Positions 1 to 64,000 of a stretch of 64,000 nucleotides of DNA are shown piece by piece. Under the pieces are notes generated by a model. It was not told the origin of the DNA and made no database searches. It saw only the letters and a list, made by a program, of their open reading frames with translations. Position 1 is the stretch's first letter, and the number at the start of each line of letters is the position of its first letter. Source of the stretch: Candidatus Kaiserbacteria bacterium (GTDB lineage: Bacteria > Patescibacteriota > Minisyncoccia > Phycocordibacterales > UBA2100); the NCBI GenBank assembly GCA_016432285.1, contig CP066682.1:118434-182433 (forward strand), given 5' to 3'. The translations under genes and the position numbers were made by a program.

Positions 1-533
1 TCAATGAAGTCGCACGCCCCGTCCGTGTTGGTGACGAAATATGACTCGGTAAGAACTCCGTGCAAAGAGCCATATACCGTCATACCATATCCGTCGTTCT
101 TAATTCCTTTATTGGGTAGATTAAGTGCGTTTACGATAGCCGGATGAATATAGCTTGCAAAGATTTTGTCGTTCTTTTGAGTCACAAAACTTTGAGTGTA
201 ATCCGCCGATGTGTTTGTCGAACCGTTATGGTGAATAGATATAAGCACGGTAGAGCCAGCTGCTTCTGCATTCGCTACTCTATCTTGTCGTGAATCTAAC
301 TGAGCGACTTCGTGATAAGTGCCAACGGGTAAAAGTTTTTCAAGCTCTAATCGAACTGCCCAGTTTACATCCGCTTCTATGACTGGAGTTCCGTTGCAGT
401 CTCCTACCGCACCTGTTTCCCCGTTGCCGTGTCCAGCATCGAGAGCTATGAGTTTTCCGTCAAACGGAGTAGCCGCACTGACTGGAAGTGCCATTGTTAA
501 TACCAGTCCTAGAATCGCTATAGAGTTTTTCAT
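1..533 (-). CDS. N-acetylmuramoyl-L-alanine amidase (Amidase_3 / CwlD-like), 3' end runs off window edge
   Basis: Minus-strand translation from ATG at 533: MKNSIAILGLVLTMALPVSAATPFDGKLIALDAGHGNGETGAVGDCNGTPVIEADVNWAVRLE...LISIHHNGS... Signal peptide plus the DAGHG and HHN motifs are typical of Amidase_3. The frame continues past position 1. Low GC. Confidence 0.6.
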   Translation of the reverse strand, partial: MKNSIAILGLVLTMALPVSAATPFDGKLIALDAGHGNGETGAVGDCNGTPVIEADVNWAVRLELEKLLPVGTYHEVAQLDSRQDRVANAEAAGSTVLISIHHNGSTNTSADYTQSFVTQKNDKIFASYIHPAIVNALNLPNKGIKNDGYGMTVYGSLHGVLTESYFVTNTDGACDFI

Positions 534-580
534 ATATTTTTAATAATACTCTTAACTAATAATTCCTCAATTTGCTCAAA

Positions 581-988
581 TCATTCTCTTTGATTTGAGT
601 CGAAAACAACCTTACCCCCGATAATCATTTTTTGTAGAATCCAACTTTCGTTCTCTAGTCTCATAAGCACAGACCAGTCACTTCTAATCATTGCGCCAAA
701 GCTATTTTGCGAATCTACATACGAAATGACCTGATATGAGCCGTTTCCGTCTGTCCCTGCGTGAACAGGCATTATCGGAAACTCAGCGGTGGACGGCGCT
801 TTGAGTCCTCGTAAGACGAACTGTTGTGCTTGAACATGAAGCTCGATTTCATCTGGCACATACGGCTTATTGGTGGGTGGCGAGCTTTCGCCAAAGAAAA
901 CAAAATATCCCCATGTAAGAAAAAGGAGTGGGGCGACCACCAGCATTATGCCTTTTGGTATTGTTCGTTGTTTTGTAAAAACATTCAT
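581..988 (-). CDS. hypothetical membrane-anchored protein, upstream of the amidase
   Basis: 135-aa ORF with an N-terminal hydrophobic segment (IMLVVAPLLFLTWGYFVFF). Low GC, same strand as the amidase. No recognisable motif. Confidence 0.4.
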   Translation of the reverse strand: MNVFTKQRTIPKGIMLVVAPLLFLTWGYFVFFGESSPPTNKPYVPDEIELHVQAQQFVLRGLKAPSTAEFPIMPVHAGTDGNGSYQVISYVDSQNSFGAMIRSDWSVLMRLENESWILQKMIIGGKVVFDSNQRE

Positions 989-1071
989 ATATGGAATCAG
1001 CTACCCTCATTTGCATTATATAACAATATAACAAGTAGTTATATTCCATATAGTTATAGAACATAGATGGT

Positions 1072-1293
1072 ATGAAGAAGACCATTTATGATGATGACTA
1101 CAAAATCTTTGTTAGGAAGCTAAAGAAAGCTCGTAGCGAATCGGGTTTGACTCAGATTCAAGCAGCAAAAAAGCTTGGTTCTACCCAAGCGTATATTTCA
1201 AAAGTAGAGTCTGGTCAGTTGCGAGTCGATGTTTCTCAACTGAAAAAGTTTGCCACCATGTACGGAAAAAGCATCAGCTACTTTTTAAAGTAG
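1072..1293 (+). CDS. XRE-family helix-turn-helix transcriptional regulator (possible RM controller/C protein)
   Basis: 73 aa; LTQIQAAKKLGSTQAYISKVESGQ is a Cro/C1-type HTH signature. Sits immediately upstream of the RM genes. Confidence 0.6.
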   Translation: MKKTIYDDDYKIFVRKLKKARSESGLTQIQAAKKLGSTQAYISKVESGQLRVDVSQLKKFATMYGKSISYFLK

Positions 1294-1304
1294 CCTGCTT
1301 TGAT

Positions 1305-1541
1305 TTAGATGTCCTGTAGAAGTTTTGAAATAGAAACACCTATGCCTTTAGCAAGCTTGCTTATTGTAAAAAGAGTCGGATTCTTTTTTCCTTGTTCGAG
1401 ATTGCTTATATAACTTTTATCCGCGCGGATAGATTTCGCAATTTGCATTTGAGACAATCCTGCCTTCAAACGCGCCTTCCTTAGATTCCTTCCGAATCGC
1501 GGGTAAAGATCGTTTCTCATGAAGTTATCCACAGAATACAT
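1305..1541 (-). CDS. XRE-family helix-turn-helix transcriptional regulator
   Basis: 78 aa; LSQMQIAKSIRADKSYISNLEQGKKNP is a Cro/C1-type HTH. Convergent with the previous regulator; the stop codons are 11 nt apart. Confidence 0.6.
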   Translation of the reverse strand: MYSVDNFMRNDLYPRFGRNLRKARLKAGLSQMQIAKSIRADKSYISNLEQGKKNPTLFTISKLAKGIGVSISKLLQDI

Positions 1542-1622
1542 CGTTACTTTTTAATAAGATAGTTGTATTATAGTACAACCAGTGTATAATACAAGGGTAA
1601 TGCTAAAATATAACTATCCCTC

Positions 1623-2642
1623 ATGAGATATTACGGCTGTAAAACAAAGCTTTTGGATTATATTTCTGATGTCGTTGCATCTCTTTCTGTAAAAAAAGGG
1701 GCAACTTTTTTTGATATCTTCAGTGGTACTGCTGCAGTCGGGAAACATTTTAAGAGACTGGATTACACGGTCTACTCAAATGACTTTTTAGAGTTTGCAC
1801 ATGCCTTTGCACGTTGCTATATCGAGACAAACTCAAAGCCCAGGTTCGCTAACCTGAAGATTAACGAGGATGTTATTGCGTACTTGAATGAGTTGAAAGG
1901 AAAAGTTGGTTTTATTACAAAGAACTACTCGCCTTATGGAAAAAATGTCCGCCAGTATATTTCCGTGGAGAACGCAAAGAAGGTTGATGTTATAAGGGAA
2001 ACTATTGAATCTTGGAAAAAATCAAAGAAAATATCATCAACGGAGTATTACTACCTTATAACCAGTCTGATAGACGCGATTAATCTGGTAAGCAACGTTA
2101 CTGGAACTTATGCCGCATATTTGAAGACTTGGGACGCTCGTGCTTTGAAGCCAATGAAGCTTTCGCACCCCAAAATAATCCCGAGCATTAGAGAGAACAA
2201 ATCGTTTAATGAAGATGCAAATAAGTTAATCAGTAAATATCGCGTAGATATTTTATATTTAGACCCGCCGTATAACGCCAGACAATTCGCCTCTAATTAT
2301 TTTTTTCTTGAGTTGATAGCAGAGGGATGGTTTAAAAAACAACCTGAGATATATGGCGGTTCGGGAATGCGTCCTTACGAACACCAAAAATCTGATTACT
2401 CGATTTCAAGAAAAGCGGCAGATGCTCTGAACGATTTAGTGATGAAAGCGAAAGCAAAATACATCTTATTGAGCTATAACAATGAGGGCATTATCCCTCA
2501 CGAAAAGATAAGAGAGATACTTAGCAAGCGTGGAAAAGTTAAAGTATTCGAGAAAAGTCATCGAAGATATCGTGCAATCAATCAAGACGGTAGTAATGTT
2601 GTAACGAAAGAGAGCTTGTTTCTAGTTAAAGTCGAAAAATGA
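1623..2642 (+). CDS. DNA adenine methyltransferase, D12 (Dam-like, alpha) class
   Basis: 339 aa. AdoMet motif I (FDIFSGTAAVG) lies N-terminal and catalytic motif IV (DILYLDPPYN) C-terminal, which is the alpha order of D12-class N6-adenine MTases. Confidence 0.75.
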   Translation: MRYYGCKTKLLDYISDVVASLSVKKGATFFDIFSGTAAVGKHFKRLDYTVYSNDFLEFAHAFARCYIETNSKPRFANLKINEDVIAYLNELKGKVGFITKNYSPYGKNVRQYISVENAKKVDVIRETIESWKKSKKISSTEYYYLITSLIDAINLVSNVTGTYAAYLKTWDARALKPMKLSHPKIIPSIRENKSFNEDANKLISKYRVDILYLDPPYNARQFASNYFFLELIAEGWFKKQPEIYGGSGMRPYEHQKSDYSISRKAADALNDLVMKAKAKYILLSYNNEGIIPHEKIREILSKRGKVKVFEKSHRRYRAINQDGSNVVTKESLFLVKVEK

Positions 2643-2643
2643 T

Positions 2644-3447
2644 ATGGCATCAAAAATGAACAACTTGTCGGGAAAAGAGTGGTTGCAAAACTCTTTTACT
2701 ATCTGGAGAGATATCGCAAAAACAAATGGCGAACGAAAACTAAAACACCCAGCGATGTTTCCTTCGCAACTTGCTGAGAAGCTAATCAATATCTACACAA
2801 AAGACCCCGGAGAGGTCATTTTAGACCCATTTTTGGGCATTGGCTCAACTCTATTGGCCGCTTATAGAACTGGTAGAAAAGGAATCGGGATTGAGTTAAA
2901 TAAAGATTATTGCAAGATAGCAAAAACAAGAGCAACTGAATATCAAGGAGAGATTTTTGAAACAAACATAGAAAGATTTGCTCCAGAAGTATATTGCGCA
3001 GATTCACGCAATTTACTGAAGTATGTGAAACCAGAATCAGTAGACTTAGTTGTTACTTCCCCGCCATACTGGGATATTCTCAACATGAAAAGAAGCGCAG
3101 ATTCTAAAGAGATTCGCAACTATTCTGACTCAAAAAAAGATTTAGGAAACATCAACGACTACGAAGCATATTTGCAAGACTTAAAGGCAGTCTTTGAGAA
3201 AGTTTATGTGGCATTAAAACCAAATAAACGATGCTGTTCAGTTGTTATGGATATTCGAAAAAAAGATAAATTCTATCCTTTGCACGAAGACCAGACTAGA
3301 ATAATGAAAGAGATTGGTTTTGAGATTGAAGAGTATGTAATCTGGGATAGACAGAAAGAATACAACAACATGAAAACACTCGGATATCCGTATGTTTTCC
3401 GATTTAACAAGGTACACGAGTTTGTTTGTATCTACTGGAAGCGGTAG
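2644..3447 (+). CDS. DNA methyltransferase, N6_N4_Mtase family (permuted motif order)
   Basis: 267 aa. KHPAMFPSQLAEKLI...VILDPFLGIGSTLLAA (motif X plus motif I) is followed about 70 aa later by DLVVTSPPYW (motif IV). The start is 2 nt after the preceding MTase stop. Confidence 0.75.
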   Translation: MASKMNNLSGKEWLQNSFTIWRDIAKTNGERKLKHPAMFPSQLAEKLINIYTKDPGEVILDPFLGIGSTLLAAYRTGRKGIGIELNKDYCKIAKTRATEYQGEIFETNIERFAPEVYCADSRNLLKYVKPESVDLVVTSPPYWDILNMKRSADSKEIRNYSDSKKDLGNINDYEAYLQDLKAVFEKVYVALKPNKRCCSVVMDIRKKDKFYPLHEDQTRIMKEIGFEIEEYVIWDRQKEYNNMKTLGYPYVFRFNKVHEFVCIYWKR

Positions 3448-3951
3448 TTAGTTGAGCAGGAAGTCCTTTTTGTTGAAAGGTACAATGGAGTTTTGATTTA
3501 TTGAATCTGATTTCTCATCCCAAGCAAAAATAGTTATTTCTCCACCGCCATTAAGTTGTAGAATTCGTTTTCTAATGTCATCGTCAAGCAATAGTATATT
3601 TACTTCACTTGAAAGTCCTCTGGTAGAAGCAAGAAATACAAGGGTGGATTTTGTAAGACGAGCGTAGCAGTTGATTTCTCCGATTTCTTTCAAACTGAGC
3701 GCAGAGGTCGATCTGTTTAACAACACGACTTCCTTATGCTTAGTCGTTTTGTCTTGGATGATACCAAACACATCTGGCTTGAAGTCCCACGATGAATAAT
3801 TCTGAAGTCCTTTAATATGTTCGTTATTTAGTTTTGCCAGACTTGAAGTTGGAGCTAACACTTCAAGTACTGTATGTGTGGAAGCAAGCTTTCTTTTAAA
3901 AAAACTTTCTAACCACTGTCTCATTTTTTCTGTAAAATCATTTTTTTCCAT
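3448..3951 (-). CDS. hypothetical protein, RM-associated (possible specificity/accessory subunit)
   Basis: The ORF track gives 183 aa from 3999. An internal start MEKNDF at about 3951 would begin just after the upstream nuclease stop (3956); the longer form overlaps that gene by 44 nt. No recognisable motif. Confidence 0.35.
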   Translation of the reverse strand: MEKNDFTEKMRQWLESFFKRKLASTHTVLEVLAPTSSLAKLNNEHIKGLQNYSSWDFKPDVFGIIQDKTTKHKEVVLLNRSTSALSLKEIGEINCYARLTKSTLVFLASTRGLSSEVNILLLDDDIRKRILQLNGGGEITIFAWDEKSDSINQNSIVPFNKKDFLLN

Positions 3952-3955
3952 ATTT

Positions 3956-5590
3956 TTATATCTCGATAGATTCGAGGGATTTGCCTGTCCAAACTCCAAG
4001 TTTTATACGCTTTCCTTTGGAGTATTCCAGTAAGTCAGGACGTGCTTTTAAAATCATGACAAGTGATGTCGCGATTGGTTTGTTGGAGACAAGTAAAGCT
4101 TCTTCAGGTTGAGCAACAAAACAATATCCTAAGAGTTGCCCGATTGCTTTCAAATCAAGGGGCGTTATTTTGGCTTCAATAAAAGCAATACGGCGCGTTT
4201 TTGTTAAAAAGCCCACGATGTCAGGACGAATTCTGTACTGGTCGCAGTAATCAAAGACTTCGAGCAGGCTTGGGTTTCTATTTTTCAAAAATAGATTTAG
4301 ATTTCCTGCTGACGTATCAAATGTTATTACATCCTCTTCATATTTTTTGGTTAGATACTCATGCAGATAATCCGAAAGTGGCTCGTATAGAGAAGATTCA
4401 AGTACTGATTCTGCATCTTGTTCTTTCCGCAGCTTCTTTTCAGTTGGTTCTGCGCCTTTTGCAAAAGCTTCCTCTTTAAGTTTTGTGCTAATCGCATCTC
4501 TTTCTCTCATAAGAACGTCTATATCCCCATCGCCTTTCGAATCGCCCGTTAATGCAAAGTACTCTAGATTTTTTGAATGTTTCTGTAATTCGCCTAGGAA
4601 TTTGCAACCCATAGCTAGGTTTATTTGCCAGAATGCGTCGAAGTGCTTCCTAGCGGGTTCTGGTATCCGCAAATCCTGTTCTCCCGGATGATATGCTTTG
4701 ATTTTTCCGGTTGTAACTTTGGACGGTGGAAACCAATCATCTTTATCTTTAAAGACTGTGGCGACATTATGATTATGCAACTCATCGAAAAGAGACTGTT
4801 TTGAACTTATCCTGAACTTAAACATTCCATAGTATTCGGGAAAGAACTTTAGTTGATGTTCACGGCTCCAAGTTGTCGGACGAGCATTAAAAAAGTCGGT
4901 AAGATTTGCATCTCTGATGTTGGGATGTCCCCAGTCAATGGTGTGAATAGGGAGTCCGAACTCTGAACGTAAAAAATTATCTATCTCGACAGGCAGGTGC
5001 CAGTTTCGCACTAACTGAAAATATACTCTCATTCTGCCGTGTCCTTTTTCACCGTCACGGTTTAACCAACCGCCAGGAGAAGGAAAACCAGAAGTGTCTA
5101 GCAATCCATTTATAAATTCGATTTTCGATGCTTTCTCTACTTCGTGAATGGCTTTTGGTATATGGAATCTATCAAAACTCGTGTCTGGCACAAAATGTGA
5201 AAGTACCTCATCAAATACTTTTCCATAGTCTTGAAAATCCACGACCAATAAAGTCATGGTTTTGTTGCCTGTTATATCGAACTTCGCGCCTATCTCTTTG
5301 CTGAGAAACGGGATGATTACATTCTTTAATGACTCAACAGCAGATACTGGTTGGTTGTATGTTTTCTTTACTGAAGGGTCAACGGGTTTACCACAAGCAG
5401 GATTTTTGCACTTCAGGCCGTTGCCATTATTGGTTGCCAGCCAACCGCATACGGGACAATGTGCAATACCTTCCGCATATTCGTTGGCATGTGAAAATTC
5501 GATAGCGATTATTTTGCTATCGTGAAATAGGTGTCCTCTCCCTGTTATGAGCCCTAAAAAATAGGAAAATGTGGGTGTAATGGATTTCAT
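3956..5590 (-). CDS. putative restriction endonuclease: LAGLIDADG-like/zinc-ribbon N-terminal region plus C-terminal PD-(D/E)xK nuclease
   Basis: 544 aa. N-terminal FLGLITGRGHLF and FINGLLDTSGF resemble paired LAGLIDADG motifs. CPVCGWLATNNGNGLKCKNPACGKP is a Cys4 zinc ribbon. The C-terminal YRIRPDIVGF...RRIAFIEAK fits the D...(D/E)xK nuclease core. Adjacent to two MTases. Confidence 0.55.
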   Translation of the reverse strand: MKSITPTFSYFLGLITGRGHLFHDSKIIAIEFSHANEYAEGIAHCPVCGWLATNNGNGLKCKNPACGKPVDPSVKKTYNQPVSAVESLKNVIIPFLSKEIGAKFDITGNKTMTLLVVDFQDYGKVFDEVLSHFVPDTSFDRFHIPKAIHEVEKASKIEFINGLLDTSGFPSPGGWLNRDGEKGHGRMRVYFQLVRNWHLPVEIDNFLRSEFGLPIHTIDWGHPNIRDANLTDFFNARPTTWSREHQLKFFPEYYGMFKFRISSKQSLFDELHNHNVATVFKDKDDWFPPSKVTTGKIKAYHPGEQDLRIPEPARKHFDAFWQINLAMGCKFLGELQKHSKNLEYFALTGDSKGDGDIDVLMRERDAISTKLKEEAFAKGAEPTEKKLRKEQDAESVLESSLYEPLSDYLHEYLTKKYEEDVITFDTSAGNLNLFLKNRNPSLLEVFDYCDQYRIRPDIVGFLTKTRRIAFIEAKITPLDLKAIGQLLGYCFVAQPEEALLVSNKPIATSLVMILKARPDLLEYSKGKRIKLGVWTGKSLESIEI

Positions 5591-5677
5591 GCGACATTAG
5601 CCTGTCGCTAAAATCCTCGCATTTTTTAGGGCAAAAGTACAGCCATACTACTATATATTTGTTGTTTTATAAGCCAA

Positions 5678-5885
5678 CCACCATTTTGGTTGGTCTGCAA
5701 AAAATTTCACGAAGAGTATCCGCCTACTTATATGGCACAATGCAGGCCTGTTTTTTTTACTACTTTTTACAAACCGACCACCAATTTGTTCGTACCGCTA
5801 AAACGGTGAAACCTCTCTTTCCAAGCCGACCTCTAGGATGGTCGGTTTGCAAAGATGCCCTTTCCGTAAGGCAGAGCATCATTTT
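5678..5885. repeat. three degenerate hairpin-containing repeat units (AAGCCRACC...GGTYGGT(C/T)TGCAAA)
   Basis: Unit 1: taagccaaccaccattttggttggtctgcaaa. Unit 2: aaaccgaccaccaatttgttcg. Unit 3: aagccgacctctaggatggtcggtttgcaaa. Each has a CCRACC/GGTYGG inverted repeat. Intergenic, between the nuclease gene start and the 2TM gene stop. Confidence 0.4.
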
Positions 5886-6058
5886 TTATAAAAATCTGCC
5901 TGTGTTGGCACTCGTTTTTGAAGTTCGGCTTGCTCCTGAAGTTTTTGAATGACTCATCCATAGGCCACTTTTACTGGCCTCGCACCAACAAAGTTTCTGC
6001 TTCTGTAAAAAGACTCACTCGCGTGCGTACGCGAAATTATAGCGGTCTATTTGCAGTG

Positions 6059-6682
6059 TCAGCGAGTTTCTACTCGCTTCACCTCGATTGTTCCAAAGTT
6101 GTTCCTATCTCTTCCTGAGTAGTAGTATCCTGCCAATGAATTACTATCGGGGCCATAGGTTAATTTTGCTGAGCCTTCGTGCATAGCCATTGTCTGTGTA
6201 GCATCGTATGACGGTTCATTCCTGAAAAAGTAAAACAGTGCTACTCGGTTATCTATCTCACTTCTACCAAAGTTTTCATGGATGCTAACGGACTTCGATT
6301 TGTTAAAAGTTCCACAGATTTTTATTTTTGTTGCAGTTTGCTCGATTACAAGCTGCGCCTCTATGTCAGTTGCAAAGTTGTCGTAAGAAGATTTTAAACT
6401 GCCGACCCACTTTCCATTTAAATCATCGGCTACAATAATGCCGAGCCGTTTAAAGATTTTCTTTTTCCAAAGAAATCTATCAAACAACACAAAAAGAAAA
6501 GCATACACCGCAGGAATAGACGGTGTTTCAATATAAAAAGGCACGACAATCCCGTATGACTTCAAGGTGTAAGAAATCATATAGACGACTACGGCACTGA
6601 TACCAACTAATATCAAAATGAATGCCGTGAACTGTTTGTAGTTGTTGCCGTCGATGTTCATATAGATGTCCAGTTGTCCCAC
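6059..6682 (-). CDS. 2TM effector with predicted beta-rich C-terminal domain (Cap15-like; CBASS/NTase-associated membrane effector)
   Basis: 207 aa. Two N-terminal hydrophobic helices (FTAFILILVGISAVVVYMISYTL; IPAVYAFLFVLFDRFLW), then about 130 aa with eight alternating beta-like segments (KWVGSLKSS, AQLVIEQ, KIKICGTF, SVSIHENF, VALFYFF, MAMHEGSAKLTY, LAGYYYSG, GTIEVKRV). Overlaps the upstream NTase gene by 25 nt. Confidence 0.5.
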   Translation of the reverse strand: MGQLDIYMNIDGNNYKQFTAFILILVGISAVVVYMISYTLKSYGIVVPFYIETPSIPAVYAFLFVLFDRFLWKKKIFKRLGIIVADDLNGKWVGSLKSSYDNFATDIEAQLVIEQTATKIKICGTFNKSKSVSIHENFGRSEIDNRVALFYFFRNEPSYDATQTMAMHEGSAKLTYGPDSNSLAGYYYSGRDRNNFGTIEVKRVETR

Positions 6683-7572
6683 AAGTGAGCCAATGCACTT
6701 AGTGTTTTTGTCGCGTTGTCATGATGCCAGTGAATACCGGAGTTTCCGAAAAGTTCATGCTGTCCGCTTTGGGTGGTAAAATCTTGCTTGTTGTTTTCGA
6801 TGAGATATTTCAGCGTGTTATAGACGGCCGTACTGTCGTTTCCTGCGAAATGTTCGTTTGGCACATTGTAAATCATGCACTGCAAGAAATATGAGGGCGC
6901 GACGTCTTTGTGGAGAAGTCCTTTGTCTACTGCGTATGCTCGTGCATTTTTGATAATACGAACAATCCTTTTAAAAGCATCAGAGGTCGCTTTGTGTTTG
7001 GCGACGCCGTTGGAATAGTGTTGGTCTGGGTAGTTTATAACCTCTGCATTTGTCATTCGGTGATAGAACATAATACCCTCTACTTTGGCGTGATTCGTGT
7101 GGCCTAGAAAGTAAGAATAGTTGCGGTGCGCGATTACTGGCACGATGTCTGCACGCAAACGGCCATTATTTTTTTGCACTTTGATTGATTTGTTTCCCGA
7201 GACATCAACAGAAGCCACACCATAATACTCATTCAATGCTGTAATAATGTCGCGACGTAAATGCGACCAGTCATATGTCGCTACTGGATATGTTTGCTCG
7301 TGAAGCAAGAACTGATTTGTTGGAAGTGAGTACTTGTTCGAGCCAAAGACATTGAGCCGCACGAGCACATCTACATCACTGTCGCCTCTGGTGTTTGTGT
7401 CGTTTGCGTACGACCCCTGCAAATCGACTCGTATATTGCCCGAGGCAATCTTTTCTCGAATCGGTGACTTACTACCAGTCAGCGCGTTCCTGACCGACTG
7501 GTATGTGGTACTAGAAAGGTCTTTTGAACCTTGTTTTGCCCATGTTTCCAATTGGTCAGCGGGTATCGCCAT
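6658..7572 (-). CDS. minimal nucleotidyltransferase, CD-NTase/SMODS-like (putative signal synthase)
   Basis: 304 aa. GSYANDTNTRGDSDVDVLV matches the pol-beta NTase signature [GS]-x10-[DE]h[DE]h. The size and the downstream 2TM partner are typical of type I CBASS-like operons. Low GC. Confidence 0.6.
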   Translation of the reverse strand: MAIPADQLETWAKQGSKDLSSTTYQSVRNALTGSKSPIREKIASGNIRVDLQGSYANDTNTRGDSDVDVLVRLNVFGSNKYSLPTNQFLLHEQTYPVATYDWSHLRRDIITALNEYYGVASVDVSGNKSIKVQKNNGRLRADIVPVIAHRNYSYFLGHTNHAKVEGIMFYHRMTNAEVINYPDQHYSNGVAKHKATSDAFKRIVRIIKNARAYAVDKGLLHKDVAPSYFLQCMIYNVPNEHFAGNDSTAVYNTLKYLIENNKQDFTTQSGQHELFGNSGIHWHHDNATKTLSALAHLWDNWTSI

Positions 7573-7573
7573 G

Positions 7574-7783
7574 TTAGTCCAGATTATTTCCCTCTTTCCC
7601 GTCAGGGTTTGAAACAGGTGTTCTCACTCCGTTAACGACACGGACATGATAATTTTCATAGTCGCCACATTCTATTTTTTGCACGAACTGAGTGCGTGTC
7701 ATATTTCTGCCAGTAGCGTTGTCATGAAACTGAAGATTCCGACCTGATTCGCTTTCGTCCGTGACTGTTACTCTTTTTGCCAT
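7574..7783 (-). CDS. small conserved protein, DUF3892-like
   Basis: 69 aa. TRTQFVQKIECGDYENYHVRVVNGVRTPVSNPDGKEGNNLD recalls the DUF3892 pattern (call made from memory). Only 1 nt from the NTase start, same strand. Confidence 0.35.
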   Translation of the reverse strand: MAKRVTVTDESESGRNLQFHDNATGRNMTRTQFVQKIECGDYENYHVRVVNGVRTPVSNPDGKEGNNLD

Positions 7784-7784
7784 G

Positions 7785-8414
7785 TTAGTTTAGTGGGTTA
7801 GGTATGCTGTTAATGACTACTCCCTGCACCATGAAATCGCCCTCAAGGATAATCGGCTTATGTGCAGGGTTGCTCGACCGAGGCACGAGTACCACCTTGT
7901 CTCCTTTTCTTTGAAACTCCTTGACGGTGGCGTCATCACCGATGAGGGCAACAACACGCTCTCCGTTGTCTGCAACAGGTTGCTGTCGAACTACGAGCAG
8001 GTCGCCGTCCTTGATTCCACTTTTGTTCATGGAGTCACCCGTAGCTCGGAGCAGAAAATACTGCGCCCCTGGTTTCGCAATTCGCTGAGAAACAGGAACC
8101 CATGCTTCTATGTTTTCTTCCGCTAAGAGCGGTAGCCCGCATGGAACTGAACCGACAAGAGGTATTTCCACTACACGTTCTGTCTCCGTTCTTCCGCCGA
8201 GGTCTTTTAGCAACCGCAAGCTACCCATAGCGGTACGTTCAAGGTAGCCCAGGTCTACGAGTCGTTCGATAAGGAGTGCCGCAGAACGAGAGGAGCCGAA
8301 TCCCATATGCTTCGAAATCTCCCGTAATGTAGGAGATTTACCACGATAAATAATGTAGTCGCGGATATAGAAAAGCCCTTTAAAATCTCGGGGGTTTAAG
8401 CCTTTGGTACTCAT
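7785..8414 (-). CDS. lexA: LexA-like repressor (HTH plus S24 peptidase)
   Basis: N-terminal HTH (TLREISKHMGFGSSRSAALLIERLVDLGYLER). C-terminal S24 Ser/Lys dyad region (LLRATGDSMNKSGIKDGDLLVV...KVV). The ORF track starts at TTG 8423; the first ATG is at 8414. GC is intermediate (about 52%). Confidence 0.8.
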   Translation of the reverse strand: MSTKGLNPRDFKGLFYIRDYIIYRGKSPTLREISKHMGFGSSRSAALLIERLVDLGYLERTAMGSLRLLKDLGGRTETERVVEIPLVGSVPCGLPLLAEENIEAWVPVSQRIAKPGAQYFLLRATGDSMNKSGIKDGDLLVVRQQPVADNGERVVALIGDDATVKEFQRKGDKVVLVPRSSNPAHKPIILEGDFMVQGVVINSIPNPLN

Positions 8415-8463
8415 GGTACTCAAAGCTTACCATATGCGTTTTTTATTTGCAAGCCCCCCTCTT

Positions 8464-9423
8464 TTAATAACCGACCTCGGCAAAAAGGACGCCGCGATGC
8501 GCGAGCGTCGCTTCTCCCGGCCGGATGCCGCTCGATCCGCCGCCGATCAAGGATGCGTACGAAGAAGTGTGATGCGGTGAGCGGAAGGGCGGCCGGTACA
8601 CCGGGCCGCCGAGGAGACCGAGGAGAATACCCGCGAGCGAGTGGATGGTGGTTACTTCGATCATCTCCTCTTCGCCAAGGTCGGGGAGTACGGATGCGGT
8701 GGCGCGTGCGAGGAGCGTTTTCCCGGTGCCCGGAGGGCCCCACAGCGCGATGTTGTGTCCGCCCGCGGCGGCGATGATGAGCGCGCGCTTCGCGCTCTCT
8801 TGGCCGCGGATTTCGTCGAGGGCCGTGTCTTCGGGCTCGGCGCGCTTTATTTTCTGCACAGCAGAGCGTGGCTTCCCTCTGCCTCCGAGTTGCGCGAGCG
8901 CGTCTTCGAGTGAAGCAACCGGATGCACGCGCAGCCCCGAGATCAGCGATGCTTCCGCAGCATTTTCTTCCGGCATGAAAAGATCGGTGAATCCGCGATC
9001 GCGCGCTTCGCTCGCGATCGAGAGCGTGCCGAGAATCGGGCGGATCGTACCGTCGAGGGCGAGCTCTCCCGCAAATACTTTGCCCGCAGGGTCAAATGCT
9101 GCCTGTTCCGATGCGAGGAGGAATGAGAGCGCGAGCGGGAGATCGAATGCTGCGCCCTCCTTTTTGAGCGCGGCGGGCGCGAGCGAAAGAACGATCTTCT
9201 TGTTGCTCTTTTTGGGCGACTCGAGGTCGTTGGTATTTTTGATTGCGGCTGCGAGACGATCCTTCGCCTCTTCCACCGACTTGTCGGGGAGTCCGACGAT
9301 GGCAAACGCGTGGAGGCCTTTCACGATGTCGCACTCCACGCTCACGATGGTCGCTTTTGGCAGCGCGGGCTGTGCGCCAAAGACGCGCGCGAAGCCCGAT
9401 TTTATTTTTTGTGCGCCGGCCAC
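8464..9423 (-). pseudogene. comM: comM/yifB (Mg-chelatase-like AAA+ competence protein), truncated at Walker B
   Basis: 319 aa with the Lon-like/ChlI N-terminal domain and Walker A (GPPGTGKT). The ORF ends ...HRGVLFAEVGY*, exactly where intact ComM has GVLFLDELPEF. The C-terminal third (about 190 aa) is missing, and high-GC sequence gives way to the low-GC island here. Confidence 0.7.
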
Positions 9424-9450
9424 GCGGCCAATTGTACCGCGTTATTTTCT

Positions 9451-9816
9451 CTAGACGTGCGTGATGCAGGTCTTGGCTGCGGGGTTCGCCTCAAGGCGGT
9501 CGACCGGAATCGGCTCGCCGCACTTCTCGCAGATTCCGTAGGTGCCGTCGTCCATCTTTTTCAAAGCCGCCTCGATCTCCTTGCGGCGGGTTTCAAGTTC
9601 CTCAACGAGCGGGACATTGGTGACGAGCTCCTCAATCTTGTCGGCAGCGTCGGTCGGATCCGCCTCCTCGCCCCGCAGCTCCCCGCTTCCGCCCTGCCAG
9701 TCGCCGTTGTTGGATTGACCGTGCTCGGCGAGCTCCTCGTCGAGCGAATCGCGCTCGGCTTCAAGATTTGCGCGCAAATCTTGCAGCTCGTCTTCCGACA
9801 GATGTGTTTTTTTCAT
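9451..9816 (-). CDS. DksA/TraR-family C4 zinc-finger protein
   Basis: 121 aa. The C-terminal CEKCGEPIPVDRLEANPAAKTCITHV is the DksA/TraR zinc-finger signature, preceded by a coiled-coil-like acidic region. Confidence 0.7.
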   Translation of the reverse strand: MKKTHLSEDELQDLRANLEAERDSLDEELAEHGQSNNGDWQGGSGELRGEEADPTDAADKIEELVTNVPLVEELETRRKEIEAALKKMDDGTYGICEKCGEPIPVDRLEANPAAKTCITHV

Positions 9817-9853
9817 TGGATAACTATACGTGCTCCCTTTCTTTCGTGCAATT

Positions 9854-11557
9854 CTAGAGCCTGCGGACGGCGCGCAGCCTGCTTAAAATTTCGGTGAAGG
9901 AGTACGGGCTCTCTCCGATGATCAGGATTCCCTGCGTCGGAAATGAATAGTAGAGCTCGATCGTGCCGCCGTCGTCCTTGAGGGCGCGGACGTCGTAGTT
10001 GCGCATCACGACGTCGCTAAAGGTGCGCTTTTGCGGCAGTCCACCCGCACCGAGCACCTGTTCTGGAACGGGCGTGAATGCGGGCGAAAGATCGGCGTTG
10101 AGCGTTTGCTCCCATGCGAGCATGCCCGCAAAGGCACGCTCGTAGGAGAGCACCGGTATCACAAGGAGCGGCGCATTTTCGTCGACCGTGTGAATGCCGA
10201 AGAAGAAATCGCTGGAGAGCGCGCGCACTAAGTCTGCGGGCGCGCGCGTGCCGAGCGCCCCGAGAAATTCTTCGAGCGTGGCAGCGCGCTCGTAGGGAAC
10301 GCCTTCCTCATCGGTCGCTGTCTTGGTGGGGACGATGCGGGTGATCGATCCGAGCGTTGCACTAGAAGCGCCGCGCGCCGAGGCGATGAGGCGCTTCAAA
10401 TCGAGCGCGTTCTGATTATCGAGCGGAAGTGAGACGGTCGTTTCGGAAAAAAGAAGCGAAGGGGCTTCGGTGCTCGGCGCGCCCCCGCGCTGCTGCGAAA
10501 TAATATACACGCCGAAGAACGCTCCGACGCCGAGCACCGTGAGGAGCGCCGCAGCGAAAATAATGTTGGCCGTGCGACGGGACCGGTGCGTCGCCACCTG
10601 CTCCTCGATCTTTTCGGCGCTGCGGCCATATCGCTTCTCTTGCTCGAGCGCCGCCGCGCGAACGAGCGAGATCTTTTTCTCGCGCACGATGACCTGGAGA
10701 TCGTCTTTGAGAGTTCGAAGCGGCGAAACGATCGACGACGAAAGATCCCTTTTCGGCTCGGGGGCGGGTGCGGATGCGGGCGGCACGCTCGCGCCGAGCG
10801 TTGTATCAAAGGTACGGGCCTCCTCAACTTTCTGCGGGGCGATCGACGAGGGTTGCGAGCGATCCGGCAGTTTGACCTCCTCGAGAATCTTCGCGAGCTC
10901 CGGCGGCTTCTGTACGGCGCCGCTTTGCGGCACAAAGACCGACTCGCGCGCTCGCTCGGCTGCGGGAATCACCGCAGGGGCGGGAGCAGGGGGCATCGGC
11001 TCTGCTCTCGCGGGTGCTGCTGCTGGCATTGGTGGCTCTTGCCGCGGCGCGATCGTTGGGGCGGGCTTCGGTGCCGCTGGAGGAGCGGGCCGTACGGGTG
11101 CGGGCGCAAACGGCATTTCCGGCAAAATGCCTGCCGCAAGCGCAGCGCTGTTGAGGCCATGCGGGTGCTGTTCCGCTGGCTTTGGTATCGGTGTTTTTGA
11201 TGGTACCGGATCGAGCGAATCAAGCGCGATCATCGGCGGCTCCTTTTTTTCAGCGGTCGGAATCGGCGCCGGTGGCGCCGATGGTGAAGTTGTCTCCAGG
11301 GGCGTGATCGGTATTTTCGGCGGAATGAAGATGGGAGCCGTTTCTTCCTTTTGCGGAACGGGAGAAGCGGGAGCGGGCGGTGGAGGCGTCGGTGGTTGCG
11401 GAAGTGGGGCTGGTCGCGGAGCTGGCGCCTTCGGCGCGGGCCTGATCACCGTCTCTTCGAGAATCGTTGCTTCGGGCTCCTGCGCCGGAGTAGATTTCGC
11501 AGCCGCAGGACTTTGCGGATTAGATGCGGTGTCGCGGCGGGCCGTTTCGTCTGCCAT
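9854..11557 (-). CDS. proline-rich single-pass membrane protein, hypothetical
   Basis: 567 aa. Long Pro/Ala-rich N-terminal region, one TM segment (IIFAAALLTVLGVGAFFGVYIIS) and a C-terminal domain without a recognisable motif. The start may lie downstream of the first ATG (38-nt overlap with pnp). Confidence 0.4.
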   Translation of the reverse strand: MADETARRDTASNPQSPAAAKSTPAQEPEATILEETVIRPAPKAPAPRPAPLPQPPTPPPPAPASPVPQKEETAPIFIPPKIPITPLETTSPSAPPAPIPTAEKKEPPMIALDSLDPVPSKTPIPKPAEQHPHGLNSAALAAGILPEMPFAPAPVRPAPPAAPKPAPTIAPRQEPPMPAAAPARAEPMPPAPAPAVIPAAERARESVFVPQSGAVQKPPELAKILEEVKLPDRSQPSSIAPQKVEEARTFDTTLGASVPPASAPAPEPKRDLSSSIVSPLRTLKDDLQVIVREKKISLVRAAALEQEKRYGRSAEKIEEQVATHRSRRTANIIFAAALLTVLGVGAFFGVYIISQQRGGAPSTEAPSLLFSETTVSLPLDNQNALDLKRLIASARGASSATLGSITRIVPTKTATDEEGVPYERAATLEEFLGALGTRAPADLVRALSSDFFFGIHTVDENAPLLVIPVLSYERAFAGMLAWEQTLNADLSPAFTPVPEQVLGAGGLPQKRTFSDVVMRNYDVRALKDDGGTIELYYSFPTQGILIIGESPYSFTEILSRLRAVRRL

Positions 11558-13706
11558 GCATATCTCCGCCGCCTTCCGAAGGCTTCACGCCTTTGCGGGC
11601 AGCCCACTCGGGATCCGCGGCTTTGATAGAAAGATTATACCGTCCCTTTTCATCGATTTCTTTGATGACGACGGGGACGACGTCGCCGATCTGCACGGCA
11701 TCGGAGATTTTGCCGATGCGAAACGGCGCAACTTCCGAAACGTGCACGAGTCCGTCGTTGTTGGGGCCGATCTTCACGAAGGCGCCGAAGTCCATGAGGC
11801 GCACGACCGGGCCCTCGAAGCGATCTCCCACCATGTATTCGCGCGTGAGATCTTCGATTTCCTTGAGTGCAGCTTCGGCGGTGCCTTGGCGGCCCGTAAT
11901 GAAGATCGTGCCGTCTTCTTCGATGGTGATCTCGTCGCAGCCGGTGCGGTCTTTGATGCCGTTGATCATCTTGCCGCCGGGGCCGATCACGAGGCCGATC
12001 TGGTCGACCTTCACTTTGGTCGTGAGAATCTTCGGCGCGCGCGGCGAGATGTCGGCGCGCGGCGCGGGAATCGCTTTTTGAATCACTTCAAGAATCTGCA
12101 TGCGGGCTTTCTTGGCCTGAGCGAACGCCTCGGAAAGCACCTTCAGGGGCACGCCGTCGACTTTCACGTCCATTTGCACGCCCGTCACGCCCTCGCTCGT
12201 ACCTGCGACTTTGAAATCCATGTCGCCGTGATGATCCTCCGGGCCCTGGATGTCGGTGAGCACTTTGTAGACGCCCGCCTTGGCGTCGCTCATCATGCCC
12301 ATCGCGATGCCTGCGACGGGCCTACTGATCGGCACGCCGGAATCCATGAGCGCGAGCGTACCCGCGCACACGCTCGCCATCGAGGTGGAGCCATTGGAGG
12401 CGAGACAGTCGGCGACGATGCGAATCGTGTACGGGAAGTTTTCTTTTTGCGGCAGCACCGCGCGCAGCGACTTTTCGGCGAGCGCGCCGTGGCCGATCAT
12501 GCGGCGGTTCATGCCGCCCACGCGGCCGGTTTCGCCCACCGAAAACGGCGGGAAGTTGTAGTGGAGCATGAAGGTCTTCTTCTTGTCCTGGAACTCGATC
12601 GTGTCGATGAGCTGCGCGTCTCCCGGGCCGCCCAAGGTGAGTGCCGCCAAGACGTGCGTTTGGCCGCGGTAAAAAAGGCCGGTGCCGTGAATGACGGGCG
12701 AGATGCCTCCCGCTTGCGCAAAGAGCGGACGGATTTCGTCCATCGCCCTGCCGTCGACGCGCTTGCCTTCCTTGATCGCGAGATCGTGCACGTGCTCGTC
12801 GAGTTTGTGCTCGAAGATGCCGTCGGGGATCTGTGGCTTTGCGTCGGGGAACTTCTCGAGCGCGTGTTTCATCCATTCAGATTTCAGCGTACCGATGTCG
12901 CCCTTGTCCATCTTTCCGTCGAGGGCGAGGAGTTTCGGACGCATCACGCTCTCAAACTCCGCTTCGATCTCGCCGCTCTCCATGGGTGCAGCAAACGTCT
13001 GCTTGGCGACGCCGCGCTCTGCCACGATGCTCTTCTGCCACGCCTGGATCTTTTCGATCTCCTCGCTGGCTCGTGCGAGGCAGTGCTCCACATGCTCTTC
13101 GCTCACTTCGCGCGCGCCGACTTCGATCATGTTGACGAGGCCGTCCTTGCCGGACACGGTGAGATCCATCTTGGCCCGCGGCGGCAGCTCATCGCTGCGC
13201 TGTCCGTAGCTCGGATTGACGATCGGCGTCGGGTCGTCTTCGACGAGCCCCACGCGCACTGCGGAGACGGGGCCGTTCCACGGAATGTCGGAAGTGGCGA
13301 GCGCGAGAGAGGCGGCGTTGACCGCGAGAATGTCGGTGTCGTAGTCCTCGATCGAGAGCACCGTGATGATCACCTGCACGTCGCGCTTCAGCCCCTTCGG
13401 GAAAAGCGGGCGGATCGTGCGGTCGACGATGCGGCCGGAGAGCACTGCCTCGTCGGAGGGTCGGCCTTCGCGGCGCACGAATCGGCTGCCCAAAATGGCG
13501 CCGGCGGCGTAAAACTTTTCCTCGTACTCGACGGAGAGTGGGAAGTAATCGAGATTCGATTCCTTGTTGCTCATGACGACAGTCGCGAGAACCGCACTGT
13601 TGCCGTACCGCAAAAGCACCGAGCCGTTGGCTTGGTCGGCCCAGTCGTTAAACTCCGCGATCATCGTTTTCCCCGCGATTTCGAGGGAATACTCTTTTTT
13701 CTGCAT
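11520..13706 (-). CDS. pnp: polynucleotide phosphorylase
   Basis: 728 aa. Two RNase PH-like domains plus C-terminal KH and S1 (…GDVVPVVIKEIDEKGRYNLSIKAA). Unambiguous family resemblance. Confidence 0.9.
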   Translation of the reverse strand: MQKKEYSLEIAGKTMIAEFNDWADQANGSVLLRYGNSAVLATVVMSNKESNLDYFPLSVEYEEKFYAAGAILGSRFVRREGRPSDEAVLSGRIVDRTIRPLFPKGLKRDVQVIITVLSIEDYDTDILAVNAASLALATSDIPWNGPVSAVRVGLVEDDPTPIVNPSYGQRSDELPPRAKMDLTVSGKDGLVNMIEVGAREVSEEHVEHCLARASEEIEKIQAWQKSIVAERGVAKQTFAAPMESGEIEAEFESVMRPKLLALDGKMDKGDIGTLKSEWMKHALEKFPDAKPQIPDGIFEHKLDEHVHDLAIKEGKRVDGRAMDEIRPLFAQAGGISPVIHGTGLFYRGQTHVLAALTLGGPGDAQLIDTIEFQDKKKTFMLHYNFPPFSVGETGRVGGMNRRMIGHGALAEKSLRAVLPQKENFPYTIRIVADCLASNGSTSMASVCAGTLALMDSGVPISRPVAGIAMGMMSDAKAGVYKVLTDIQGPEDHHGDMDFKVAGTSEGVTGVQMDVKVDGVPLKVLSEAFAQAKKARMQILEVIQKAIPAPRADISPRAPKILTTKVKVDQIGLVIGPGGKMINGIKDRTGCDEITIEEDGTIFITGRQGTAEAALKEIEDLTREYMVGDRFEGPVVRLMDFGAFVKIGPNNDGLVHVSEVAPFRIGKISDAVQIGDVVPVVIKEIDEKGRYNLSIKAADPEWAARKGVKPSEGGGDMHGRRNGPPRHRI

Positions 13707-13902
13707 TGCTCGAAGTGATGTCCGGATTTCAGCAAGCCCATCGCGCGCTCAGGGCTTTCTGCCTATCCCGACACCACGGTTATCTAATATGCGTGGACTA
13801 TATCACAACGGCCTTTTCTCGCTATTTTTTCGCGGCGGCGTGCTTTGCCGATCCGCGCCCGCATGTATAGTGGTGCTACCCCATCCAACGAGGAGACAGA
13901 GT

Positions 13903-14244
13903 ATGCAGATATGGAAACGGGACCCAGCCGGGCGCTGGAAAAAGACGGTACTCAGCTCTTTTGAGTTCACCGGCATCGCGGAGCTGTGGCACCTGCTGCG
14001 CGGACAGCTCGCGATCGATTGTGAGCGGCACTGGATCGTGCTGAACGAGGCGGAAGTCGATTCGCTCGCGCGCATGCGCCGGCGATACACTTCTTCCGAC
14101 GAAGGCGTCAAGGAATTCGTTCGCAACCTGGGACTCGCGCCTCTCCGCTCGCAAGGTCTTCCGCTCCAGCTCGTCGACCATATGGTCGGACTCTCGGCGG
14201 GCCATCTCGCAATCGAGTGTAACGGACCCGACGCGTTCGCGTGA
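13903..14244 (+). CDS. hypothetical protein
   Basis: 113-aa ORF (MQIWKRDPAGRWKK...). A GAGGAGA Shine-Dalgarno lies 7 nt upstream of the ATG at 13903. No homology recognised. Confidence 0.3.
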   Translation: MQIWKRDPAGRWKKTVLSSFEFTGIAELWHLLRGQLAIDCERHWIVLNEAEVDSLARMRRRYTSSDEGVKEFVRNLGLAPLRSQGLPLQLVDHMVGLSAGHLAIECNGPDAFA

Positions 14245-14325
14245 ATGTGGAGGTCGGGAGACGAAAAAGAGCGACGCGAAGCGCCGCTCTTTTCTTACCG
14301 ATGCAAAACCGCGACGTATGCTAGT

Positions 14326-15318
14326 ATGCCGCGCATGAGAGTGCTCATCTTTCCCACCGTCGTCGCCCTTTTCGCCTGCGTCGCAGCGTACCTCTGGGGC
14401 GGACTCAACGCGCTTTTCACCGTCGCCCTCCTTGCCGTGCTCGAAACCACGCTCTCCTTCGACAACGCCGTCGTCAACGCGAAGGTCTTGCAGCGCATGG
14501 AAGCCGTGTGGCAGAAACGCTTTTTGCAGTGGGGCATCCCGGTGGCGGTCTTCGGCACGCGCTTCGTGCTTCCGATTTTCATCGTCTCGTTTGCGGCCGG
14601 CCTCGGGCCGCTCGTCGTTTTGAATCTCGCGATCTTCGACCCGCTGCAATACGGACACCTCTTGGAGGGCGCGCACGTGGCGATCGCATCCTTTGGAGCC
14701 GCCTTCCTCTTTCTCGTCTCTCTCAAGTATTTCTTCAACGACCGCAAGACAGTGCACTGGATCGAGGTGATCGAAAAGTATCTCTCGCGCTGGGGCGGCG
14801 TCGAGGCGATCGAGGTGGCGCTCACGCTCATCGTGCTCCTCGTCTCCGCGCTTATCCTGCCGATGGAGGCCGCGACGATCCTCGTAGCGGGAGTCATCGG
14901 TGTCGTGCTCTTTATCGTGATCGAGGGAGTGGCGCAGGCTTTCGAGATGCAGGCCGGTGCCGACATCGCAAAAAGCTCGATCGCGCTCTTTGTGTACCTC
15001 AACGTGCTCGACGCGGCCTTCTCGCTCGACGGCGTCGTCGGTGCTTTTGCCGTCACGAGTAATCTCTTGATGATCATCGCGGGCCTCGGCATCGGCGCTC
15101 TTTATGTGCGAAGCGCAACGGTGTATCTCGTGCGCGCCAAGACACTCGAATCGCTTCCCTACCTCGAGCATGGTGCGCACTGGGCGATCTTCGGGCTCGC
15201 GATCGCGATGCTCGGCAGCCTCTTCGTGCGCGTGCCAGAGCCCTTCACCGGATTCATCGGACTCGTCTTTATCGTACTCGCGTACATTTCTTCGCGCCGC
15301 GAAATGCGAAAAGCCTAA
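14326..15318 (+). CDS. TerC-family integral membrane protein
   Basis: Multi-pass membrane protein with the LSFDNAVVNA motif typical of TerC/DUF475. The start is taken at MPRMRVLIF (14326); an in-frame upstream ATG is at 14245. Confidence 0.7.
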   Translation: MPRMRVLIFPTVVALFACVAAYLWGGLNALFTVALLAVLETTLSFDNAVVNAKVLQRMEAVWQKRFLQWGIPVAVFGTRFVLPIFIVSFAAGLGPLVVLNLAIFDPLQYGHLLEGAHVAIASFGAAFLFLVSLKYFFNDRKTVHWIEVIEKYLSRWGGVEAIEVALTLIVLLVSALILPMEAATILVAGVIGVVLFIVIEGVAQAFEMQAGADIAKSSIALFVYLNVLDAAFSLDGVVGAFAVTSNLLMIIAGLGIGALYVRSATVYLVRAKTLESLPYLEHGAHWAIFGLAIAMLGSLFVRVPEPFTGFIGLVFIVLAYISSRREMRKA

Positions 15319-15339
15319 GCGGCGTCTTTGACCCGCAGC

Positions 15340-15366
15340 GACCCGCAGGTTAAACCTGCGGGTCGG
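15340..15366. repeat. REP-like palindrome gacccgcaggttaaacctgcgggtc
   Basis: Same cccgcagg-N-cctgcggg core as the REPs flanking the RAYT gene at 62.6-63.4 kb. Intergenic, between convergent genes. Confidence 0.6.
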
Positions 15367-15375
15367 GCACTAAAA

Positions 15376-15412
15376 AACCGCTCCTTCAGTGAAGAAGCGG
15401 TTTCTTTTTTGC
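15376..15412. terminator. bidirectional rho-independent terminator
   Basis: aaaaaaccgctccttcagtgaagaagcggtttctttttt: an 11-bp stem (one mismatch) flanked by an A-run and a T-run, between the convergent TerC-family and NYN genes. Confidence 0.6.
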
Positions 15413-15429
15413 TGCTCGTTTTTTTGTCG

Positions 15430-16044
15430 CTACTCCACGTCAGTCGCGCGTTCGATTTCGCCGAGTTTGTCTTGCGTTTCTGAAGGCAGCGAACCGACGC
15501 CGTTTTCCTTCGGCGGGAAGCGGCGGCCGCGCACCGGCCGGTAGTTGATGAGGTAGCGGCGCGGGTCTTCGTCGAGATCGAGGAACTGGTCGGCCGCGTC
15601 CTTCAGCTTCCCGGAAGTCGATCGGCCGAAGCTGGTTACTTCCACCTGGCAGCCGTGCTCCTTGAGGTAGTGCACGAGCGGCACGAAGTCGCCGTCGCCC
15701 GTAAAGAGGATGACGGTGTCGAGCTTTTGGGAAGCGACGATCGCGTCGACCGCCATACCGACGTCCCAGTCGGCCTTCTTGGCACCGCCGTAGAAGATTT
15801 GGAGGTCCTTGGTCTTCGGCTCAATGCCCATTTTGGTGAGTGCATCGAGGAAGGCGGTCTCCTCGCCGCTTTCGGTGGTGACCATGTAGGCTCGCGCGCG
15901 GATGAGGCGGCGGCCAGCGACGCTGTCTTTCAGCACGTTGCCGAAATTGACGCGCGCGCGGTAGAGATTTTTCGCGGTGTGATAAAGGTTTTGCGTGTCG
16001 ATGAAGACGCCGACGCGCTGTTCGGGGTGTTTGATGATTGCCAT
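15430..16044 (-). CDS. NYN-domain (LabA-like) protein
   Basis: 204 aa; VGVFIDTQNLY...ILFTGDGDFVPLV are NYN/LabA PIN-like motifs. Confidence 0.7.
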   Translation of the reverse strand: MAIIKHPEQRVGVFIDTQNLYHTAKNLYRARVNFGNVLKDSVAGRRLIRARAYMVTTESGEETAFLDALTKMGIEPKTKDLQIFYGGAKKADWDVGMAVDAIVASQKLDTVILFTGDGDFVPLVHYLKEHGCQVEVTSFGRSTSGKLKDAADQFLDLDEDPRRYLINYRPVRGRRFPPKENGVGSLPSETQDKLGEIERATDVE

Positions 16045-16065
16045 ACAAAAATTAAATACTATTTA

Positions 16066-16107
16066 TGAATAAAATCTATTAAAATCGCCCCGTGATTCGT
16101 TCACGGA
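16066..16107 (-). terminator. rpsO terminator
   Basis: Hairpin ccgtgattcgttcacgg followed on the minus strand by a T-rich tract (the A-rich aaaatctattaaaat on plus). Confidence 0.5.
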
Positions 16108-16136
16108 TGCTCTGAAGCGGGAGTGAAGGGGACGAC

Positions 16137-16403
16137 CTATTTCTTGAGCCCGAGTTTCTTCACCAAAGTGCCGTAGGCGCGCTTGTTGGTACCCTCGAGG
16201 TACTTCAAGTGCGTCCGGCGAGCTGCCACGAGCCCCAAGAGGCCCCGGCGCGAGTGCTTATCCTTGCGATTCTTATCCAAATGAGCACTAAGCTCCTCAA
16301 TGCGGCGAGTGAGGACGGCGATCTGCACCTCCGGAGAGCCGGTGTCGGTGTCGTGTCGCTGCGCCTTTTTCACCTCATTTTGCTTCTTACGCTTCGAAAG
16401 CAT
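16137..16403 (-). CDS. rpsO: 30S ribosomal protein S15
   Basis: 88 aa; HDTDTGSPEVQIAVLTRRIEELSAHL...HSRRGLLGLVAARR is the S15 signature. Confidence 0.85.
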   Translation of the reverse strand: MLSKRKKQNEVKKAQRHDTDTGSPEVQIAVLTRRIEELSAHLDKNRKDKHSRRGLLGLVAARRTHLKYLEGTNKRAYGTLVKKLGLKK

Positions 16404-16441
16404 TGCGGAATGATATCACATTCCTCACCCTTTTGCAAGCC

Positions 16442-16957
16442 CTACTCTGTCGCCTCGGAGGTGGTGGTCGCCGGCGGGGCCTCCTCCACTTTGACCAATT
16501 TGATGTTGAAAATCAGGGTCGATTTGCCCGGGATCACGACCGCACTCGCGGGGTCGTTGGGGTCTTGGCGGACCGGGTTGTCCCCGTAGCCGAAGGCCGG
16601 CGGAATGGCGATGAGGCGCTCGCCGCCTTCCTTCATGCCGTTGATGCCGATCTGGAAGCCCGGGATGATGCCTTGCGCGCCGAGCTGGAATCGGAGCGGC
16701 TCGTTGTTATGCGCCTCGGAGCTGTCGAAGACGGTGCCGTCGGAGAGGCGGCCCACGTAGAGGACCGAGACGATCGAGCCCGGCTTCGCCTCCGCCCCGG
16801 TGCCGACGGTGACGTCTTGCGCCTGCACGACGTCGCCCTGCGGCGTCTCACCTGTAGTCTCGCCTCCAGTGTCTGCTGTCATGTAATTGGTATAGATGAA
16901 GTAACCCGCAACTGCAAGAATAATAACGACGACGATCCAGATGATAGCTTTGCGCAT
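16442..16957 (-). CDS. FKBP-type peptidyl-prolyl cis-trans isomerase, membrane-anchored
   Basis: Start taken at MRKAIIWIVVVIILAVAGYF (N-terminal TM anchor). The FKBP core: VSVLYVGRLSDGTVFDSS...GINGMKEGGERLIAIPPAFGYG. Confidence 0.75.
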   Translation of the reverse strand: MRKAIIWIVVVIILAVAGYFIYTNYMTADTGGETTGETPQGDVVQAQDVTVGTGAEAKPGSIVSVLYVGRLSDGTVFDSSEAHNNEPLRFQLGAQGIIPGFQIGINGMKEGGERLIAIPPAFGYGDNPVRQDPNDPASAVVIPGKSTLIFNIKLVKVEEAPPATTTSEATE

Positions 16958-17111
16958 ATTCACTTCAGGATAGCGCGACGGCGCGCGTGCGCAAGCGCAA
17001 AAAGCGCGCCGGTGTGAATTTGGCCGCACGTTGTCCCGCAAGCGCCGCCGTGATTAGATGGCGGAAGTAAATCTGAGGCCACAGACAACCAGGCGCGAAA
17101 GGGAGAACCAC

Positions 17112-17828
17112 ATGAAGATCATCTGCGCGGGCGTAAGCTCCACGATCAAGACCGTGCTCGAAAAGCATGAATTCGGCATCTTTGATTTCACCAGCGTCCA
17201 GACTTTTACGAAGGCGTTTGAGGAGAAGCCGAAATCTCTCGGCTCGATGCCGCTTCTGTGCGGAGTCGGCAACCTCGACCAGCTCGCACACGTGCCAGCA
17301 TGTATGCGCGAGTTCGGATTCCGGAGCGCCACGATCGGCATCGTTGAGTCCAAGATCGGCGGGCTCAGCTTCGAAGACGCCGAGGTCTTTTTGCTCGACT
17401 GCGGGTGGGATCGGGTGCTTCGTGTCCGCGTACCCGTGAGCGAGCAGTTGCTCGCCGAGTCGATCAGGGCCGTGGTGCGCGGGTACGAGCGTAAGGTTTT
17501 CGTCCCCCCACCCGAGAAGCCCGACGAGCGAACGGCACTCGAGTGCTTCGACGGCCGCATCAAGATCGATGTGCTGAAACGCACGGTGGTCGCTGATGGG
17601 CGGCGGTTGGTACTTTCGGCGACGCCGTACAATGTGCTTGTCATCATGGCTCGCCGACCCGATGTGTGCTTCTCGCGTGAGCAGCTCATGACGGCTCTCT
17701 GCACTCGCGAGGTATCGTACGATCGCTGTGTCGATGCGCACATTAAAAAACTGCGGATCGCACTCGGGAAAGAGTGCCGGGAGGCAGTGGAAACCTTGAG
17801 CGGTGTCGGGTACAAGGTGCTGCCGTAG
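17112..17828 (+). CDS. OmpR-family winged-helix regulator with degenerate receiver domain
   Basis: C-terminal trans_reg_C-like region (LSATPYNVLVIMARRPDVCFSREQLMTAL...GVGYKV). The N-terminal region lacks the canonical Asp pocket. Confidence 0.5.
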   Translation: MKIICAGVSSTIKTVLEKHEFGIFDFTSVQTFTKAFEEKPKSLGSMPLLCGVGNLDQLAHVPACMREFGFRSATIGIVESKIGGLSFEDAEVFLLDCGWDRVLRVRVPVSEQLLAESIRAVVRGYERKVFVPPPEKPDERTALECFDGRIKIDVLKRTVVADGRRLVLSATPYNVLVIMARRPDVCFSREQLMTALCTREVSYDRCVDAHIKKLRIALGKECREAVETLSGVGYKVLP

Positions 17829-17917
17829 GCCGCACCGCGATATTGCCAAAGACTCAAGCGCCGCACGGAGTGCGGCGCTTTCTTTTTGGGATCTTCGAGG
17901 AGGTGTAGAGTGATCCG

Positions 17918-19063
17918 ATGGAGCCGCTCGCCTCACAGATACGGCCAAAGAATCTCGACGAATTCGTGGGACAGGAGCACCTCACCGGTGCAGGCAAGCC
18001 GCTGCGGGTCGCGATTGAAAAGAAAGAGCTCTTCTCTTTCATCCTCTGGGGCCCGCCAGGCTCCGGCAAGACCACGATTGCGCGCATCTACGCCAATGCG
18101 GTGAATGCAGAGTTCCACGAAATCTCCGCTGTCGACGCGGGCAAAGAAGACATCCGAAAGCTGCTCCCGAAGCGCGGCGCGCTCCCGCTTGGGCAGCCGG
18201 TGATTCTTTTTGTCGACGAGATCCACCGCTTCAACAAAGCGCAGCAGGACTTTCTCCTTCCCTTCGTCGAGCGGGGCGATCTGACTCTCATCGGCGCCAC
18301 CACGGAGAACCCGAGCTTCGAGGTGATCGCTCCCCTCCTCTCGCGCTGCCGCGTCTTTGTCTTGCAAGAGCACTCGGAAAAGGAAATGGAAAAGATCATC
18401 GCGCGCACGAAAATCAAGATGCCGAAAGACGCGCGCGAGTGGCTCGTGCGCTTGGCGAGCGGCGACGCGCGCCAGGCGATCACCACGCTCGAGACGGCGC
18501 AGAAGCTCTACGGCAAAATTACGCTTGAGAATCTTAGGGAGGCGGTGCAATCGACGCACCTGCGATACGACAAAAAAGGCGAAGAGCACTACAACACCAT
18601 CTCGGCGTTCATCAAGTCGATGCGCGCCTCGCAGCCCGACGCCGCGCTCTACTATCTCGCGCGCATGGTGGAAGCTGGCGAGGATCCGAAATTCATCGCG
18701 CGGCGCATGGTCGTCTTTGCGAGCGAAGACATCGGGCTTGGTGCACCGACCGCGCTCGTGGTGGCCAACGCCGTCTTTGAGGCGGTCAACAAGATCGGCT
18801 ACCCTGAAGCGACGATCAACCTCGCGCACGGCGTCGCCTACCTCTCGCGGTGCAAGAAGGATCGCCGCGCGTACGACGCGATTTTCGCGGCGCTCGACGA
18901 CGTGAAAGTGCATGGCAATCTGCCGATCCCCATGAAGGTGCGCAACGCGCCTACGAAGCTCATGAAAGATTTGAAGTACGGAAAGGGCTACGAGATGTAC
19001 GACAAAGAATCGTACTTGCCCGACAAGATCAAAAAGAAAAAGTATTTGAAAGGTGAAAAATAG
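17918..19063 (+). CDS. rarA: replication-associated recombination protein A (MgsA/WRNIP1-type AAA+ ATPase)
   Basis: 381 aa. Walker A (LWGPPGSGKTT), Walker B (LFVDEIHRF) and the MgsA C-terminal domain (ALYYLARMVEAGEDPKFIARRM). Confidence 0.85.
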   Translation: MEPLASQIRPKNLDEFVGQEHLTGAGKPLRVAIEKKELFSFILWGPPGSGKTTIARIYANAVNAEFHEISAVDAGKEDIRKLLPKRGALPLGQPVILFVDEIHRFNKAQQDFLLPFVERGDLTLIGATTENPSFEVIAPLLSRCRVFVLQEHSEKEMEKIIARTKIKMPKDAREWLVRLASGDARQAITTLETAQKLYGKITLENLREAVQSTHLRYDKKGEEHYNTISAFIKSMRASQPDAALYYLARMVEAGEDPKFIARRMVVFASEDIGLGAPTALVVANAVFEAVNKIGYPEATINLAHGVAYLSRCKKDRRAYDAIFAALDDVKVHGNLPIPMKVRNAPTKLMKDLKYGKGYEMYDKESYLPDKIKKKKYLKGEK

Positions 19064-19090
19064 GAGGGCGGCGTGTTTGTCAAAGAAAGA

Positions 19091-19118
19091 CGGCCCGCGG
19101 GGTACACCCTGCGGGCCG
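19091..19118. repeat. REP-like palindrome ggcccgcggggtacaccctgcgggcc
   Basis: GC-rich imperfect palindrome. Its reverse complement recurs at 19812..19839, so the two copies bracket gene 19142..19723 in inverted orientation. Confidence 0.55.
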
Positions 19119-19141
19119 TCGAAATCGCGTGCCGAAGATTC

Positions 19142-19723
19142 TCAGTCGAATCTCGGGTGTCCCGGATAACGTTGAAGCAAACCTTCACGATCGTGCCAAC
19201 TCATCTCGATCATCATGTAGAAGACGAACTTCACGTTGGCCGCCGCAGCCACCGATTGCCAGCGGATGTCCGCCGGCAGGTAGTAGGCCGCAAGCAGCAT
19301 GATCGGCGAGAGTGCGACGAGGCGCCACCACCAGCGGCTGTGCGATTGCTCCCACGGCTCGTCGTAGCGTTTGTGACCAGTGTGCGAGTCATACACGAAC
19401 GCCGTTGCCGCAAGCGCGAAGGCAGCGGCGGCCGTGTGGATGATCCACGCAAAGGTGCCGGTGAGCTCGAAAGCCCTGACAACCACGATGAAGATTATTC
19501 CGGTTGCCATGAAAGACGCCGCTCCAAGCGACATGTTCTTCTGTCGCAAGAACATGTAGCCTGTTGCGACAAGCGTGATAAGCGCCGCCGCGTACGAAGC
19601 GAAAAAGTTTTCGCCAACGCTGAGAAGCGCATAGAGCACCACCAGCGCGATCTCGAGCAGTGCGACGGTGACGTACGCCTGTCGCAGCTCTGCCCGCTCG
19701 TATTGAGTCAGTCTCGTGCGCAT
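19142..19723 (-). CDS. hypothetical multi-pass membrane protein
   Basis: Start taken at MRTRLTQYER. Several hydrophobic helices; no recognisable motif. Confidence 0.4.
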   Translation of the reverse strand: MRTRLTQYERAELRQAYVTVALLEIALVVLYALLSVGENFFASYAAALITLVATGYMFLRQKNMSLGAASFMATGIIFIVVVRAFELTGTFAWIIHTAAAAFALAATAFVYDSHTGHKRYDEPWEQSHSRWWWRLVALSPIMLLAAYYLPADIRWQSVAAAANVKFVFYMMIEMSWHDREGLLQRYPGHPRFD

Positions 19724-19811
19724 GATACGAATCCTTCGTATATAGGTGCGAGAAAATCTCGCATCCGTGGGAGTGATAGCGCACATATCGAATAAGCGCA
19801 ATCAAATAGTG

Positions 19812-19839
19812 CGGCCCGCAGGGTGTACCCCGCGGGCCG
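19812..19839. repeat. REP-like palindrome (inverted copy of 19091..19118)
   Basis: ggcccgcagggtgtaccccgcgggcc. Confidence 0.55.
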
Positions 19840-19864
19840 TTTGAGTCGATGATCGTTTGCCGGA

Positions 19865-20140
19865 CTACGCCGACTGGAACTGCGAATCGAGCGCGGCGTC
19901 GATCCATCGTTTCTGAATAGCCGGATGTTGACCGCGATGTTCGAGACGCGCGAACACCATGATCGCATGGAGCACGGCCGTGGTTCGGGGAAGCGAAGCG
20001 TCGCGAAGGTGCAGCTCGGCGCGCGACATCTCTTCGAGGCTTCCCTCGGCGGGCATCTTGCCCGCAAACCACTGCCGCACAGCGGCGCCGGCTTTCCAGA
20101 CGCCTTCGTGCATCCGGTCGTAATCGAGAGGTTTCGGCAT
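19865..20140 (-). CDS. hypothetical protein
   Basis: 92 aa from MPKPLDYDRMHEGVW. A GGGAGAAAG RBS precedes the ATG. No homology recognised. Confidence 0.3.
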   Translation of the reverse strand: MPKPLDYDRMHEGVWKAGAAVRQWFAGKMPAEGSLEEMSRAELHLRDASLPRTTAVLHAIMVFARLEHRGQHPAIQKRWIDAALDSQFQSA

Positions 20141-20270
20141 GGCTTTCTCCCTTGTACCGAAGTGTGATGGCAACGTGGAACTTTGTGCCACCAGAAGGCA
20201 TACGCCCGAAGCGCGAGCGTGTCAATGCGGCGTACTAGTCCAGTACATTTGTCATGCGTGTACTGTTAGA

Positions 20271-20870
20271 TCACGTGTCTATCAGTTTTTCCGCTTCTTT
20301 CAAATGATTAGGAAAGATTACCAACCCGGCATTAATAAGGCATTTGAGATAGTCATCGAATGAGAGCCTGGGATTCTTCAATGCTTTTCTATGTTCTTTG
20401 ATCGTCTCCAATGTCTGATCTCGTTCTAAAGAAAGGTGATGAGTCAAGAATTGATCCGGGTGCTGTACTTCAATCCCAAAAGGAGCAAGAACATCGGAAG
20501 GAAAATGTTTTGTATTTGCAGTGACTATAAGGTCACAGCGGCCGCAAAGAGCCGCGATGACGACGTGTTCGTCTTTTGCGTCGGGCAGTTTCAAGCCAGG
20601 AACTGCGACGCCGTTACACTCTATTAGTGCGTCGGGAAATGCGATCCCCATGCGCTCAGTTACGTAGTCGATCTGCTGATTGGTAAGTCCAGCCTTTTTC
20701 AATAGGGCCTCTCTAAGCTCTTTCAGTATGTGGTCACTCCAGTGGATCCGGAACGTATCTCTCAATGCCAAGCGCAAAATGATGTCTCTTAGATATGAGG
20801 GATAGAGAACATTTGTGTCGAGGAAGACAGCGAATTTAGAGATCTGGAAGTTTATGGGGTCCATGCTCAT
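20271..20870 (-). CDS. PIN-domain toxin-like protein
   Basis: 199 aa; [15 protein letters not shown] starts a PIN fold with acidic residues at the expected positions. Lower GC than neighbours. Overlaps the upstream HTH gene by 35 nt. Confidence 0.6.
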
Positions 20871-21321
20871 TTGAGAATTCTGCTAGCTCATCAAGCGCCC
20901 GTTTAGCATCCGCCTTGCGCTGCGTAAGATATTTCATCAGATCCTGGAACAAAATCCGCCTGTGAGTACCAACCATATGATGAGGAATACTGCCGGCGTC
21001 TAATATTTTGATCAGATGCGGCCTCGAAACATTCAAGAGATTAGCGGCTTGGTGTGTTGTAAGTTCGGCGTGATACGGAACGATAGATACCGCACGGCCT
21101 TTGGACAAATCAAAAAGCATTCTTCTGAACAGTTCCACTATTACCGGATCTTGCACCTCAATTTGTTTTTTGTTTGTATCTACAAGAATTAACGACCCCA
21201 ATTCCCTCAAAAGATTGGCCGCAAATTCGATCGTGTTCTTATCCGGAACTATGGGTGTTAGAGGACTTAGAACACCTCTAGAATCGGGTATAACCTTGGT
21301 GTTTGAAGCTGAGTTCTTCAT
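20836..21321 (-). CDS. HTH (excisionase/MerR-like) DNA-binding protein, putative antitoxin
   Basis: 161 aa; [37 protein letters not shown] is an HTH_17-type motif. Immediately upstream of the PIN gene. Confidence 0.5.
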
Positions 21322-21408
21322 ATGGGCAGTATATATCTAAATGCAATAAATGCAATGAAGGTGTGCACATCTCCTCTCCAGGTTAATTCTGCTGATATTG
21401 TGCGACGT

Positions 21409-22317
21409 ATGGCTGGCGATCTGAAGTCTCTCAAAACGCAGTTCCTCGAATACATCGAGATCGAAAAAGGCAGGAGCGTAAAAACGGTCGAGAATTACGA
21501 CCGCTACCTTTCGCGCTTTCTCACGCAGACCAAGGTGAGCACGCCGCGGCAACTCACCGAGCCCGTCGTGCGCGAATTCCGACTTTGGCTCAACAGGCAG
21601 CCGGGCGTCGCGGGAGACATGAAACGCAAGACACAAAATTACTATCTCATCGCGCTCCGCGCGTTTCTCAAATATCTTCGCAAGCAAAATATCGAATCGC
21701 TCCAGCCGGAGCGGATCGAGCTTGCGAAGGTGGGCGGGAGGGATCTGGATCTCATCACCGCCGACGAGCTCAATCGTTTGCTCCGTTCTCCTCAGGGCGA
21801 CGTGCTCCCCATGCTGCGCGACCGGGCGATGCTCGAGCTGCTCTTTTCCACCGGGCTCCGGGTCTCGGAGCTCTGCTCCCTCAACAGCGATCTCGATCTC
21901 TCTCGCGACGAATTCGCGGTGCGCGGCAAGGGCGACAAGGTGCGCGTGGTCTTTCTCTCGTCGTCGGCCAAAAAAGCGGTTGCGGACTATTTGAAAAAAC
22001 GCGGCGACATGGGCGAGGCACTCTTCGTGAGCTACGGCAGAGGCGGGGCGTCGAAAGATCTGCCGCGCATCACGCCGCGCTCCGTGGAGCGAATCGTAAA
22101 GCAGCATGCCATCAAAGCTGGTATCACGCGCAAAGTAACGCCGCATGTGATCCGCCACTCCTTCGCCACCGATCTTTTGGAAGGCGGCGCCGATCTCCGT
22201 TCCGTACAGGCGCTTCTCGGGCACGCCAACATCGCGACCACACAGGTGTACACGCACGTTACCGACAAACATTTGCAGGAAGTGCACAAAGCTTTTCACG
22301 GCAGGCGCAGAAAATAA
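21409..22317 (+). CDS. tyrosine recombinase XerC/XerD family
   Basis: N-terminal SAM-like domain. C-terminal catalytic motifs R...HxxR...Y (HVIRHSFATDLLEGGADLRSVQALLGHANIATTQVYTHV). Start chosen at MAGDLKSL. Confidence 0.8.
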   Translation: MAGDLKSLKTQFLEYIEIEKGRSVKTVENYDRYLSRFLTQTKVSTPRQLTEPVVREFRLWLNRQPGVAGDMKRKTQNYYLIALRAFLKYLRKQNIESLQPERIELAKVGGRDLDLITADELNRLLRSPQGDVLPMLRDRAMLELLFSTGLRVSELCSLNSDLDLSRDEFAVRGKGDKVRVVFLSSSAKKAVADYLKKRGDMGEALFVSYGRGGASKDLPRITPRSVERIVKQHAIKAGITRKVTPHVIRHSFATDLLEGGADLRSVQALLGHANIATTQVYTHVTDKHLQEVHKAFHGRRRK

Positions 22318-22348
22318 AAACAAAACCCGGGGCGAAGGAGGCCCCGGG
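22305..22348 (-). terminator. ilvC terminator
   Basis: Hairpin cccggggcgaaggaggccccggg preceded on plus by an A-rich tract (T-rich on minus), directly after the ilvC stop. Confidence 0.5.
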
Positions 22349-22376
22349 TGGCTTCGCGTCGCTTGGCGACGCTCGG

Positions 22377-23438
<1,062 letters not shown>

Positions 23439-23556
23439 CTAAGTGGAACCTCTCTCTATGGCAACGGTAGAGAGTAACCAGCGCACATGTAGGCGTGGCG
23501 GCATAGAGAAGTCAAGCACATGAAAAAGAAGAAAGCCGAGGGTGGGACTCGGCTTT

Positions 23557-23922
23557 TCAGTTTGCACTCGCGTTTGTTTTTCCCGCGCTGGTCAGCAACG
23601 TGCAATCCTGCAACGTTCTTCGCAATACGTAGAATCGCTTCGACGTGCGAATCTCGGCAAGTCGGCAGACCACCGGGTCGCCGACGCGTGCGTTTGCCCA
23701 TGCGGCGCCGGGCCAGTTGGATCGAATGTCGTCCGGAGTGCGAAACGACCAGTACCGCGTGGGCGGTACCATGCACGACACCTCGACGGCGCCGTCCTCG
23801 TATCCGATGGCCGTGATCTCACATCGGTCGTATGCCGGCGCAACGGTAAACTCGTGCGCCGTATTCTCTTGTGCGATCGCCGGAGAGGCGAGCAGCACAA
23901 GCACTGCGCAGAGTTTGTTCAT
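23557..23922 (-). CDS. secreted hypothetical protein
   Basis: Signal peptide MNKLCAVLVLLASPAIAQE. About 120 aa. Terminator hairpin (aagccgagggtgggactcggctt) just downstream. Confidence 0.4.
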   Translation of the reverse strand: MNKLCAVLVLLASPAIAQENTAHEFTVAPAYDRCEITAIGYEDGAVEVSCMVPPTRYWSFRTPDDIRSNWPGAAWANARVGDPVVCRLAEIRTSKRFYVLRRTLQDCTLLTSAGKTNASAN

Positions 23923-24069
23923 GGCAGGCACCTCCGCCTCCATCAGATTCCAACGGTGGCGTTTCGTCAATGCCAAAATTCATCCTCCCTTTCCGAGGTG
24001 ACACCTCGGGAGGTTGCGCAAACGAAAAAGCCGCGGGGACACCGCGGCTTTTTCCGGGAAAGGTCAAAC

Positions 24070-24318
24070 TTACGCGCTCTTGAGGCGCCGGTAGGGGTAG
24101 ATGATACGAATCACGTACTGCGGCTCCTTGATCACGATCGGCTTTTTCGGGAGCCGCACGCGGTAGCCGCTTCCCGAGTCGTCCCGCACTGCATTGAATG
24201 CAGACCACTCGCCGCTCCCCTTCTCGCCCGCAGGAGCAAACGCTGAAAACTTCCGATGCTCGTCGATTTGCTGCTTCCGTACTTCAAGAAATGCACTTAT
24301 GTGTTTCATACTGCGCAC
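24070..24318 (-). CDS. hypothetical small protein
   Basis: 82-aa ORF followed by a strong terminator (gccgcggggacaccgcggc plus T-run) at 24026..24056. Confidence 0.3.
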   Translation of the reverse strand: MRSMKHISAFLEVRKQQIDEHRKFSAFAPAGEKGSGEWSAFNAVRDDSGSGYRVRLPKKPIVIKEPQYVIRIIYPYRRLKSA

Positions 24319-24465
24319 GCGACTTGGTTATGATCGCTCTTTATGAAGACGCTTGATAAATCACCCCATTACCGTCCGGAAGTGGCAGCGGGCCGCCCCG
24401 GATACCCTTGATCCTAGGGCCCCCGGGGTGACGTTTCGGTGAACCCCGTATGCTATCGTGGTGCG

Positions 24466-25272
24466 ATGAAACTGATCTCCTGGAACGTCAACGGTATTCG
24501 CAGCATCCATCGGAAAAACCAGCTCGTTCCCTTCCTTGAAAAGGTGAAACCGGATATCGCCTGCTTCCAGGAGACGAAAGCGGAGGAGCATCAATCCGAA
24601 GTCGACCTCCCGGACTACGAGGAATACTGGCACTCTTCGAGCGGTAAGAAGGGGTATGCGGGGACGGCGATCTTCACAAAAGTGAAGCCTGAAGCCGTTT
24701 TTTTGGGGTTCCCGGCGGATATTCTCAAGAAATACAAGCTCAAGGACGGGTACGGCGACCCCAACGGCGAAGGGCGCGTAGTTGCCACGGAGTTCAAGGA
24801 TTTCTTCCTGGTCAATGTCTACACCCCCAACGCCAAGCCCGACCTGAGCCGCCTGAAGTTGCGGCACAAGCTGTGGGACCCCGCCTTTTTGGCCTATGTG
24901 AAGCAGCTCGAGAAGAAAAAACCCGTTATTTTCTGCGGCGATCTCAATGTGGCGCACACCTACGATGACCTCACCCATCCGGAGGCCAACGAGGGCGAGC
25001 ACGGCTTCACCAAGGAGGAGCGGGAGGGTATCGACGCGATCGTGGAGGCAGGATTCATCGACACATTCCGCATGTTTACCGAGGGCAAGGGCCACTACAC
25101 CTGGTGGAGCCACTTTAGCAACGCACGGGCGCGCAACGTGGGCTGGCGGATCGACTACTTTTTCGTCAGCAAATCGCTCCGACCGAAGGTCAAGACGGCC
25201 AAGATCCACCCCGACGCTTTCGGCTCCGATCACTGCCCGATTTCGCTCGATATCGACGTCCGGGGCGCCTAA
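24466..25272 (+). CDS. xth: exodeoxyribonuclease III (AP endonuclease)
   Basis: MKLISWNVNGIRS...CFQETK...GDLNVAH...SDHCPISLD are ExoIII/EEP family motifs. Confidence 0.85.
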   Translation: MKLISWNVNGIRSIHRKNQLVPFLEKVKPDIACFQETKAEEHQSEVDLPDYEEYWHSSSGKKGYAGTAIFTKVKPEAVFLGFPADILKKYKLKDGYGDPNGEGRVVATEFKDFFLVNVYTPNAKPDLSRLKLRHKLWDPAFLAYVKQLEKKKPVIFCGDLNVAHTYDDLTHPEANEGEHGFTKEEREGIDAIVEAGFIDTFRMFTEGKGHYTWWSHFSNARARNVGWRIDYFFVSKSLRPKVKTAKIHPDAFGSDHCPISLDIDVRGA

Positions 25273-25292
25273 AATCCCTGATTTTGGGCCCA

Positions 25293-25700
25293 TGTGCGGC
25301 TGTCCGTTCTATCGGACATATCCACACCCCTGTCCTTTACAATGTCCTTAAGGCGTGTATCCTTGATCGTTAGGGATTGGGATCACACGTCCTCAGTCCT
25401 TAATAGGTTGCGTCAATGATCTTTCATTCTTCGCTTATTTCTCAAGGCAGGGATTACGTTCTTGCTCACGGGTAAGTAAAGCAAGATAGGGCTCACGCCC
25501 TGGGATCTATTACAGGCACACTACACCTAAAGGGCAGTGCATAGCACTCCCACATTATAGGCTTCGTGCCCTCGTAAGATTCCGAACCTCCAGGCGCCAA
25601 CCACATCCAAGGCCGTTTCCAGGCTTGGGCTCACGTACTCATAGAGAGACGACGCGGGCCCCTTCTGGGGGCGGCCTTTTGGCTTTTTCGGTTGTCGGAA
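25293..25700 (+). ncRNA. candidate structured non-coding RNA (unidentified), about 400 nt, ending in an intrinsic terminator
   Basis: About 400 bp with no ORF on either strand. GC is about 50%, in a 65% background. Ends with a GC-rich hairpin plus T-run (gggccccttctgggggcggccttttggctttttcgg). RNase P, tmRNA, SRP and 6S consensus motifs were not recognised by eye. Confidence 0.25.
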
Positions 25701-25714
25701 TTTTTTTTTGAATA

Positions 25715-27184
25715 TTAAGAAACGTGATGCTTTTTACGAAGCTCGGCGACGGCGGCTTCGTCCTCCTCTTCTTTCCTCTCCTTCCCCGCTTCTCCCAACT
25801 TTTTCAAATCCGTGTCGTTGAGGTCCGCCAGCTCTCCGGCCCGCGACTCAAGATACGCTTCCGTATTTTTTTTCGGATCGTCGAGCACCTCTTCGAGCAG
25901 CGCATGCAGGATCCAGCCGATACGCGGGCCCGGCGCTTGCCCGAGCGCGATGAGACGCGAGCCGTCGATCTTGAGCATCGATACCGACACCGGATCGCGC
26001 ATCGCTTCTTCCACCATCGACATGTATTTTCGAAGCCGGAAGGGCTGCTCCTTGGGGCGACCCGTGCCGATCCGGTCGCAGATGCGCAAATTCAGCAAGT
26101 CTTTAATGTGATCGGTGCCCACATTGCGGATCGTGCGCCGCACCGCCGAGAGCGTAACGGTATCGGGATCGGAAAAAAACATGTGCCAGCGCACGAGGGA
26201 GCTCACACGCTCGATTGTCTCGCTCGAAAAGCGCAGATCCTTCAAAATCGCGCGCGCCATGCGAGCGCCGATCACCTCGTGGCCGTGGAAGGTCCAGTCT
26301 TTTTTCTCGTCGGACCATCGCCGGCTCGCGGGCTTGCCGATGTCGTGGAGGAGCGCGGCAAGCCGGATCAAAAGCGGCCACTCTTTGTCGGCCGCGTGCT
26401 GTAGGCTGCGCAAAAGATGCTCAAAGACGTCGTACGCGTGCGCCTGATTTTGCTCGACGCCGATCGCGGATACGAGCTCGGGGATCATGAAACGCAAGAT
26501 TCCAAGCTTCTGTGCCACGAAGATCGCCTGCATGGGCCGAGGGCTCTCTAAGATGCGGACCAGCTCGTCACGCACGCGCTCGCGCGATATTTTCTCCAGC
26601 AGCGGCGCGTCGGCAGCGATCGCGGCAGCCGTCTGTGGCTCCAGCGCGAAGTCGAGCTCCGCAGAGAGCCGCACGGCGCGCAACGTCCGAAGCGCATCTT
26701 CCTTGAAGCGCTCGTTCGGGTCTCCCACCGCAGCGATGCGCCGTGCGGCGAGATCTTCCCTGCCGCCGTGTTCGTCGATGATCTCTCCCGTGTGCGGGTC
26801 GTACGCGATCGCGTTGATCGAAAAGTCGCGCCGCTTCAGATCGTCGCTTAAGGAATCGCTGAAGCGCACTTCGTCGGGGTGCCGTGCGTTGGAGTATTCG
26901 CCTTCGATGCGGTACGGCGTGATCTCGACCACCTTCAGCTTCGGATCCTCGGATTTCGTAACCACGCCGACGGTGCCGAAATCGTTTTCATAAAACGTTT
27001 CTTCGAAGAGCGCCTGGATTTCCGGGGGCTTTGCGTTGGTCGTGATGTCCCAGTCCTTGGGCTCGCGACGCAAGAGCAGATCGCGCACGCAGCCGCCCAC
27101 GAGGTAGGATTCGAAGCCGCCCTTCTTGAGTACGGCGCACAGATTTTTTATTTCAGACGGCACGTGCAGATCAACCGTGTGCAT
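25715..27184 (-). CDS. cca: CCA tRNA nucleotidyltransferase / poly(A) polymerase with HD domain
   Basis: PolA head domain (GGCVRDLLL...DWDITT...RRDFSINA) and HD domain (LAALLHDIGK). Start chosen at MHTVDLHV; the longer upstream ORF would overlap tRNA genes. Confidence 0.8.
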   Translation of the reverse strand: MHTVDLHVPSEIKNLCAVLKKGGFESYLVGGCVRDLLLRREPKDWDITTNAKPPEIQALFEETFYENDFGTVGVVTKSEDPKLKVVEITPYRIEGEYSNARHPDEVRFSDSLSDDLKRRDFSINAIAYDPHTGEIIDEHGGREDLAARRIAAVGDPNERFKEDALRTLRAVRLSAELDFALEPQTAAAIAADAPLLEKISRERVRDELVRILESPRPMQAIFVAQKLGILRFMIPELVSAIGVEQNQAHAYDVFEHLLRSLQHAADKEWPLLIRLAALLHDIGKPASRRWSDEKKDWTFHGHEVIGARMARAILKDLRFSSETIERVSSLVRWHMFFSDPDTVTLSAVRRTIRNVGTDHIKDLLNLRICDRIGTGRPKEQPFRLRKYMSMVEEAMRDPVSVSMLKIDGSRLIALGQAPGPRIGWILHALLEEVLDDPKKNTEAYLESRAGELADLNDTDLKKLGEAGKERKEEEDEAAVAELRKKHHVS

Positions 27185-27242
27185 GTTCGTATTGTAGCTT
27201 GCCGTTGTGTTAAAACGATGGCGCCTGTAGACTTGGCGCACT

Positions 27243-27315
27243 GCTCCCGTGGTGAAACGGATATCACAACAGTCTTCGGAACTGTCGTTCCAGGTTCGAA
27301 TCCTGGCGGGAGCGC
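27243..27315 (+). tRNA. tRNA-Arg (anticodon TCG)
   Basis: Manual fold: acceptor GCTCCCG/CGGGAGC, anticodon stem ACAGT/ACTGT with loop CTTCGGA (anticodon TCG), T-arm CCAGG-TTCGAAT-CCTGG. CCA is not encoded. Confidence 0.6.
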
Positions 27316-27334
27316 AAAGAAGACCAACCCTCTG

Positions 27335-27405
27335 TGCGGATACGGGGAATCGAACCCCGATCTCGTCCTTGGCAAGGACGCGTTCTACCACTAAACCATA
27401 TCCGC
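27335..27405 (-). tRNA. tRNA-Gly (anticodon GCC)
   Basis: Minus-strand sequence GCGGATATGGTTTAGTGGTAGAACGCGTCCTTGCCAAGGACGAGATCGGGGTTCGATTCCCCGTATCCGCA. Anticodon loop TTGCCAA. Confidence 0.65.
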
Positions 27406-27493
27406 GATCCGCAAATTCTACCCGCTGATACGCATCCGGGGAACCTAACTTCTTGTATCATCCACCGAAGCCATATCCGCGATCCGCAAATTC
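27396..27493. repeat. 25-bp direct repeat ccatatccgcgatccgcaaattctac (two copies 47 bp apart); first copy overlaps tRNA-Gly(GCC) 5' end
   Basis: Identical 25-mers at 27396-27420 and 27468-27492, seen directly in the sequence. Confidence 0.6.
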
Positions 27494-27548
27494 TACACGA
27501 CGATATGCGCGCCTGAGATTATACAGGAGCGCTCGGTGTTTCAAAATT

Positions 27549-28475
27549 TTACGTACGTGCCGCCGGGAGCGAAATCACGTTGACCGGCTTCCGGATGTTC
27601 CAGTAGGCGGCGGCGAGTCCCCCGAGTGCGATCAGGATCGCCACCACGGGTGCCCACAAGCCTGTCCGGCAGGTCGGCACGAAGAACCAGATGCCAAAGA
27701 GGAGGAGGAAGGGCACGACAATAGCGGCCGCTGTCCACTCGAGCTTGTAGTCCGTTATGATTTGGAGCTGTCCTGAAGCCGCGATCCCCGCGACGAGCGC
27801 GTAGAGCACCAAAAGGACAACCCACAGGTTGGTCGCGCTTGCGCTCGATGCGCATGCCGGCCCGCCAGCTATGCCCGTGCCTCCGACAACCGGAGGAGCA
27901 CTCGTGGCCGAGCTTGTTCCCGTGCTTACGTTGGAGGGTTTTCCACCCGACTGACTCGCGCCCTGCGATCCGGAGCTTCCTGTTCCCGCTCCCGTGCTGC
28001 CGCCCGAGGTCGGCGCGGAGGGCGTTACCGCGGCTCCACCCCCCTCAATGCTGGTCGAAACCGTAACCATGCACACCGGCTGCCCCGCTTTCGCGGAAAG
28101 CATGGTAACGCTCACCGGGAGACCATTCCCTGAGGGCATCGTAGCCGTATCTACATGAATACGGAGCATCCCCGCAGCATCGACCCGACGCGTCATCTGA
28201 TTGAACGGGATATTTGCGGTGCCCACAGTTCCAGCAATGGCCACGTATGAGCTGTCCGGGACGTAAAATTCAAATGAGTGGGCCGCGTTGTCGTACACAT
28301 AGGGGGTAAAGCCGGAGACCGGGAGTGGCGCGCATGTATTGGAGCCGGGCGGGACCACCTGGGTGGTCCGCACGACCACCTCGGCTGCGTAGGTGTCGGT
28401 TGGGAAAAGTGTGCCGACCGCGAGAAGCAGCGAAATCACAAAAAGCGACTTCAAGATAATCCTCCGCTTTTGCAT
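27549..28475 (-). CDS. secreted/membrane Gly-Ser-rich protein, hypothetical
   Basis: Signal peptide (LKSLFVISLLLAVGTLF), a Gly/Ser/Thr-rich linker and C-terminal hydrophobic helices. Confidence 0.45.
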   Translation of the reverse strand: MQKRRIILKSLFVISLLLAVGTLFPTDTYAAEVVVRTTQVVPPGSNTCAPLPVSGFTPYVYDNAAHSFEFYVPDSSYVAIAGTVGTANIPFNQMTRRVDAAGMLRIHVDTATMPSGNGLPVSVTMLSAKAGQPVCMVTVSTSIEGGGAAVTPSAPTSGGSTGAGTGSSGSQGASQSGGKPSNVSTGTSSATSAPPVVGGTGIAGGPACASSASATNLWVVLLVLYALVAGIAASGQLQIITDYKLEWTAAAIVVPFLLLFGIWFFVPTCRTGLWAPVVAILIALGGLAAAYWNIRKPVNVISLPAART

Positions 28476-28765
28476 TCCGAAAAGCTAGTACGGCGCCGCT
28501 CTATCAGTCAAGCGGGAAATGTGTTCCAGTGTTGACAAATGGCCGGATCTATTTCCTAAAGGACATTCGTAAAGGATATGCAGATGCTATCCACTCCCCT
28601 CTCTCTCCGGCAGACCATCATTTGAGCCACTTTTTCGCGATATCTGTGGAAAACTCTGGGGATATGTGGATAAAGGACAACTATCGACTGTCTTTTTCAA
28701 ACCCGACCCCGTTGAGCGGCGGCTAGTTACGGGATCGACCACCCAATCGCCGCCGTCGCAATGTG

Positions 28766-28786
28766 TACAGAGGACTGTCCTCTGTA
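28766..28786. promoter_or_regulatory. perfect 21-bp palindrome tacagaggactgtcctctgta (candidate operator) in a divergent promoter region
   Basis: 10-bp arms around a central T. Lies between the divergently transcribed 27549..28475 and yraN genes. Confidence 0.4.
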
Positions 28787-28838
28787 GTGGATAAGTAACA
28801 TTTCACGTGAACCGTAAGGGCGGCCGCGAGGTTGATAT

Positions 28839-28852
28839 CCCCCCCCCCCCCC
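28839..28852. repeat. homopolymeric C14 tract
   Basis: atatcccccccccccccgcgc lies about 85 nt upstream of the yraN start. A candidate slipped-strand phase-variation tract, or an assembly artefact. Confidence 0.5.
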
Positions 28853-28938
28853 CGCGCGGTGCCCGAGGCTTTGGGACCGAGGCCCACAGTCCTCGGGCGG
28901 CTAACCTGCCGCTACTGGATGATATGCTGGAATGGAAT

Positions 28939-29316
28939 ATGGATCGGAATGAGAGCGGAAATCTGGGGGAGGAAATTGCATGCCAGTTTCTCGTGAGAAA
29001 GGGATTCAAAGTGGTTGAACGGAACTACCGGCGTCCATGGGGCGAGATCGACATTGTGGCTCAAAAAGGAGACGAGGTCAGATTCGTCGAGGTAAAGGCA
29101 GTTTCACGTGAAATATCGGGGTCCATTTCACGTGAAATGGACTACCGCCCGGAGGAAATGGTACACCGCTCAAAGTTGGAAAAGGTCGCTCGTACGGCAA
29201 CGCTGTATATGGATGAGAAACGCGACAAGCGCGAGTATCAAATCGACGTGGTTGGGGTGATCATGGATCCGCAAAAGCGCCTAGCGCGCTGCCGCCTTTT
29301 TGAGCAGGTGCTCTAA
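28939..29316 (+). CDS. yraN: YraN-family (UPF0102) endonuclease
   Basis: GEEIACQFLVRKGFKVVERNYRRPWGEIDIVAQKGDEVRFVEVK is the UPF0102 signature. An in-gene tandem duplication encodes SREISGSISREM. Confidence 0.7.
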   Translation: MDRNESGNLGEEIACQFLVRKGFKVVERNYRRPWGEIDIVAQKGDEVRFVEVKAVSREISGSISREMDYRPEEMVHRSKLEKVARTATLYMDEKRDKREYQIDVVGVIMDPQKRLARCRLFEQVL

Positions 29317-29421
29317 AGGACATAAAGGACAAACGTCAAGAAACCTCGAAATATCGTGCTAGTATGCAGCTCAACGGGCCGTGTACCGATTGGTGCGCCT
29401 GCGTGGGGAAGTTCGTTTTTT

Positions 29422-29621
29422 CGGGGAGTCGTATAGTGGTAGTACGCGTGCGTGGGGTCAAATGCTTTTTCGGGCTGTCGTATACCGGTAGTACGCCTGC
29501 TTTGGGAGCAGGTAGACTGGGTTCGATTCCCAGCAGCCCGAAAAAGCATTTGACCGGAGGCGCAAAGGCGCTTCCGTGGCCCCAAAGGGGACGTAGTCCG
29601 AGTTCGATTCTCGGCTCCCCG
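29422..29621 (+). other. split tRNA-like gene: 5' half and 3' half with complementary acceptor strands, interrupted by about 130 nt containing tRNA-Pro
   Basis: 5' part CGGGGAG-T-CGTA-TAGTGGTAG-TACG... and 3' part ...GTAGT-CCGAG-TTCGATT-CTCGG-CTCCCCG-A. The acceptor strands CGGGGAG and CTCCCCG are exact complements. The halves are joined by a perfect 15-bp inverted repeat, GGTCAAATGCTTTTT / AAAAAGCATTTGACC, that brackets tRNA-Pro. Confidence 0.45.
29471..29541 (+). tRNA. tRNA-Pro (anticodon TGG)
   Basis: Manual fold: acceptor CGGGCTG/CAGCCCG, anticodon stem CCTGC/GCAGG with loop TTTGGGA, T-arm CTGGG-TTCGATT-CCCAG, discriminator A. Confidence 0.7.
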
Positions 29622-29629
29622 AAAAAATG

Positions 29630-29776
29630 AGCTTCCGGCAGTCCGGGGGACTGCCGCGGCCCCAGAGGGGAGGTAGACGGGTTCAACCTCTTACAGAGGC
29701 GGTACACCTTTCGCGCAAAATGCGCGAAAGGTCTTGCGGATGCTCCAGGTGTTCGCATCCTCACCCAGCAGCCCGA
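29630..29776 (+). other. tRNA-like 3' fragment with interrupted T-arm (homologous to 29556..29621 and to the tRNA-Pro 3' end)
   Basis: Parallel architecture to the preceding 3' half: an 8-bp hairpin, then GCGG-CCCC-AGA-GGGG-AG-GTAGAC-GGGTTC. About 85 nt then separate this from CCCAG-CAGCCCG-A, which is identical to the tRNA-Pro T-stem and acceptor 3' strand. Confidence 0.35.
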
Positions 29777-29788
29777 TCGTACGTTTCG

Positions 29789-30946
29789 CTAGCGAGCGAT
29801 CAGCTCGTCGATCAGGAGGCGCATGAGGTGCGGTGCCGTATTTGATCGGAATTCCGCTGCCTTTGCGGCGACATCGCCCGCAAACAGGGAAGCGAGATCG
29901 GAACCGGTCTGTGTCTTGATGTCGCGGTCGATGTAGCTGAGAGTAACTGCTCGGAGATCCCTCTCCTGAGTCGTCTTGCCGTCGCTCGTCGTGGTGATGA
30001 TACCCACGAGTCGTCCCCATTCGTTGACGACCGCGCCTCCAGAGGAGCCGCTCTGTGCGCCGATAATGCCGCCGAGGGAGACGAGGTCGATCGTATTTTC
30101 GGCGAACGTCAGCAGGTTCTTGATCTCCGTGACCGACGAGACGGCATACAGATCAAAACGAGAGGTGATGCCGCCCACGAATTCGGCCGGATAGCTCGCC
30201 GCGAGCACGGAGTCGTCTTCAAAAGTAATTCCTTCGCGCGTGTCGTACGGCACGAAGGGGAACGATGCTGGCAGTAGCGCTCCGTTTCGTGCGCCGGTGA
30301 TTCTCAAGAGAGCGTAGTCGTGCTCGCCCGTGCCCGTGGGCCGCTCGAGCGTGATGTCTTTGGCGTGCTCCTCCAGCCACGCCGTCGGCATGAAGAGCAT
30401 TTCGGCCGACCAGAGCGCGCGGGCAGGGGAGCCGTAGCGAATATCGCACGTAAGGCGCACCGCGGAGCTCTGCGAGAGCAAGACATACTGCGCAACGTGC
30501 GCGTTGGTGAGGATGATGCCGCGCGGATCGATGATTACGCCGCTTCCCGAGATGGGGCGCAGGCTGTCGGCCCCTGAGGTGCAGAGGATATTGACGAGTG
30601 CGTCACGTGCCTGCTGATTGGTGAGATCGAAGGATTGCGGTGGCGTCGAATACGGGTTCTCGATGCGGCGCACTTCACCGGTAGCAGGCTCGTGCTCTGT
30701 GGCCGGCGCGCTTGATACAACTGCTGTCGGAGCGGGGGATGCGACAGCAGGGGAGTCGGGGGCGACCGGAGAGGTAGACGCCACATCTGCGGCGACCGCA
30801 CTCGCGACCTGAGAGCTACTCGTTGCTGCCGAGTCGGTGGAGACGATCACTTCAGGTGCGGCTGGGGCGGTGAACAGCAGAAGTGCCAACCCAAAAACTC
30901 CCATGATACCGATGATCGTAAAGAGAGGTTGGATTCGAGCGTACAT
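29789..30946 (-). CDS. membrane-anchored trypsin-like serine protease (S1/HtrA-like)
   Basis: N-terminal TM segment. Catalytic motifs GIILTNAHV (His) and GAQSGSSGGAVV (Ser). Confidence 0.7.
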   Translation of the reverse strand: MYARIQPLFTIIGIMGVFGLALLLFTAPAAPEVIVSTDSAATSSSQVASAVAADVASTSPVAPDSPAVASPAPTAVVSSAPATEHEPATGEVRRIENPYSTPPQSFDLTNQQARDALVNILCTSGADSLRPISGSGVIIDPRGIILTNAHVAQYVLLSQSSAVRLTCDIRYGSPARALWSAEMLFMPTAWLEEHAKDITLERPTGTGEHDYALLRITGARNGALLPASFPFVPYDTREGITFEDDSVLAASYPAEFVGGITSRFDLYAVSSVTEIKNLLTFAENTIDLVSLGGIIGAQSGSSGGAVVNEWGRLVGIITTTSDGKTTQERDLRAVTLSYIDRDIKTQTGSDLASLFAGDVAAKAAEFRSNTAPHLMRLLIDELIAR

Positions 30947-31020
30947 TCAATTGGAATATACGCGCTTTCGTTTAGACGAACAAGTTTTCCAGGATCGAAA
31001 AGCAGTGTATGCTTTCCAGC

Positions 31021-31091
31021 GCGGGATTAGTTTAGTGGTAAAACACGAGTTTTCCAAACTTGGGTCGGGAGTTCGATTCTCCCATCCCGCA
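31021..31091 (+). tRNA. tRNA-Gly (anticodon TCC)
   Basis: GCGGGATTAGTTTAGTGGTAAAACACGAGTTTTCCAAACTTGGGTCGGGAGTTCGATTCTCCCATCCCGCA. Anticodon loop TTTCCAA. Confidence 0.75.
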
Positions 31092-31241
31092 CATGTGCAC
31101 GCAGTGCCTTCGCACTGCGTGCGGAGAATCGAAAGGCGGAACGCTGTCGCCGACAGTAGGCGGCGACCGCGAGCCGGGGTCGCGGAATTTTGCGAGCGAC
31201 GGCGAGTAAAATATCCGTGACCGATTCTCCCATCCCGCACA
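31074..31241. repeat. 20-bp direct repeat of the tRNA-Gly(TCC) 3' end (cgattctcccatcccgcaca) flanking 128 bp that contain a perfect 11-bp-arm palindrome
   Basis: Copies at 31074-31093 and 31222-31241. The palindrome gcacgcagtgc-cttc-gcactgcgtgc is at 31097-31122. An att-like signature of an integration or excision footprint. Confidence 0.55.
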
Positions 31242-31245
31242 AAAA

Positions 31246-31276
31246 ACGAAAAGCCGCCCGAGGGCGGCTTTTCTGC
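31246..31276. terminator. bidirectional intrinsic terminator (hup)
   Basis: aaaaaacgaaaagccgcccgagggcggcttttct. Confidence 0.65.
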
Positions 31277-31291
31277 CAATTCACACAGAAA

Positions 31292-31567
31292 CTACTTGAT
31301 CGCGTCTTTCAGGGTCTTCGATGCGCGGAATTTCGGCACGCGCATTGCCTTGATCTGAATCGTCTGCCCGGTGCGCGGGTTGCGGCCCATGCGGCCCTTG
31401 CGCTCTTTCGCCTCGAAGATGCCGAGGCCCGCGATCGATACCTCCTGGCCGCTTTTCAGCGTCGCAGTGATCGTGTCGATAACGGATTCGACGGCGCGCT
31501 CCGCGTCGGCCTTGGTGCAGCCGATCGTCGAAGCCACCTTTTCCACGAGATCCATTTTATTTGCCAT
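31292..31567 (-). CDS. hup: DNA-binding protein HU
   Basis: MANKMDLVEKVAS...GLGIFEAKERKGRMGRNPRTGQTIQIKAMRVPKFRASKTLKDAIK is the HU/IHF fold signature. Confidence 0.85.
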   Translation of the reverse strand: MANKMDLVEKVASTIGCTKADAERAVESVIDTITATLKSGQEVSIAGLGIFEAKERKGRMGRNPRTGQTIQIKAMRVPKFRASKTLKDAIK

Positions 31568-31752
31568 ACAGTTTGAAAGTAATGGTAAGTACGCACTCGA
31601 CCTCACTATCTGACCATTTTGAGCCGCGCTACGGCGCTGTCAATCCGTGGCTCAACTGTGCGATTTATCGGCCATCTGTCAAATATGCCAAAGACTCCCC
31701 TCGGCGAGGGCTCTATTGAGCCGTTTTTTCGTGCCTTACGAGCGAGTGAGGA

Positions 31753-33282
31753 CTAGCGGGCGTACTCGATGACCCGAGTTTCTCGGATGACGCTCACCTT
31801 GATCTCACCCGGATACTGGAGCTCCTTCTCGATTTTGTCGGCGATGTCGCGAGCGAGCTTGCGTGCCTCGAGGTCGGTAACCTCCTCAGGCTTGATGATG
31901 ACGCGGACCTCGCGGCCGGCGGCGATCGCGTAGCTCTTCTCCACGCCGGGGTGCTGGTTGGCGATTGCCTCAAGCTCTTCGAGACGCTTGATGTAGTTTT
32001 CGACGGAGTCGCGCCGCGCGCCCGGACGGCCGCCGGAGATCGCGTCGGCGACCTGCACGATCATGGATTCGGGCGTTTCGTACGGATACTCCTCGTGGTG
32101 CGCCTGCATGGCTTTCACCACGGCTTCGTCGATGCCGAATTTCTGGAGGATGCGGCGACCGATCTCGACGTGCGTGCCGGGCACTTCATGGTCGACAGCC
32201 TTGCCGATGTCGTGGAAGAGCGCTCCCGCGCGCGCGGTGGCCTCGTTGGCGCCAAGCTCCGCCGCGAGCATGCCGGCGAGGTGCGCCACTTCCACCGAGT
32301 GATCGAGCACGTTCTGGCCGTAGCTCGTGCGGAAGTAGAGGCGGCCCAAAATCATGAGTAGCTTCGGATCGAGATTGGGGACTTTCGCGGCATACGCGGC
32401 CTCCGCGCCCTTTTTCTTGATGATGTTGTTGATTTCCTCCTCGGCCTTTTTCACCGACTCCTCGATCTTGGCCGGCTGGATGCGGCCGTCAAGAATGAGA
32501 TTCTCGAGCGCGATGCGCGCGATCTGGCGGCGGATCGGGTCGTACGAAGAGAGCGTGATGGTGCCGGGCGTATCGTCGATGATCACATCGACGCCGGTCG
32601 CGCGCTCGAACGAGCGGATGTTGCGGCCCTCTTTGCCGATGATTTTGCCCTTGATTTCGTCGTTGGGGATCGTGATCGTGGTGGCCAAGACGTCGGAGAC
32701 GACCGAGTTGCCGAGGCGGTGCACGGCGGTCGTGAGAATCTCACGCGCGCGCTGCTCGAGCTTTTCGTTGGAGGCGATTTCGAGCTTGCGCATCCTTCCT
32801 TCGAGGTCGGTCTCGTACTGTTTCTCAACGGATTTCACGAGCTCGCCCTTGGCTTCCTCGGCGGTGAGCTCCGCCACCTTCTCCAGTTTCTCCTGCTGCG
32901 CGCGCACGAGCTCCTCGGATTTCTCCTTCGTTTTTTGCAACTCCTCGTTTTTCTTGTTGATCGATTCCTGCTCGGAGTCGAGGTTGATCTGGCGCTTGTC
33001 GAGCATCTCCTCTTTGCGGACGAGGCGCTCCTCGGTAGTCTTCAGCTCGCGTTCGCGCTCCTTGTGCTCTCCCGCAATCTCGACTTCCTTCTCTTTCGCG
33101 CGCGCTTCGGCTCCTTCGAGGATCTGCTTCGATTTTTCCTCGGCGTCAAGGCGCATTTTGCGGATCTCCAGTTCCATGGAGCCGCGCTTTCCTAATGAAA
33201 TAATGAGACGGAGAAAATATCCGACTCCAATGCCGACGCCGCCGGCGACGGCGATCAGGGCGAGTGCTATTTTTAATGACAT
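31753..33282 (-). CDS. rny: ribonuclease Y
   Basis: N-terminal TM, coiled coil, KH domain (IIGKEGRNIRSFE) and HD domain (LFHDIGKAVDHE). Confidence 0.9.
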   Translation of the reverse strand: MSLKIALALIAVAGGVGIGVGYFLRLIISLGKRGSMELEIRKMRLDAEEKSKQILEGAEARAKEKEVEIAGEHKERERELKTTEERLVRKEEMLDKRQINLDSEQESINKKNEELQKTKEKSEELVRAQQEKLEKVAELTAEEAKGELVKSVEKQYETDLEGRMRKLEIASNEKLEQRAREILTTAVHRLGNSVVSDVLATTITIPNDEIKGKIIGKEGRNIRSFERATGVDVIIDDTPGTITLSSYDPIRRQIARIALENLILDGRIQPAKIEESVKKAEEEINNIIKKKGAEAAYAAKVPNLDPKLLMILGRLYFRTSYGQNVLDHSVEVAHLAGMLAAELGANEATARAGALFHDIGKAVDHEVPGTHVEIGRRILQKFGIDEAVVKAMQAHHEEYPYETPESMIVQVADAISGGRPGARRDSVENYIKRLEELEAIANQHPGVEKSYAIAAGREVRVIIKPEEVTDLEARKLARDIADKIEKELQYPGEIKVSVIRETRVIEYAR

Positions 33283-33491
33283 ACGCGTGGTTTCCCACGC
33301 CGAATCTTGCTAGCGGGACAAAACGTGGACGTTTGGAAGCTCGCGAGTAAGGTTGCTCTGCGCTTCAGAAGGCAGCACGGCGTTGAGAAAAGTGAATTTC
33401 ATACAATACTAATGGGGTACTGCGCGAGTATACCACTCCTCTCGAAAAAGGGAATACGAAAGTTGCACTCCCGATGATTTTGTGTCCTAAA

Positions 33492-34064
33492 CTAGCGGAG
33501 CACCTTGTCGATGATGCCGTATTTGACCGACTCCTCGGCGTCCATGAAGAAGTCGCGGTCCACGTCACGCTCTATCTTGTCGAGCTTCTGCCCAGTGTTT
33601 TTGGCGAGGATCTGGTTGAGGCGGGAGCGCAGCTTCAAGATCTGCTTCGCGGTGATCTCGATGTCGGCCGCCATGCCTTCGGCACCGCCGGAAGGCTGGT
33701 GGATCATGACCTCCGCGTTCGGGAGCGCGTAGCGCTTGCCCTTCTCGCCGGAGGAGAGGAGTATCGCGGCCATCGAAGCGGCCATGCCGACGCACACGGT
33801 CGAGACTGCGGGCTGGATGTGCCGCATAGTGTCGAGAACCGCGAGGCCGGCGGTTACGACACCGCCCGGAGAGTTGATGTAGAACGAGATGTCTTTCTTC
33901 GGGTCTTCGGACGCGAGGAAGAGAAGCTGTGCGATCACGAGGTTGGCCACCTCATCGTTGATCGGGCCCCCGAGGAAGACGATGCGCTCCTTCAAAAGGC
34001 GCGAATAAATGTCGTACGCACGCTCGCCGAGAGAGGTTTTTTCCACCACCATGGGGACGAGCAT
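33492..34064 (-). CDS. clpP: ATP-dependent Clp protease proteolytic subunit
   Basis: [35 protein letters not shown] are ClpP active-site Ser and His motifs. Start chosen at [10 protein letters not shown]. Confidence 0.9.
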
Positions 34065-34228
34065 CTGAGATTTAGAAGCGGTCATTGAGAGGAGTGTACC
34101 CCATGAGATAAGTGCGCTCAAGTTTTTAAAATCTCAAGACTACCTTTGGGTCAATACATTGCATCTCGCGCCGCGTCTCTATCTCACGGGGTGTATCAAG
34201 GGGAAGCGGGGAGGCGCACATTTCCTCT

Positions 34229-35335
34229 TTAGTGGGCGTGATCATGCGCCGACGCTTGCACCGGTGTCGCATCTCCTTCAAGCAGGCGGAGCGTCGCCTC
34301 GTTGCGCATAACGCCCGCAATGTGCGCGCGAAGCGCGCCGTCTTCAGCCTCGGGATAGTGCTGCTTCGCATGCGCAAACTCGGCGTCCAGTTCCTTCGCA
34401 GGCGGCTGCACATTTTCTTTGCGGGCGATTTCCGCAAGTATAAGCCGCACCTTCGCACGCTTGTCAGCCGCATCCTTCCACTCCGCTCTCACTGAGTCGA
34501 TCGTTTTTTTGGTTTGCGCGAGGTAGCCTTCGAGGCTCGTGCCCATGCGCTCCAGATCGCTTTTCATGCGTGCTTCCATGTCGTCGAGCTCGTATTCGCG
34601 CAACACGGCGGGGAAGCGGATCGAGGACTGTTCGACGAGCGAATCGAGCAGCGTCGCACGGCGCTTTTCGCGCGCCTGCACCTCTTTCTCGTGCTTGATG
34701 TTGGAGCGCAGTGTTTCCGAAAATTTCTCGCTGCTCTCGTAACCGAGCGTCTTGACGAACTCGTCATCGAGGGCCGGGAGCTCCTCCGGCTTCAGCGCAC
34801 GCGATTCCTCGTGCGCTTTTTGCGCTTCCACGCCCGCCTCGAGACGGTCGATCCGTGCCCGCTCGCGCCGGAGATGCGCGGTGGCTTCCGCATGCTCTTC
34901 GTCTGACACCGACACTTCTTCTTTTGCATCCATAATCGCCTTGGCGATCTTCGTGTAGTCCGGGAGTTGTACCTCCGGCGCGAGCGCGGCACGGGCCGTA
35001 AAGGCGACCGGCTTCCCGGCCACAGGTGCCTCGAGCGAGACGCGCGGCGATTCAACGATCATCAGATTTTCCGCAGCCAAAAGTTCAGGGAGCTCGTGCT
35101 GCACGGCGTCTTCGGCCGCGCGCTTCAGAATCGCTTGGTCGCCGTAGATCTGTACGATGCGATCCACGGGCGCCATACCTACCCGAAAGCCGTCGAGCTT
35201 CGCGGTTTTCTGGAGCTCCTTCAGCGCCGCCGCTTTGTACCGCTCCATTGCTTCGGGAGTAATCGTCGCGCGGATTTCGGCTTCCCACGTTTTATCGTCT
35301 CGGGAGACTTTCAGATCTTGCAGATTTTTTGACAT
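34229..35335 (-). CDS. tig: trigger factor, short form without an obvious PPIase domain
   Basis: N-terminal ribosome-binding domain (KTAKLDGFRVGMAPVDRIVQIYG), with clpP immediately downstream (the conserved tig-clpP order). At 368 aa it is shorter than canonical TF. Confidence 0.75.
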   Translation of the reverse strand: MSKNLQDLKVSRDDKTWEAEIRATITPEAMERYKAAALKELQKTAKLDGFRVGMAPVDRIVQIYGDQAILKRAAEDAVQHELPELLAAENLMIVESPRVSLEAPVAGKPVAFTARAALAPEVQLPDYTKIAKAIMDAKEEVSVSDEEHAEATAHLRRERARIDRLEAGVEAQKAHEESRALKPEELPALDDEFVKTLGYESSEKFSETLRSNIKHEKEVQAREKRRATLLDSLVEQSSIRFPAVLREYELDDMEARMKSDLERMGTSLEGYLAQTKKTIDSVRAEWKDAADKRAKVRLILAEIARKENVQPPAKELDAEFAHAKQHYPEAEDGALRAHIAGVMRNEATLRLLEGDATPVQASAHDHAH

Positions 35336-35479
35336 CGCGAGATTCTAGCAGTTTTCGCGGATTTTCCCATACTCGTGCGTTTGTGCCGGTCGGCACAAAA
35401 CGTGGAGTTCGCAAGAAGTGGGCAGTGTGTAAAAAATCCGCGCAAGAAAGCGCGGACCATCCGCGCTCGTCGCGTGCCG

Positions 35480-35725
35480 CTAGCCTTGCTGCGCGGGGAT
35501 GAGAGGAAGCGTGTCGGTTTCTTTTTCCTTATTCAACTGCGCTCCCCAGAAGTAGAGCGCACCGAGCGCGAGTACGAGAATGATGATCACGGCGCCGACC
35601 ACTGGCCCCATCGAGGATTCTTGTTTCCGGCCGGGCAAAATTCCTCCCTGACTCAGGTGCGGAGGTGGAAGCATGTGCGAGGTGTCGGACGATCCGGCAG
35701 AGGGCTGCGATGTCGAGGATGGAGG
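35480..35725 (-). CDS. small membrane protein, hypothetical
   Basis: Contains MGPVVGAVIIILVLALGALYFWG. Start uncertain. Confidence 0.25.
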   Translation of the reverse strand, partial: PPSSTSQPSAGSSDTSHMLPPPHLSQGGILPGRKQESSMGPVVGAVIIILVLALGALYFWGAQLNKEKETDTLPLIPAQQG

Positions 35726-35786
35726 CATACAAATAAGTGTACACCCACCCCTTCGGGCGGTGCCAAAGAATGAAGGGGATATCCAG

Positions 35787-36323
35787 CTACTTCGCGAACT
35801 TCGCGTCGTACGAAACGATTGATTTTTTGACCGCCGCAAGTGCCTCGGCCTTGCCCTCAAAGCCGTGCACGGTGATCTCCACCGGCTTCTTTTTGAGCTT
35901 CTTGTTCTGCTCGAAGAAGTGCTGCAACTCTTTCAGCGTGTGTGTATTGATGTCTTCGAGCTCCTGCACATGATCGAAGCGGATGTCTTCGGTCGGGACT
36001 GCGATCACCTTGTCGTCGGAGGCCCCGTCGTCAGTCATCTTCATGAGCCCGACCGGCCGCACCGACACGAGAATGCCCGGCGGAATCGGATTGGTCGTGA
36101 GCACGATCACGTCGAGTGCGTCGCCATCGTCCCAGAGCGTGCGCGGCACGAAGCCGTAGTCGCACGGATACGCGGCGGCAGAATAATTGACGCGATCGAG
36201 CTTGATCAAGCCGCTGTCTTTGTCGATCTCGTACTTATTGTGCGAGCCGCGCGGGATTTCAATCACCGTGTTGAATTCTTCGGGAGCGTTCTCGCCGAGC
36301 GGAATGTCGTGCCAGAGATTCAT
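35787..36323 (-). CDS. ppa: inorganic pyrophosphatase
   Basis: 178 aa family I PPase (EIPRGSHNKYEIDKDSGLIKLDRV...DGDALDVIVL). Confidence 0.9.
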   Translation of the reverse strand: MNLWHDIPLGENAPEEFNTVIEIPRGSHNKYEIDKDSGLIKLDRVNYSAAAYPCDYGFVPRTLWDDGDALDVIVLTTNPIPPGILVSVRPVGLMKMTDDGASDDKVIAVPTEDIRFDHVQELEDINTHTLKELQHFFEQNKKLKKKPVEITVHGFEGKAEALAAVKKSIVSYDAKFAK

Positions 36324-36481
36324 GTGAGATCAGCTTACCGCAAGAAAAGGCTTTCACAAGACCTCGGGGCCTGCGTAACGCCGAAAAACACATGACCGCA
36401 TTTGATCTCGATTGATTTCTGTGTCATCGTCTCCTCGACGGAAATTCCGTTGTTCTCAAGATCACACATAGGGAGAGTGAC

Positions 36482-37222
36482 ATGCGGTACAAGATTTGCT
36501 GCATCCTCAAATTAACTGAAGATCCTACCAAGCATCTCGGCGGTCCCGACCGTGCCTGCGGAGCGGACGTGATCGTGAGGCTCTGGCAGGAGGGTCGGCA
36601 GAAGGCAAACGCGCCCTTTCTGCCCGGTGCCGTGACTGTCGGCGAGAAGTTTGGCGACCTCTATCCGACGATCGTTTTCGAAGGCGAGGTCGAGGGGCTT
36701 CCCCGCGAGGAAGTCGAGGAGTTACTCCGTGAGATTGCGGAGGGCTTCGAGAAATCGACGTACTTCATCATGGAGGGCGTCAACGCCTATCCGGGTGAGA
36801 AGCTCTCGATCACACTCGACGGTGATCATGTGCCGCGCGTCGTGGCGCAACCGACGCTCCAGCGCATGCGATTTGAAGTGCTGTGGGCCCTTCCGGGCAA
36901 CAAGGCGCGGTCTGCAAAGTACTACGCCGAGCTGGTCCGCAAGCACCTGAAGACATGGCGTGCGAAGCGCGGGGAGTTGCTCGATCTCGCGGTCGTCGGC
37001 CATGATGTGCGGTTCGCCGAAGGGACCGTGGAGTTCGGTATGGTCGCTTTGCACGGATACACGTATCCGTCGACCAAGGAAAAGGTCCGCGCTCTGCTCG
37101 AGGAGTTCAACGCGCTCACGGCAGGGGCCCGGATGACGGTTCCTCGTGACTCCGTCTTCATCAACGTTGGTGAGGACTCTCTAGAGAAAAGAAGGTACGC
37201 CCAGCTCGTTACTGCGGCTTGA
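36482..37222 (+). CDS. hypothetical protein
   Basis: 246-aa ORF; no recognisable motif. Confidence 0.4.
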   Translation: MRYKICCILKLTEDPTKHLGGPDRACGADVIVRLWQEGRQKANAPFLPGAVTVGEKFGDLYPTIVFEGEVEGLPREEVEELLREIAEGFEKSTYFIMEGVNAYPGEKLSITLDGDHVPRVVAQPTLQRMRFEVLWALPGNKARSAKYYAELVRKHLKTWRAKRGELLDLAVVGHDVRFAEGTVEFGMVALHGYTYPSTKEKVRALLEEFNALTAGARMTVPRDSVFINVGEDSLEKRRYAQLVTAA

Positions 37223-37293
37223 ACGCAGCCAGCGGGGCGCAACTGAAAACGGCGGGACTCAACCCGCCGTTTTGTTTTTCAATTAAGTCTTTT

Positions 37294-38571
37294 TTACTCC
37301 GTCTGCTTCTCTACATCTGGAGAGGCGATGTCACGATCCTGCGGAATATCTTCGGTGATCGTGTCTTCTTCGGCGGGAAGCTCTTTGCCGCTTTCTGTTT
37401 CTCCAGCGGGTACTTCCTTCGCCTCCTCTTTCTTCTTTAGCGCGCCGCCTTCTTCGGTGCCGGCGACCTGTTCGCCGCTCATGGAGCGGATGTCGATCTT
37501 CCAGCCGGTGAGGCGTGCGGCGAGGCGGACGTTTTGTCCGCCGCGGCCGATCGCGAGCGACTGCTGATCCTCGGCCACCTGCACGACCGCGCGTCCTTCT
37601 TCTTCAAAGAGTTCGATCCCTAAGACCTGCGCGGGCTTGAGCGCTTCTTTCACGTAATCTCCCGCAGTTTCGCTCCACTCCACAACATCGATTTTTTCGC
37701 CGCCGAGCTCCGAGGTGACCACCGCGACGCGAACGCCCCGCTGGCCGACAAGCGCGCCAACCGGGTCGACGTGCTCGTCGCTCGATTTCACCGCGATCTT
37801 GGCGCGCGATCCCGGTTCGCGGACGATGCCCTTCACTTCCACGACACCGCTCGCCATTTCCGGCACTTCGGCTTCAAAAAGCTTCGTGAGAAAACGCGGG
37901 TGCGAGCGCGAGAGGCGGATGAAGGTGCCCCGCACGCCTTCGTCGACTCGGAGCAGAAGCGCGCGCACGCGCTCGCCCTGGCGGTAGCGCTCGCCCGGGA
38001 TCTGTTCGTCGTAGGGGAGGATGGCGGTCGCGCGTCCGAGATCGATGTAGAGATTGCCGCGCTCGAAGCGCTGCACGTGGCCCGTCACGATCTCGCCTTC
38101 GCGTTCGCCATATTCGGAAATGATGGAGGCGCGCTCCGCTTCGCGCACCTTTTGCATGATCACTTGCTTCGCGGCCTGCGCGGCGATGCGGCCAAAATCT
38201 TCGCGCGTTTCGAGCGGGAAGGAGATCTCCTCGTCGAGCTGAGCGTCGCGCTTAATGCGTCGCGCGTCTTCTATCATGATGTGCTGCTCGGGATTGAAGC
38301 GGGAGCGCTGGTCGTCTTCGCCCTTCTGCTCCTCGTCTTCCTTCCGCACGAGCGTTTCGTCGACGACGATTTTCGCCTGTCGGAATTCCATTTCGCCCGT
38401 CTGCGGATTAAAGGTGGCGCGGATGATCTGCCCGCGCTTGCCGTATTCGCGGCGGTAGGCGGCGGCGAGCGCCGTCGCCAAAGCTTCGATCACGCTCTCG
38501 CGGCTGATGCCGCGCTCCTGCTGGAGCTCGTCGAGAGCGGAGTTGAGTGATTTGAGGTCAAAGAGAGCCAT
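37294..38571 (-). CDS. nusA: transcription termination/antitermination factor NusA
   Basis: NusA N-terminal domain, an S1 domain and two KH domains (LAIGRGGQNVRLAARLTGWKIDI). Confidence 0.85.
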   Translation of the reverse strand: MALFDLKSLNSALDELQQERGISRESVIEALATALAAAYRREYGKRGQIIRATFNPQTGEMEFRQAKIVVDETLVRKEDEEQKGEDDQRSRFNPEQHIMIEDARRIKRDAQLDEEISFPLETREDFGRIAAQAAKQVIMQKVREAERASIISEYGEREGEIVTGHVQRFERGNLYIDLGRATAILPYDEQIPGERYRQGERVRALLLRVDEGVRGTFIRLSRSHPRFLTKLFEAEVPEMASGVVEVKGIVREPGSRAKIAVKSSDEHVDPVGALVGQRGVRVAVVTSELGGEKIDVVEWSETAGDYVKEALKPAQVLGIELFEEEGRAVVQVAEDQQSLAIGRGGQNVRLAARLTGWKIDIRSMSGEQVAGTEEGGALKKKEEAKEVPAGETESGKELPAEEDTITEDIPQDRDIASPDVEKQTE

Positions 38572-38747
38572 ATGGATTATGTTGTGCCAACCTTACTTTC
38601 AATAAAAATTCCGGCACAAGCCGGAACGATGAAGGAAATGTACCCCCGTTCCTCGGGCCTGTCAACGAGGTATCGATCTCGCCTCGGGGCGGGGTAACGC
38701 AGCAAGCCGCCGCATCGTCTGCGCATGCGCGGTGCTATACTTTTTGC

Positions 38748-40487
38748 ATGTACATCAGCGATACGCACCTTCGCTCGTTTCTCGCCGATGCGGGACTCGT
38801 TTCACAAAAAGATTTCGATGCCGCGGAGACGGAAGCCAAGGAGAGCGGTAAATCCGTCGGCGACATTCTCACCGCGCACAACGCGATCGGCGAAGACGAG
38901 CTCCGGCGCACGTATGCGTACATTCTCGGTATTCCGTTTGTCTCGCTCTCAGGCACCGCCATCAAGTACGACACGCTCGCACTGATCCCGGAGCCGGTGG
39001 CGCGCCGCAACAACATCATCGCGTATGCGCACAAGGGCGACGAGCTCGAAGTTGCCATGCTCGACACCGACGACTTGGCCGCGATCGATTTCATCAAAAA
39101 GAAGACGCGCCTCAAAGTGATGCCGCGGCTCACCGACGTCGCTTCGATCAAGTTCGCCCTCAAGCAGTACCAGCAGGGATTGAAAGACAACCTCGGCGAC
39201 GTGATCGAGCGCGAGACGCGCGCGCTCGAAAAGCAAACCGGCGAGGGCGGGGAGAAGGAGCTGCGGGAAATGGCCGAAGGCACGTCCGCAGTGCGCATCG
39301 TCGACACCTTGCTGCGGCACGCCAACGCGCAGAACGCCTCCGACATCCACATCGAGCCGCTCGAAGATTCGCTCCTCATCCGCTACCGCATCGACGGTCT
39401 CCTCCACGACGCCATGGAGCTCCCAAAGCATGCGGCGGCCGCGATCACCGCGCGCGTCAAGGTGCTCGCCAACATGCGCCTCGACGAACACCGTCTGCCG
39501 CAAGACGGGCGCTTCGGGGTGGAGGCCGGCGCGGAGAAAATTTCATTCCGCGTGTCGGTGCTGCCCACCTACTACGGCGAAAAAATCGTGATGCGCCTTT
39601 TGCGCGACTCGATCTCCGGCTTCACGCTGGAGTCGATCGGCTTTCATGGCACCGCGCTGGAGCACATGCACGAAGCGATGAAAGCAACGACCGGCATGAT
39701 CTTGGCGTGCGGCCCCACGGGCGCAGGCAAATCCACCACGCTCTACACGCTTCTCGACATCGTCAACACGCCCGACGTCAACATCTCGACGATCGAGGAT
39801 CCGATCGAGTATCAGATGAAACGCATCAATCAAACGCAGGTGCGGCCCGAGATCGGCTTTACCTTCGCCAACGGCCTGCGCACGCTCGTGCGCCAGGATC
39901 CGGACATCATCATGGTGGGCGAGATCCGCGACAAAGAGACCGCGTCGCTCGCGATCAATGCGGCGCTCACCGGCCACCTCGTGCTCTCGACGCTGCACAC
40001 CAACTCCGCTGCGGGCGCGATTCCGCGCCTCCTTGATATGGGCGTCGAGCCTTTCCTCCTTGTTTCCACGTTGCGGATCTGCATCGGGCAGCGGCTCGTG
40101 AGAAAGCTCACCGCATCGCGCGAAAAGTACGAGCTCTCGCGCGACGAGCAGGCGCAGCTCGAAAAAAACATCGACCCGGCGGTCATCTTGAAAGTGCTGA
40201 AGGAAGAAAAATCTGTTCCGAAGGACGCCACGTGGAAAAACGTGCCGTTTTATAAACCAAAACCCTCGACCGACGCACCCTCGGGCTACGCCGGACGCAT
40301 CGGCATCTATGAAACGCTCGCGGTAAGCCCGGCGATCAAGGAGCTCGTTATGAAAAGCGCCACCGACGACGCGCTCTACAAGCAGGCTCGCAGCGAAGGC
40401 ATGCTCACCATGGCCGAAGATGGCATCGTCAAAGCTGCACAGGGAATAACGACAATCGAAGAAGTGCTTCGCGTGGTTACGGAATAG
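38748..40487 (+). CDS. pilB: type IV pilus assembly ATPase PilB (GspE family)
   Basis: N-terminal T2SE_N domain, Walker A (GPTGAGKSTTLYTLL) and Walker B/Asp box (DPDIIMVGEIRD). Confidence 0.9.
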   Translation: MYISDTHLRSFLADAGLVSQKDFDAAETEAKESGKSVGDILTAHNAIGEDELRRTYAYILGIPFVSLSGTAIKYDTLALIPEPVARRNNIIAYAHKGDELEVAMLDTDDLAAIDFIKKKTRLKVMPRLTDVASIKFALKQYQQGLKDNLGDVIERETRALEKQTGEGGEKELREMAEGTSAVRIVDTLLRHANAQNASDIHIEPLEDSLLIRYRIDGLLHDAMELPKHAAAAITARVKVLANMRLDEHRLPQDGRFGVEAGAEKISFRVSVLPTYYGEKIVMRLLRDSISGFTLESIGFHGTALEHMHEAMKATTGMILACGPTGAGKSTTLYTLLDIVNTPDVNISTIEDPIEYQMKRINQTQVRPEIGFTFANGLRTLVRQDPDIIMVGEIRDKETASLAINAALTGHLVLSTLHTNSAAGAIPRLLDMGVEPFLLVSTLRICIGQRLVRKLTASREKYELSRDEQAQLEKNIDPAVILKVLKEEKSVPKDATWKNVPFYKPKPSTDAPSGYAGRIGIYETLAVSPAIKELVMKSATDDALYKQARSEGMLTMAEDGIVKAAQGITTIEEVLRVVTE

Positions 40488-40526
40488 CGAACGTGAACGC
40501 GTTGTTTCGATGGTACTCTTTTTGGC

Positions 40527-42128
40527 ATGAGAGAGGACCAGCGGCCTGACAAAGTCCGTCAAACACGTACCGAACATATTCGAGATCAGCGAAGCAGGTT
40601 GCAGGATCTGGCCGAAGCGGCCAAGCAACTTGGCGATTTCGAGCACGATGCCGCCGCAAAGCGGAGCAGCAATGAACCCGAGAGCCCAGAGTTTGCCGTA
40701 CTCCGGCAGAAAGTCGCGAAGCGGCTTGACATGCAAATGCCATTCCTGCGAACCTCCCTTGCCGACGAACGTTTGACCCCTCAAGCGCTCGGTGTTTTTC
40801 ATCGCCTCTTTGCGACCCGGGAGTTTGAAAAAAAGGCCGCTGATAGCATCGCGGAATGCGCGGACCATTTGGCAAAAAGTATAAAAGGCTACACCCCTTA
40901 TATGGGGCACGTCATTCAATTGTTTGGCGAGGCATTCGCAGTCCTGGAACGCGAAGCGAATATGACGGACCCACTGACCCCTGGTGGAGAGAAAATCCGA
41001 GCAGCGCTCGATAGTGCGGGACCGGAGCTCGAGATATTTTTTAGCAAAGCCAATGTACCTGCGGGCGACGTGATCAAAGATCGATTGAAAGTACTCGGTC
41101 TACTCTTACAGATAGGTGATCCAACAAAAACCGAGTGGGCGATTGAAGCCGCCGCTGAGCATATTGCATTGGTTTTACGCAACAACGAGTATGTCCCACA
41201 CTTTTCGACGACCGCGTTACTCGACGTTCTGGGGAAACAATCAATTTCGCACATGCTCGAGAGGCCTGTACCCATGAGTGCAGTGACGAGGTATGACGTT
41301 GAGGCCATGCTTCAAGACCTCCGCTACGAGCAAGCGAGAAAGGTTATGGCGTCCACCATGGCACAGTTCGGGCTACCGGCAGATGAGTACACGCACGAGA
41401 GCTTCGGGTACCATATTCTTGATCAGTTCGAGCTTATTCAGAAACTCGAGTCCGAACGTCCAGGGGCCGTTGCGGAGTTACATGAGCGCTTCGGAATTCG
41501 TTGGTTTACGCGCTACGGTGCGGAAGTACTCAAGGCTCAGTACGATCAACGTGATAAGGTCGACCAGAAGTACGGGGTTTTCCTCGCGGCAGCATACGAT
41601 CACAATGCTGGAACGTTTCAGAAAAATGATCAGACAGTCGTGTCGAGTGTTGCGTGGCAACTCAAACAACTCGGATATGCGCTACGCATCATCGAATGCG
41701 ACAGTAAGCAGGAGGTCGAATACTACTTCGGGGAATTCAAGAAAAAATACGGACCATCAAGAAAGGCGTCGTTCCTATTCATTCGCGCACATTCATGGCG
41801 TCAGCATTTGGAATTCGGACCTGATGAAAATGGTGGTGACATCGATGTGGACGATATTATGGGAGGACTCGGCGCCGGGCCTGAATTGTTCGTAGAGGAG
41901 CCTACTTTTATTCTTGACGGGTGCTCGTTGGGTCGCCGCGGGGGGATCGGAGAGAAAGCATCGGAAAGATTTTCAGCGCTCGTGTTTGCCCCAAAAAGCA
42001 CTGCCAGTGCTCTCACCAAAGTCGATATCACCGAATCAAACGGAAGACTTGCGTTTAGCGCTGAGTACGAAGATCATCAAGATAAAAAAGTTTCGCCGCG
42101 TGTGTACATTAGAGGTCGGAAACGATAA
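40527..42128 (+). CDS. hypothetical protein, lower-GC orphan between pilB and pilC
   Basis: 533 aa, soluble, no recognisable motif. About 52% GC against about 64% for the flanking pil genes. Confidence 0.5.
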   Translation: MREDQRPDKVRQTRTEHIRDQRSRLQDLAEAAKQLGDFEHDAAAKRSSNEPESPEFAVLRQKVAKRLDMQMPFLRTSLADERLTPQALGVFHRLFATREFEKKAADSIAECADHLAKSIKGYTPYMGHVIQLFGEAFAVLEREANMTDPLTPGGEKIRAALDSAGPELEIFFSKANVPAGDVIKDRLKVLGLLLQIGDPTKTEWAIEAAAEHIALVLRNNEYVPHFSTTALLDVLGKQSISHMLERPVPMSAVTRYDVEAMLQDLRYEQARKVMASTMAQFGLPADEYTHESFGYHILDQFELIQKLESERPGAVAELHERFGIRWFTRYGAEVLKAQYDQRDKVDQKYGVFLAAAYDHNAGTFQKNDQTVVSSVAWQLKQLGYALRIIECDSKQEVEYYFGEFKKKYGPSRKASFLFIRAHSWRQHLEFGPDENGGDIDVDDIMGGLGAGPELFVEEPTFILDGCSLGRRGGIGEKASERFSALVFAPKSTASALTKVDITESNGRLAFSAEYEDHQDKKVSPRVYIRGRKR

Positions 42129-42199
42129 GTCGGCCCGAACTCCACATTTTCTCGAAAAGAAGCCGCTCGGGCGCCGCTTTCTCATCTATAATTGAGTGA

Positions 42200-43420
42200 A
42201 TGGCGCGCTTCAACTACACGGCCGAAAAGCCGGACGGAGAGATCTACACCGGCGTCGCCGATGCCAAGGATCGCTTTGAGCTCTACTCGATCGTCCGCAA
42301 AGAGGGCGGCCACATCGTCTCGATCGCGGAAGAATCCGGCAATAAGTGGCTGAGCCTCTCGTACCTCAACTCAAAGTTCGGGAGCGTGAAGGAGTACGAC
42401 AAGATTCTCCTGGCCCGCAACCTCGGTGCCATGCTCTCGGCCGGCCTCGCGCTCGCGCGGGCGCTCGCGGTCTTGGAGCGGCAGACGAAAAATCCGAAGC
42501 TGCGGAACGTGATCGGCGAGGTCGCGAGCAGTGTGAGGCGCGGCGACACGCTCCACGACGCGCTTTCAAAATTCCCCAACGTCTTCAGCAATCTTTTCGT
42601 GGCCATGGTGCGCGCGGGTGAAGAGGGCGGCACACTCCCCGACGCGCTTTCGGTCGTCTCCGAGCAGATGGAGCGCATGTACCAACTCAAAAAGAAGATC
42701 AAAAGCGCGATGATCTATCCGTGCATCATCATCATCGCGATCATCGGCATCGGCGTCCTCATGATGATCAAGGTGGTGCCCACGCTCGCGCAGACCTTTC
42801 GCGAGGTCAACGCCGAACTTCCCCCGTCGACGCAGTTCGTGATCGGCGTGAGCGACTTTTTGGTGCAGTACACGGTGGTCGCAATCGGACTCGCGGGCGG
42901 CGCGCTCGCGCTCTTCTATTTTGCGCTGCGTACGCCGATCGGTCGGCGCACGCTCGATTTCGTGATCCTGCACCTGCCGCTCATCAGTCCCATGGTGCGC
43001 GAGGTGAATGCGGCGCGCACCTCGCGTACGCTCGCCTCGCTCCTCTCCTCTGGGGTCGACGTGATCGCCTCGCTCGAGATCACGGGGCAGGTGGTCCAGA
43101 ACCATTACTTCAAAGGAGTGATCGACGACGCGAAGCGTGGTGTCGGGCAGGGCGAGCCGCTCTCCGCTGCGTTTGTGCGCCGCGAAGATCTCTATCCGCC
43201 GTTTGTGGGCGAGATGATGTCGGTCGGCGAAGAGACAGGAGCGCTCTCGGAGATGCTGAAGCGACTCGCGGTTTTCTACGAAGACGAAGTCGACCGCAAG
43301 ACGAAAGACATGTCGACGATCGTCGAGCCCTTCCTCATGGTCATCATCGGGCTCGCCGTCGGATTTTTCGCGGTTTCGATGATTACCCCAATCTACTCCT
43401 TGTCGCAATCGATCGGATAG
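42200..43420 (+). CDS. pilC: type IV pilus platform protein PilC (GspF family)
   Basis: Two T2SSF repeats and three TM segments. Confidence 0.9.
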   Translation: MARFNYTAEKPDGEIYTGVADAKDRFELYSIVRKEGGHIVSIAEESGNKWLSLSYLNSKFGSVKEYDKILLARNLGAMLSAGLALARALAVLERQTKNPKLRNVIGEVASSVRRGDTLHDALSKFPNVFSNLFVAMVRAGEEGGTLPDALSVVSEQMERMYQLKKKIKSAMIYPCIIIIAIIGIGVLMMIKVVPTLAQTFREVNAELPPSTQFVIGVSDFLVQYTVVAIGLAGGALALFYFALRTPIGRRTLDFVILHLPLISPMVREVNAARTSRTLASLLSSGVDVIASLEITGQVVQNHYFKGVIDDAKRGVGQGEPLSAAFVRREDLYPPFVGEMMSVGEETGALSEMLKRLAVFYEDEVDRKTKDMSTIVEPFLMVIIGLAVGFFAVSMITPIYSLSQSIG

Positions 43421-43433
43421 GATTTTTGCGTGT

Positions 43434-44780
43434 ATGCGGTTCTTTCATGGAGCGATACATCGGCAACGTGGGATGACGCTCATCGATACGATGGTCGGCA
43501 GCGCGCTCCTTCTCATCGTGTTTGTCGGTGTCGCCGGCGTCTTTCAGCTTTCGGTCGACGTGGTAACCAACAACAAATCGCGCGCCGGTGCGATCGCGCT
43601 CGCCGCCGAGCGCATGGAATACGTGCGAAGTCTCTCATACTCCTCGATCGGCACCTCGGGCGGCATTCCCTCGGGCGCGCTCGCGCAGTCGGAGACGATC
43701 ACGCTCAACAACACCGACTATACGAGACGCACGACGATTCTCTACGGAGACGATCCGTACGACGGACTTGCCGGTGCCGACACCTACCCGTCAGAAAGCC
43801 CCACGCCGCTCGACTACAAGAGCGTGCGCGTCGACGTCTCGTGGACCTCGCGGATCGGTGAGCGGCATATCACGCTCGTTACGCGCATCGAGCCGCGCAA
43901 CGGCACCGAAGTTTCATGCACCGCGCCGTGCGGCGCGATCTCTGTCTACGTGGTCAACGCGGCTTCGCAGCCCGTGCAGAACGCGCGCGTGGACATCATC
44001 AACAGCACCGTGAACCCCACGGTGAGCCTCACGACCTACACCAACACCGATGGCGTCGCGTCGCTGCTCGGCGCGCCCGTCGGGTCCGGCTACTCGATCG
44101 TCATCACGAAAACGGGCTACTCGTCGGATCAAACATGGGGATCGAGCGGGCAGAACCCGTCGCCTTCTCCACCGCACGTCTCGGTGGCCAACAACCAGAC
44201 GACCTCCATGACATTTGCGATCGACTACCTCGCGTCGAAGACGGTCGTTACGAGATCGCAGGCGACCGGCGGCGGACTCGCGGCCGTTCCGTTCACGCTC
44301 CGGGGCAACAAGTACATCGGCTCCAATCCTACGGTCTACAAGTTCGAGGAGGTTCTCGGAAACGGTGGCACCGGCACGACCACGCTCGCGAACATGGAGT
44401 GGGATACGTACGCGATCTCGATCGACCCCTCCACCGGATACGACATCGCTTCATCGTGCGACGCACCGCAGCCGCAGTACCTCGCGCCTGCGTCGAGCCA
44501 AACGACGGTGCTCTACCTTGCGGCTCACACGAGCGATTCGCTGCTTGTCGACGTACGTACGAATACTGGGGTGCTCGTGCCGGGCGCCACGGTACGGCTC
44601 GAAAAAAATCCCAGTATCGACACGACGCTCACAAGCGACCTCTGCGGACAGGCATTTTTTTCGTCGCTTTCAAACGGCGGAAACTACTCGCTCACCATCA
44701 GCGCTGCGGGCTACACACAAAAGACGTTCACGAACGTCAACGTCAACGGCACGAGCGTTTTCTCCGCCCCCTTTGATTGA
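43434..44780 (+). CDS. large type IV (pseudo)pilin-like protein
   Basis: Class III leader MRFFHGAIHRQRG followed by MTLIDTMVGSALLLIVFVGVAG (prepilin cleavage/methylation motif with D at +5). 448 aa. Confidence 0.7.
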   Translation: MRFFHGAIHRQRGMTLIDTMVGSALLLIVFVGVAGVFQLSVDVVTNNKSRAGAIALAAERMEYVRSLSYSSIGTSGGIPSGALAQSETITLNNTDYTRRTTILYGDDPYDGLAGADTYPSESPTPLDYKSVRVDVSWTSRIGERHITLVTRIEPRNGTEVSCTAPCGAISVYVVNAASQPVQNARVDIINSTVNPTVSLTTYTNTDGVASLLGAPVGSGYSIVITKTGYSSDQTWGSSGQNPSPSPPHVSVANNQTTSMTFAIDYLASKTVVTRSQATGGGLAAVPFTLRGNKYIGSNPTVYKFEEVLGNGGTGTTTLANMEWDTYAISIDPSTGYDIASSCDAPQPQYLAPASSQTTVLYLAAHTSDSLLVDVRTNTGVLVPGATVRLEKNPSIDTTLTSDLCGQAFFSSLSNGGNYSLTISAAGYTQKTFTNVNVNGTSVFSAPFD

Positions 44781-44781
44781 T

Positions 44782-45381
44782 ATGCAGAAAGAACGAGGAG
44801 TCACCATGCTTGAAACGGTCGTGTGGATCGGCGTCTTCATTGCTGTCCTAACGGCGATTCTCTCCTCGATCATTTACTTCTACCGCACAAGCGGATATGC
44901 GATCGAGCAGGCATCCGCCACCGCATCGGCGCAGCGCGGCATCGATACCATGGTACGAATCGTGCGCGAAGCCTCGTATGGAAGCGACGGCTCTTATCCG
45001 ATCGTCTCCATGTCCACGTCGTCCATCGTTTTCTATGCCGACGTCGATACCGATCCGGCGATCGAGAAAGTGCGCTTCTACGTGGCCACCACGAGCTTCA
45101 ATTTTCAGACGCTCAATCAGGGCATCGTGAACCCTGTGGGCGATCCGCCTGCCTACACGGGCGCGGAGGCCACCTCGACGCTTTCGGAATATGTGCACAA
45201 CATCGATCAGGGAATCAGCGCCTTTACCTACTACGACAAAAACGGCGCTGAGATCACCGACCTCACGAAGGTCGCCGATCTCCGCTTCCTCACGCTCACG
45301 GTCGTCGTCGACGTCAACCCGATCAAATCTCCTACGCTCCTCACCTTCCGCTCGTCGGCGGCGCTCCGCAACATCAGATGA
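44782..45381 (+). CDS. type IV pilin-like protein
   Basis: MQKERG|VTMLETVVWIGVFIAVL is a prepilin leader with E at +5. Confidence 0.65.
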   Translation: MQKERGVTMLETVVWIGVFIAVLTAILSSIIYFYRTSGYAIEQASATASAQRGIDTMVRIVREASYGSDGSYPIVSMSTSSIVFYADVDTDPAIEKVRFYVATTSFNFQTLNQGIVNPVGDPPAYTGAEATSTLSEYVHNIDQGISAFTYYDKNGAEITDLTKVADLRFLTLTVVVDVNPIKSPTLLTFRSSAALRNIR

Positions 45382-45382
45382 T

Positions 45383-46855
45383 ATGAGACCGATCATGCAA
45401 AAATCTTCGCGCGGCGTTACGACGCTCATCGTCGTCGCGTTCATGGGCATCTTCCTCATCGTTATGGGCACGATCACGAGCTACGTCTTCGAGCAGGCCA
45501 AGTACGGCCGCGCGCTCCACGCGCGCGAGCAGGCAATCGCGATCGCCGAGTCAGGTCTCGAATACTACAAATGGTTCCTCGCGCACAATCCCGCTATCTT
45601 GGTGAGTGGTAGCGGACTCATCTCGCCCTACACGCACTCGGTGAGCGACCCCGAAGGGGGAGCGGTCGGAAGCGCCGAGATTACGGCGACGTCGGCGCTT
45701 CAGTGCAATCGCGTGCAGTGGATCGATCTCGAATCGAAGGGCACCGCCGCTATCGACACGCGCTTCCCGCGGACGATTCTCGCCCGCTACATGCGCCCGT
45801 CCGTCGCCGAATACGCCTTCCTCCTCAATTCCAACGTGTGGTTTACGTCGAGCAATTTAAGCAACGGCCCCTACTTCTCCAACGGCGGTATCCGGCAGGA
45901 TGGTCTCAACAACTCCACAGTCTCGAGCGCTGTTTCCACGTGGAACTGCACCACGAGCTACAACTGCAACCCGGCGCAGCCGAGCGCTCCCGGCGTTGTC
46001 GGATCGGGTCCGGGCTTCGCGCTCTGGCAGTATCCTGTGGCGTCGATCGATTTTGCAGGTGTCGCATCCAACTTCGGCACGCTCCAAACCCTCGCGAATA
46101 CGAGCGGCATCTATCTTTCTGGCACCGCAACGTACGTGGCGGGCGCGCAGCAGGGATCGAGCTACTCCTCGGTCGCCGCGAGCGATCAGCGCGGCTATCA
46201 CCTCGTCTTCAATTCCAATGGCACCGTCACGATCTACCGCGTGACGGCGACGAACGGGTCGACGCAGGGGTACCGCACCGAGACCGGGCAGTGGCACCTC
46301 GAGTACGATGTGATCACCGGTGAGACGCTCCTCGGCACCTTCACGCCGCCCTCCGGATGTTCGGTGATTTATGTGAATGCGAAAGCGTGGATCGAAGGGA
46401 CAGTCTCGGGGAAGGTGACGGTCGTCGCGGCCGACACCGGCAACTACGCACCAGACGTGCTGCCGGTAAATAACATCGGCTACACGACGACCGACGGATC
46501 GACCGGGCTCACGGTGATCGCGGAGCATTCGATCCGCTTTCCGATCAACGTCCCAAACACGATGACGCTCCGCGGCATCTTCGTGGCGCAGTCAGGCTAC
46601 TACGGCCGCGACTACTACTACGCGGGATACACCGGCGGCTACGATTCGTACATTTTGCGCAGCTCTCTCACGGTCGCAGGATCGATCGCTTCCAACGTGC
46701 GCGCGGGTACCGTGTGGTTCGACAGCTACGGCAACGTGACCAACGGCTTTCAAACGCGCACCAACACGTACGACCAGATACTGGCCTTCAGCCCGCCGCC
46801 GTTTACGCCTTCGACCTCCGTCGACTACGGCCTCGTGCTCTGGCGCGAGCAATGA
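45383..46855 (+). CDS. type IV minor pilin-like protein (PilX-like, no Glu5)
   Basis: MRPIMQKSSRG|VTTLIVVAFMGIFLIV is a prepilin-type N-terminus. 490 aa. Confidence 0.6.
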   Translation: MRPIMQKSSRGVTTLIVVAFMGIFLIVMGTITSYVFEQAKYGRALHAREQAIAIAESGLEYYKWFLAHNPAILVSGSGLISPYTHSVSDPEGGAVGSAEITATSALQCNRVQWIDLESKGTAAIDTRFPRTILARYMRPSVAEYAFLLNSNVWFTSSNLSNGPYFSNGGIRQDGLNNSTVSSAVSTWNCTTSYNCNPAQPSAPGVVGSGPGFALWQYPVASIDFAGVASNFGTLQTLANTSGIYLSGTATYVAGAQQGSSYSSVAASDQRGYHLVFNSNGTVTIYRVTATNGSTQGYRTETGQWHLEYDVITGETLLGTFTPPSGCSVIYVNAKAWIEGTVSGKVTVVAADTGNYAPDVLPVNNIGYTTTDGSTGLTVIAEHSIRFPINVPNTMTLRGIFVAQSGYYGRDYYYAGYTGGYDSYILRSSLTVAGSIASNVRAGTVWFDSYGNVTNGFQTRTNTYDQILAFSPPPFTPSTSVDYGLVLWREQ

Positions 46856-46949
46856 TACTTGCTTTTTTGTATTTTCCTGACATAATTTCGCCGGTTTAGA
46901 GAGATGAAATCGCCGCAATCCGCGGCGATCAAGTTGAAGAGGTTCTGAA

Positions 46950-47666
46950 ATGAACAAGCGTATCCTGATGGCCTCTGCGGCCATCCCCGTGTTCGCCGTC
47001 GCGTACGGCGGATCGGTCTCGCTCGATCCGCAGGATGTGCGGATCGCGCTCGTGGGCGATGCGTCGGCACAGGGGATCTGTTGCGGTCCGGGAGGACCGC
47101 CTCCCGGCGGTGGCGGATCGTCAACTCCCGGTGCCACAGAAGGCAAGGGCGGTGGCGGCCACAAGAGCAATGCCGGTACCGGTAAAACCGCAGTCGGTTG
47201 CATCTGGTCGTCGGCGTTCTCAACGTGGAACGGCGCGCGTTGGCAAGGCGCCAGTCTCACCGATCCGCGCAGCATGACTGCCCGCGAATCGGCCGTGAAC
47301 ATGATCAAGGGCTGCGTGGCGACTGCGGTGTTCGCCGGAGCCTGGCTGCCGTATCGCGACAATGATCGTGTGTTGCAGGCGGCACGGCTGGAGACGGTCT
47401 GGGAGAACACCGAGCAAGGCAGAAGCTTCGCGCAAACATGCATGCGTGGTGCGGCCGACGGCTGCAACACGAACGGCAAGCAGGAGCTCTGGGTGGGGCA
47501 GTGGTATGCCTACCACCACAACGCTTTGCCCAAGGGCTTCGCGAAGAAGCTCCAGAAGCAAGGCATTCAAGTTACCGCACGCATGGTGCGGCAGGCCGAG
47601 AAGCCTCTCATTGGCAAGAACGCTGCGGTTACGTTCAACGCCAAGAAGAAGCATAAGCACGGCTGA
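46950..47666 (+). CDS. secreted hypothetical protein (Gly-rich)
   Basis: Signal peptide MNKRILMASAAIPVFAVAYG and a Gly/Pro-rich segment. Confidence 0.45.
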   Translation: MNKRILMASAAIPVFAVAYGGSVSLDPQDVRIALVGDASAQGICCGPGGPPPGGGGSSTPGATEGKGGGGHKSNAGTGKTAVGCIWSSAFSTWNGARWQGASLTDPRSMTARESAVNMIKGCVATAVFAGAWLPYRDNDRVLQAARLETVWENTEQGRSFAQTCMRGAADGCNTNGKQELWVGQWYAYHHNALPKGFAKKLQKQGIQVTARMVRQAEKPLIGKNAAVTFNAKKKHKHG

Positions 47667-47746
47667 CGCTCACCGCGTCGGCAACGAGTCAAACGAGTAC
47701 GGTCCCCGCGGCCCGTACTCGTTTTCTTTTTTGGTATACTGGCAGC

Positions 47747-48493
47747 GTGAAATCCATCGTCGTTGCGAATTGGAAAATGAATCCGCCGACGATGCGCGAG
47801 GCGAAACAACTCTTCGATGCCACGCGAAAGGCCGCCGAGCAGGGCAAAAACTTCCAGCTCGTCGTGGCGCCTCCCGCGATCTTTCTCCGGGAGCTCACGG
47901 CCGCCTACAAGGGCAAGCGAATCTCGTTTGCGACACAGAATGCGCATGCGGAAGCAAAAGGCGCCTTCACGGGCGCCACCTCTTTGGCGCAGGCCAAGGA
48001 CGCGCGCGCCAGCTTCGCCGTGATCGGCCATTCGGAAAAACGCGCGCGCGGCACGAATAATGACGACACGCGCCGGCAGGTCGCAGCGGCCCTCGCGCTG
48101 AAGCTCACACCGATCCTCTGCGTCGGGGAGCAGCAGCGTGATTCCTCCGCCGAGTTTTTCCCGTTCGTGCGAGAGCAGCTGATCGCCGGATTTTCCGACG
48201 TCCCGGCCACGCAGATTGCAAAAGTGATCGTGGCGTACGAGCCTGTGTGGGTGATCGGCGGCGAGAAGACCATGAACCCGCGGCAGATGCACGAGATGGC
48301 GATTTTCATCCGCAAGACGATCGTGGAGCAGTACGGCGAGAAGGGTCACGCGATCAAAATTTTGTACGGCGGCTCGGTCAACGAAGAGAGCACGCGTCCC
48401 ATGCTGGAAGGAGGCGACGTGGCCGGGCTTCTCGTTGGGCACGTGAGCATCGACGCGCCGCGCTTTGCCGCGCTCCTTGCTACCATCGGCTGA
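47747..48493 (+). CDS. tpiA: triosephosphate isomerase
   Basis: VVANWKMN...IGHSEKR...YEPVWVIGG are TIM motifs. Confidence 0.9.
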   Translation: MKSIVVANWKMNPPTMREAKQLFDATRKAAEQGKNFQLVVAPPAIFLRELTAAYKGKRISFATQNAHAEAKGAFTGATSLAQAKDARASFAVIGHSEKRARGTNNDDTRRQVAAALALKLTPILCVGEQQRDSSAEFFPFVREQLIAGFSDVPATQIAKVIVAYEPVWVIGGEKTMNPRQMHEMAIFIRKTIVEQYGEKGHAIKILYGGSVNEESTRPMLEGGDVAGLLVGHVSIDAPRFAALLATIG

Positions 48494-48498
48494 TTCAC

Positions 48499-49626
48499 AT
48501 GAAGTGCATCGACGAAATACCGGCCGCAGATTTGAAGGGGAAGCGCGTGCTGCTGCGCAGCGATTTCAACGTGCCGATCGGGCGGGACGGAGCGGTGGCC
48601 GACACGTACCGCATACAGCAGGGTTGGCAGACGATCAAGTATCTCTCGGAGAAGGGGGCACGAGTCATCGTGATTTCGCACATCGGGAGGGACCCGGAGG
48701 AGACGCTGGAGCCGGTCGCGCAGGCGATCAAGGCCTTCGGGCCGGTCGTATTCATCGCCGACATCGTGGGGCACGCCGCGCGTGGAGCGGTACAGGCCAT
48801 GCGGGATGGCGATGTGCTTCTCTTAGAAAATCTGCGACGCGATCCGCGCGAGAGTGGCAACGACGAGGGCTTCGCCAAGGAGCTCGCCTCACTCGCGGAA
48901 ATCTACGTCGACGACGCCTTCGCAGCTGTGCACCGCGCGCACGCTTCCATCGCGGGCGTGCCAAAATTCTTGCCGTCGTACGCGGGCTTTCTCTTGCGCG
49001 ACGAAGTGCGCGAAGCGGATGCCGCCCGCGCGCCCCTCTCGCCTTCGTTTGCCATGCTCGGCGGCGCGAAGTTTGAAACGAAAGCGCCGCTCATCAAGTT
49101 GCTTTTGGAAAAATATGACCGCGTGTTCATCACGGGCGCGCTTGCCAACGACGTTTTCAGGGCGCGCGGGCTTCCGACCGGCCGTTCCCTGATCTCCAAG
49201 GAGCTGCCCGGCCCCGACGTGTTGCAGCATCCGCACTTTCTTGCGCCCGTCGACGTGACGGTCGAGTTGCCCGACAAATCGGCACGCGTGAAAAAGCCTG
49301 AGGAGGTGGCAGCGGAGGAGAAGATCGTCGACATCGGGCCCGAGACGGTGAAGCTGCTCGCTCCGCACATCGCCGCAGCGAAGTTCGTACTCTGGAACGG
49401 CCCCACTGGGATTTACGAGGATGGCTATATTTCGTACACCAAAGCTATCGCGGAGCTCGCGGGGCAAAGCGGCGCGAAGATCGTCATCGGCGGGGGAGAC
49501 ACGATCGCCGCGATCGAGGCTGCGGGCGTCGATCTCCGGAAAAAGGCCTTTCTCTCTACGGGCGGGGGCGCGATGCTCGAGTATCTCCTCAAAGGTACGC
49601 TTCCAGGCATTGAGGCATTGGGATAA
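48499..49626 (+). CDS. pgk: phosphoglycerate kinase
   Basis: KRVLLRSDFNVPI N-terminal motif and the C-terminal GGGDT nucleotide-binding motif. Confidence 0.9.
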   Translation: MKCIDEIPAADLKGKRVLLRSDFNVPIGRDGAVADTYRIQQGWQTIKYLSEKGARVIVISHIGRDPEETLEPVAQAIKAFGPVVFIADIVGHAARGAVQAMRDGDVLLLENLRRDPRESGNDEGFAKELASLAEIYVDDAFAAVHRAHASIAGVPKFLPSYAGFLLRDEVREADAARAPLSPSFAMLGGAKFETKAPLIKLLLEKYDRVFITGALANDVFRARGLPTGRSLISKELPGPDVLQHPHFLAPVDVTVELPDKSARVKKPEEVAAEEKIVDIGPETVKLLAPHIAAAKFVLWNGPTGIYEDGYISYTKAIAELAGQSGAKIVIGGGDTIAAIEAAGVDLRKKAFLSTGGGAMLEYLLKGTLPGIEALG

Positions 49627-49708
49627 TTTCCTGTAACAAACAATAATGAAGGCCGTCTTCATCCACAGCGGCCCGTGCGCCGCTTTAGAAAAGCGTTACT
49701 TTTAATAC

Positions 49709-50983
49709 ATGAACAAAAAACTGATTGCCGGTATTACGCTCGCGACGTTGTTTTCGGTCGGCGCTCTCTCTGTGAGTCCTGCCTCGGCTCTCACCGTCGA
49801 TGAAATACAAACGCAGATAAAAGAGCTCTTCGCGAAAATCGCCGACCTGCAGAAGCTGCTCGCCTCCACAAACGCCACCTCGACCGCTTCCACCGCTGTT
49901 GCTTCAAGTGTGCAGCATCGCGTGTGCGCGATCCTCAATCGCAATCTTGCGCGGAACACCTCGGGCGACGACGTGATGAGCCTCCAGGAGTTTTTGCGCG
50001 ACGAAGGGTATCTCTCGGCAAACGCGACCGGGTACTTCGGCCCCGCCACGGCAGCAGCGGTGGCGAAGTGGCAGTCGGCCGAGGGAATCTCGGCCGTGGG
50101 CTCTATCGGACCTCTGAGCCGCGAGCGCATTAAAATCTGGTGCGGCGCGAAGAGCGATCTTTCGGCTTCTCCCGCGCGCGGCGCCGCTCCGCTTGCCGTC
50201 GAATTTACCTACCAGCCTCAGGGCGAAGAAGGCCAGTACTACATCGACTTCGGCGATGGCGGCGGACAACTGATGGACACGCGGCAGATCTACTGCATCC
50301 GTGCTCCGTGCGTCTCGCCTGCTGTCGCATCGCACACGTACCGCTCACCCGGCACCTACACGGCGACCGTCTCCCGCTACATCGCGTGTCTGCACACGGA
50401 GCCGCGCTGCCTTCTTGCGGAGCCGCCGCCGCTCGCGCGCGCCAAGGTGGTGGTGCTCGATCCGTCTAGCGCCTCCAACAAACCGCCGGTGGTTTCCGGC
50501 TTCTCCGGCCCCACATCGCTCACCTTAAACGAAACCGGCACGTGGACGATCACCGCATCCGATCCTGAAAACGGGCCGCTCTCGTACGCGATTTCCTGGG
50601 GCGATGAGTGGCAGGACAAGGGCGCGACGCGCGTATCAAGCGCGGCGTCGTCGATCCAGCAAGAAACCACCTTCACGCACAGCTACGCGCGTGCCGGCTC
50701 CTACCGTGTAACGGTCGTTGTAACGGACAGCGCAGGCAAAGAGGCAAAAACGAGCTCAAGCGTGCAGGTCTCCAATTCGCAGGTCGCGTGCACACTTGAA
50801 TACAATCCGGTCTGCGGCCGTCCGCCAGGCTGCACCAATACCTGCCCGCCGGGACAATTCTGCACCGCGATCTGTCGCCTGCCGGACCCGGTTACCTACG
50901 GCAATCGCTGCCAGTTGAACGCGGCCAACGCGGAGTTCCTCTACGCAGGCGCCTGCGCTCCGGCACAGAGTTCGTCAAACTAA
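49709..50983 (+). CDS. secreted protein with peptidoglycan-binding-like domain and Cys-rich C-terminus
   Basis: Signal peptide. SLQEFLRDEGYLSANATGYFGPATAAAVAKWQ resembles PG_binding_1. Cys-rich C-terminal region. Confidence 0.5.
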   Translation: MNKKLIAGITLATLFSVGALSVSPASALTVDEIQTQIKELFAKIADLQKLLASTNATSTASTAVASSVQHRVCAILNRNLARNTSGDDVMSLQEFLRDEGYLSANATGYFGPATAAAVAKWQSAEGISAVGSIGPLSRERIKIWCGAKSDLSASPARGAAPLAVEFTYQPQGEEGQYYIDFGDGGGQLMDTRQIYCIRAPCVSPAVASHTYRSPGTYTATVSRYIACLHTEPRCLLAEPPPLARAKVVVLDPSSASNKPPVVSGFSGPTSLTLNETGTWTITASDPENGPLSYAISWGDEWQDKGATRVSSAASSIQQETTFTHSYARAGSYRVTVVVTDSAGKEAKTSSSVQVSNSQVACTLEYNPVCGRPPGCTNTCPPGQFCTAICRLPDPVTYGNRCQLNAANAEFLYAGACAPAQSSSN

Positions 50984-51390
50984 CGAAGCGCGCCGACGAT
51001 CTTTCGCTGCGACTCCTCAGCTTCGCTCGCTTCGTATGAGCGCTGCGGCATGAGCTTCAGGCCGTCGCCCTTGAATCGCGGAATGATGTGCACGTGCGGA
51101 TGCGGTACCACCTGCCCGGCGTGTTCGCGGTTGTTCATCGCGATATTGACGCCGTCGGCCTCCATCCCTTTTTCAATCGCGATCGCGAGCAGTCGCACCG
51201 TCTCCGAAACAGCGGCCCAGTCCTCCGGAGCGATGTCAAAGATATTGTGCGAGTGCTTTTTGGGAGCGACGAGCGTGTGCCCGGCGTTGACGGGGTGGAT
51301 GTCGAGGAAGGCGATCGTCCGCTCGTCTTCGTAGACCGTAAATGAAGGAAGTTCTCCTCGGATGATTTTGCAAAAGAGGCAATCGCTCAT
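50980..51390 (-). CDS. HIT-family hydrolase
   Basis: Histidine triad VVPHPHVHIIPR. The start codon overlaps the recJ start on the opposite strand (cATg). Confidence 0.8.
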   Translation of the reverse strand: MSDCLFCKIIRGELPSFTVYEDERTIAFLDIHPVNAGHTLVAPKKHSHNIFDIAPEDWAAVSETVRLLAIAIEKGMEADGVNIAMNNREHAGQVVPHPHVHIIPRFKGDGLKLMPQRSYEASEAEESQRKIVGALR

Positions 51391-53131
51391 GGAGGCAGTA
51401 TACAATGGGGCGATGGAAGTTTCCGAGTTTCTACGCACGCTTCTTTCGAAACGCGGCATTGATGAGGAGCATCGCATCGCGGAATTTCTCAATCCTGATT
51501 ACGATCTCCACCTCCACTCACCCTTTACGATCTTCGACATGGAGCGCGCGGTCACGCGGCTCTTGCTCGCGATCCAGCAGAACGAGCGCATCGCCGTATA
51601 TGCCGACTTCGACTGCGACGGCATTCCCGGGGCCGCGGTGCTCTCGGATTTTTTTACGAAAATCGGGCACGAAAATTTTGAAGTGTACCTCCCACACCGC
51701 GACCGAGAGGGGTACGGCTTTCACGCGGAGGCGCTCGCGGCGCTCGCGGCGCGCGGTGTTTCGCTCATCATCACCGTCGACGTCGGCACCAACGCCGCGG
51801 CGGAAGTGGAAGTCGCAAAAAAGCTGGGTGTCGACGTGATCGTTACCGATCACCACGAGGTTACCGGCGTGCTGCCGGACTGTGTCGCCGTTTTGAATCC
51901 AAAGCTCGGCGAGTACCCCTTCCGCGACCTGTGCGGGGCGGCGGTCGCGTGGAAGCTCGTGCAGGCAGCGCTTGTCGAGGGGCGGCAGCGGGGCATTCCT
52001 TCCTTTACGCAGGTGGCCGACGGCTGGGAGAAGTGGCTTTTGGATCTCGTGGCGATCGCGACGGTCGCCGATCTCGTACCGCTTGTCGGCGAGAATCGCG
52101 TACTCGCGCACTGGGGTCTCCGGGTGCTGCGCAAGTCCCCCCGGCTCGGCCTCCAGGCACTCTGCAACAGCGCCCGCGTGAAGCGAGCGGATATTTTGGA
52201 AGACGACATCGCCTTTTCGATCGCGCCGCGCATCAACGCCGCCTCGCGCATGGACGAGCCCGACGCCGCTTTCCGGCTCCTCACCACGCGCAAGCGGGAT
52301 GAGGCGGAAAAAATCGCTGCGCATCTTGAGGATTTGAACGCGAAACGGAAGGGAATCGTGGCCGGCATCGTGCGGCAGGCGAAAAAAAGCGTGAAGCAGC
52401 GTTTTTCCGAGAACGATCAGGTGATAGTGGTTGGAAACCCGGAGTGGAAGCCCGCACTTTTGGGCCTTGCCGCCAATTCCATCATGGAGGAGCGGGGTGG
52501 GCTCGTGTGCGTGTGGGGGCGCGACGCAAAGGGTCGCATCAAGGGCTCGTGCCGCTCCGACGGCAGCGTCTCAGTCGTCGACTGTTTTGCGGCCGCGGAC
52601 GAGGCGTTCGTCGAGTACGGAGGGCATCGCCAGAGCGGCGGCTTTACCTTGCGAGAGGGAAGCGTGCACACGCTGCCGGAGACTCTCGCGAAAGCGGCGG
52701 CGGATTCGGGCGCCGTTGCAATCGAACCGAAATCCTTTGCGGCCGACGCGATCCTCGCGCTCTCGGAAATCTCGTGGTCGCTCTACGAAGATCTTTCGCG
52801 CATGGGGCCCTTTGGCATCGGCAATCAAAAGCCGATTTTTCTCGTCGCCGACGGGATCGTGACGGAAGTCCGGCGTTTCGGCAAGGAGAAAAATCATGTG
52901 GAGCTCATGCTGGAGTGCCGCAAGACAGGCTCGCGGGCGCGGGCGTTCCAATTTTTCCGCTCGCCGGAGCAGTTTACGCTGCCGCCCACGCAAGGACTCC
53001 CAGTGGGAGTAACGGCGAGCCTCGAGCGCGATTCGTACCGTGGCGGACTCACCCTGCGGCTCGTCGACGTGCTTCAATCAAACGCAATACACAGTGAGGA
53101 GGCGCAAGAGCGCGCCGGCATGGTAGGCTAA
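51389..53131 (+). CDS. recJ: single-stranded-DNA-specific exonuclease RecJ
   Basis: DHH motifs (ADFDCDGI, VTDHH) and DHHA1 (GGGH-like GGHRQSGG). Confidence 0.85.
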   Translation: MEAVYNGAMEVSEFLRTLLSKRGIDEEHRIAEFLNPDYDLHLHSPFTIFDMERAVTRLLLAIQQNERIAVYADFDCDGIPGAAVLSDFFTKIGHENFEVYLPHRDREGYGFHAEALAALAARGVSLIITVDVGTNAAAEVEVAKKLGVDVIVTDHHEVTGVLPDCVAVLNPKLGEYPFRDLCGAAVAWKLVQAALVEGRQRGIPSFTQVADGWEKWLLDLVAIATVADLVPLVGENRVLAHWGLRVLRKSPRLGLQALCNSARVKRADILEDDIAFSIAPRINAASRMDEPDAAFRLLTTRKRDEAEKIAAHLEDLNAKRKGIVAGIVRQAKKSVKQRFSENDQVIVVGNPEWKPALLGLAANSIMEERGGLVCVWGRDAKGRIKGSCRSDGSVSVVDCFAAADEAFVEYGGHRQSGGFTLREGSVHTLPETLAKAAADSGAVAIEPKSFAADAILALSEISWSLYEDLSRMGPFGIGNQKPIFLVADGIVTEVRRFGKEKNHVELMLECRKTGSRARAFQFFRSPEQFTLPPTQGLPVGVTASLERDSYRGGLTLRLVDVLQSNAIHSEEAQERAGMVG

Positions 53132-53136
53132 GTTTC

Positions 53137-53766
53137 ATGCAGGGCTTCAGGAACACCGAAGCGATCAAGACAGCGTGGGAGATTTTCAAAAAGAAGCCGT
53201 GGGTGCTCGCGGGCGGACTCCTTCTCACCACAGTCATCAGCTGGCTCCTCGGCGCCTTCGGAGAGCAGATGCGGGGAGATCCGACCGCGTCGCTCTTTTT
53301 CACGCTTGTGAGCTTCGTGGTCAATCTTTTCATCGGCATGGGGATGACCGCGTTTTTCATCAAGGCGCACGATTCTATTGAAAGTGTTTCGATCAACGAC
53401 CTCTGGCACCCGGCGGACTTTTGGAAATATCTTGGCGCCGCCGTCTTGTACGGACTCATGGCGGCCGTGGGCTTCGTGCTCCTCATCATCCCCGGAGTCA
53501 TCGTCGTGCTCACATTCCAGTTTGCGCAGTATTTCGTCATCGACAAAGGCCTCGGCCCGATTGAGGCGCTGAAAGAAAGCGCGCGCATCACCAAGGGGCA
53601 CAAGTGGGAGCTCCTCGGGCTCTTCGCCTTCATCCTCGGTATCAACATCCTCGGCTTTCTCGCGCTCGTCGTGGGGCTCCTCGTATCGGTGCCGGTGACG
53701 GCGCTTTCCATCGTCTACGCCTACCGCACGCTCGAGAAGCTCGCCGCTTCTGCTGCGTCGGCATGA
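53137..53766 (+). CDS. multi-pass membrane protein, hypothetical
   Basis: 209 aa with four or more hydrophobic helices. Confidence 0.5.
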   Translation: MQGFRNTEAIKTAWEIFKKKPWVLAGGLLLTTVISWLLGAFGEQMRGDPTASLFFTLVSFVVNLFIGMGMTAFFIKAHDSIESVSINDLWHPADFWKYLGAAVLYGLMAAVGFVLLIIPGVIVVLTFQFAQYFVIDKGLGPIEALKESARITKGHKWELLGLFAFILGINILGFLALVVGLLVSVPVTALSIVYAYRTLEKLAASAASA

Positions 53767-54599
53767 GCGATCTCGCGCGTCCGATCGCCATTCTTTTTGC
53801 AGGCGCAGGGATCGCCTTCCTTTTTTTCATGGGCGGCGTCCAGTGGTACGGCAACTGGTATCAGCGCTGGAGCACGATGCTGCCCCCGATTTCGGATGGC
53901 CTTTGTTCGATCGCCGTCATACCGATCCAGGGAGAGATCGTGCCGTACGACGGCTTTTACGACGAAACAGAATACTCCGCCGTTGCTACCTCGGGCGATT
54001 TTGTGGAGCGCTACCTCAAAGAGGCCGAGGCCGATCCGAATATCTTCGGTGTCGTCGTCGAGATCGACTCCGGCGGCGGGTACGGCGCCGCATCGATGCA
54101 GATAATGAACGCCATCAAAAATGTGTCGATCCCGGTCGTCGCCTACGTGCGGGAGGTCGGCGCCTCCGGCGCGTACCTCGCCGCCACCGCGGCGGATTCG
54201 ATCATCGCGTCTCCTTTCGCGACGGTGGGCTCGATCGGCGTCACCTATTCCTACGTCGACAACGTGCAGAAAAACAAAAACGAGGGACTGAATTTCGTCG
54301 AGCTCGCCTCGGGCCCTTATAAAGACACCGGCAATCCCAACAAGCCCCTGAGCGAAGCGGAGCGCAGGCTCTTCGAGCGCGATCTTGAGATTTTTGCCGA
54401 CGTCTTCATCGAAGCGGTCGCGCGCAATCGCGCGCTTGCCGAGGGCGAGGTGCGTGCCATGGCCGACGGCTCCGCCATGCCTGCATCGCTCGCGCTTGAG
54501 CAAAAGCTCATCGACGCCGTCGGCTCCGAAGACGAGGTGCGTGCGTGGTTTGCGGCTTCACTCGAGCGTGACCTTGAGAGCATCATTTTGTGCAAATAA
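53763..54599 (+). CDS. sppA: signal peptide peptidase SppA (S49)
   Basis: IPVVAYVREVGASGAYLAATAADSIIASPFATVGSIGV is the S49/ClpP-fold signature. Start overlaps the previous stop (ATGA). Confidence 0.75.
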   Translation: MSDLARPIAILFAGAGIAFLFFMGGVQWYGNWYQRWSTMLPPISDGLCSIAVIPIQGEIVPYDGFYDETEYSAVATSGDFVERYLKEAEADPNIFGVVVEIDSGGGYGAASMQIMNAIKNVSIPVVAYVREVGASGAYLAATAADSIIASPFATVGSIGVTYSYVDNVQKNKNEGLNFVELASGPYKDTGNPNKPLSEAERRLFERDLEIFADVFIEAVARNRALAEGEVRAMADGSAMPASLALEQKLIDAVGSEDEVRAWFAASLERDLESIILCK

Positions 54600-54601
54600 T
54601 C

Positions 54602-55018
54602 ATGGCAGAGATCGTCATCTACACCGACGGCGGGGCGCGGGGAAACCCGGGGAAGGCGGGCGCAGGCGCGCTCTTGATCGACGGCGCGAAAAAAATTGAG
54701 ATCAAAAAATATCTCGGCGATGGGCGCACGAACAACTGGGCCGAGTATGAGGCAGTGATCCTCGCGCTCACCGAGGCGAAAAAACGCGGTCTCTCGGAGC
54801 GCGAGATCGAGGTGCGTATGGACAGCGAGCTGATTCAGCGGCAGCTCACCGATGTGTACCAGATCAAAGAGGAGACGCTCTGGCCGCAGTACATGAAAGT
54901 ACACAACCTGATCGTGGCCCATTTCCCGCGGATCTCCTTCGTGCATGTGCCGCGTGCCGAGAACGCGGAAGCCGACCGGCTCGTCAACGAGGCGATCGAC
55001 GAAGCCGCGCAAGCGTGA
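54602..55018 (+). CDS. rnhA: ribonuclease HI
   Basis: IYTDGGARGNPG...NNWAEYEAVILAL...HVPRAENAEADRLV contains the RNase H DEDD residues. Confidence 0.85.
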   Translation: MAEIVIYTDGGARGNPGKAGAGALLIDGAKKIEIKKYLGDGRTNNWAEYEAVILALTEAKKRGLSEREIEVRMDSELIQRQLTDVYQIKEETLWPQYMKVHNLIVAHFPRISFVHVPRAENAEADRLVNEAIDEAAQA

Positions 55019-55036
55019 TGCGGGTATAATCCTCGT

Positions 55037-55420
55037 ATGACAGATGATCTCAAGGTGATACAAACGCAGACGCCCGAAAATGTGCCGCCCCGCCAACCGA
55101 CGATCCTCGCGGCGCCCGAACGCGCGTTTGCCGGATTCGTGCAGTTCATCAGGGAGCGCGGCGTCATGGGGCTCGCAATCGGTTTCGTGCTCGGCTCCTC
55201 GGTGCAGAAGGTCGTCACGGCGCTCGTTACCGACATCATCAACCCGCTGATCGGGCTCCTCACGGGGGAGGGCGACAAAAACTTTTCGCAATTCACCGTC
55301 GGCCCCTTCCTCGTAGGCGATTTTATTTCGGTACTCATCGATTTTTTGATTCTCGCTGCGGTCGTCTACTTCGTGTTCAAGAGCTTGAAGCTCGAACAGC
55401 TCGATAAGCCGAAAGAATGA
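55037..55420 (+). CDS. mscL: large-conductance mechanosensitive channel
   Basis: FIRERGVMGLAIGFVLGSSVQKVVTALVTDIINPLIG is the MscL signature. Confidence 0.85.
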   Translation: MTDDLKVIQTQTPENVPPRQPTILAAPERAFAGFVQFIRERGVMGLAIGFVLGSSVQKVVTALVTDIINPLIGLLTGEGDKNFSQFTVGPFLVGDFISVLIDFLILAAVVYFVFKSLKLEQLDKPKE

Positions 55421-56928
55421 GCGCCCGAGTGCTCTACGGGCTCTCCGGCGGTTTTCTCTTTGGTGTTTTTGTCGGCAGTTTCGACGCAGACCTGGCGCTC
55501 GCTGCGTTCCTTCTTGTGCTTGCCGCGGCCGCATTCGCGGTCGCGCGTTTCGGGGCGCTCCGGCACGAAGCGGCCGTGCTCGCGTGCGTGGTCCTCGTCG
55601 CCATGGCGGGCGGCGTGGTGCGTGTGGGCGCGGCCGCGGAGCCCCCTGATCCACAACTTTCCGAGGCAGTCGGATCGCGCGTAACGGTTGAGGGTGTCGT
55701 GTTTGCCGAGCCGGACATGCGCGAAAGCAGTATCCGCCTCTACGTGCAAACCGACACGCTGGTATATCAAAGTGCGACGACGAGCATCGAAACTGGCATT
55801 CTCGTGATCGCTCCCCTTGGGAGCGATGTGTCGTATGGCGATCGCGTACGAGCCGGTGGGAAGCTCACGTTGCCCGAAGTCTTTGATGCGGGCGCGGGAC
55901 GAGAGTTCGACTATCCGATGTATCTCAAGAAGGACGGTATCACGCATGAACTCAGCTTTGCGGAGGTGGAGAAAATCGGAGCGGGCGGCCGGAATCCTCT
56001 GAAGGCGGCGGCGATCTTCCTGAAGCGCGTCTATCTTGACGGTCTCCACGCTGCTTTGCCGGAGCCACAGGCGGGGCTCGCTGCGGGCATTACCGTGGGC
56101 GACAAGCGCGGCGTCGGGCCAGAGCTTTCCGACACTTTCCGCGCAGTGGGCCTCACGCACATCATCGTGCTCTCCGGATACAACATCATGATTGTGATCG
56201 ACTATCTTTCTCGCGCGCTTGCGCGATTCGCGCTCCCGCGCTTTGTGCACCTTAGCCTCAGCATCTTCACCGCATTTCTCTTTTCGGCATTTACGGGTTT
56301 CGCGTCGGCCTCGGTGCGCGCCGGTTCGATGGCGGGGATCGCAGTCGCAGCTCGCATGGCGGGCCGTCTCTACATCGCGTCGCGCGCGCTCGCGGTGGTG
56401 GCCGCGCTTATGGTGCTGTGGAATCCGCTCGTGCTTCGGTACGACCCGGGCTTCCAGCTCTCCGCTCTCGCCACGTTCGGCCTCGTTTTTTTCACGCCGA
56501 TCATGATCAGGAAACTCTCGTTCCTCACCTATCGATTCGGCGTGCGGGAAATCGCCGCCACCACCCTCGCCACGCAAATCACGGTGCTTCCGCTTCTCCT
56601 TTTTGAAAACGGGCAGCTTCCGGTGTACTCTCTTTTCGCGAATCTTTTCGCGCTCATTGCGGTGCCGCTCGCCATGCTCTTTTCGGCGATGACGGCGCTT
56701 GCGGGGCTCCTCTTTGGCGGCTTCGCCGCTTTTGTCGGGCTCCCCGCGTATGCGCTCCTCTCGTACATCGTCGGCATCGCGCAGTTTTTCGCATCGCTCC
56801 CCTTTGCATCCATCACGTTGCCTGCTTTCAGTCCGGTGTGGCTTGTTCTCATCTACGGGGGAGTGATACTATTCGTACTGAAATATGGACGAACTCAAAC
56901 CGAAGAAGGAGAGAAAGCTCATGGATGA
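55417..56928 (+). CDS. comEC: ComEC/Rec2 competence membrane channel (membrane domain only)
   Basis: DUF4131-like N-terminus and the Competence domain (multi-TM). No C-terminal MBL domain in this ORF. Confidence 0.8.
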   Translation: MSARVLYGLSGGFLFGVFVGSFDADLALAAFLLVLAAAAFAVARFGALRHEAAVLACVVLVAMAGGVVRVGAAAEPPDPQLSEAVGSRVTVEGVVFAEPDMRESSIRLYVQTDTLVYQSATTSIETGILVIAPLGSDVSYGDRVRAGGKLTLPEVFDAGAGREFDYPMYLKKDGITHELSFAEVEKIGAGGRNPLKAAAIFLKRVYLDGLHAALPEPQAGLAAGITVGDKRGVGPELSDTFRAVGLTHIIVLSGYNIMIVIDYLSRALARFALPRFVHLSLSIFTAFLFSAFTGFASASVRAGSMAGIAVAARMAGRLYIASRALAVVAALMVLWNPLVLRYDPGFQLSALATFGLVFFTPIMIRKLSFLTYRFGVREIAATTLATQITVLPLLLFENGQLPVYSLFANLFALIAVPLAMLFSAMTALAGLLFGGFAAFVGLPAYALLSYIVGIAQFFASLPFASITLPAFSPVWLVLIYGGVILFVLKYGRTQTEEGEKAHG

Positions 56929-57136
56929 GACGACCGCAGAGGAGCTGCGAGCAGAGGCGACTGCAAAGCATCCCATCGCGGGAACCAAAAACTTCCGTGA
57001 TGTGGACGATCGCAAAGTTGACCACGCCTTTATGAAGCCGCAATCGCTTCTCGCTCACGACAACCTCGAAGCTGATACCGAAGTCGACAAGGACTCGGCC
57101 GAACAGGGGCGGAGCGCAGACGGCAGCTTCCGGTAA
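56921..57136 (+). CDS. small acidic hypothetical protein
   Basis: Start overlaps the comEC stop (ATGGATGA). No motif. Confidence 0.2.
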   Translation: MDETTAEELRAEATAKHPIAGTKNFRDVDDRKVDHAFMKPQSLLAHDNLEADTEVDKDSAEQGRSADGSFR

Positions 57137-57185
57137 GGGATCGAAATGAATTGAAAAAGGCGCGGCCCGCGAGCCGCGCTTTTTG

Positions 57186-57773
57186 TTACTGAAGCGCGTC
57201 GAAGCGCTTTTCGATCATGCTCCAATTGAGGTTCTTGAAGAAAGCGTCCACGTATGTGCCTTTGCCCGTCGCGCCGTAGTCGAGGAGGAAGGCGTGCTCC
57301 CACACATCGAGCGCGAGGATGATGGGTAGCGTCGCGAAGTGTCCTTGGTGCTGCTCGCCGGTGAATCCCGTGAGGAACTGTTTGCTCTCCGGATCCCAGT
57401 AGAGCATGGCCCAGCCGGGGCCGCGCATCGCGGCGATCGCTTTCATCATTTCGATCAACCACTCGGGCTTGTGGTATTCCTTTACGATCGCTTCGTAGAA
57501 AGCGCCGCTCGTGGGGACCGGTGTCGGTCCGCCCTCAAACTGCGGGAAGTAGTGCTCGTGGAGCCGCATGCCGCCGAATTCGAACGAGCGGCGACGGATA
57601 ATCTCCGCGAGCGGGTGCATATTTTTCTCCGGATCTTTCGCGAGCTCCGGCAAAAGATTCGAGAGTGCGTTGAAATTTTTTACGTAGCCTTCGTAGAGCG
57701 CGAGATGCTGCTTTACCGACTCGTCGGAGATTCCGTCGAGCGAGGGGAGGTTGAATCTTTTCGCCTCAAACAT
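57186..57773 (-). CDS. superoxide dismutase (Fe/Mn family)
   Basis: FEFGGMRLHEHYF and LALDVWEHAF carry the metal-ligand motifs. Confidence 0.85.
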   Translation of the reverse strand: MFEAKRFNLPSLDGISDESVKQHLALYEGYVKNFNALSNLLPELAKDPEKNMHPLAEIIRRRSFEFGGMRLHEHYFPQFEGGPTPVPTSGAFYEAIVKEYHKPEWLIEMMKAIAAMRGPGWAMLYWDPESKQFLTGFTGEQHQGHFATLPIILALDVWEHAFLLDYGATGKGTYVDAFFKNLNWSMIEKRFDALQ

Positions 57774-57815
57774 ACGCCGCACAGTATACCGTATTCATGA
57801 AGGTACAATGACCCG

Positions 57816-58670
57816 ATGCGTCGGAGCGCGAGGCTGTACGGAATCGCGATTCTTGTGCTCCTCGTCCTCGTTTTTGTGATAGGCATCATCGTGCTCCGGG
57901 AGGATCGGCGCGGCTCTCTCACCGTCTCCTTCCTCGACGTGGGGCAGGGAGATGCGATTTTTATCGACGCGCCCTCCGGGAGGCAGGTGCTGATCGATGG
58001 CGGGAAAGGCTCTACCGTGCTGCGGCAGCTTTCGGGAGTTCTGCCGTTTTACGACCGCTCGATCGACATGGTGGCGCCCACGCATCCCGATGCGGACCAT
58101 ATCGGCGGTCTTCTCGACGTGCTGAAGCGGTACGAGATCGGCACGATCATCGAATCCGGCGTGCAGGGCGACAGCTCGATTTTTGCGGCGTTTGAAAAAG
58201 CGGCGCAGGAAGAAGGATCGGAACGCCTCGTCGCGAAGCGCGGAGACGTGTTTGATCTCGGAGGTGGTGCGCAGCTCGAGATTCTCTTTCCCGATCGCGC
58301 AGTGCCCGGCGTGGAAACCAATACCGGCTCCCTGGTCGCACGCCTCACGTACGGCGCCACGTCGTTCCTGCTGCCGGGCGATGCGCCACAGAATATTGAG
58401 GAGTATTTGGCGCGGCTCGACGGGAAAAATCTGAAATCCAACGTGCTAAAGGCGGGGCACCACGGCTCGCGCACCTCGTCGGCCGCGCTCTTTGTGGGGT
58501 ACGCAAGCCCGGAGTATGCGATCTTTTCGCGCGGCTGCGAGAATACCTACGGACATCCGCATCAGGAGGTGGTCGATCTTTTGGCGCGCTTTGAAATACC
58601 GACGCTCGATACGTGCGAGGAAGGCACGATCACCTTCGTGTCGGACGGGAAAACGGTCAGGAGAAAATAA
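57816..58670 (+). CDS. metallo-beta-lactamase-fold protein (ComEC C-terminal domain-like), membrane-anchored
   Basis: FLDVGQGDAIFID...HPDADHIGG...GHHGS are MBL motifs, with an N-terminal TM. Confidence 0.75.
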   Translation: MRRSARLYGIAILVLLVLVFVIGIIVLREDRRGSLTVSFLDVGQGDAIFIDAPSGRQVLIDGGKGSTVLRQLSGVLPFYDRSIDMVAPTHPDADHIGGLLDVLKRYEIGTIIESGVQGDSSIFAAFEKAAQEEGSERLVAKRGDVFDLGGGAQLEILFPDRAVPGVETNTGSLVARLTYGATSFLLPGDAPQNIEEYLARLDGKNLKSNVLKAGHHGSRTSSAALFVGYASPEYAIFSRGCENTYGHPHQEVVDLLARFEIPTLDTCEEGTITFVSDGKTVRRK

Positions 58671-58681
58671 CTCCCTCTTTT

Positions 58682-58927
58682 CTACTTGATGAGACCGGCG
58701 GCCTTCAGAGTCTGGAAGGCGCCCTTCTTTTTCATGATCTTGAGGCCCTTTGCGGAGACGGTGATCGTTACCTTGCGGTTGAGCTCGGGCACGAAGACGG
58801 TCTTCTTCTGAAGATTGACGAGGCGGCGGCGCTTACCGGTCGGATTGAATTTCGTCGCGCGAGTGCGGTTGGAGTACCCACCGCCGACCTGGGATGACTT
58901 GCCTGTTATGTCGCACACTCGTGCCAT
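58682..58927 (-). CDS. rpmB: 50S ribosomal protein L28
   Basis: MARVCDITGK...VSAKGLKIMKKKG. Confidence 0.8.
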   Translation of the reverse strand: MARVCDITGKSSQVGGGYSNRTRATKFNPTGKRRRLVNLQKKTVFVPELNRKVTITVSAKGLKIMKKKGAFQTLKAAGLIK

Positions 58928-58987
58928 ACGTCCGCGGATCCTACCATCCTGAAAAGGCGAGCGCAAACCTCGCTATGGTAGGATCTC

Positions 58988-59614
58988 GTGATGGAAGTGA
59001 TCGATATCGTATTTCTCGTCGCGGTGATCGTGATGTCCGCAGTCGTGCACGAAGTGATGCACGGCGTAGCGGCCAACTCGCTCGGCGATCCGACCGCGCG
59101 CTTAGAGGGACGGCTGACGCTGAATCCGCTTCCGCATCTCGACCTCTTCGGCTCGATTATCTTGCCGGCAATCTTCGTGCTCACGCAATCTCCCTTGTTT
59201 TTCGCATGGGCGAAGCCGGTGCCGTACAACCCCTACAACCTCCGCGGCGGACGCTTCTCGGAGGCCATCGTCGCTGGTGCGGGCCCGCTCGCGAATCTCG
59301 CGATTGCCCTCCTTGCCGGCCTTTTGCTGCGGCTCGGACTCTTCCCCGGCGCGCCCGACATCATTTTCACGATCGTGGTGATCAACGTCATGCTCTTTAT
59401 CTTCAATCTCATTCCCATTCCGCCGCTCGACGGCTCCAAGGTAATTGAGGCGTTTCTTCCGGGGCCTCTACAGTACGCGTATGCTGGGTGGCGCCGCTCG
59501 CTGGAGCTGAACCCCTTCCTCGGCTTCGGGATCGTCGTGCTCATCATCGTCTTTTTCGGCGGCACGTTCGGCAGCTTCGTCTACCAAGTCGCGCGTGGCA
59601 TCGCGGGCGTGTAG
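58988..59614 (+). CDS. site-2 protease family (M50) zinc metalloprotease
   Basis: HEVMH zinc motif in a TM helix and a second NLIPIPPLDGS motif. Confidence 0.7.
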   Translation: MMEVIDIVFLVAVIVMSAVVHEVMHGVAANSLGDPTARLEGRLTLNPLPHLDLFGSIILPAIFVLTQSPLFFAWAKPVPYNPYNLRGGRFSEAIVAGAGPLANLAIALLAGLLLRLGLFPGAPDIIFTIVVINVMLFIFNLIPIPPLDGSKVIEAFLPGPLQYAYAGWRRSLELNPFLGFGIVVLIIVFFGGTFGSFVYQVARGIAGV

Positions 59615-59673
59615 TCTTGTAGTCTTTCCGCAACGCGAGTGGGAAGCGTCCGATCGGATGCTACGCTTGTAGC

Positions 59674-60711
59674 ATGAAGGTACGCTGGAGCCTGCCGCTT
59701 TTCTTTTGGACGTTTTCGCTCGTCGCGTTCGTGGCTGCGGCGGGAGTCGGCACGCTCGGCGGCATTTCCATGCGCATCCCGTCCGAAAGCGCAGGACAAC
59801 TCGCGGCGGGCGGCTCACTGAATCTCGCGGCACCCAAAAGCTGCATGGAAGCGATCTCGCGTGCCGTTACGATGCAGGGCGTCAACGACGGCACGTACAC
59901 CTCGACCGTAACAGGCGTCGGCAAAGAGCTTTCCGGGAAAACGCTCGACGATTGTTACGGCGCGGTGCTGAAGGCGGGCGCAAAACAGCCGTACAAATTT
60001 TCCGACTATCAGTGCACCGGGCGCATAGGCACCACGAAGGTCTCGTCGGCGGGCGTCGTCGACACCACCGTCGCTTCGCTCGGTGCGCCGCCCAAAAAGT
60101 GCAACACCAAGGTGACCAACGAAAAACCGAAAACTCCAGGGCAAGAGCCGGGGCAGGAGAAGCCAGCGGCTGGAAAAGGGGAGGGCGGCATGCCAAAGCT
60201 TCCCGAGCTCCCGAAACCTCCGGGCGGTGGACAGGGTGGCGGACAAGGTGGAGGTCAGAGCCCGCTAGGCGCGCAGACCGGCTGCGCGGAAGTCGACAAA
60301 AGCAAATGCCCCGGGGCTCTTCCCACGGTGAGCGATTCTCTGCTCGGTGCGTTCACCTCGGCAAGCGCGCCCACTGAAGGTAGTGCGCCACAGGCGCAGC
60401 CAGAGCCAAGCGTGCCGTACGAACCGGAGACGTTTGTCTCGCGGCGGGTCGATGGAGCGCCCTACGAGGCGCCCGTGTTCACGCCGGCACAGGACGTGGT
60501 CAAAATCTCCGTCGCCGCTCCGAAAAGCGAGTCCGCACCCGCTGGTCCGTACACCGGGATCACTCCCGAGATCATTCAAACGACCGGATTTACGGATACG
60601 AGTGTGAACACAGCGGTGAGCGAAGACCTTTCCGGGCAAGGCGTGCTCCAAGGACTCTTCACGCGACTCTCCAACGGACTCCGCAGCCTCCTCAGCAGAT
60701 TTTCTTTCTAG
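59674..60711 (+). CDS. secreted Gly/Pro-rich hypothetical protein
   Basis: Signal peptide; PGQEPGQEKPAAGKGEGG... low-complexity region. Confidence 0.45.
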   Translation: MKVRWSLPLFFWTFSLVAFVAAAGVGTLGGISMRIPSESAGQLAAGGSLNLAAPKSCMEAISRAVTMQGVNDGTYTSTVTGVGKELSGKTLDDCYGAVLKAGAKQPYKFSDYQCTGRIGTTKVSSAGVVDTTVASLGAPPKKCNTKVTNEKPKTPGQEPGQEKPAAGKGEGGMPKLPELPKPPGGGQGGGQGGGQSPLGAQTGCAEVDKSKCPGALPTVSDSLLGAFTSASAPTEGSAPQAQPEPSVPYEPETFVSRRVDGAPYEAPVFTPAQDVVKISVAAPKSESAPAGPYTGITPEIIQTTGFTDTSVNTAVSEDLSGQGVLQGLFTRLSNGLRSLLSRFSF

Positions 60712-60771
60712 ACGCGTAAAAAAAGCGGCCCGCGAGGGCGGGCCGTTTTGTTTTTTTCAGTGGCGCAGACG

Positions 60772-61150
60772 TTACGCCGCGCTGAAGATCTGCTCCGTCT
60801 CGACGACCTTGATGCCACCGTCGGGCCACTCATCGTCGCCGCAGTGTGAGCGGACCAGAGCTCGCGCCCGATCGAGCGCCTGATCCTTGTTATGGAGCGG
60901 CCGTCCGGTGAAGCGGTACTGCTTTACGGCGGGATCGAGATGCGGCCAATTGGCACGGAACTTCTTGAGGTCGTTCCCCTCGAGAAATGCCACACGAAAT
61001 TCGGTGGCACCGTGGTTGGGGCCGGGCGAGCGGACCACGTAGACGGCCTGGCTCGGGTAGCCCGTGTGGATGCCAGGCGTGGACGATGGCCGCCACGGCG
61101 CGGAACTGTAGGGCGTGTCGCCAAAATAGGAATAGGAATGCGCCACCATT
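60772..61150 (-). CDS. hypothetical protein
   Basis: 126 aa from MVAHSYSYFG. An AAGGAG RBS lies upstream. This is the only plausible portion of a 541-aa antisense ORF. Confidence 0.35.
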
Positions 61151-61260
61151 GCATTTCTCCTTCTGAAGAACCGGGATGGTTCTCTGTGGCCACTCTCCCA
61201 TATCTTGCGTCCGCACTCAATCAATAGTAGACTCCGCGGTGCGCTGAGGCGCATTTTTTC

Positions 61261-61677
61261 ATGGCAACGATCAACCAGCTCACACGAAAGGGACGCCGCA
61301 AGAAGACGTGGCGCACCAAAACCATCGCGCTTTCGCGCGGCTTCAACACGCTTGAAAACCGCCCGAGCTTTTACCCCGCGCCCTTCAAGCGTGGTGTCTG
61401 CTCGCGCGTGACCACCAAGACCCCGCGTAAGCCCAACTCCGCGATCCGCAAGATCGCCCGTGTCCGCCTCAGCAACGGCATGGAAATCACCGCATACATT
61501 CCGGGCGAGGGACACAATTTGCAGGAGCACTCCGTGGTCTTGGTGCGCGGCGGCCGCGTGAAAGACATCGGCCTTCGATATACCATCGTGCGCGGCAAGC
61601 TCGACACCGCCGGCATCGACAAGCGCCGCCGCGGCCGCTCGCTCTACGGAGCCAAGAAGCCGAAAGGTGAAAAATAA
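61261..61677 (+). CDS. rpsL: 30S ribosomal protein S12 (with about 13-aa N-terminal insertion)
   Basis: [46 protein letters not shown]. At 138 aa it is longer than the usual ~124. Confidence 0.9.
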
Positions 61678-61680
61678 TCT

Positions 61681-62142
61681 ATGCGACGCCCTGTCAAAAA
61701 TCGCAACCAGCCCGGCCCCGACGAGATCTACGGATCCGTGAAGGTCTCGAAGCTCATCAACTACGTGATGGAGCGTGGCAAGAAGGACACTGCACGGAAG
61801 ATCGTCTACAAGGTGATGGAGGAGTTGAAGAAGGACGGCGACCCTGTCGCACTCCTTGAGCAGGCGCTCGAGAACGCGTCTCCCACCGTGGAGGTGCGCA
61901 GCCGCCGCGTCGGCGGCGCCAACTATCAGGTACCGCGCGAGGTCAACCCAAACCGCAAGCTCGCACTCGGGCTCCGCTGGATCGTGGAGGCAGCCGAGGG
62001 CACCAAAGGTAAGCCCATGAACGAATCGCTGCTCACGGAGCTGAAGGCCGCGATCAAGAACGAGGGCGTAGCCGTCACCAAGAAAGAAACGACCCACCGC
62101 ATGGCCGAAGCCAACAAGGCCTTCGCCCACTTCGCGTGGTAG
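61681..62142 (+). CDS. rpsG: 30S ribosomal protein S7
   Basis: S7 family motifs (GKKDTARKIVY...RRVGGANYQVP). Confidence 0.9.
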   Translation: MRRPVKNRNQPGPDEIYGSVKVSKLINYVMERGKKDTARKIVYKVMEELKKDGDPVALLEQALENASPTVEVRSRRVGGANYQVPREVNPNRKLALGLRWIVEAAEGTKGKPMNESLLTELKAAIKNEGVAVTKKETTHRMAEANKAFAHFAW

Positions 62143-62173
62143 ACAAACAGATACCTTCTGGCACCATACGTGT

Positions 62174-62569
62174 ATGGGTCTAGAAAATAAGAAAAGTCTG
62201 GAGTCGGAAGCAGTTGATATCCAGAAGTTAGGGCAAGATTTCGCAGACTTGGCTGACCAGCGAAGATTTGCGGAAATCCAAATTTTGGCAAAACAAGTAA
62301 GACTCACTCCGCAACAGCTTTCTAATACTTTCGAACAGGCGATAAGAATTATGCAAAAAAAATCGCCTCTTACCCTAACCAATAGACCCATTACCATAGG
62401 TTTGACAGGAGGCGCGCTGCTCGGGATGTTAGCAGGTCAGATTGTTGTGGGAGCTATGGCTGGAGGTTCCGCAGGTGCCATCGTGGACCAGATGCAAGAA
62501 CATGCGCAGAGGGATAAACTCCAGAAACTAATAGAAGCGAAAGAATGGCTCGAAAAGAGCAATAGTTGA
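62174..62569 (+). CDS. glycine-zipper membrane protein, hypothetical (lower GC, part of insertion)
   Basis: GLTGGALLGMLAGQIVVGAMAGGSAGAIV is a glycine-zipper motif. About 45% GC. Confidence 0.4.
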   Translation: MGLENKKSLESEAVDIQKLGQDFADLADQRRFAEIQILAKQVRLTPQQLSNTFEQAIRIMQKKSPLTLTNRPITIGLTGGALLGMLAGQIVVGAMAGGSAGAIVDQMQEHAQRDKLQKLIEAKEWLEKSNS

Positions 62570-62613
62570 CGAAGCATATCCTGTAGTTCACTCAGCCTTC
62601 TTTCAAAAGTAGC

Positions 62614-62637
62614 GACCCGCAGGTTAGACCTGCGGGT
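62614..62637. repeat. REP element gacccgcaggttagacctgcgggt (3' flank of RAYT, overlaps its stop codon)
   Basis: Same palindrome family as 15340..15366 and 63321..63356. Confidence 0.65.
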
Positions 62638-63301
62638 TTGCCTCCATGTAGTACTCCCTGGCGTCCTTGAGCATATCGCGCAGCGATGGCATCCGGTCAT
62701 AGTAATCACCGAGAACTTTCTGCGGAATTTTGCTCTCCGGTCGAATAGTTCCGTTCATATCCGGCAGATTCGAATACGGGTATTTCAGTAGCTTCTCTCC
62801 GACCGTCGCGATATTACCGACGCCGCGTTTCCAGTTTCGTTCGAACAGCTCAATCGGGTTTAGAAGGACATATGGAATCACTCGCTTCAGGTAGGCGTCG
62901 TCTGTAATGTGTTTCGACTTGAAGCTGCCCGCAAACAACGGGCCAGTTCGTTCGTTTTTATTATTGAAATACATTGTGTAGCCAGTGAAAACTCGCTGCA
63001 TGAAGGTGGCGATACCTCCCGATTTGATTTGATGCAGCACGAAATGCACGTGCGTGGGCATCAAGCAGTACGCCGCTATTTCAACAATCGGATCCGCGTC
63101 GAACCTCTCGTTGGCCAGTACAGCATGAAGATGGAGATCGGCTATGTCGGAAACGCGACGACTCGCGCTACTGTTCGCGACATACGCGTGAACGAGGAAA
63201 CGTTCATAGTCAGTTTTATTTTGAAAAACAATTCTTTTGTCTACGCCGCGGGAGTAGCAGTGATACCACTCACCAGCGGGCATCGGGGGCCGAGTTGCCA
63301 T
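62624..63301 (-). mobile_element. REP-associated tyrosine transposase (RAYT, IS200/IS605 Y1-transposase-like)
   Basis: 225 aa. HuH motif CLMPTHVHFVL and a downstream catalytic Tyr region (YLKRVIPYVLLNP). Flanked on both sides by cognate REP palindromes. Lower GC. Confidence 0.8.
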
Positions 63302-63320
63302 CCATTTATCTTATCACCAA

Positions 63321-63356
63321 TCCCGCAGGTCGAACCTGCGGGTGAACCTGCGGGTT
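63321..63356. repeat. REP doublet cccgcaggtcgaacctgcgggtgaacctgcggg (5' flank of RAYT)
   Basis: One full palindrome plus a partial tandem copy of the right arm. Confidence 0.65.
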
Positions 63357-63443
63357 AAGGTCAGCGGGTTAGATCGGAACCGTCTGCGATGTCGGGTGCG
63401 GCTTCACGCTGCGTTTAGCCGCACTCCGTACCATGGGCGGCGT

Positions 63444-63548
63444 ATGGATTTTCTGCTTCTCATCGGCGGCCCTCTGGGCTTCGTGGCCATCTGCATGTTC
63501 GGGCTCTTTTTGGCGATGGTCTTCATCGAGGAGTTCTACGTGCGCTGA
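63444..63548 (+). CDS. possible 34-aa hydrophobic peptide
   Basis: MDFLLLIGGPLGFVAICMFGLFLAMVFIEEFYVR; speculative. Confidence 0.15.
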   Translation: MDFLLLIGGPLGFVAICMFGLFLAMVFIEEFYVR

Positions 63549-63607
63549 GCATCTTTGCGTTTTCGCGCCATATCGGCTACATTACTGAAACGCCTTCGGG
63601 CGTCTTT

Positions 63608-64000
63608 CTTTTAGCGTATGGCACGAGACTACCCACTCGAAAAAGTCCGCAACTTCGGCATCGTCGCGCACGTGGACGCCGGGAAGACCACCACGTCGGA
63701 GCGCATCCTCTACTACACCGGCGAGTCGCACAAAATCGGCGAGGTGCACGAGGGCAACACGGTTACCGACTGGATGGAGCAGGAGCGCGAGCGCGGCATC
63801 ACGATCACCGCCGCTGCGATCACTTGCTTCTGGAACCCCACGTACATGGGGAGCGACACTTCCTACAAGCACCGTTTCAATATCATCGATACACCCGGAC
63901 ACATCGACTTCACGTCGGAGGTGAAGCGTTCGATGCGCGTCCTCGATGGCGCAGTCGTCGTCTTCGACGGCGTCGCCGGCGTGGAGCCGCAGAGCGAGAC
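63608..64000 (+). CDS. fusA: elongation factor G (5' part; continues beyond window)
   Basis: [35 protein letters not shown]...DTPGHIDF is the G-domain. Confidence 0.9.

Follow-up and report, generated by a model that had tools for sequence, protein, structure and literature searches.

The genes rpsG and fusA are almost 1.5 kb apart in the Candidatus Kaiserbacteria DNA studied here, which raises the question of what fills the gap and how it came to lie within the S12-S7-EF-G gene order. We analyzed a 64-kb stretch (the window) that carries rpsL, rpsG and fusA on one strand (Table 1). Since rpsG ends at 62142 and the fusA ATG lies at 63618, the spacer covers 62143-63617 (1,475 nt). The first-pass annotation had ended the segment at 63607, about 11 nt short of the fusA start, while the ~1.45-kb separation that it described was real. 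An S7-based metagenome scan, whose patterns were too generic, gave only distant relatives (the best match was just 66% identical) and was therefore used to gauge normal spacing rather than to sample the lineage. Across 80 diverse S7 loci, the rpsG-to-fusA gap was mostly 6-250 nt where both genes lay on the same fragment; a gap of 1.5 kb is unusual for bacteria in general. An exact-sequence look-up of the window S7 protein returned no match, and an Rfam search of positions 61000-64000 at E<=1 returned no family.

Table 1. Features of the rpsL-fusA region and the distant palindrome copy, in window positions (strand '.', neither strand assigned).
Feature	Position	Strand	Remarks
Solo palindrome CGACCCGCAGGT-taa-ACCTGCGGGTCG	15339-15365	.	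preceded by a half-site
rpsL control region (putative)	61205-61260	+	TTGCGT 61205-61210, 17-nt spacer, TAGACT 61228-61233
5-bp tetraloop hairpin before rpsL	61240-61253	+	RNAfold: 7 pairs, 61238-61255; then T6 and ATG 61261
rpsL	61261-61677	+	Pfam S12, 109 bits
rpsG	61681-62142	+	Pfam S7, 167 bits
131-aa ORF	62174-62569	+	glycine-rich hydrophobic segment GLTGGALLGMLAGQIVVGAMAGGSAGAIV; GC 0.45
3' cognate palindrome ACCCGCAGGT-tag-ACCTGCGGGT	62615-62637	.	perfect, 10-bp stem
RAYT-like (class-2 TnpA-Y1) gene	62624-63301	-	intact, 225 aa; HUH and Y---NP
Extended -10-like box TGaTAAGAT (putative)	63308-63316	-	6 nt upstream of the RAYT-like ATG
5' cognate palindrome CCCGCAGGT-cga-ACCTGCGGG	63322-63342	.	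perfect, 9-bp stem
Extra right arm and degenerate arm	63346-63354 and 63360-63369		next to the 5' palindrome (region 63322-63373)
68-aa ORF, unsupported	63342-63548		without Pfam or NCBIfam match
Remaining spacer DNA	63374-63554	.	no DNA similarity to relatives' spacers
fusA control region, native (putative)	63555-63617	+	conserved in relatives
fusA promoter-like motif	63555-63583	+	TTGCGT 63555-63560, 17-nt spacer, TACATT 63578-63583
fusA hairpin ACGCC-ttcg-GGCGT	63590-63603	+	T-rich run 63604-63612, then ATG 63618
fusA	ATG at 63618	+	Pfam GTP_EFTU, 148 bits

The first-pass annotation had placed a transposase of the RAYT (REP-associated tyrosine transposase) type in the spacer. We found the ORF uninterrupted. 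The HUH motif was H84-V-H86, within 'LMPTHVHFVL', and the Y motif was Y144-VLL-N148-P; both histidines, Y144 and N148 did not vary across 26 homologues, and all the invariant residues of this set were kept in the window protein. The Y---NP arrangement is the signature of class 2 (TnpA-REP), whereas IS200 transposases have Y---Q (Quentin et al. 2018, PMC6006769). The window protein scored 21.4 bits against the Pfam profile Y1_Tnp (PF01797; gathering cut-off 23), which 25 of the 26 family members matched at E<=0.01 (best 5e-7) and to which many homologues had a precomputed match. Its sole NCBIfam match was NF047646 (REP_Tyr_transpos), at 34 bits against an equivalog cut-off of 80 (E=2.3e-8); it is related to this curated RAYT family but is no equivalog of it. 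When the family profile was searched against PDB sequences, the match to ISDra2 TnpA reached only E=0.4, and a comparison of folds was therefore needed. The AF2 model (pLDDT 90) placed Y144 in a predicted helix (residues 135-146). For this model, Foldseek ranked 4ER8 first in the PDB, the complex of E. coli TnpA-REP with a REP hairpin (E=1.3e-5, probability 1.00); ISHp608, ISDra2 and IS200 TnpA came next (probability 0.99-1.00). The uninterrupted ORF, the two motifs and the match to 4ER8 bore out the call of an intact HUH/Y1 transposase of RAYT type. The scores below cut-off for Y1_Tnp and REP_Tyr_transpos and the E of 0.4 in the PDB search are points that count against a RAYT-type cassette.

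Perfect palindromes of the pattern CCCGCAGGT-N3-ACCTGCGGG lay on both sides of the gene, which bears out the flanking palindromes of the first-pass annotation. The 3' palindrome holds the RAYT-like codons N-P-Q-V and the TAA stop (62624-62626), and the claim that it encodes the last four residues was thus correct. It is placed between the convergent 131-aa ORF and the RAYT-like gene, and was listed as terminator-like on the minus strand; the homologous position held a palindrome in most relatives. As single-stranded DNA (ssDNA) it folded at -12.6 kcal/mol (z = -4.9), while the region of the 5' palindrome formed two adjacent hairpins at -15.7 kcal/mol (z = -3.7). A third, solo copy lay in a gap between convergent genes, just ahead of a terminator-like hairpin, and folded at -17.3 kcal/mol (z = -6.1). 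The full pattern thus occurred three times in the window, against 0.00 expected, and the 9-mer half-site eight times against 0.37 expected. A GTAG was seen 2 nt from the 3' palindrome (62609-62612) and none at the 5' palindrome or the solo copy; a search for a conserved GT[AG]G foot beside the hairpins across the loci found none. Solo cognate copies numbered one in the window and about six in 678 kb of relatives' flanks. The missing GT[AG]G foot also counts against a RAYT-type cassette, as does REP proliferation, the hallmark of RAYT systems, which is apparently weak or absent in the stretches covered.

The family to which the protein belongs is large, with 732 representative clusters at E<=1e-30, and its best genomic matches were all Patescibacteria. 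We assembled 85 loci, of which 83 were independent and two were contigs identical to the window. A perfect hairpin was found on both sides of the gene in 42/85 loci and at least one hairpin in 70/85. The two hairpins had an inner stem in common in 36/36 loci with perfect 3-nt-loop hairpins on both sides, and the stems varied between loci in a manner that tracked the protein tree. This family-wide pattern indicates that the REPtron-like arrangement is real and not a coincidence. Many hairpins were adjoined by duplicated half-sites. DNA conservation with L003, L004 and L005 stopped at the 5' hairpin, and conservation with the nearest relatives generally ended at the hairpins. A TANNNT box ending 5-9 nt before the ATG was found in 66/75 relatives, as compared to 8/75 at a control offset (consensus TGnTAtAaT). 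The loops were mixed in orientation (20 inverted, 14 direct), unlike the regular inverted layout of REPINs; this too counts against a RAYT-type cassette.

GC content was 0.50 in the spacer, relative to ~0.60 in the adjacent genes and 0.57 in the whole window. The lower GC noted by the first-pass annotation was therefore real, but it does not serve as a sign of recent arrival: family members were lower in GC than their flanks in 79/81 loci, and we rejected low GC as a marker of recent transfer.

We consider it somewhat probable (roughly 0.6) that a self-contained RAYT/TnpA-REP cassette (62615-63373) lies in the spacer, at a site that is permissive in this Kaiserbacteria lineage. As an element, the cassette would be an intact instance of the already known RAYT type. 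It would consist of a gene for an ssDNA nuclease/ligase (HUH plus one catalytic tyrosine) and a pair of perfect palindromes, presumed to be recognized by the enzyme as ssDNA hairpins and apparently integrated with the signals by which the gene is expressed. Upstream, the hairpin would occupy the -35 position, directly before the extended -10 box, and a leaderless mRNA is predicted since that box lies so close to the ATG. The downstream hairpin, with the last codons and the stop, could terminate transcription between the two convergent genes. If it works as E. coli TnpA-REP and IS200/IS608 TnpA do, the enzyme would bind a hairpin on ssDNA, cut beside it through a 5'-phosphotyrosine link and rejoin the ends, which may move or copy hairpins and occasionally the whole cassette.

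The first-pass annotation had the cassette inserted into a contiguous S12-S7-EF-G cluster, and had proposed an alignment with relatives in which rpsG and fusA adjoin. We picked six independently sampled close relatives through S7 (87-97% identical) and found adjacency in none of the six. Their rpsG-fusA spacers were all 370-2,800 nt long and unrelated in content. The cassette is present, but the contiguity that it was said to interrupt was not upheld, as 6/6 close relatives already had a variable spacer. Neither a RAYT nor a REP core was found in the spacers of these six, one of which had a 97% identical S7, and the window segment was not conserved at this position across the lineage. REP-like cores were seen in relatives' spacers only where a RAYT was present. 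At least four other genomes (L004, L008, L033 and L034) carried a RAYT-like gene between rpsG and fusA, and in L005 one lay beside rpsL. By these comparisons, the gap is a lineage-wide variable hotspot. Its DNA would turn over freely: the genes differ from one relative to the next, and several carry RAYT-like cassettes that belong to different sub-lineages.

The recurrence of RAYT-like genes in this spacer and beside rpsL, all within one major clade of the family tree (neighbor-joining, without support values), would also fit a gene that was ancestral at rpsG-fusA, was inherited by vertical descent and has since disappeared from, or been replaced in, most relatives. We disfavour this explanation and regard it as very improbable. 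The spacer copies were not sisters, for the best homologue of each lay elsewhere, 6-13 identity points closer and with a matching hairpin type (window/L003 70%, L008/L011 68%, L033/L014 67%, L034/L028 64%), in an unrelated context. They differed in orientation, the L008 gene being on the operon strand. S7 identities of 85, 86, 84, 61 and 60% stood against RAYT identities of 61, 56, 48, 60 and 53%, so that RAYT identity did not follow host distance, and the absence of any RAYT or REP core from the six relatives picked through S7 speaks against vertical descent as well.

The unrelated contexts of these nearest relatives indicate that the unit relocates over time, which raises the possibility of an autonomous mini-transposon of the IS200 kind, a hairpin-gene-hairpin unit that transposes and was recently inserted at a hotspot at the 3' end of rpsG. 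The window unit has the fold of IS200/IS608/ISDra2 TnpA, is ~0.7 kb long and encodes a Y1 enzyme only; like IS200/IS608, it has a subterminal hairpin at each end, and its conservation stops there. Two or three copies per genome, direct loop orientation in 14/36 loci and a gene consistently lower in GC than its surroundings point the same way. We nevertheless consider an IS200-like element quite unlikely. The Y motif is Y---NP and not Y---Q (PMC6006769), the protein is ~75 residues longer than IS200 TnpA, its best fold match is TnpA-REP and not IS608 TnpA, there is no tnpB, and the ends are identical perfect palindromes, unlike the distinct imperfect left-end and right-end hairpins of the IS200/IS605 family. 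That family also differs in its near-identical multicopy sets: we sought near-identical copies among 229 genome hits and 80 loci and found none, and the window holds one copy. Several MAGs had 2-3 copies, each with its own hairpin and each 42-55% identical to the window protein, with which, and not with one another, the same-assembly paralogues were compared. The paralogue P0070, presumably from the same genome as the window (SRA sample SRR12113420 is common to both), was 54% identical and had a different palindrome, ACCGAGGTTTAACCTCGGT (ACCGAGGT-TTA-ACCTCGGT), upstream and at the stop codon. Solo hairpins occur away from the gene, no empty-site allele was found, and neither a target-site duplication nor a repeat of the rpsG end was detected in the window spacer. 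None of the RAYT loci lay within 500 nt of a tRNA gene. Phage and plasmid collections gave only distant matches (<36% identity), and hence no sign of a known vector.

A further explanation is a domesticated host gene that mobilizes nothing any longer, with hairpins that are mainly cis-regulatory (autoregulation, termination) and perhaps a few other hairpins bound for host DNA or RNA processing. It would agree with hairpins that, in most of the family, overlap both the promoter region and the stop codon, with the very few dispersed copies, with catalytic and invariant residues that are all kept across paralogues at 42-70% identity, and with a large family confined to Patescibacteria among the best matches; class-2 TnpA-Y1 subclasses that lack REPs and may have host roles have been described (PMC6006769). 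However, the genome position is not kept between close relatives, as a housekeeping gene's would be, the duplicated half-sites beside many hairpins point to slippage or to repeated rounds of cutting and joining, and solo copies exist. We therefore regard domestication as unlikely, though it deserves some weight, and retain the RAYT/TnpA-REP cassette as the preferred reading.

Compared with E. coli TnpA-REP and its REP/BIME sequences (4ER8; a REPtron, subclass 2.2, PMC6006769), the window family has the same HUH/Y1 fold and Y---NP motif, a gene flanked by cognate palindromes, few copies per genome, the paralogues being divergent and each paired with a palindrome type of its own, and solo palindromes in intergenic gaps beside terminators. 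It differs in sequence (~14% identity, below the NCBIfam cut-off), in length (~60 residues more, with an additional helical region at the C-terminus), and in having G-x-L-F-[AS]-G-[TS]-[FY]-K in place of the W-Q motif. Its hairpins have short perfect stems of 9-10 bp and 3-nt loops, lack a conserved GTAG foot, and lie within the promoter region and the stop codon, unlike those of the E. coli REPtron; solo copies occur about once per 60-100 kb, whereas E. coli has hundreds of REPs per genome. The first-pass annotation had called the organisation 'classic' RAYT-REP; the layout is indeed REPtron-like, but the missing GT[AG]G foot, the short perfect palindromes and the single solo copy in the 64 kb set it apart from the classic form.

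Set beside the other groups of Quentin et al. (2018, PMC6006769) by their descriptions, the window family shares a class-2-type Y motif with subclass 2.1 (TIRYT) as well as with subclass 2.6 and class 3 ('atypical secondary structures'). It is of comparable length to subclass 2.1 (median 238 aa) but has flanking hairpins, which that subclass lacks, and it resembles subclass 2.6 and class 3 in flanking structures without GT[AG]G. These groups came from Bacteroidetes, Proteobacteria, Planctomycetes and other cultured phyla, and Patescibacteria are not mentioned there. In the literature on RAYT or TnpA-REP in Patescibacteria/CPR we found no description of the family, the sole joint mention being of an archaeal locus. 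A more far-reaching possibility, which we put forward only tentatively, is that the family is an undescribed Patescibacteria-specific RAYT-like subclass with hairpins fused to promoter and stop codon. Its cassettes would co-diversify with their hairpins, giving two or three orthogonal pairs per tiny genome, and would repeatedly home to one chromosomal site, the rpsG-fusA spacer, which would have turned into a lineage-wide hotspot of integration. This would have broken up the str operon, with fusA ending up under a promoter of its own.

Two further ORFs lie in the spacer. The 131-aa ORF had been described as a glycine-zipper gene and as part of the insert. The ORF is present, but its similarity to a zipper is weak and sub-threshold (YiaD Gly-zipper, E=0.004; DUF1269, 17.8 bits against a cut-off of 26.9), and it lies outside the hairpin-bounded unit. 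Database searches returned no homologue beyond the ORF itself (NCBI 'hypothetical protein HYS26_01015 [Candidatus Kaiserbacteria bacterium]'), and it was found only in the window genome. For the 68-aa ORF, tblastn found homologues only in the identical contigs L001 and L002; a shorter frame with its ATG at 63444 would encode a hydrophobic peptide.

The putative fusA control region was the only part of the spacer kept in relatives, whether or not they carried a RAYT (TTGCnT-N17-TAcATT). The hairpin and T-run reported before fusA were present (63590-63612), with the true sequence aACGCCttcgGGCGTctttctttt, the earlier 'gacgcc' being a transcription slip, and no Shine-Dalgarno sequence was visible, in agreement with the first-pass annotation. 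The RNA hairpin folded at -8.8 kcal/mol and was listed as terminator-like, and the hairpin and T-run before rpsL were listed too. The fusA hairpin and T-run are native and not a by-product of the insert, since they are kept in relatives without it and rpsL is preceded by the same design. TTGCNT-N17-TANNNT had only two matches in the window, upstream of rpsL and of fusA. The promoter calls for fusA, rpsL and the RAYT-like gene rest on resemblance to consensus and conservation across genomes; a generic promoter scanner did not list these sites. With an apparent conserved promoter and leader directly upstream of fusA, rpsL-rpsG and fusA would be separate units.

The genomes of Patescibacteria are very small and streamlined, and few mobile elements are thought to occur in them. 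A large RAYT-like family in this group, with several copies per genome and its own hairpin for each, runs counter to that picture and offers a natural set of matched protein/hairpin pairs for studying how the hairpin specificity of HUH enzymes changes. The str 'operon' would not be one unit in the window lineage, the rpsG-fusA gap being a variable islet, and synteny-based checks of annotation or binning should not treat this gap as an assembly error. The conserved design of promoter, 5' hairpin and U-run before both rpsL and fusA is a testable candidate for a means of expressing highly expressed genes that have no Shine-Dalgarno sequence.

The spacer between rpsG and fusA holds a genuine, intact RAYT-like gene (RAYT, REP-associated tyrosine transposase) with cognate flanking hairpins, and this gene belongs to a large family of Patescibacteria. 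The layout of the insert that the first-pass annotation had placed at 62143-63607 was upheld, but its end was 11 nt short of the fusA start codon. Lower-GC DNA does separate the two genes, as had been proposed, since the GC content of the spacer was 50% as compared to about 60% in the adjoining genes.

Features of the rpsL-rpsG-fusA region (window positions)
Feature	Position	Strand	Remarks
rpsL -35-like hexamer	61205-61210		TTGCGT
rpsL -10-like hexamer	61228-61233		TAGACT; 17-nt spacer from TTGCGT
rpsL hairpin	centred on 61240-61253		short GC hairpin, followed by T6 and ATG
rpsL	61261-61677
rpsG	61681-62142
rpsG-fusA spacer			1,475 nt
131-aa ORF	62174-62569	+	glycine-zipper similarity below threshold only
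3' palindrome	62615-62637		CCCGCAGGT-N3-ACCTGCGGG; perfect
RAYT-like 225-aa ORF	62624-63301	-	uninterrupted
-10-like box of RAYT-like gene	63308-63316		TGaTAAGAT
5' palindrome	63322-63342		CCCGCAGGT-N3-ACCTGCGGG; perfect; additional right arm 63346-63354
68-aa ORF	63342-63548		open frame without further support
fusA -35-like hexamer	63555-63560
fusA -10-like hexamer	63578-63583
fusA hairpin	63590-63603
fusA T-rich run	63604-63612
fusA	from 63618		start at ATG

The match of the window protein to Pfam Y1_Tnp was weak (21.4 bits; cut-off, 23), and its sole NCBIfam match, REP_Tyr_transpos, failed the equivalog cut-off (34 bits; cut-off, 80). A word-indexed protein search identified 490 homologues at E<=1e-3; the named ones were almost all from Patescibacteria, above all Candidatus Kaiserbacteria, and some are labeled RayT by JGI. 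Profile searching of 1.84 billion cluster representatives identified 732 clusters at a threshold of E<=1e-30 and 9,553 when it was relaxed to E<=1e-10, and we found no description of the family in the searchable literature. The residues that were invariant in a 26-member alignment included H84 and H86 (HUH), Y144 and N148. Because every invariant residue was kept, we conclude that the window protein is not decayed; its frame was also unbroken, and the disruption for which the first-pass annotation had allowed was not seen. The tyrosine motif was Y-V-L-L-N-P. In the classification of Quentin et al. 2018 (PMC6006769), Y---NP marks class 2 (TnpA-REP) and Y---Q marks IS200 transposases. An AlphaFold model built from the family alignment (pLDDT 90) had E. 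coli TnpA-REP with its REP hairpin as the top solved-structure match (4ER8, E=1.3e-5), followed by the ISHp608, ISDra2 and IS200 transposases; by sequence alone, a PDB search gave only E=0.4. In motif, fold and REPtron-like layout (a RAYT gene flanked by cognate REP palindromes), the window gene fits the known class-2 TnpA-Y1 kind. The N-terminus, MATRxP...GEWYHC, was conserved in the family, which indicates that translation starts at ATG 63301 and not at the internal Met of one public gene call.

As had been claimed, the gene lies between inverted palindromes, perfect on both sides, and the 3' palindrome does encode the last four residues, with the N-P-Q-V codons and the TAA stop sitting inside it. 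The CCCGCAGGT-N3-ACCTGCGGG pattern occurred three times in the 64 kb (0 expected), the half-site eight times (0.37 expected) and the core AGGT-N3-ACCT four times (0.29 expected). Folding as single-stranded DNA was strong for all the palindromes, with z values of -4.9 for the 3' copy, -3.7 for the 5' copy and -6.1 for a third, solo copy at 15339-15365 (CGACCCGCAGGT-taa-ACCTGCGGGTCG), which lies in the gap between two convergent genes (14245-15318, plus strand; 15430-16044, minus strand). In the region of this solo copy (15326-15410), a partial left arm, GACCCGCAGC, precedes the palindrome and an ordinary terminator-like hairpin follows within 15 nt. A second RAYT-like paralogue, P0070, is 54% identical to the window protein and shares SRA sample SRR12113420 with the window; presumably both genes are from one genome. 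Its palindrome, ACCGAGGT-TTA-ACCTCGGT, was present in several copies upstream and also at the stop codon. An intergenic palindrome of another type, CCGAGGT-gac-ACCTCGG, was noted at 23993-24009, just ahead of a terminator-like hairpin at 24024-24054; the palindrome has a stem similar to that of the P0070 hairpin and a different loop.

The pairing of gene and hairpins extended across the family. Scanning one genome per species gave 229 relatives, and the best 80 of the 229 loci were all from Patescibacteria, several MAGs holding two or three divergent copies. Typically, the gene has one perfect palindrome 20-55 nt before its ATG and another that overlaps or adjoins the stop codon. The 85 loci comprised 83 independent ones and two contigs identical to the window; perfect hairpins flanked the gene on both sides in 42 of them and on at least one side in 70. 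Wherever perfect 3-nt-loop hairpins flanked the gene on both sides (36 loci), both carried the same 6-nt inner stem (36/36). The stems varied among loci (GCAGGT, GGAGGT, CAAGGT, AGAGGC, TGAGAT and others), and the stem types tracked the protein tree. At the DNA level, the window resembled its nearest relatives only as far as the hairpins. The family's conserved C-terminal residues, P-[QE]-V, are encoded by the left arm of the hairpin, and the stop codon by its loop. Between the upstream hairpin and the ATG, 66 of 75 loci had a TGnTAtAaT box with its end 5-9 nt from the start codon, as compared to 8 of 75 when a control offset was used; judging from its consensus and position, the RAYT-like transcript is predicted to be leaderless, with the hairpin as the -35 region. 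Extra single arms of the cognate palindrome were often stacked beside full hairpins in many loci (for example, L040, L076, L077, L081 and L031; window 63346-63373), which suggests that hairpin sites have been cut and joined repeatedly or have undergone slippage.

The gene and its cognate palindromes match the published REPtron arrangement of RAYTs (PMC6006769), in agreement with the RAYT-REP organisation first proposed. However, the window family differs from REPtrons in having no conserved GT[AG]G foot, short and perfect stems, mixed loop orientation (20 inverted, 14 direct) and rare dispersed copies (one solo cognate copy in the window and ~6 in 678 kb of relatives' flanks). The enzyme would most likely perform single-strand DNA cleavage and rejoining directed by the hairpins, as in TnpA-REP and IS608.

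In a broad bacterial sample (fragments in which both genes were found), the rpsG-to-fusA gap was mostly 6-250 nt. In close relatives picked via S7 homologues, independently of the RAYT, the spacer measured 765 nt in L165 (S7 97% identical), where it contains a FabA-like gene in opposite orientation; 370 nt in L168 (92%), with no called gene; 1,132 nt in L169 (91%), carrying DUF2784 plus a second gene; about 1,090 nt in L171 (90%) and about 930 nt in L172/L173 (89%), both with small ORFs; and 2,800 nt in the L178 group (Kaiserbacteria GW2011_GWB1_52_6 and relatives; 87%), where four unrelated genes lie. None of these six spacers contained a RAYT or a REP-like core, indicating that the window segment is not ancestral and refuting its lineage-wide presence at this position. 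The expected rpsG-fusA adjacency without the insert was not borne out either, as the two genes were never adjacent in the S7-picked clade members. The 131-aa ORF begins 31 nt past rpsG, in the orientation of that gene and external to the hairpin-bounded unit; its only homologue was its own record, 'hypothetical protein HYS26_01015' (Candidatus Kaiserbacteria MAG). The ORF of the glycine-zipper gene called earlier is present, but its zipper similarity is sub-threshold. GC was below that of the flanks in RAYT-like genes of 79 of 81 family members (mean, 7.7 points), so we rejected low GC as a sign of recent arrival.

RAYT-like genes were also found in the rpsG-fusA spacers of L004, L033 and L034 (opposite strand, like the window) and L008 (operon strand), and directly upstream of rpsL in L005. 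In L005 (4788-6687; S7 85% identical) the gene is divergent from rpsL, and no EF-G N-terminus was detectable within 4.7 kb downstream of rpsG, which means that the str cluster has been rearranged in L005. The spacer copies were not sisters in the NJ tree; closer kin of each, with matching hairpin type, are located elsewhere (window/L003, 70% identical; L008/L011, 68%; L033/L014, 67%; L034/L028, 64%), and identity among the spacer copies did not follow host relatedness. By a rough estimate that assumes independent events, which the NJ tree without bootstrap supports but does not prove, 5 of ~82 loci in one of about a thousand intergenic gaps far exceeds random placement. At the family level, this recurrent use of the gap, the fusion of hairpins to expression signals and the several orthogonal gene-hairpin pairs per small genome are mildly interesting. 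In the L178 spacer, the 3' end of rpsG recurs as two duplicated remnants (3977-4101 and 4784-4822; also in L180 and L181), equivalent to S7 residues about 123-153 and 71-92% identical, which look like att-type footprints of repeated earlier insertion at the rpsG end; the window spacer had no repeat of the rpsG 3' end. In L033, the last rpsG codons are repeated exactly over 13 nt just before fusA (spacer positions 1831-1843, operon orientation), adjoining a further palindrome, GTAACGTCCGAAGGT-gaa-ACCTTCGGACGTTAC; this repeat is of borderline significance (E=0.002) and may bound the 1.9-kb island as a direct repeat.

Only the final ~60 nt of the spacer aligned between relatives, with the conserved order TTGCnT, 17 nt, TAcATT, ~7 nt, CGCC-tetraloop-GGCG, T-rich run and ATG; the hairpin and T-run described before fusA, without a Shine-Dalgarno sequence, were confirmed. 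From this sequence order, we infer a dedicated fusA promoter whose transcript would open with a short hairpin at its 5' end and a leader rich in U; such a promoter would explain why the spacer tolerates turnover. TTGCNT-N17-TANNNT had two matches in the whole window, those of rpsL and fusA, and the design upstream of rpsL (61205-61260) is the same, likewise lacking a Shine-Dalgarno sequence; it may represent a promoter-leader design typical of the lineage for genes with high expression. The leader hairpins were of modest stability, at -8.8 kcal/mol no more stable than shuffled sequence, their stem had no covariation among relatives and no Rfam family matched. The element most plausibly resides in a variable islet specific to this lineage, flanked by two units that are each promoted separately; of the proposed insertion into the str operon, the non-ancestral origin of the segment held while the disruption of a contiguous operon did not. 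A more distant metagenome contig, L094, had a remote Y1-like match (305-961; 24% identical to the window protein) ~1.2 kb upstream of rpsL. In rpsL itself, S12 of the clade has a ~13-residue insertion after the N-terminal KGR segment relative to typical bacterial S12; it is conserved in related loci, and the Pfam match of the window S12 begins only at residue 34.
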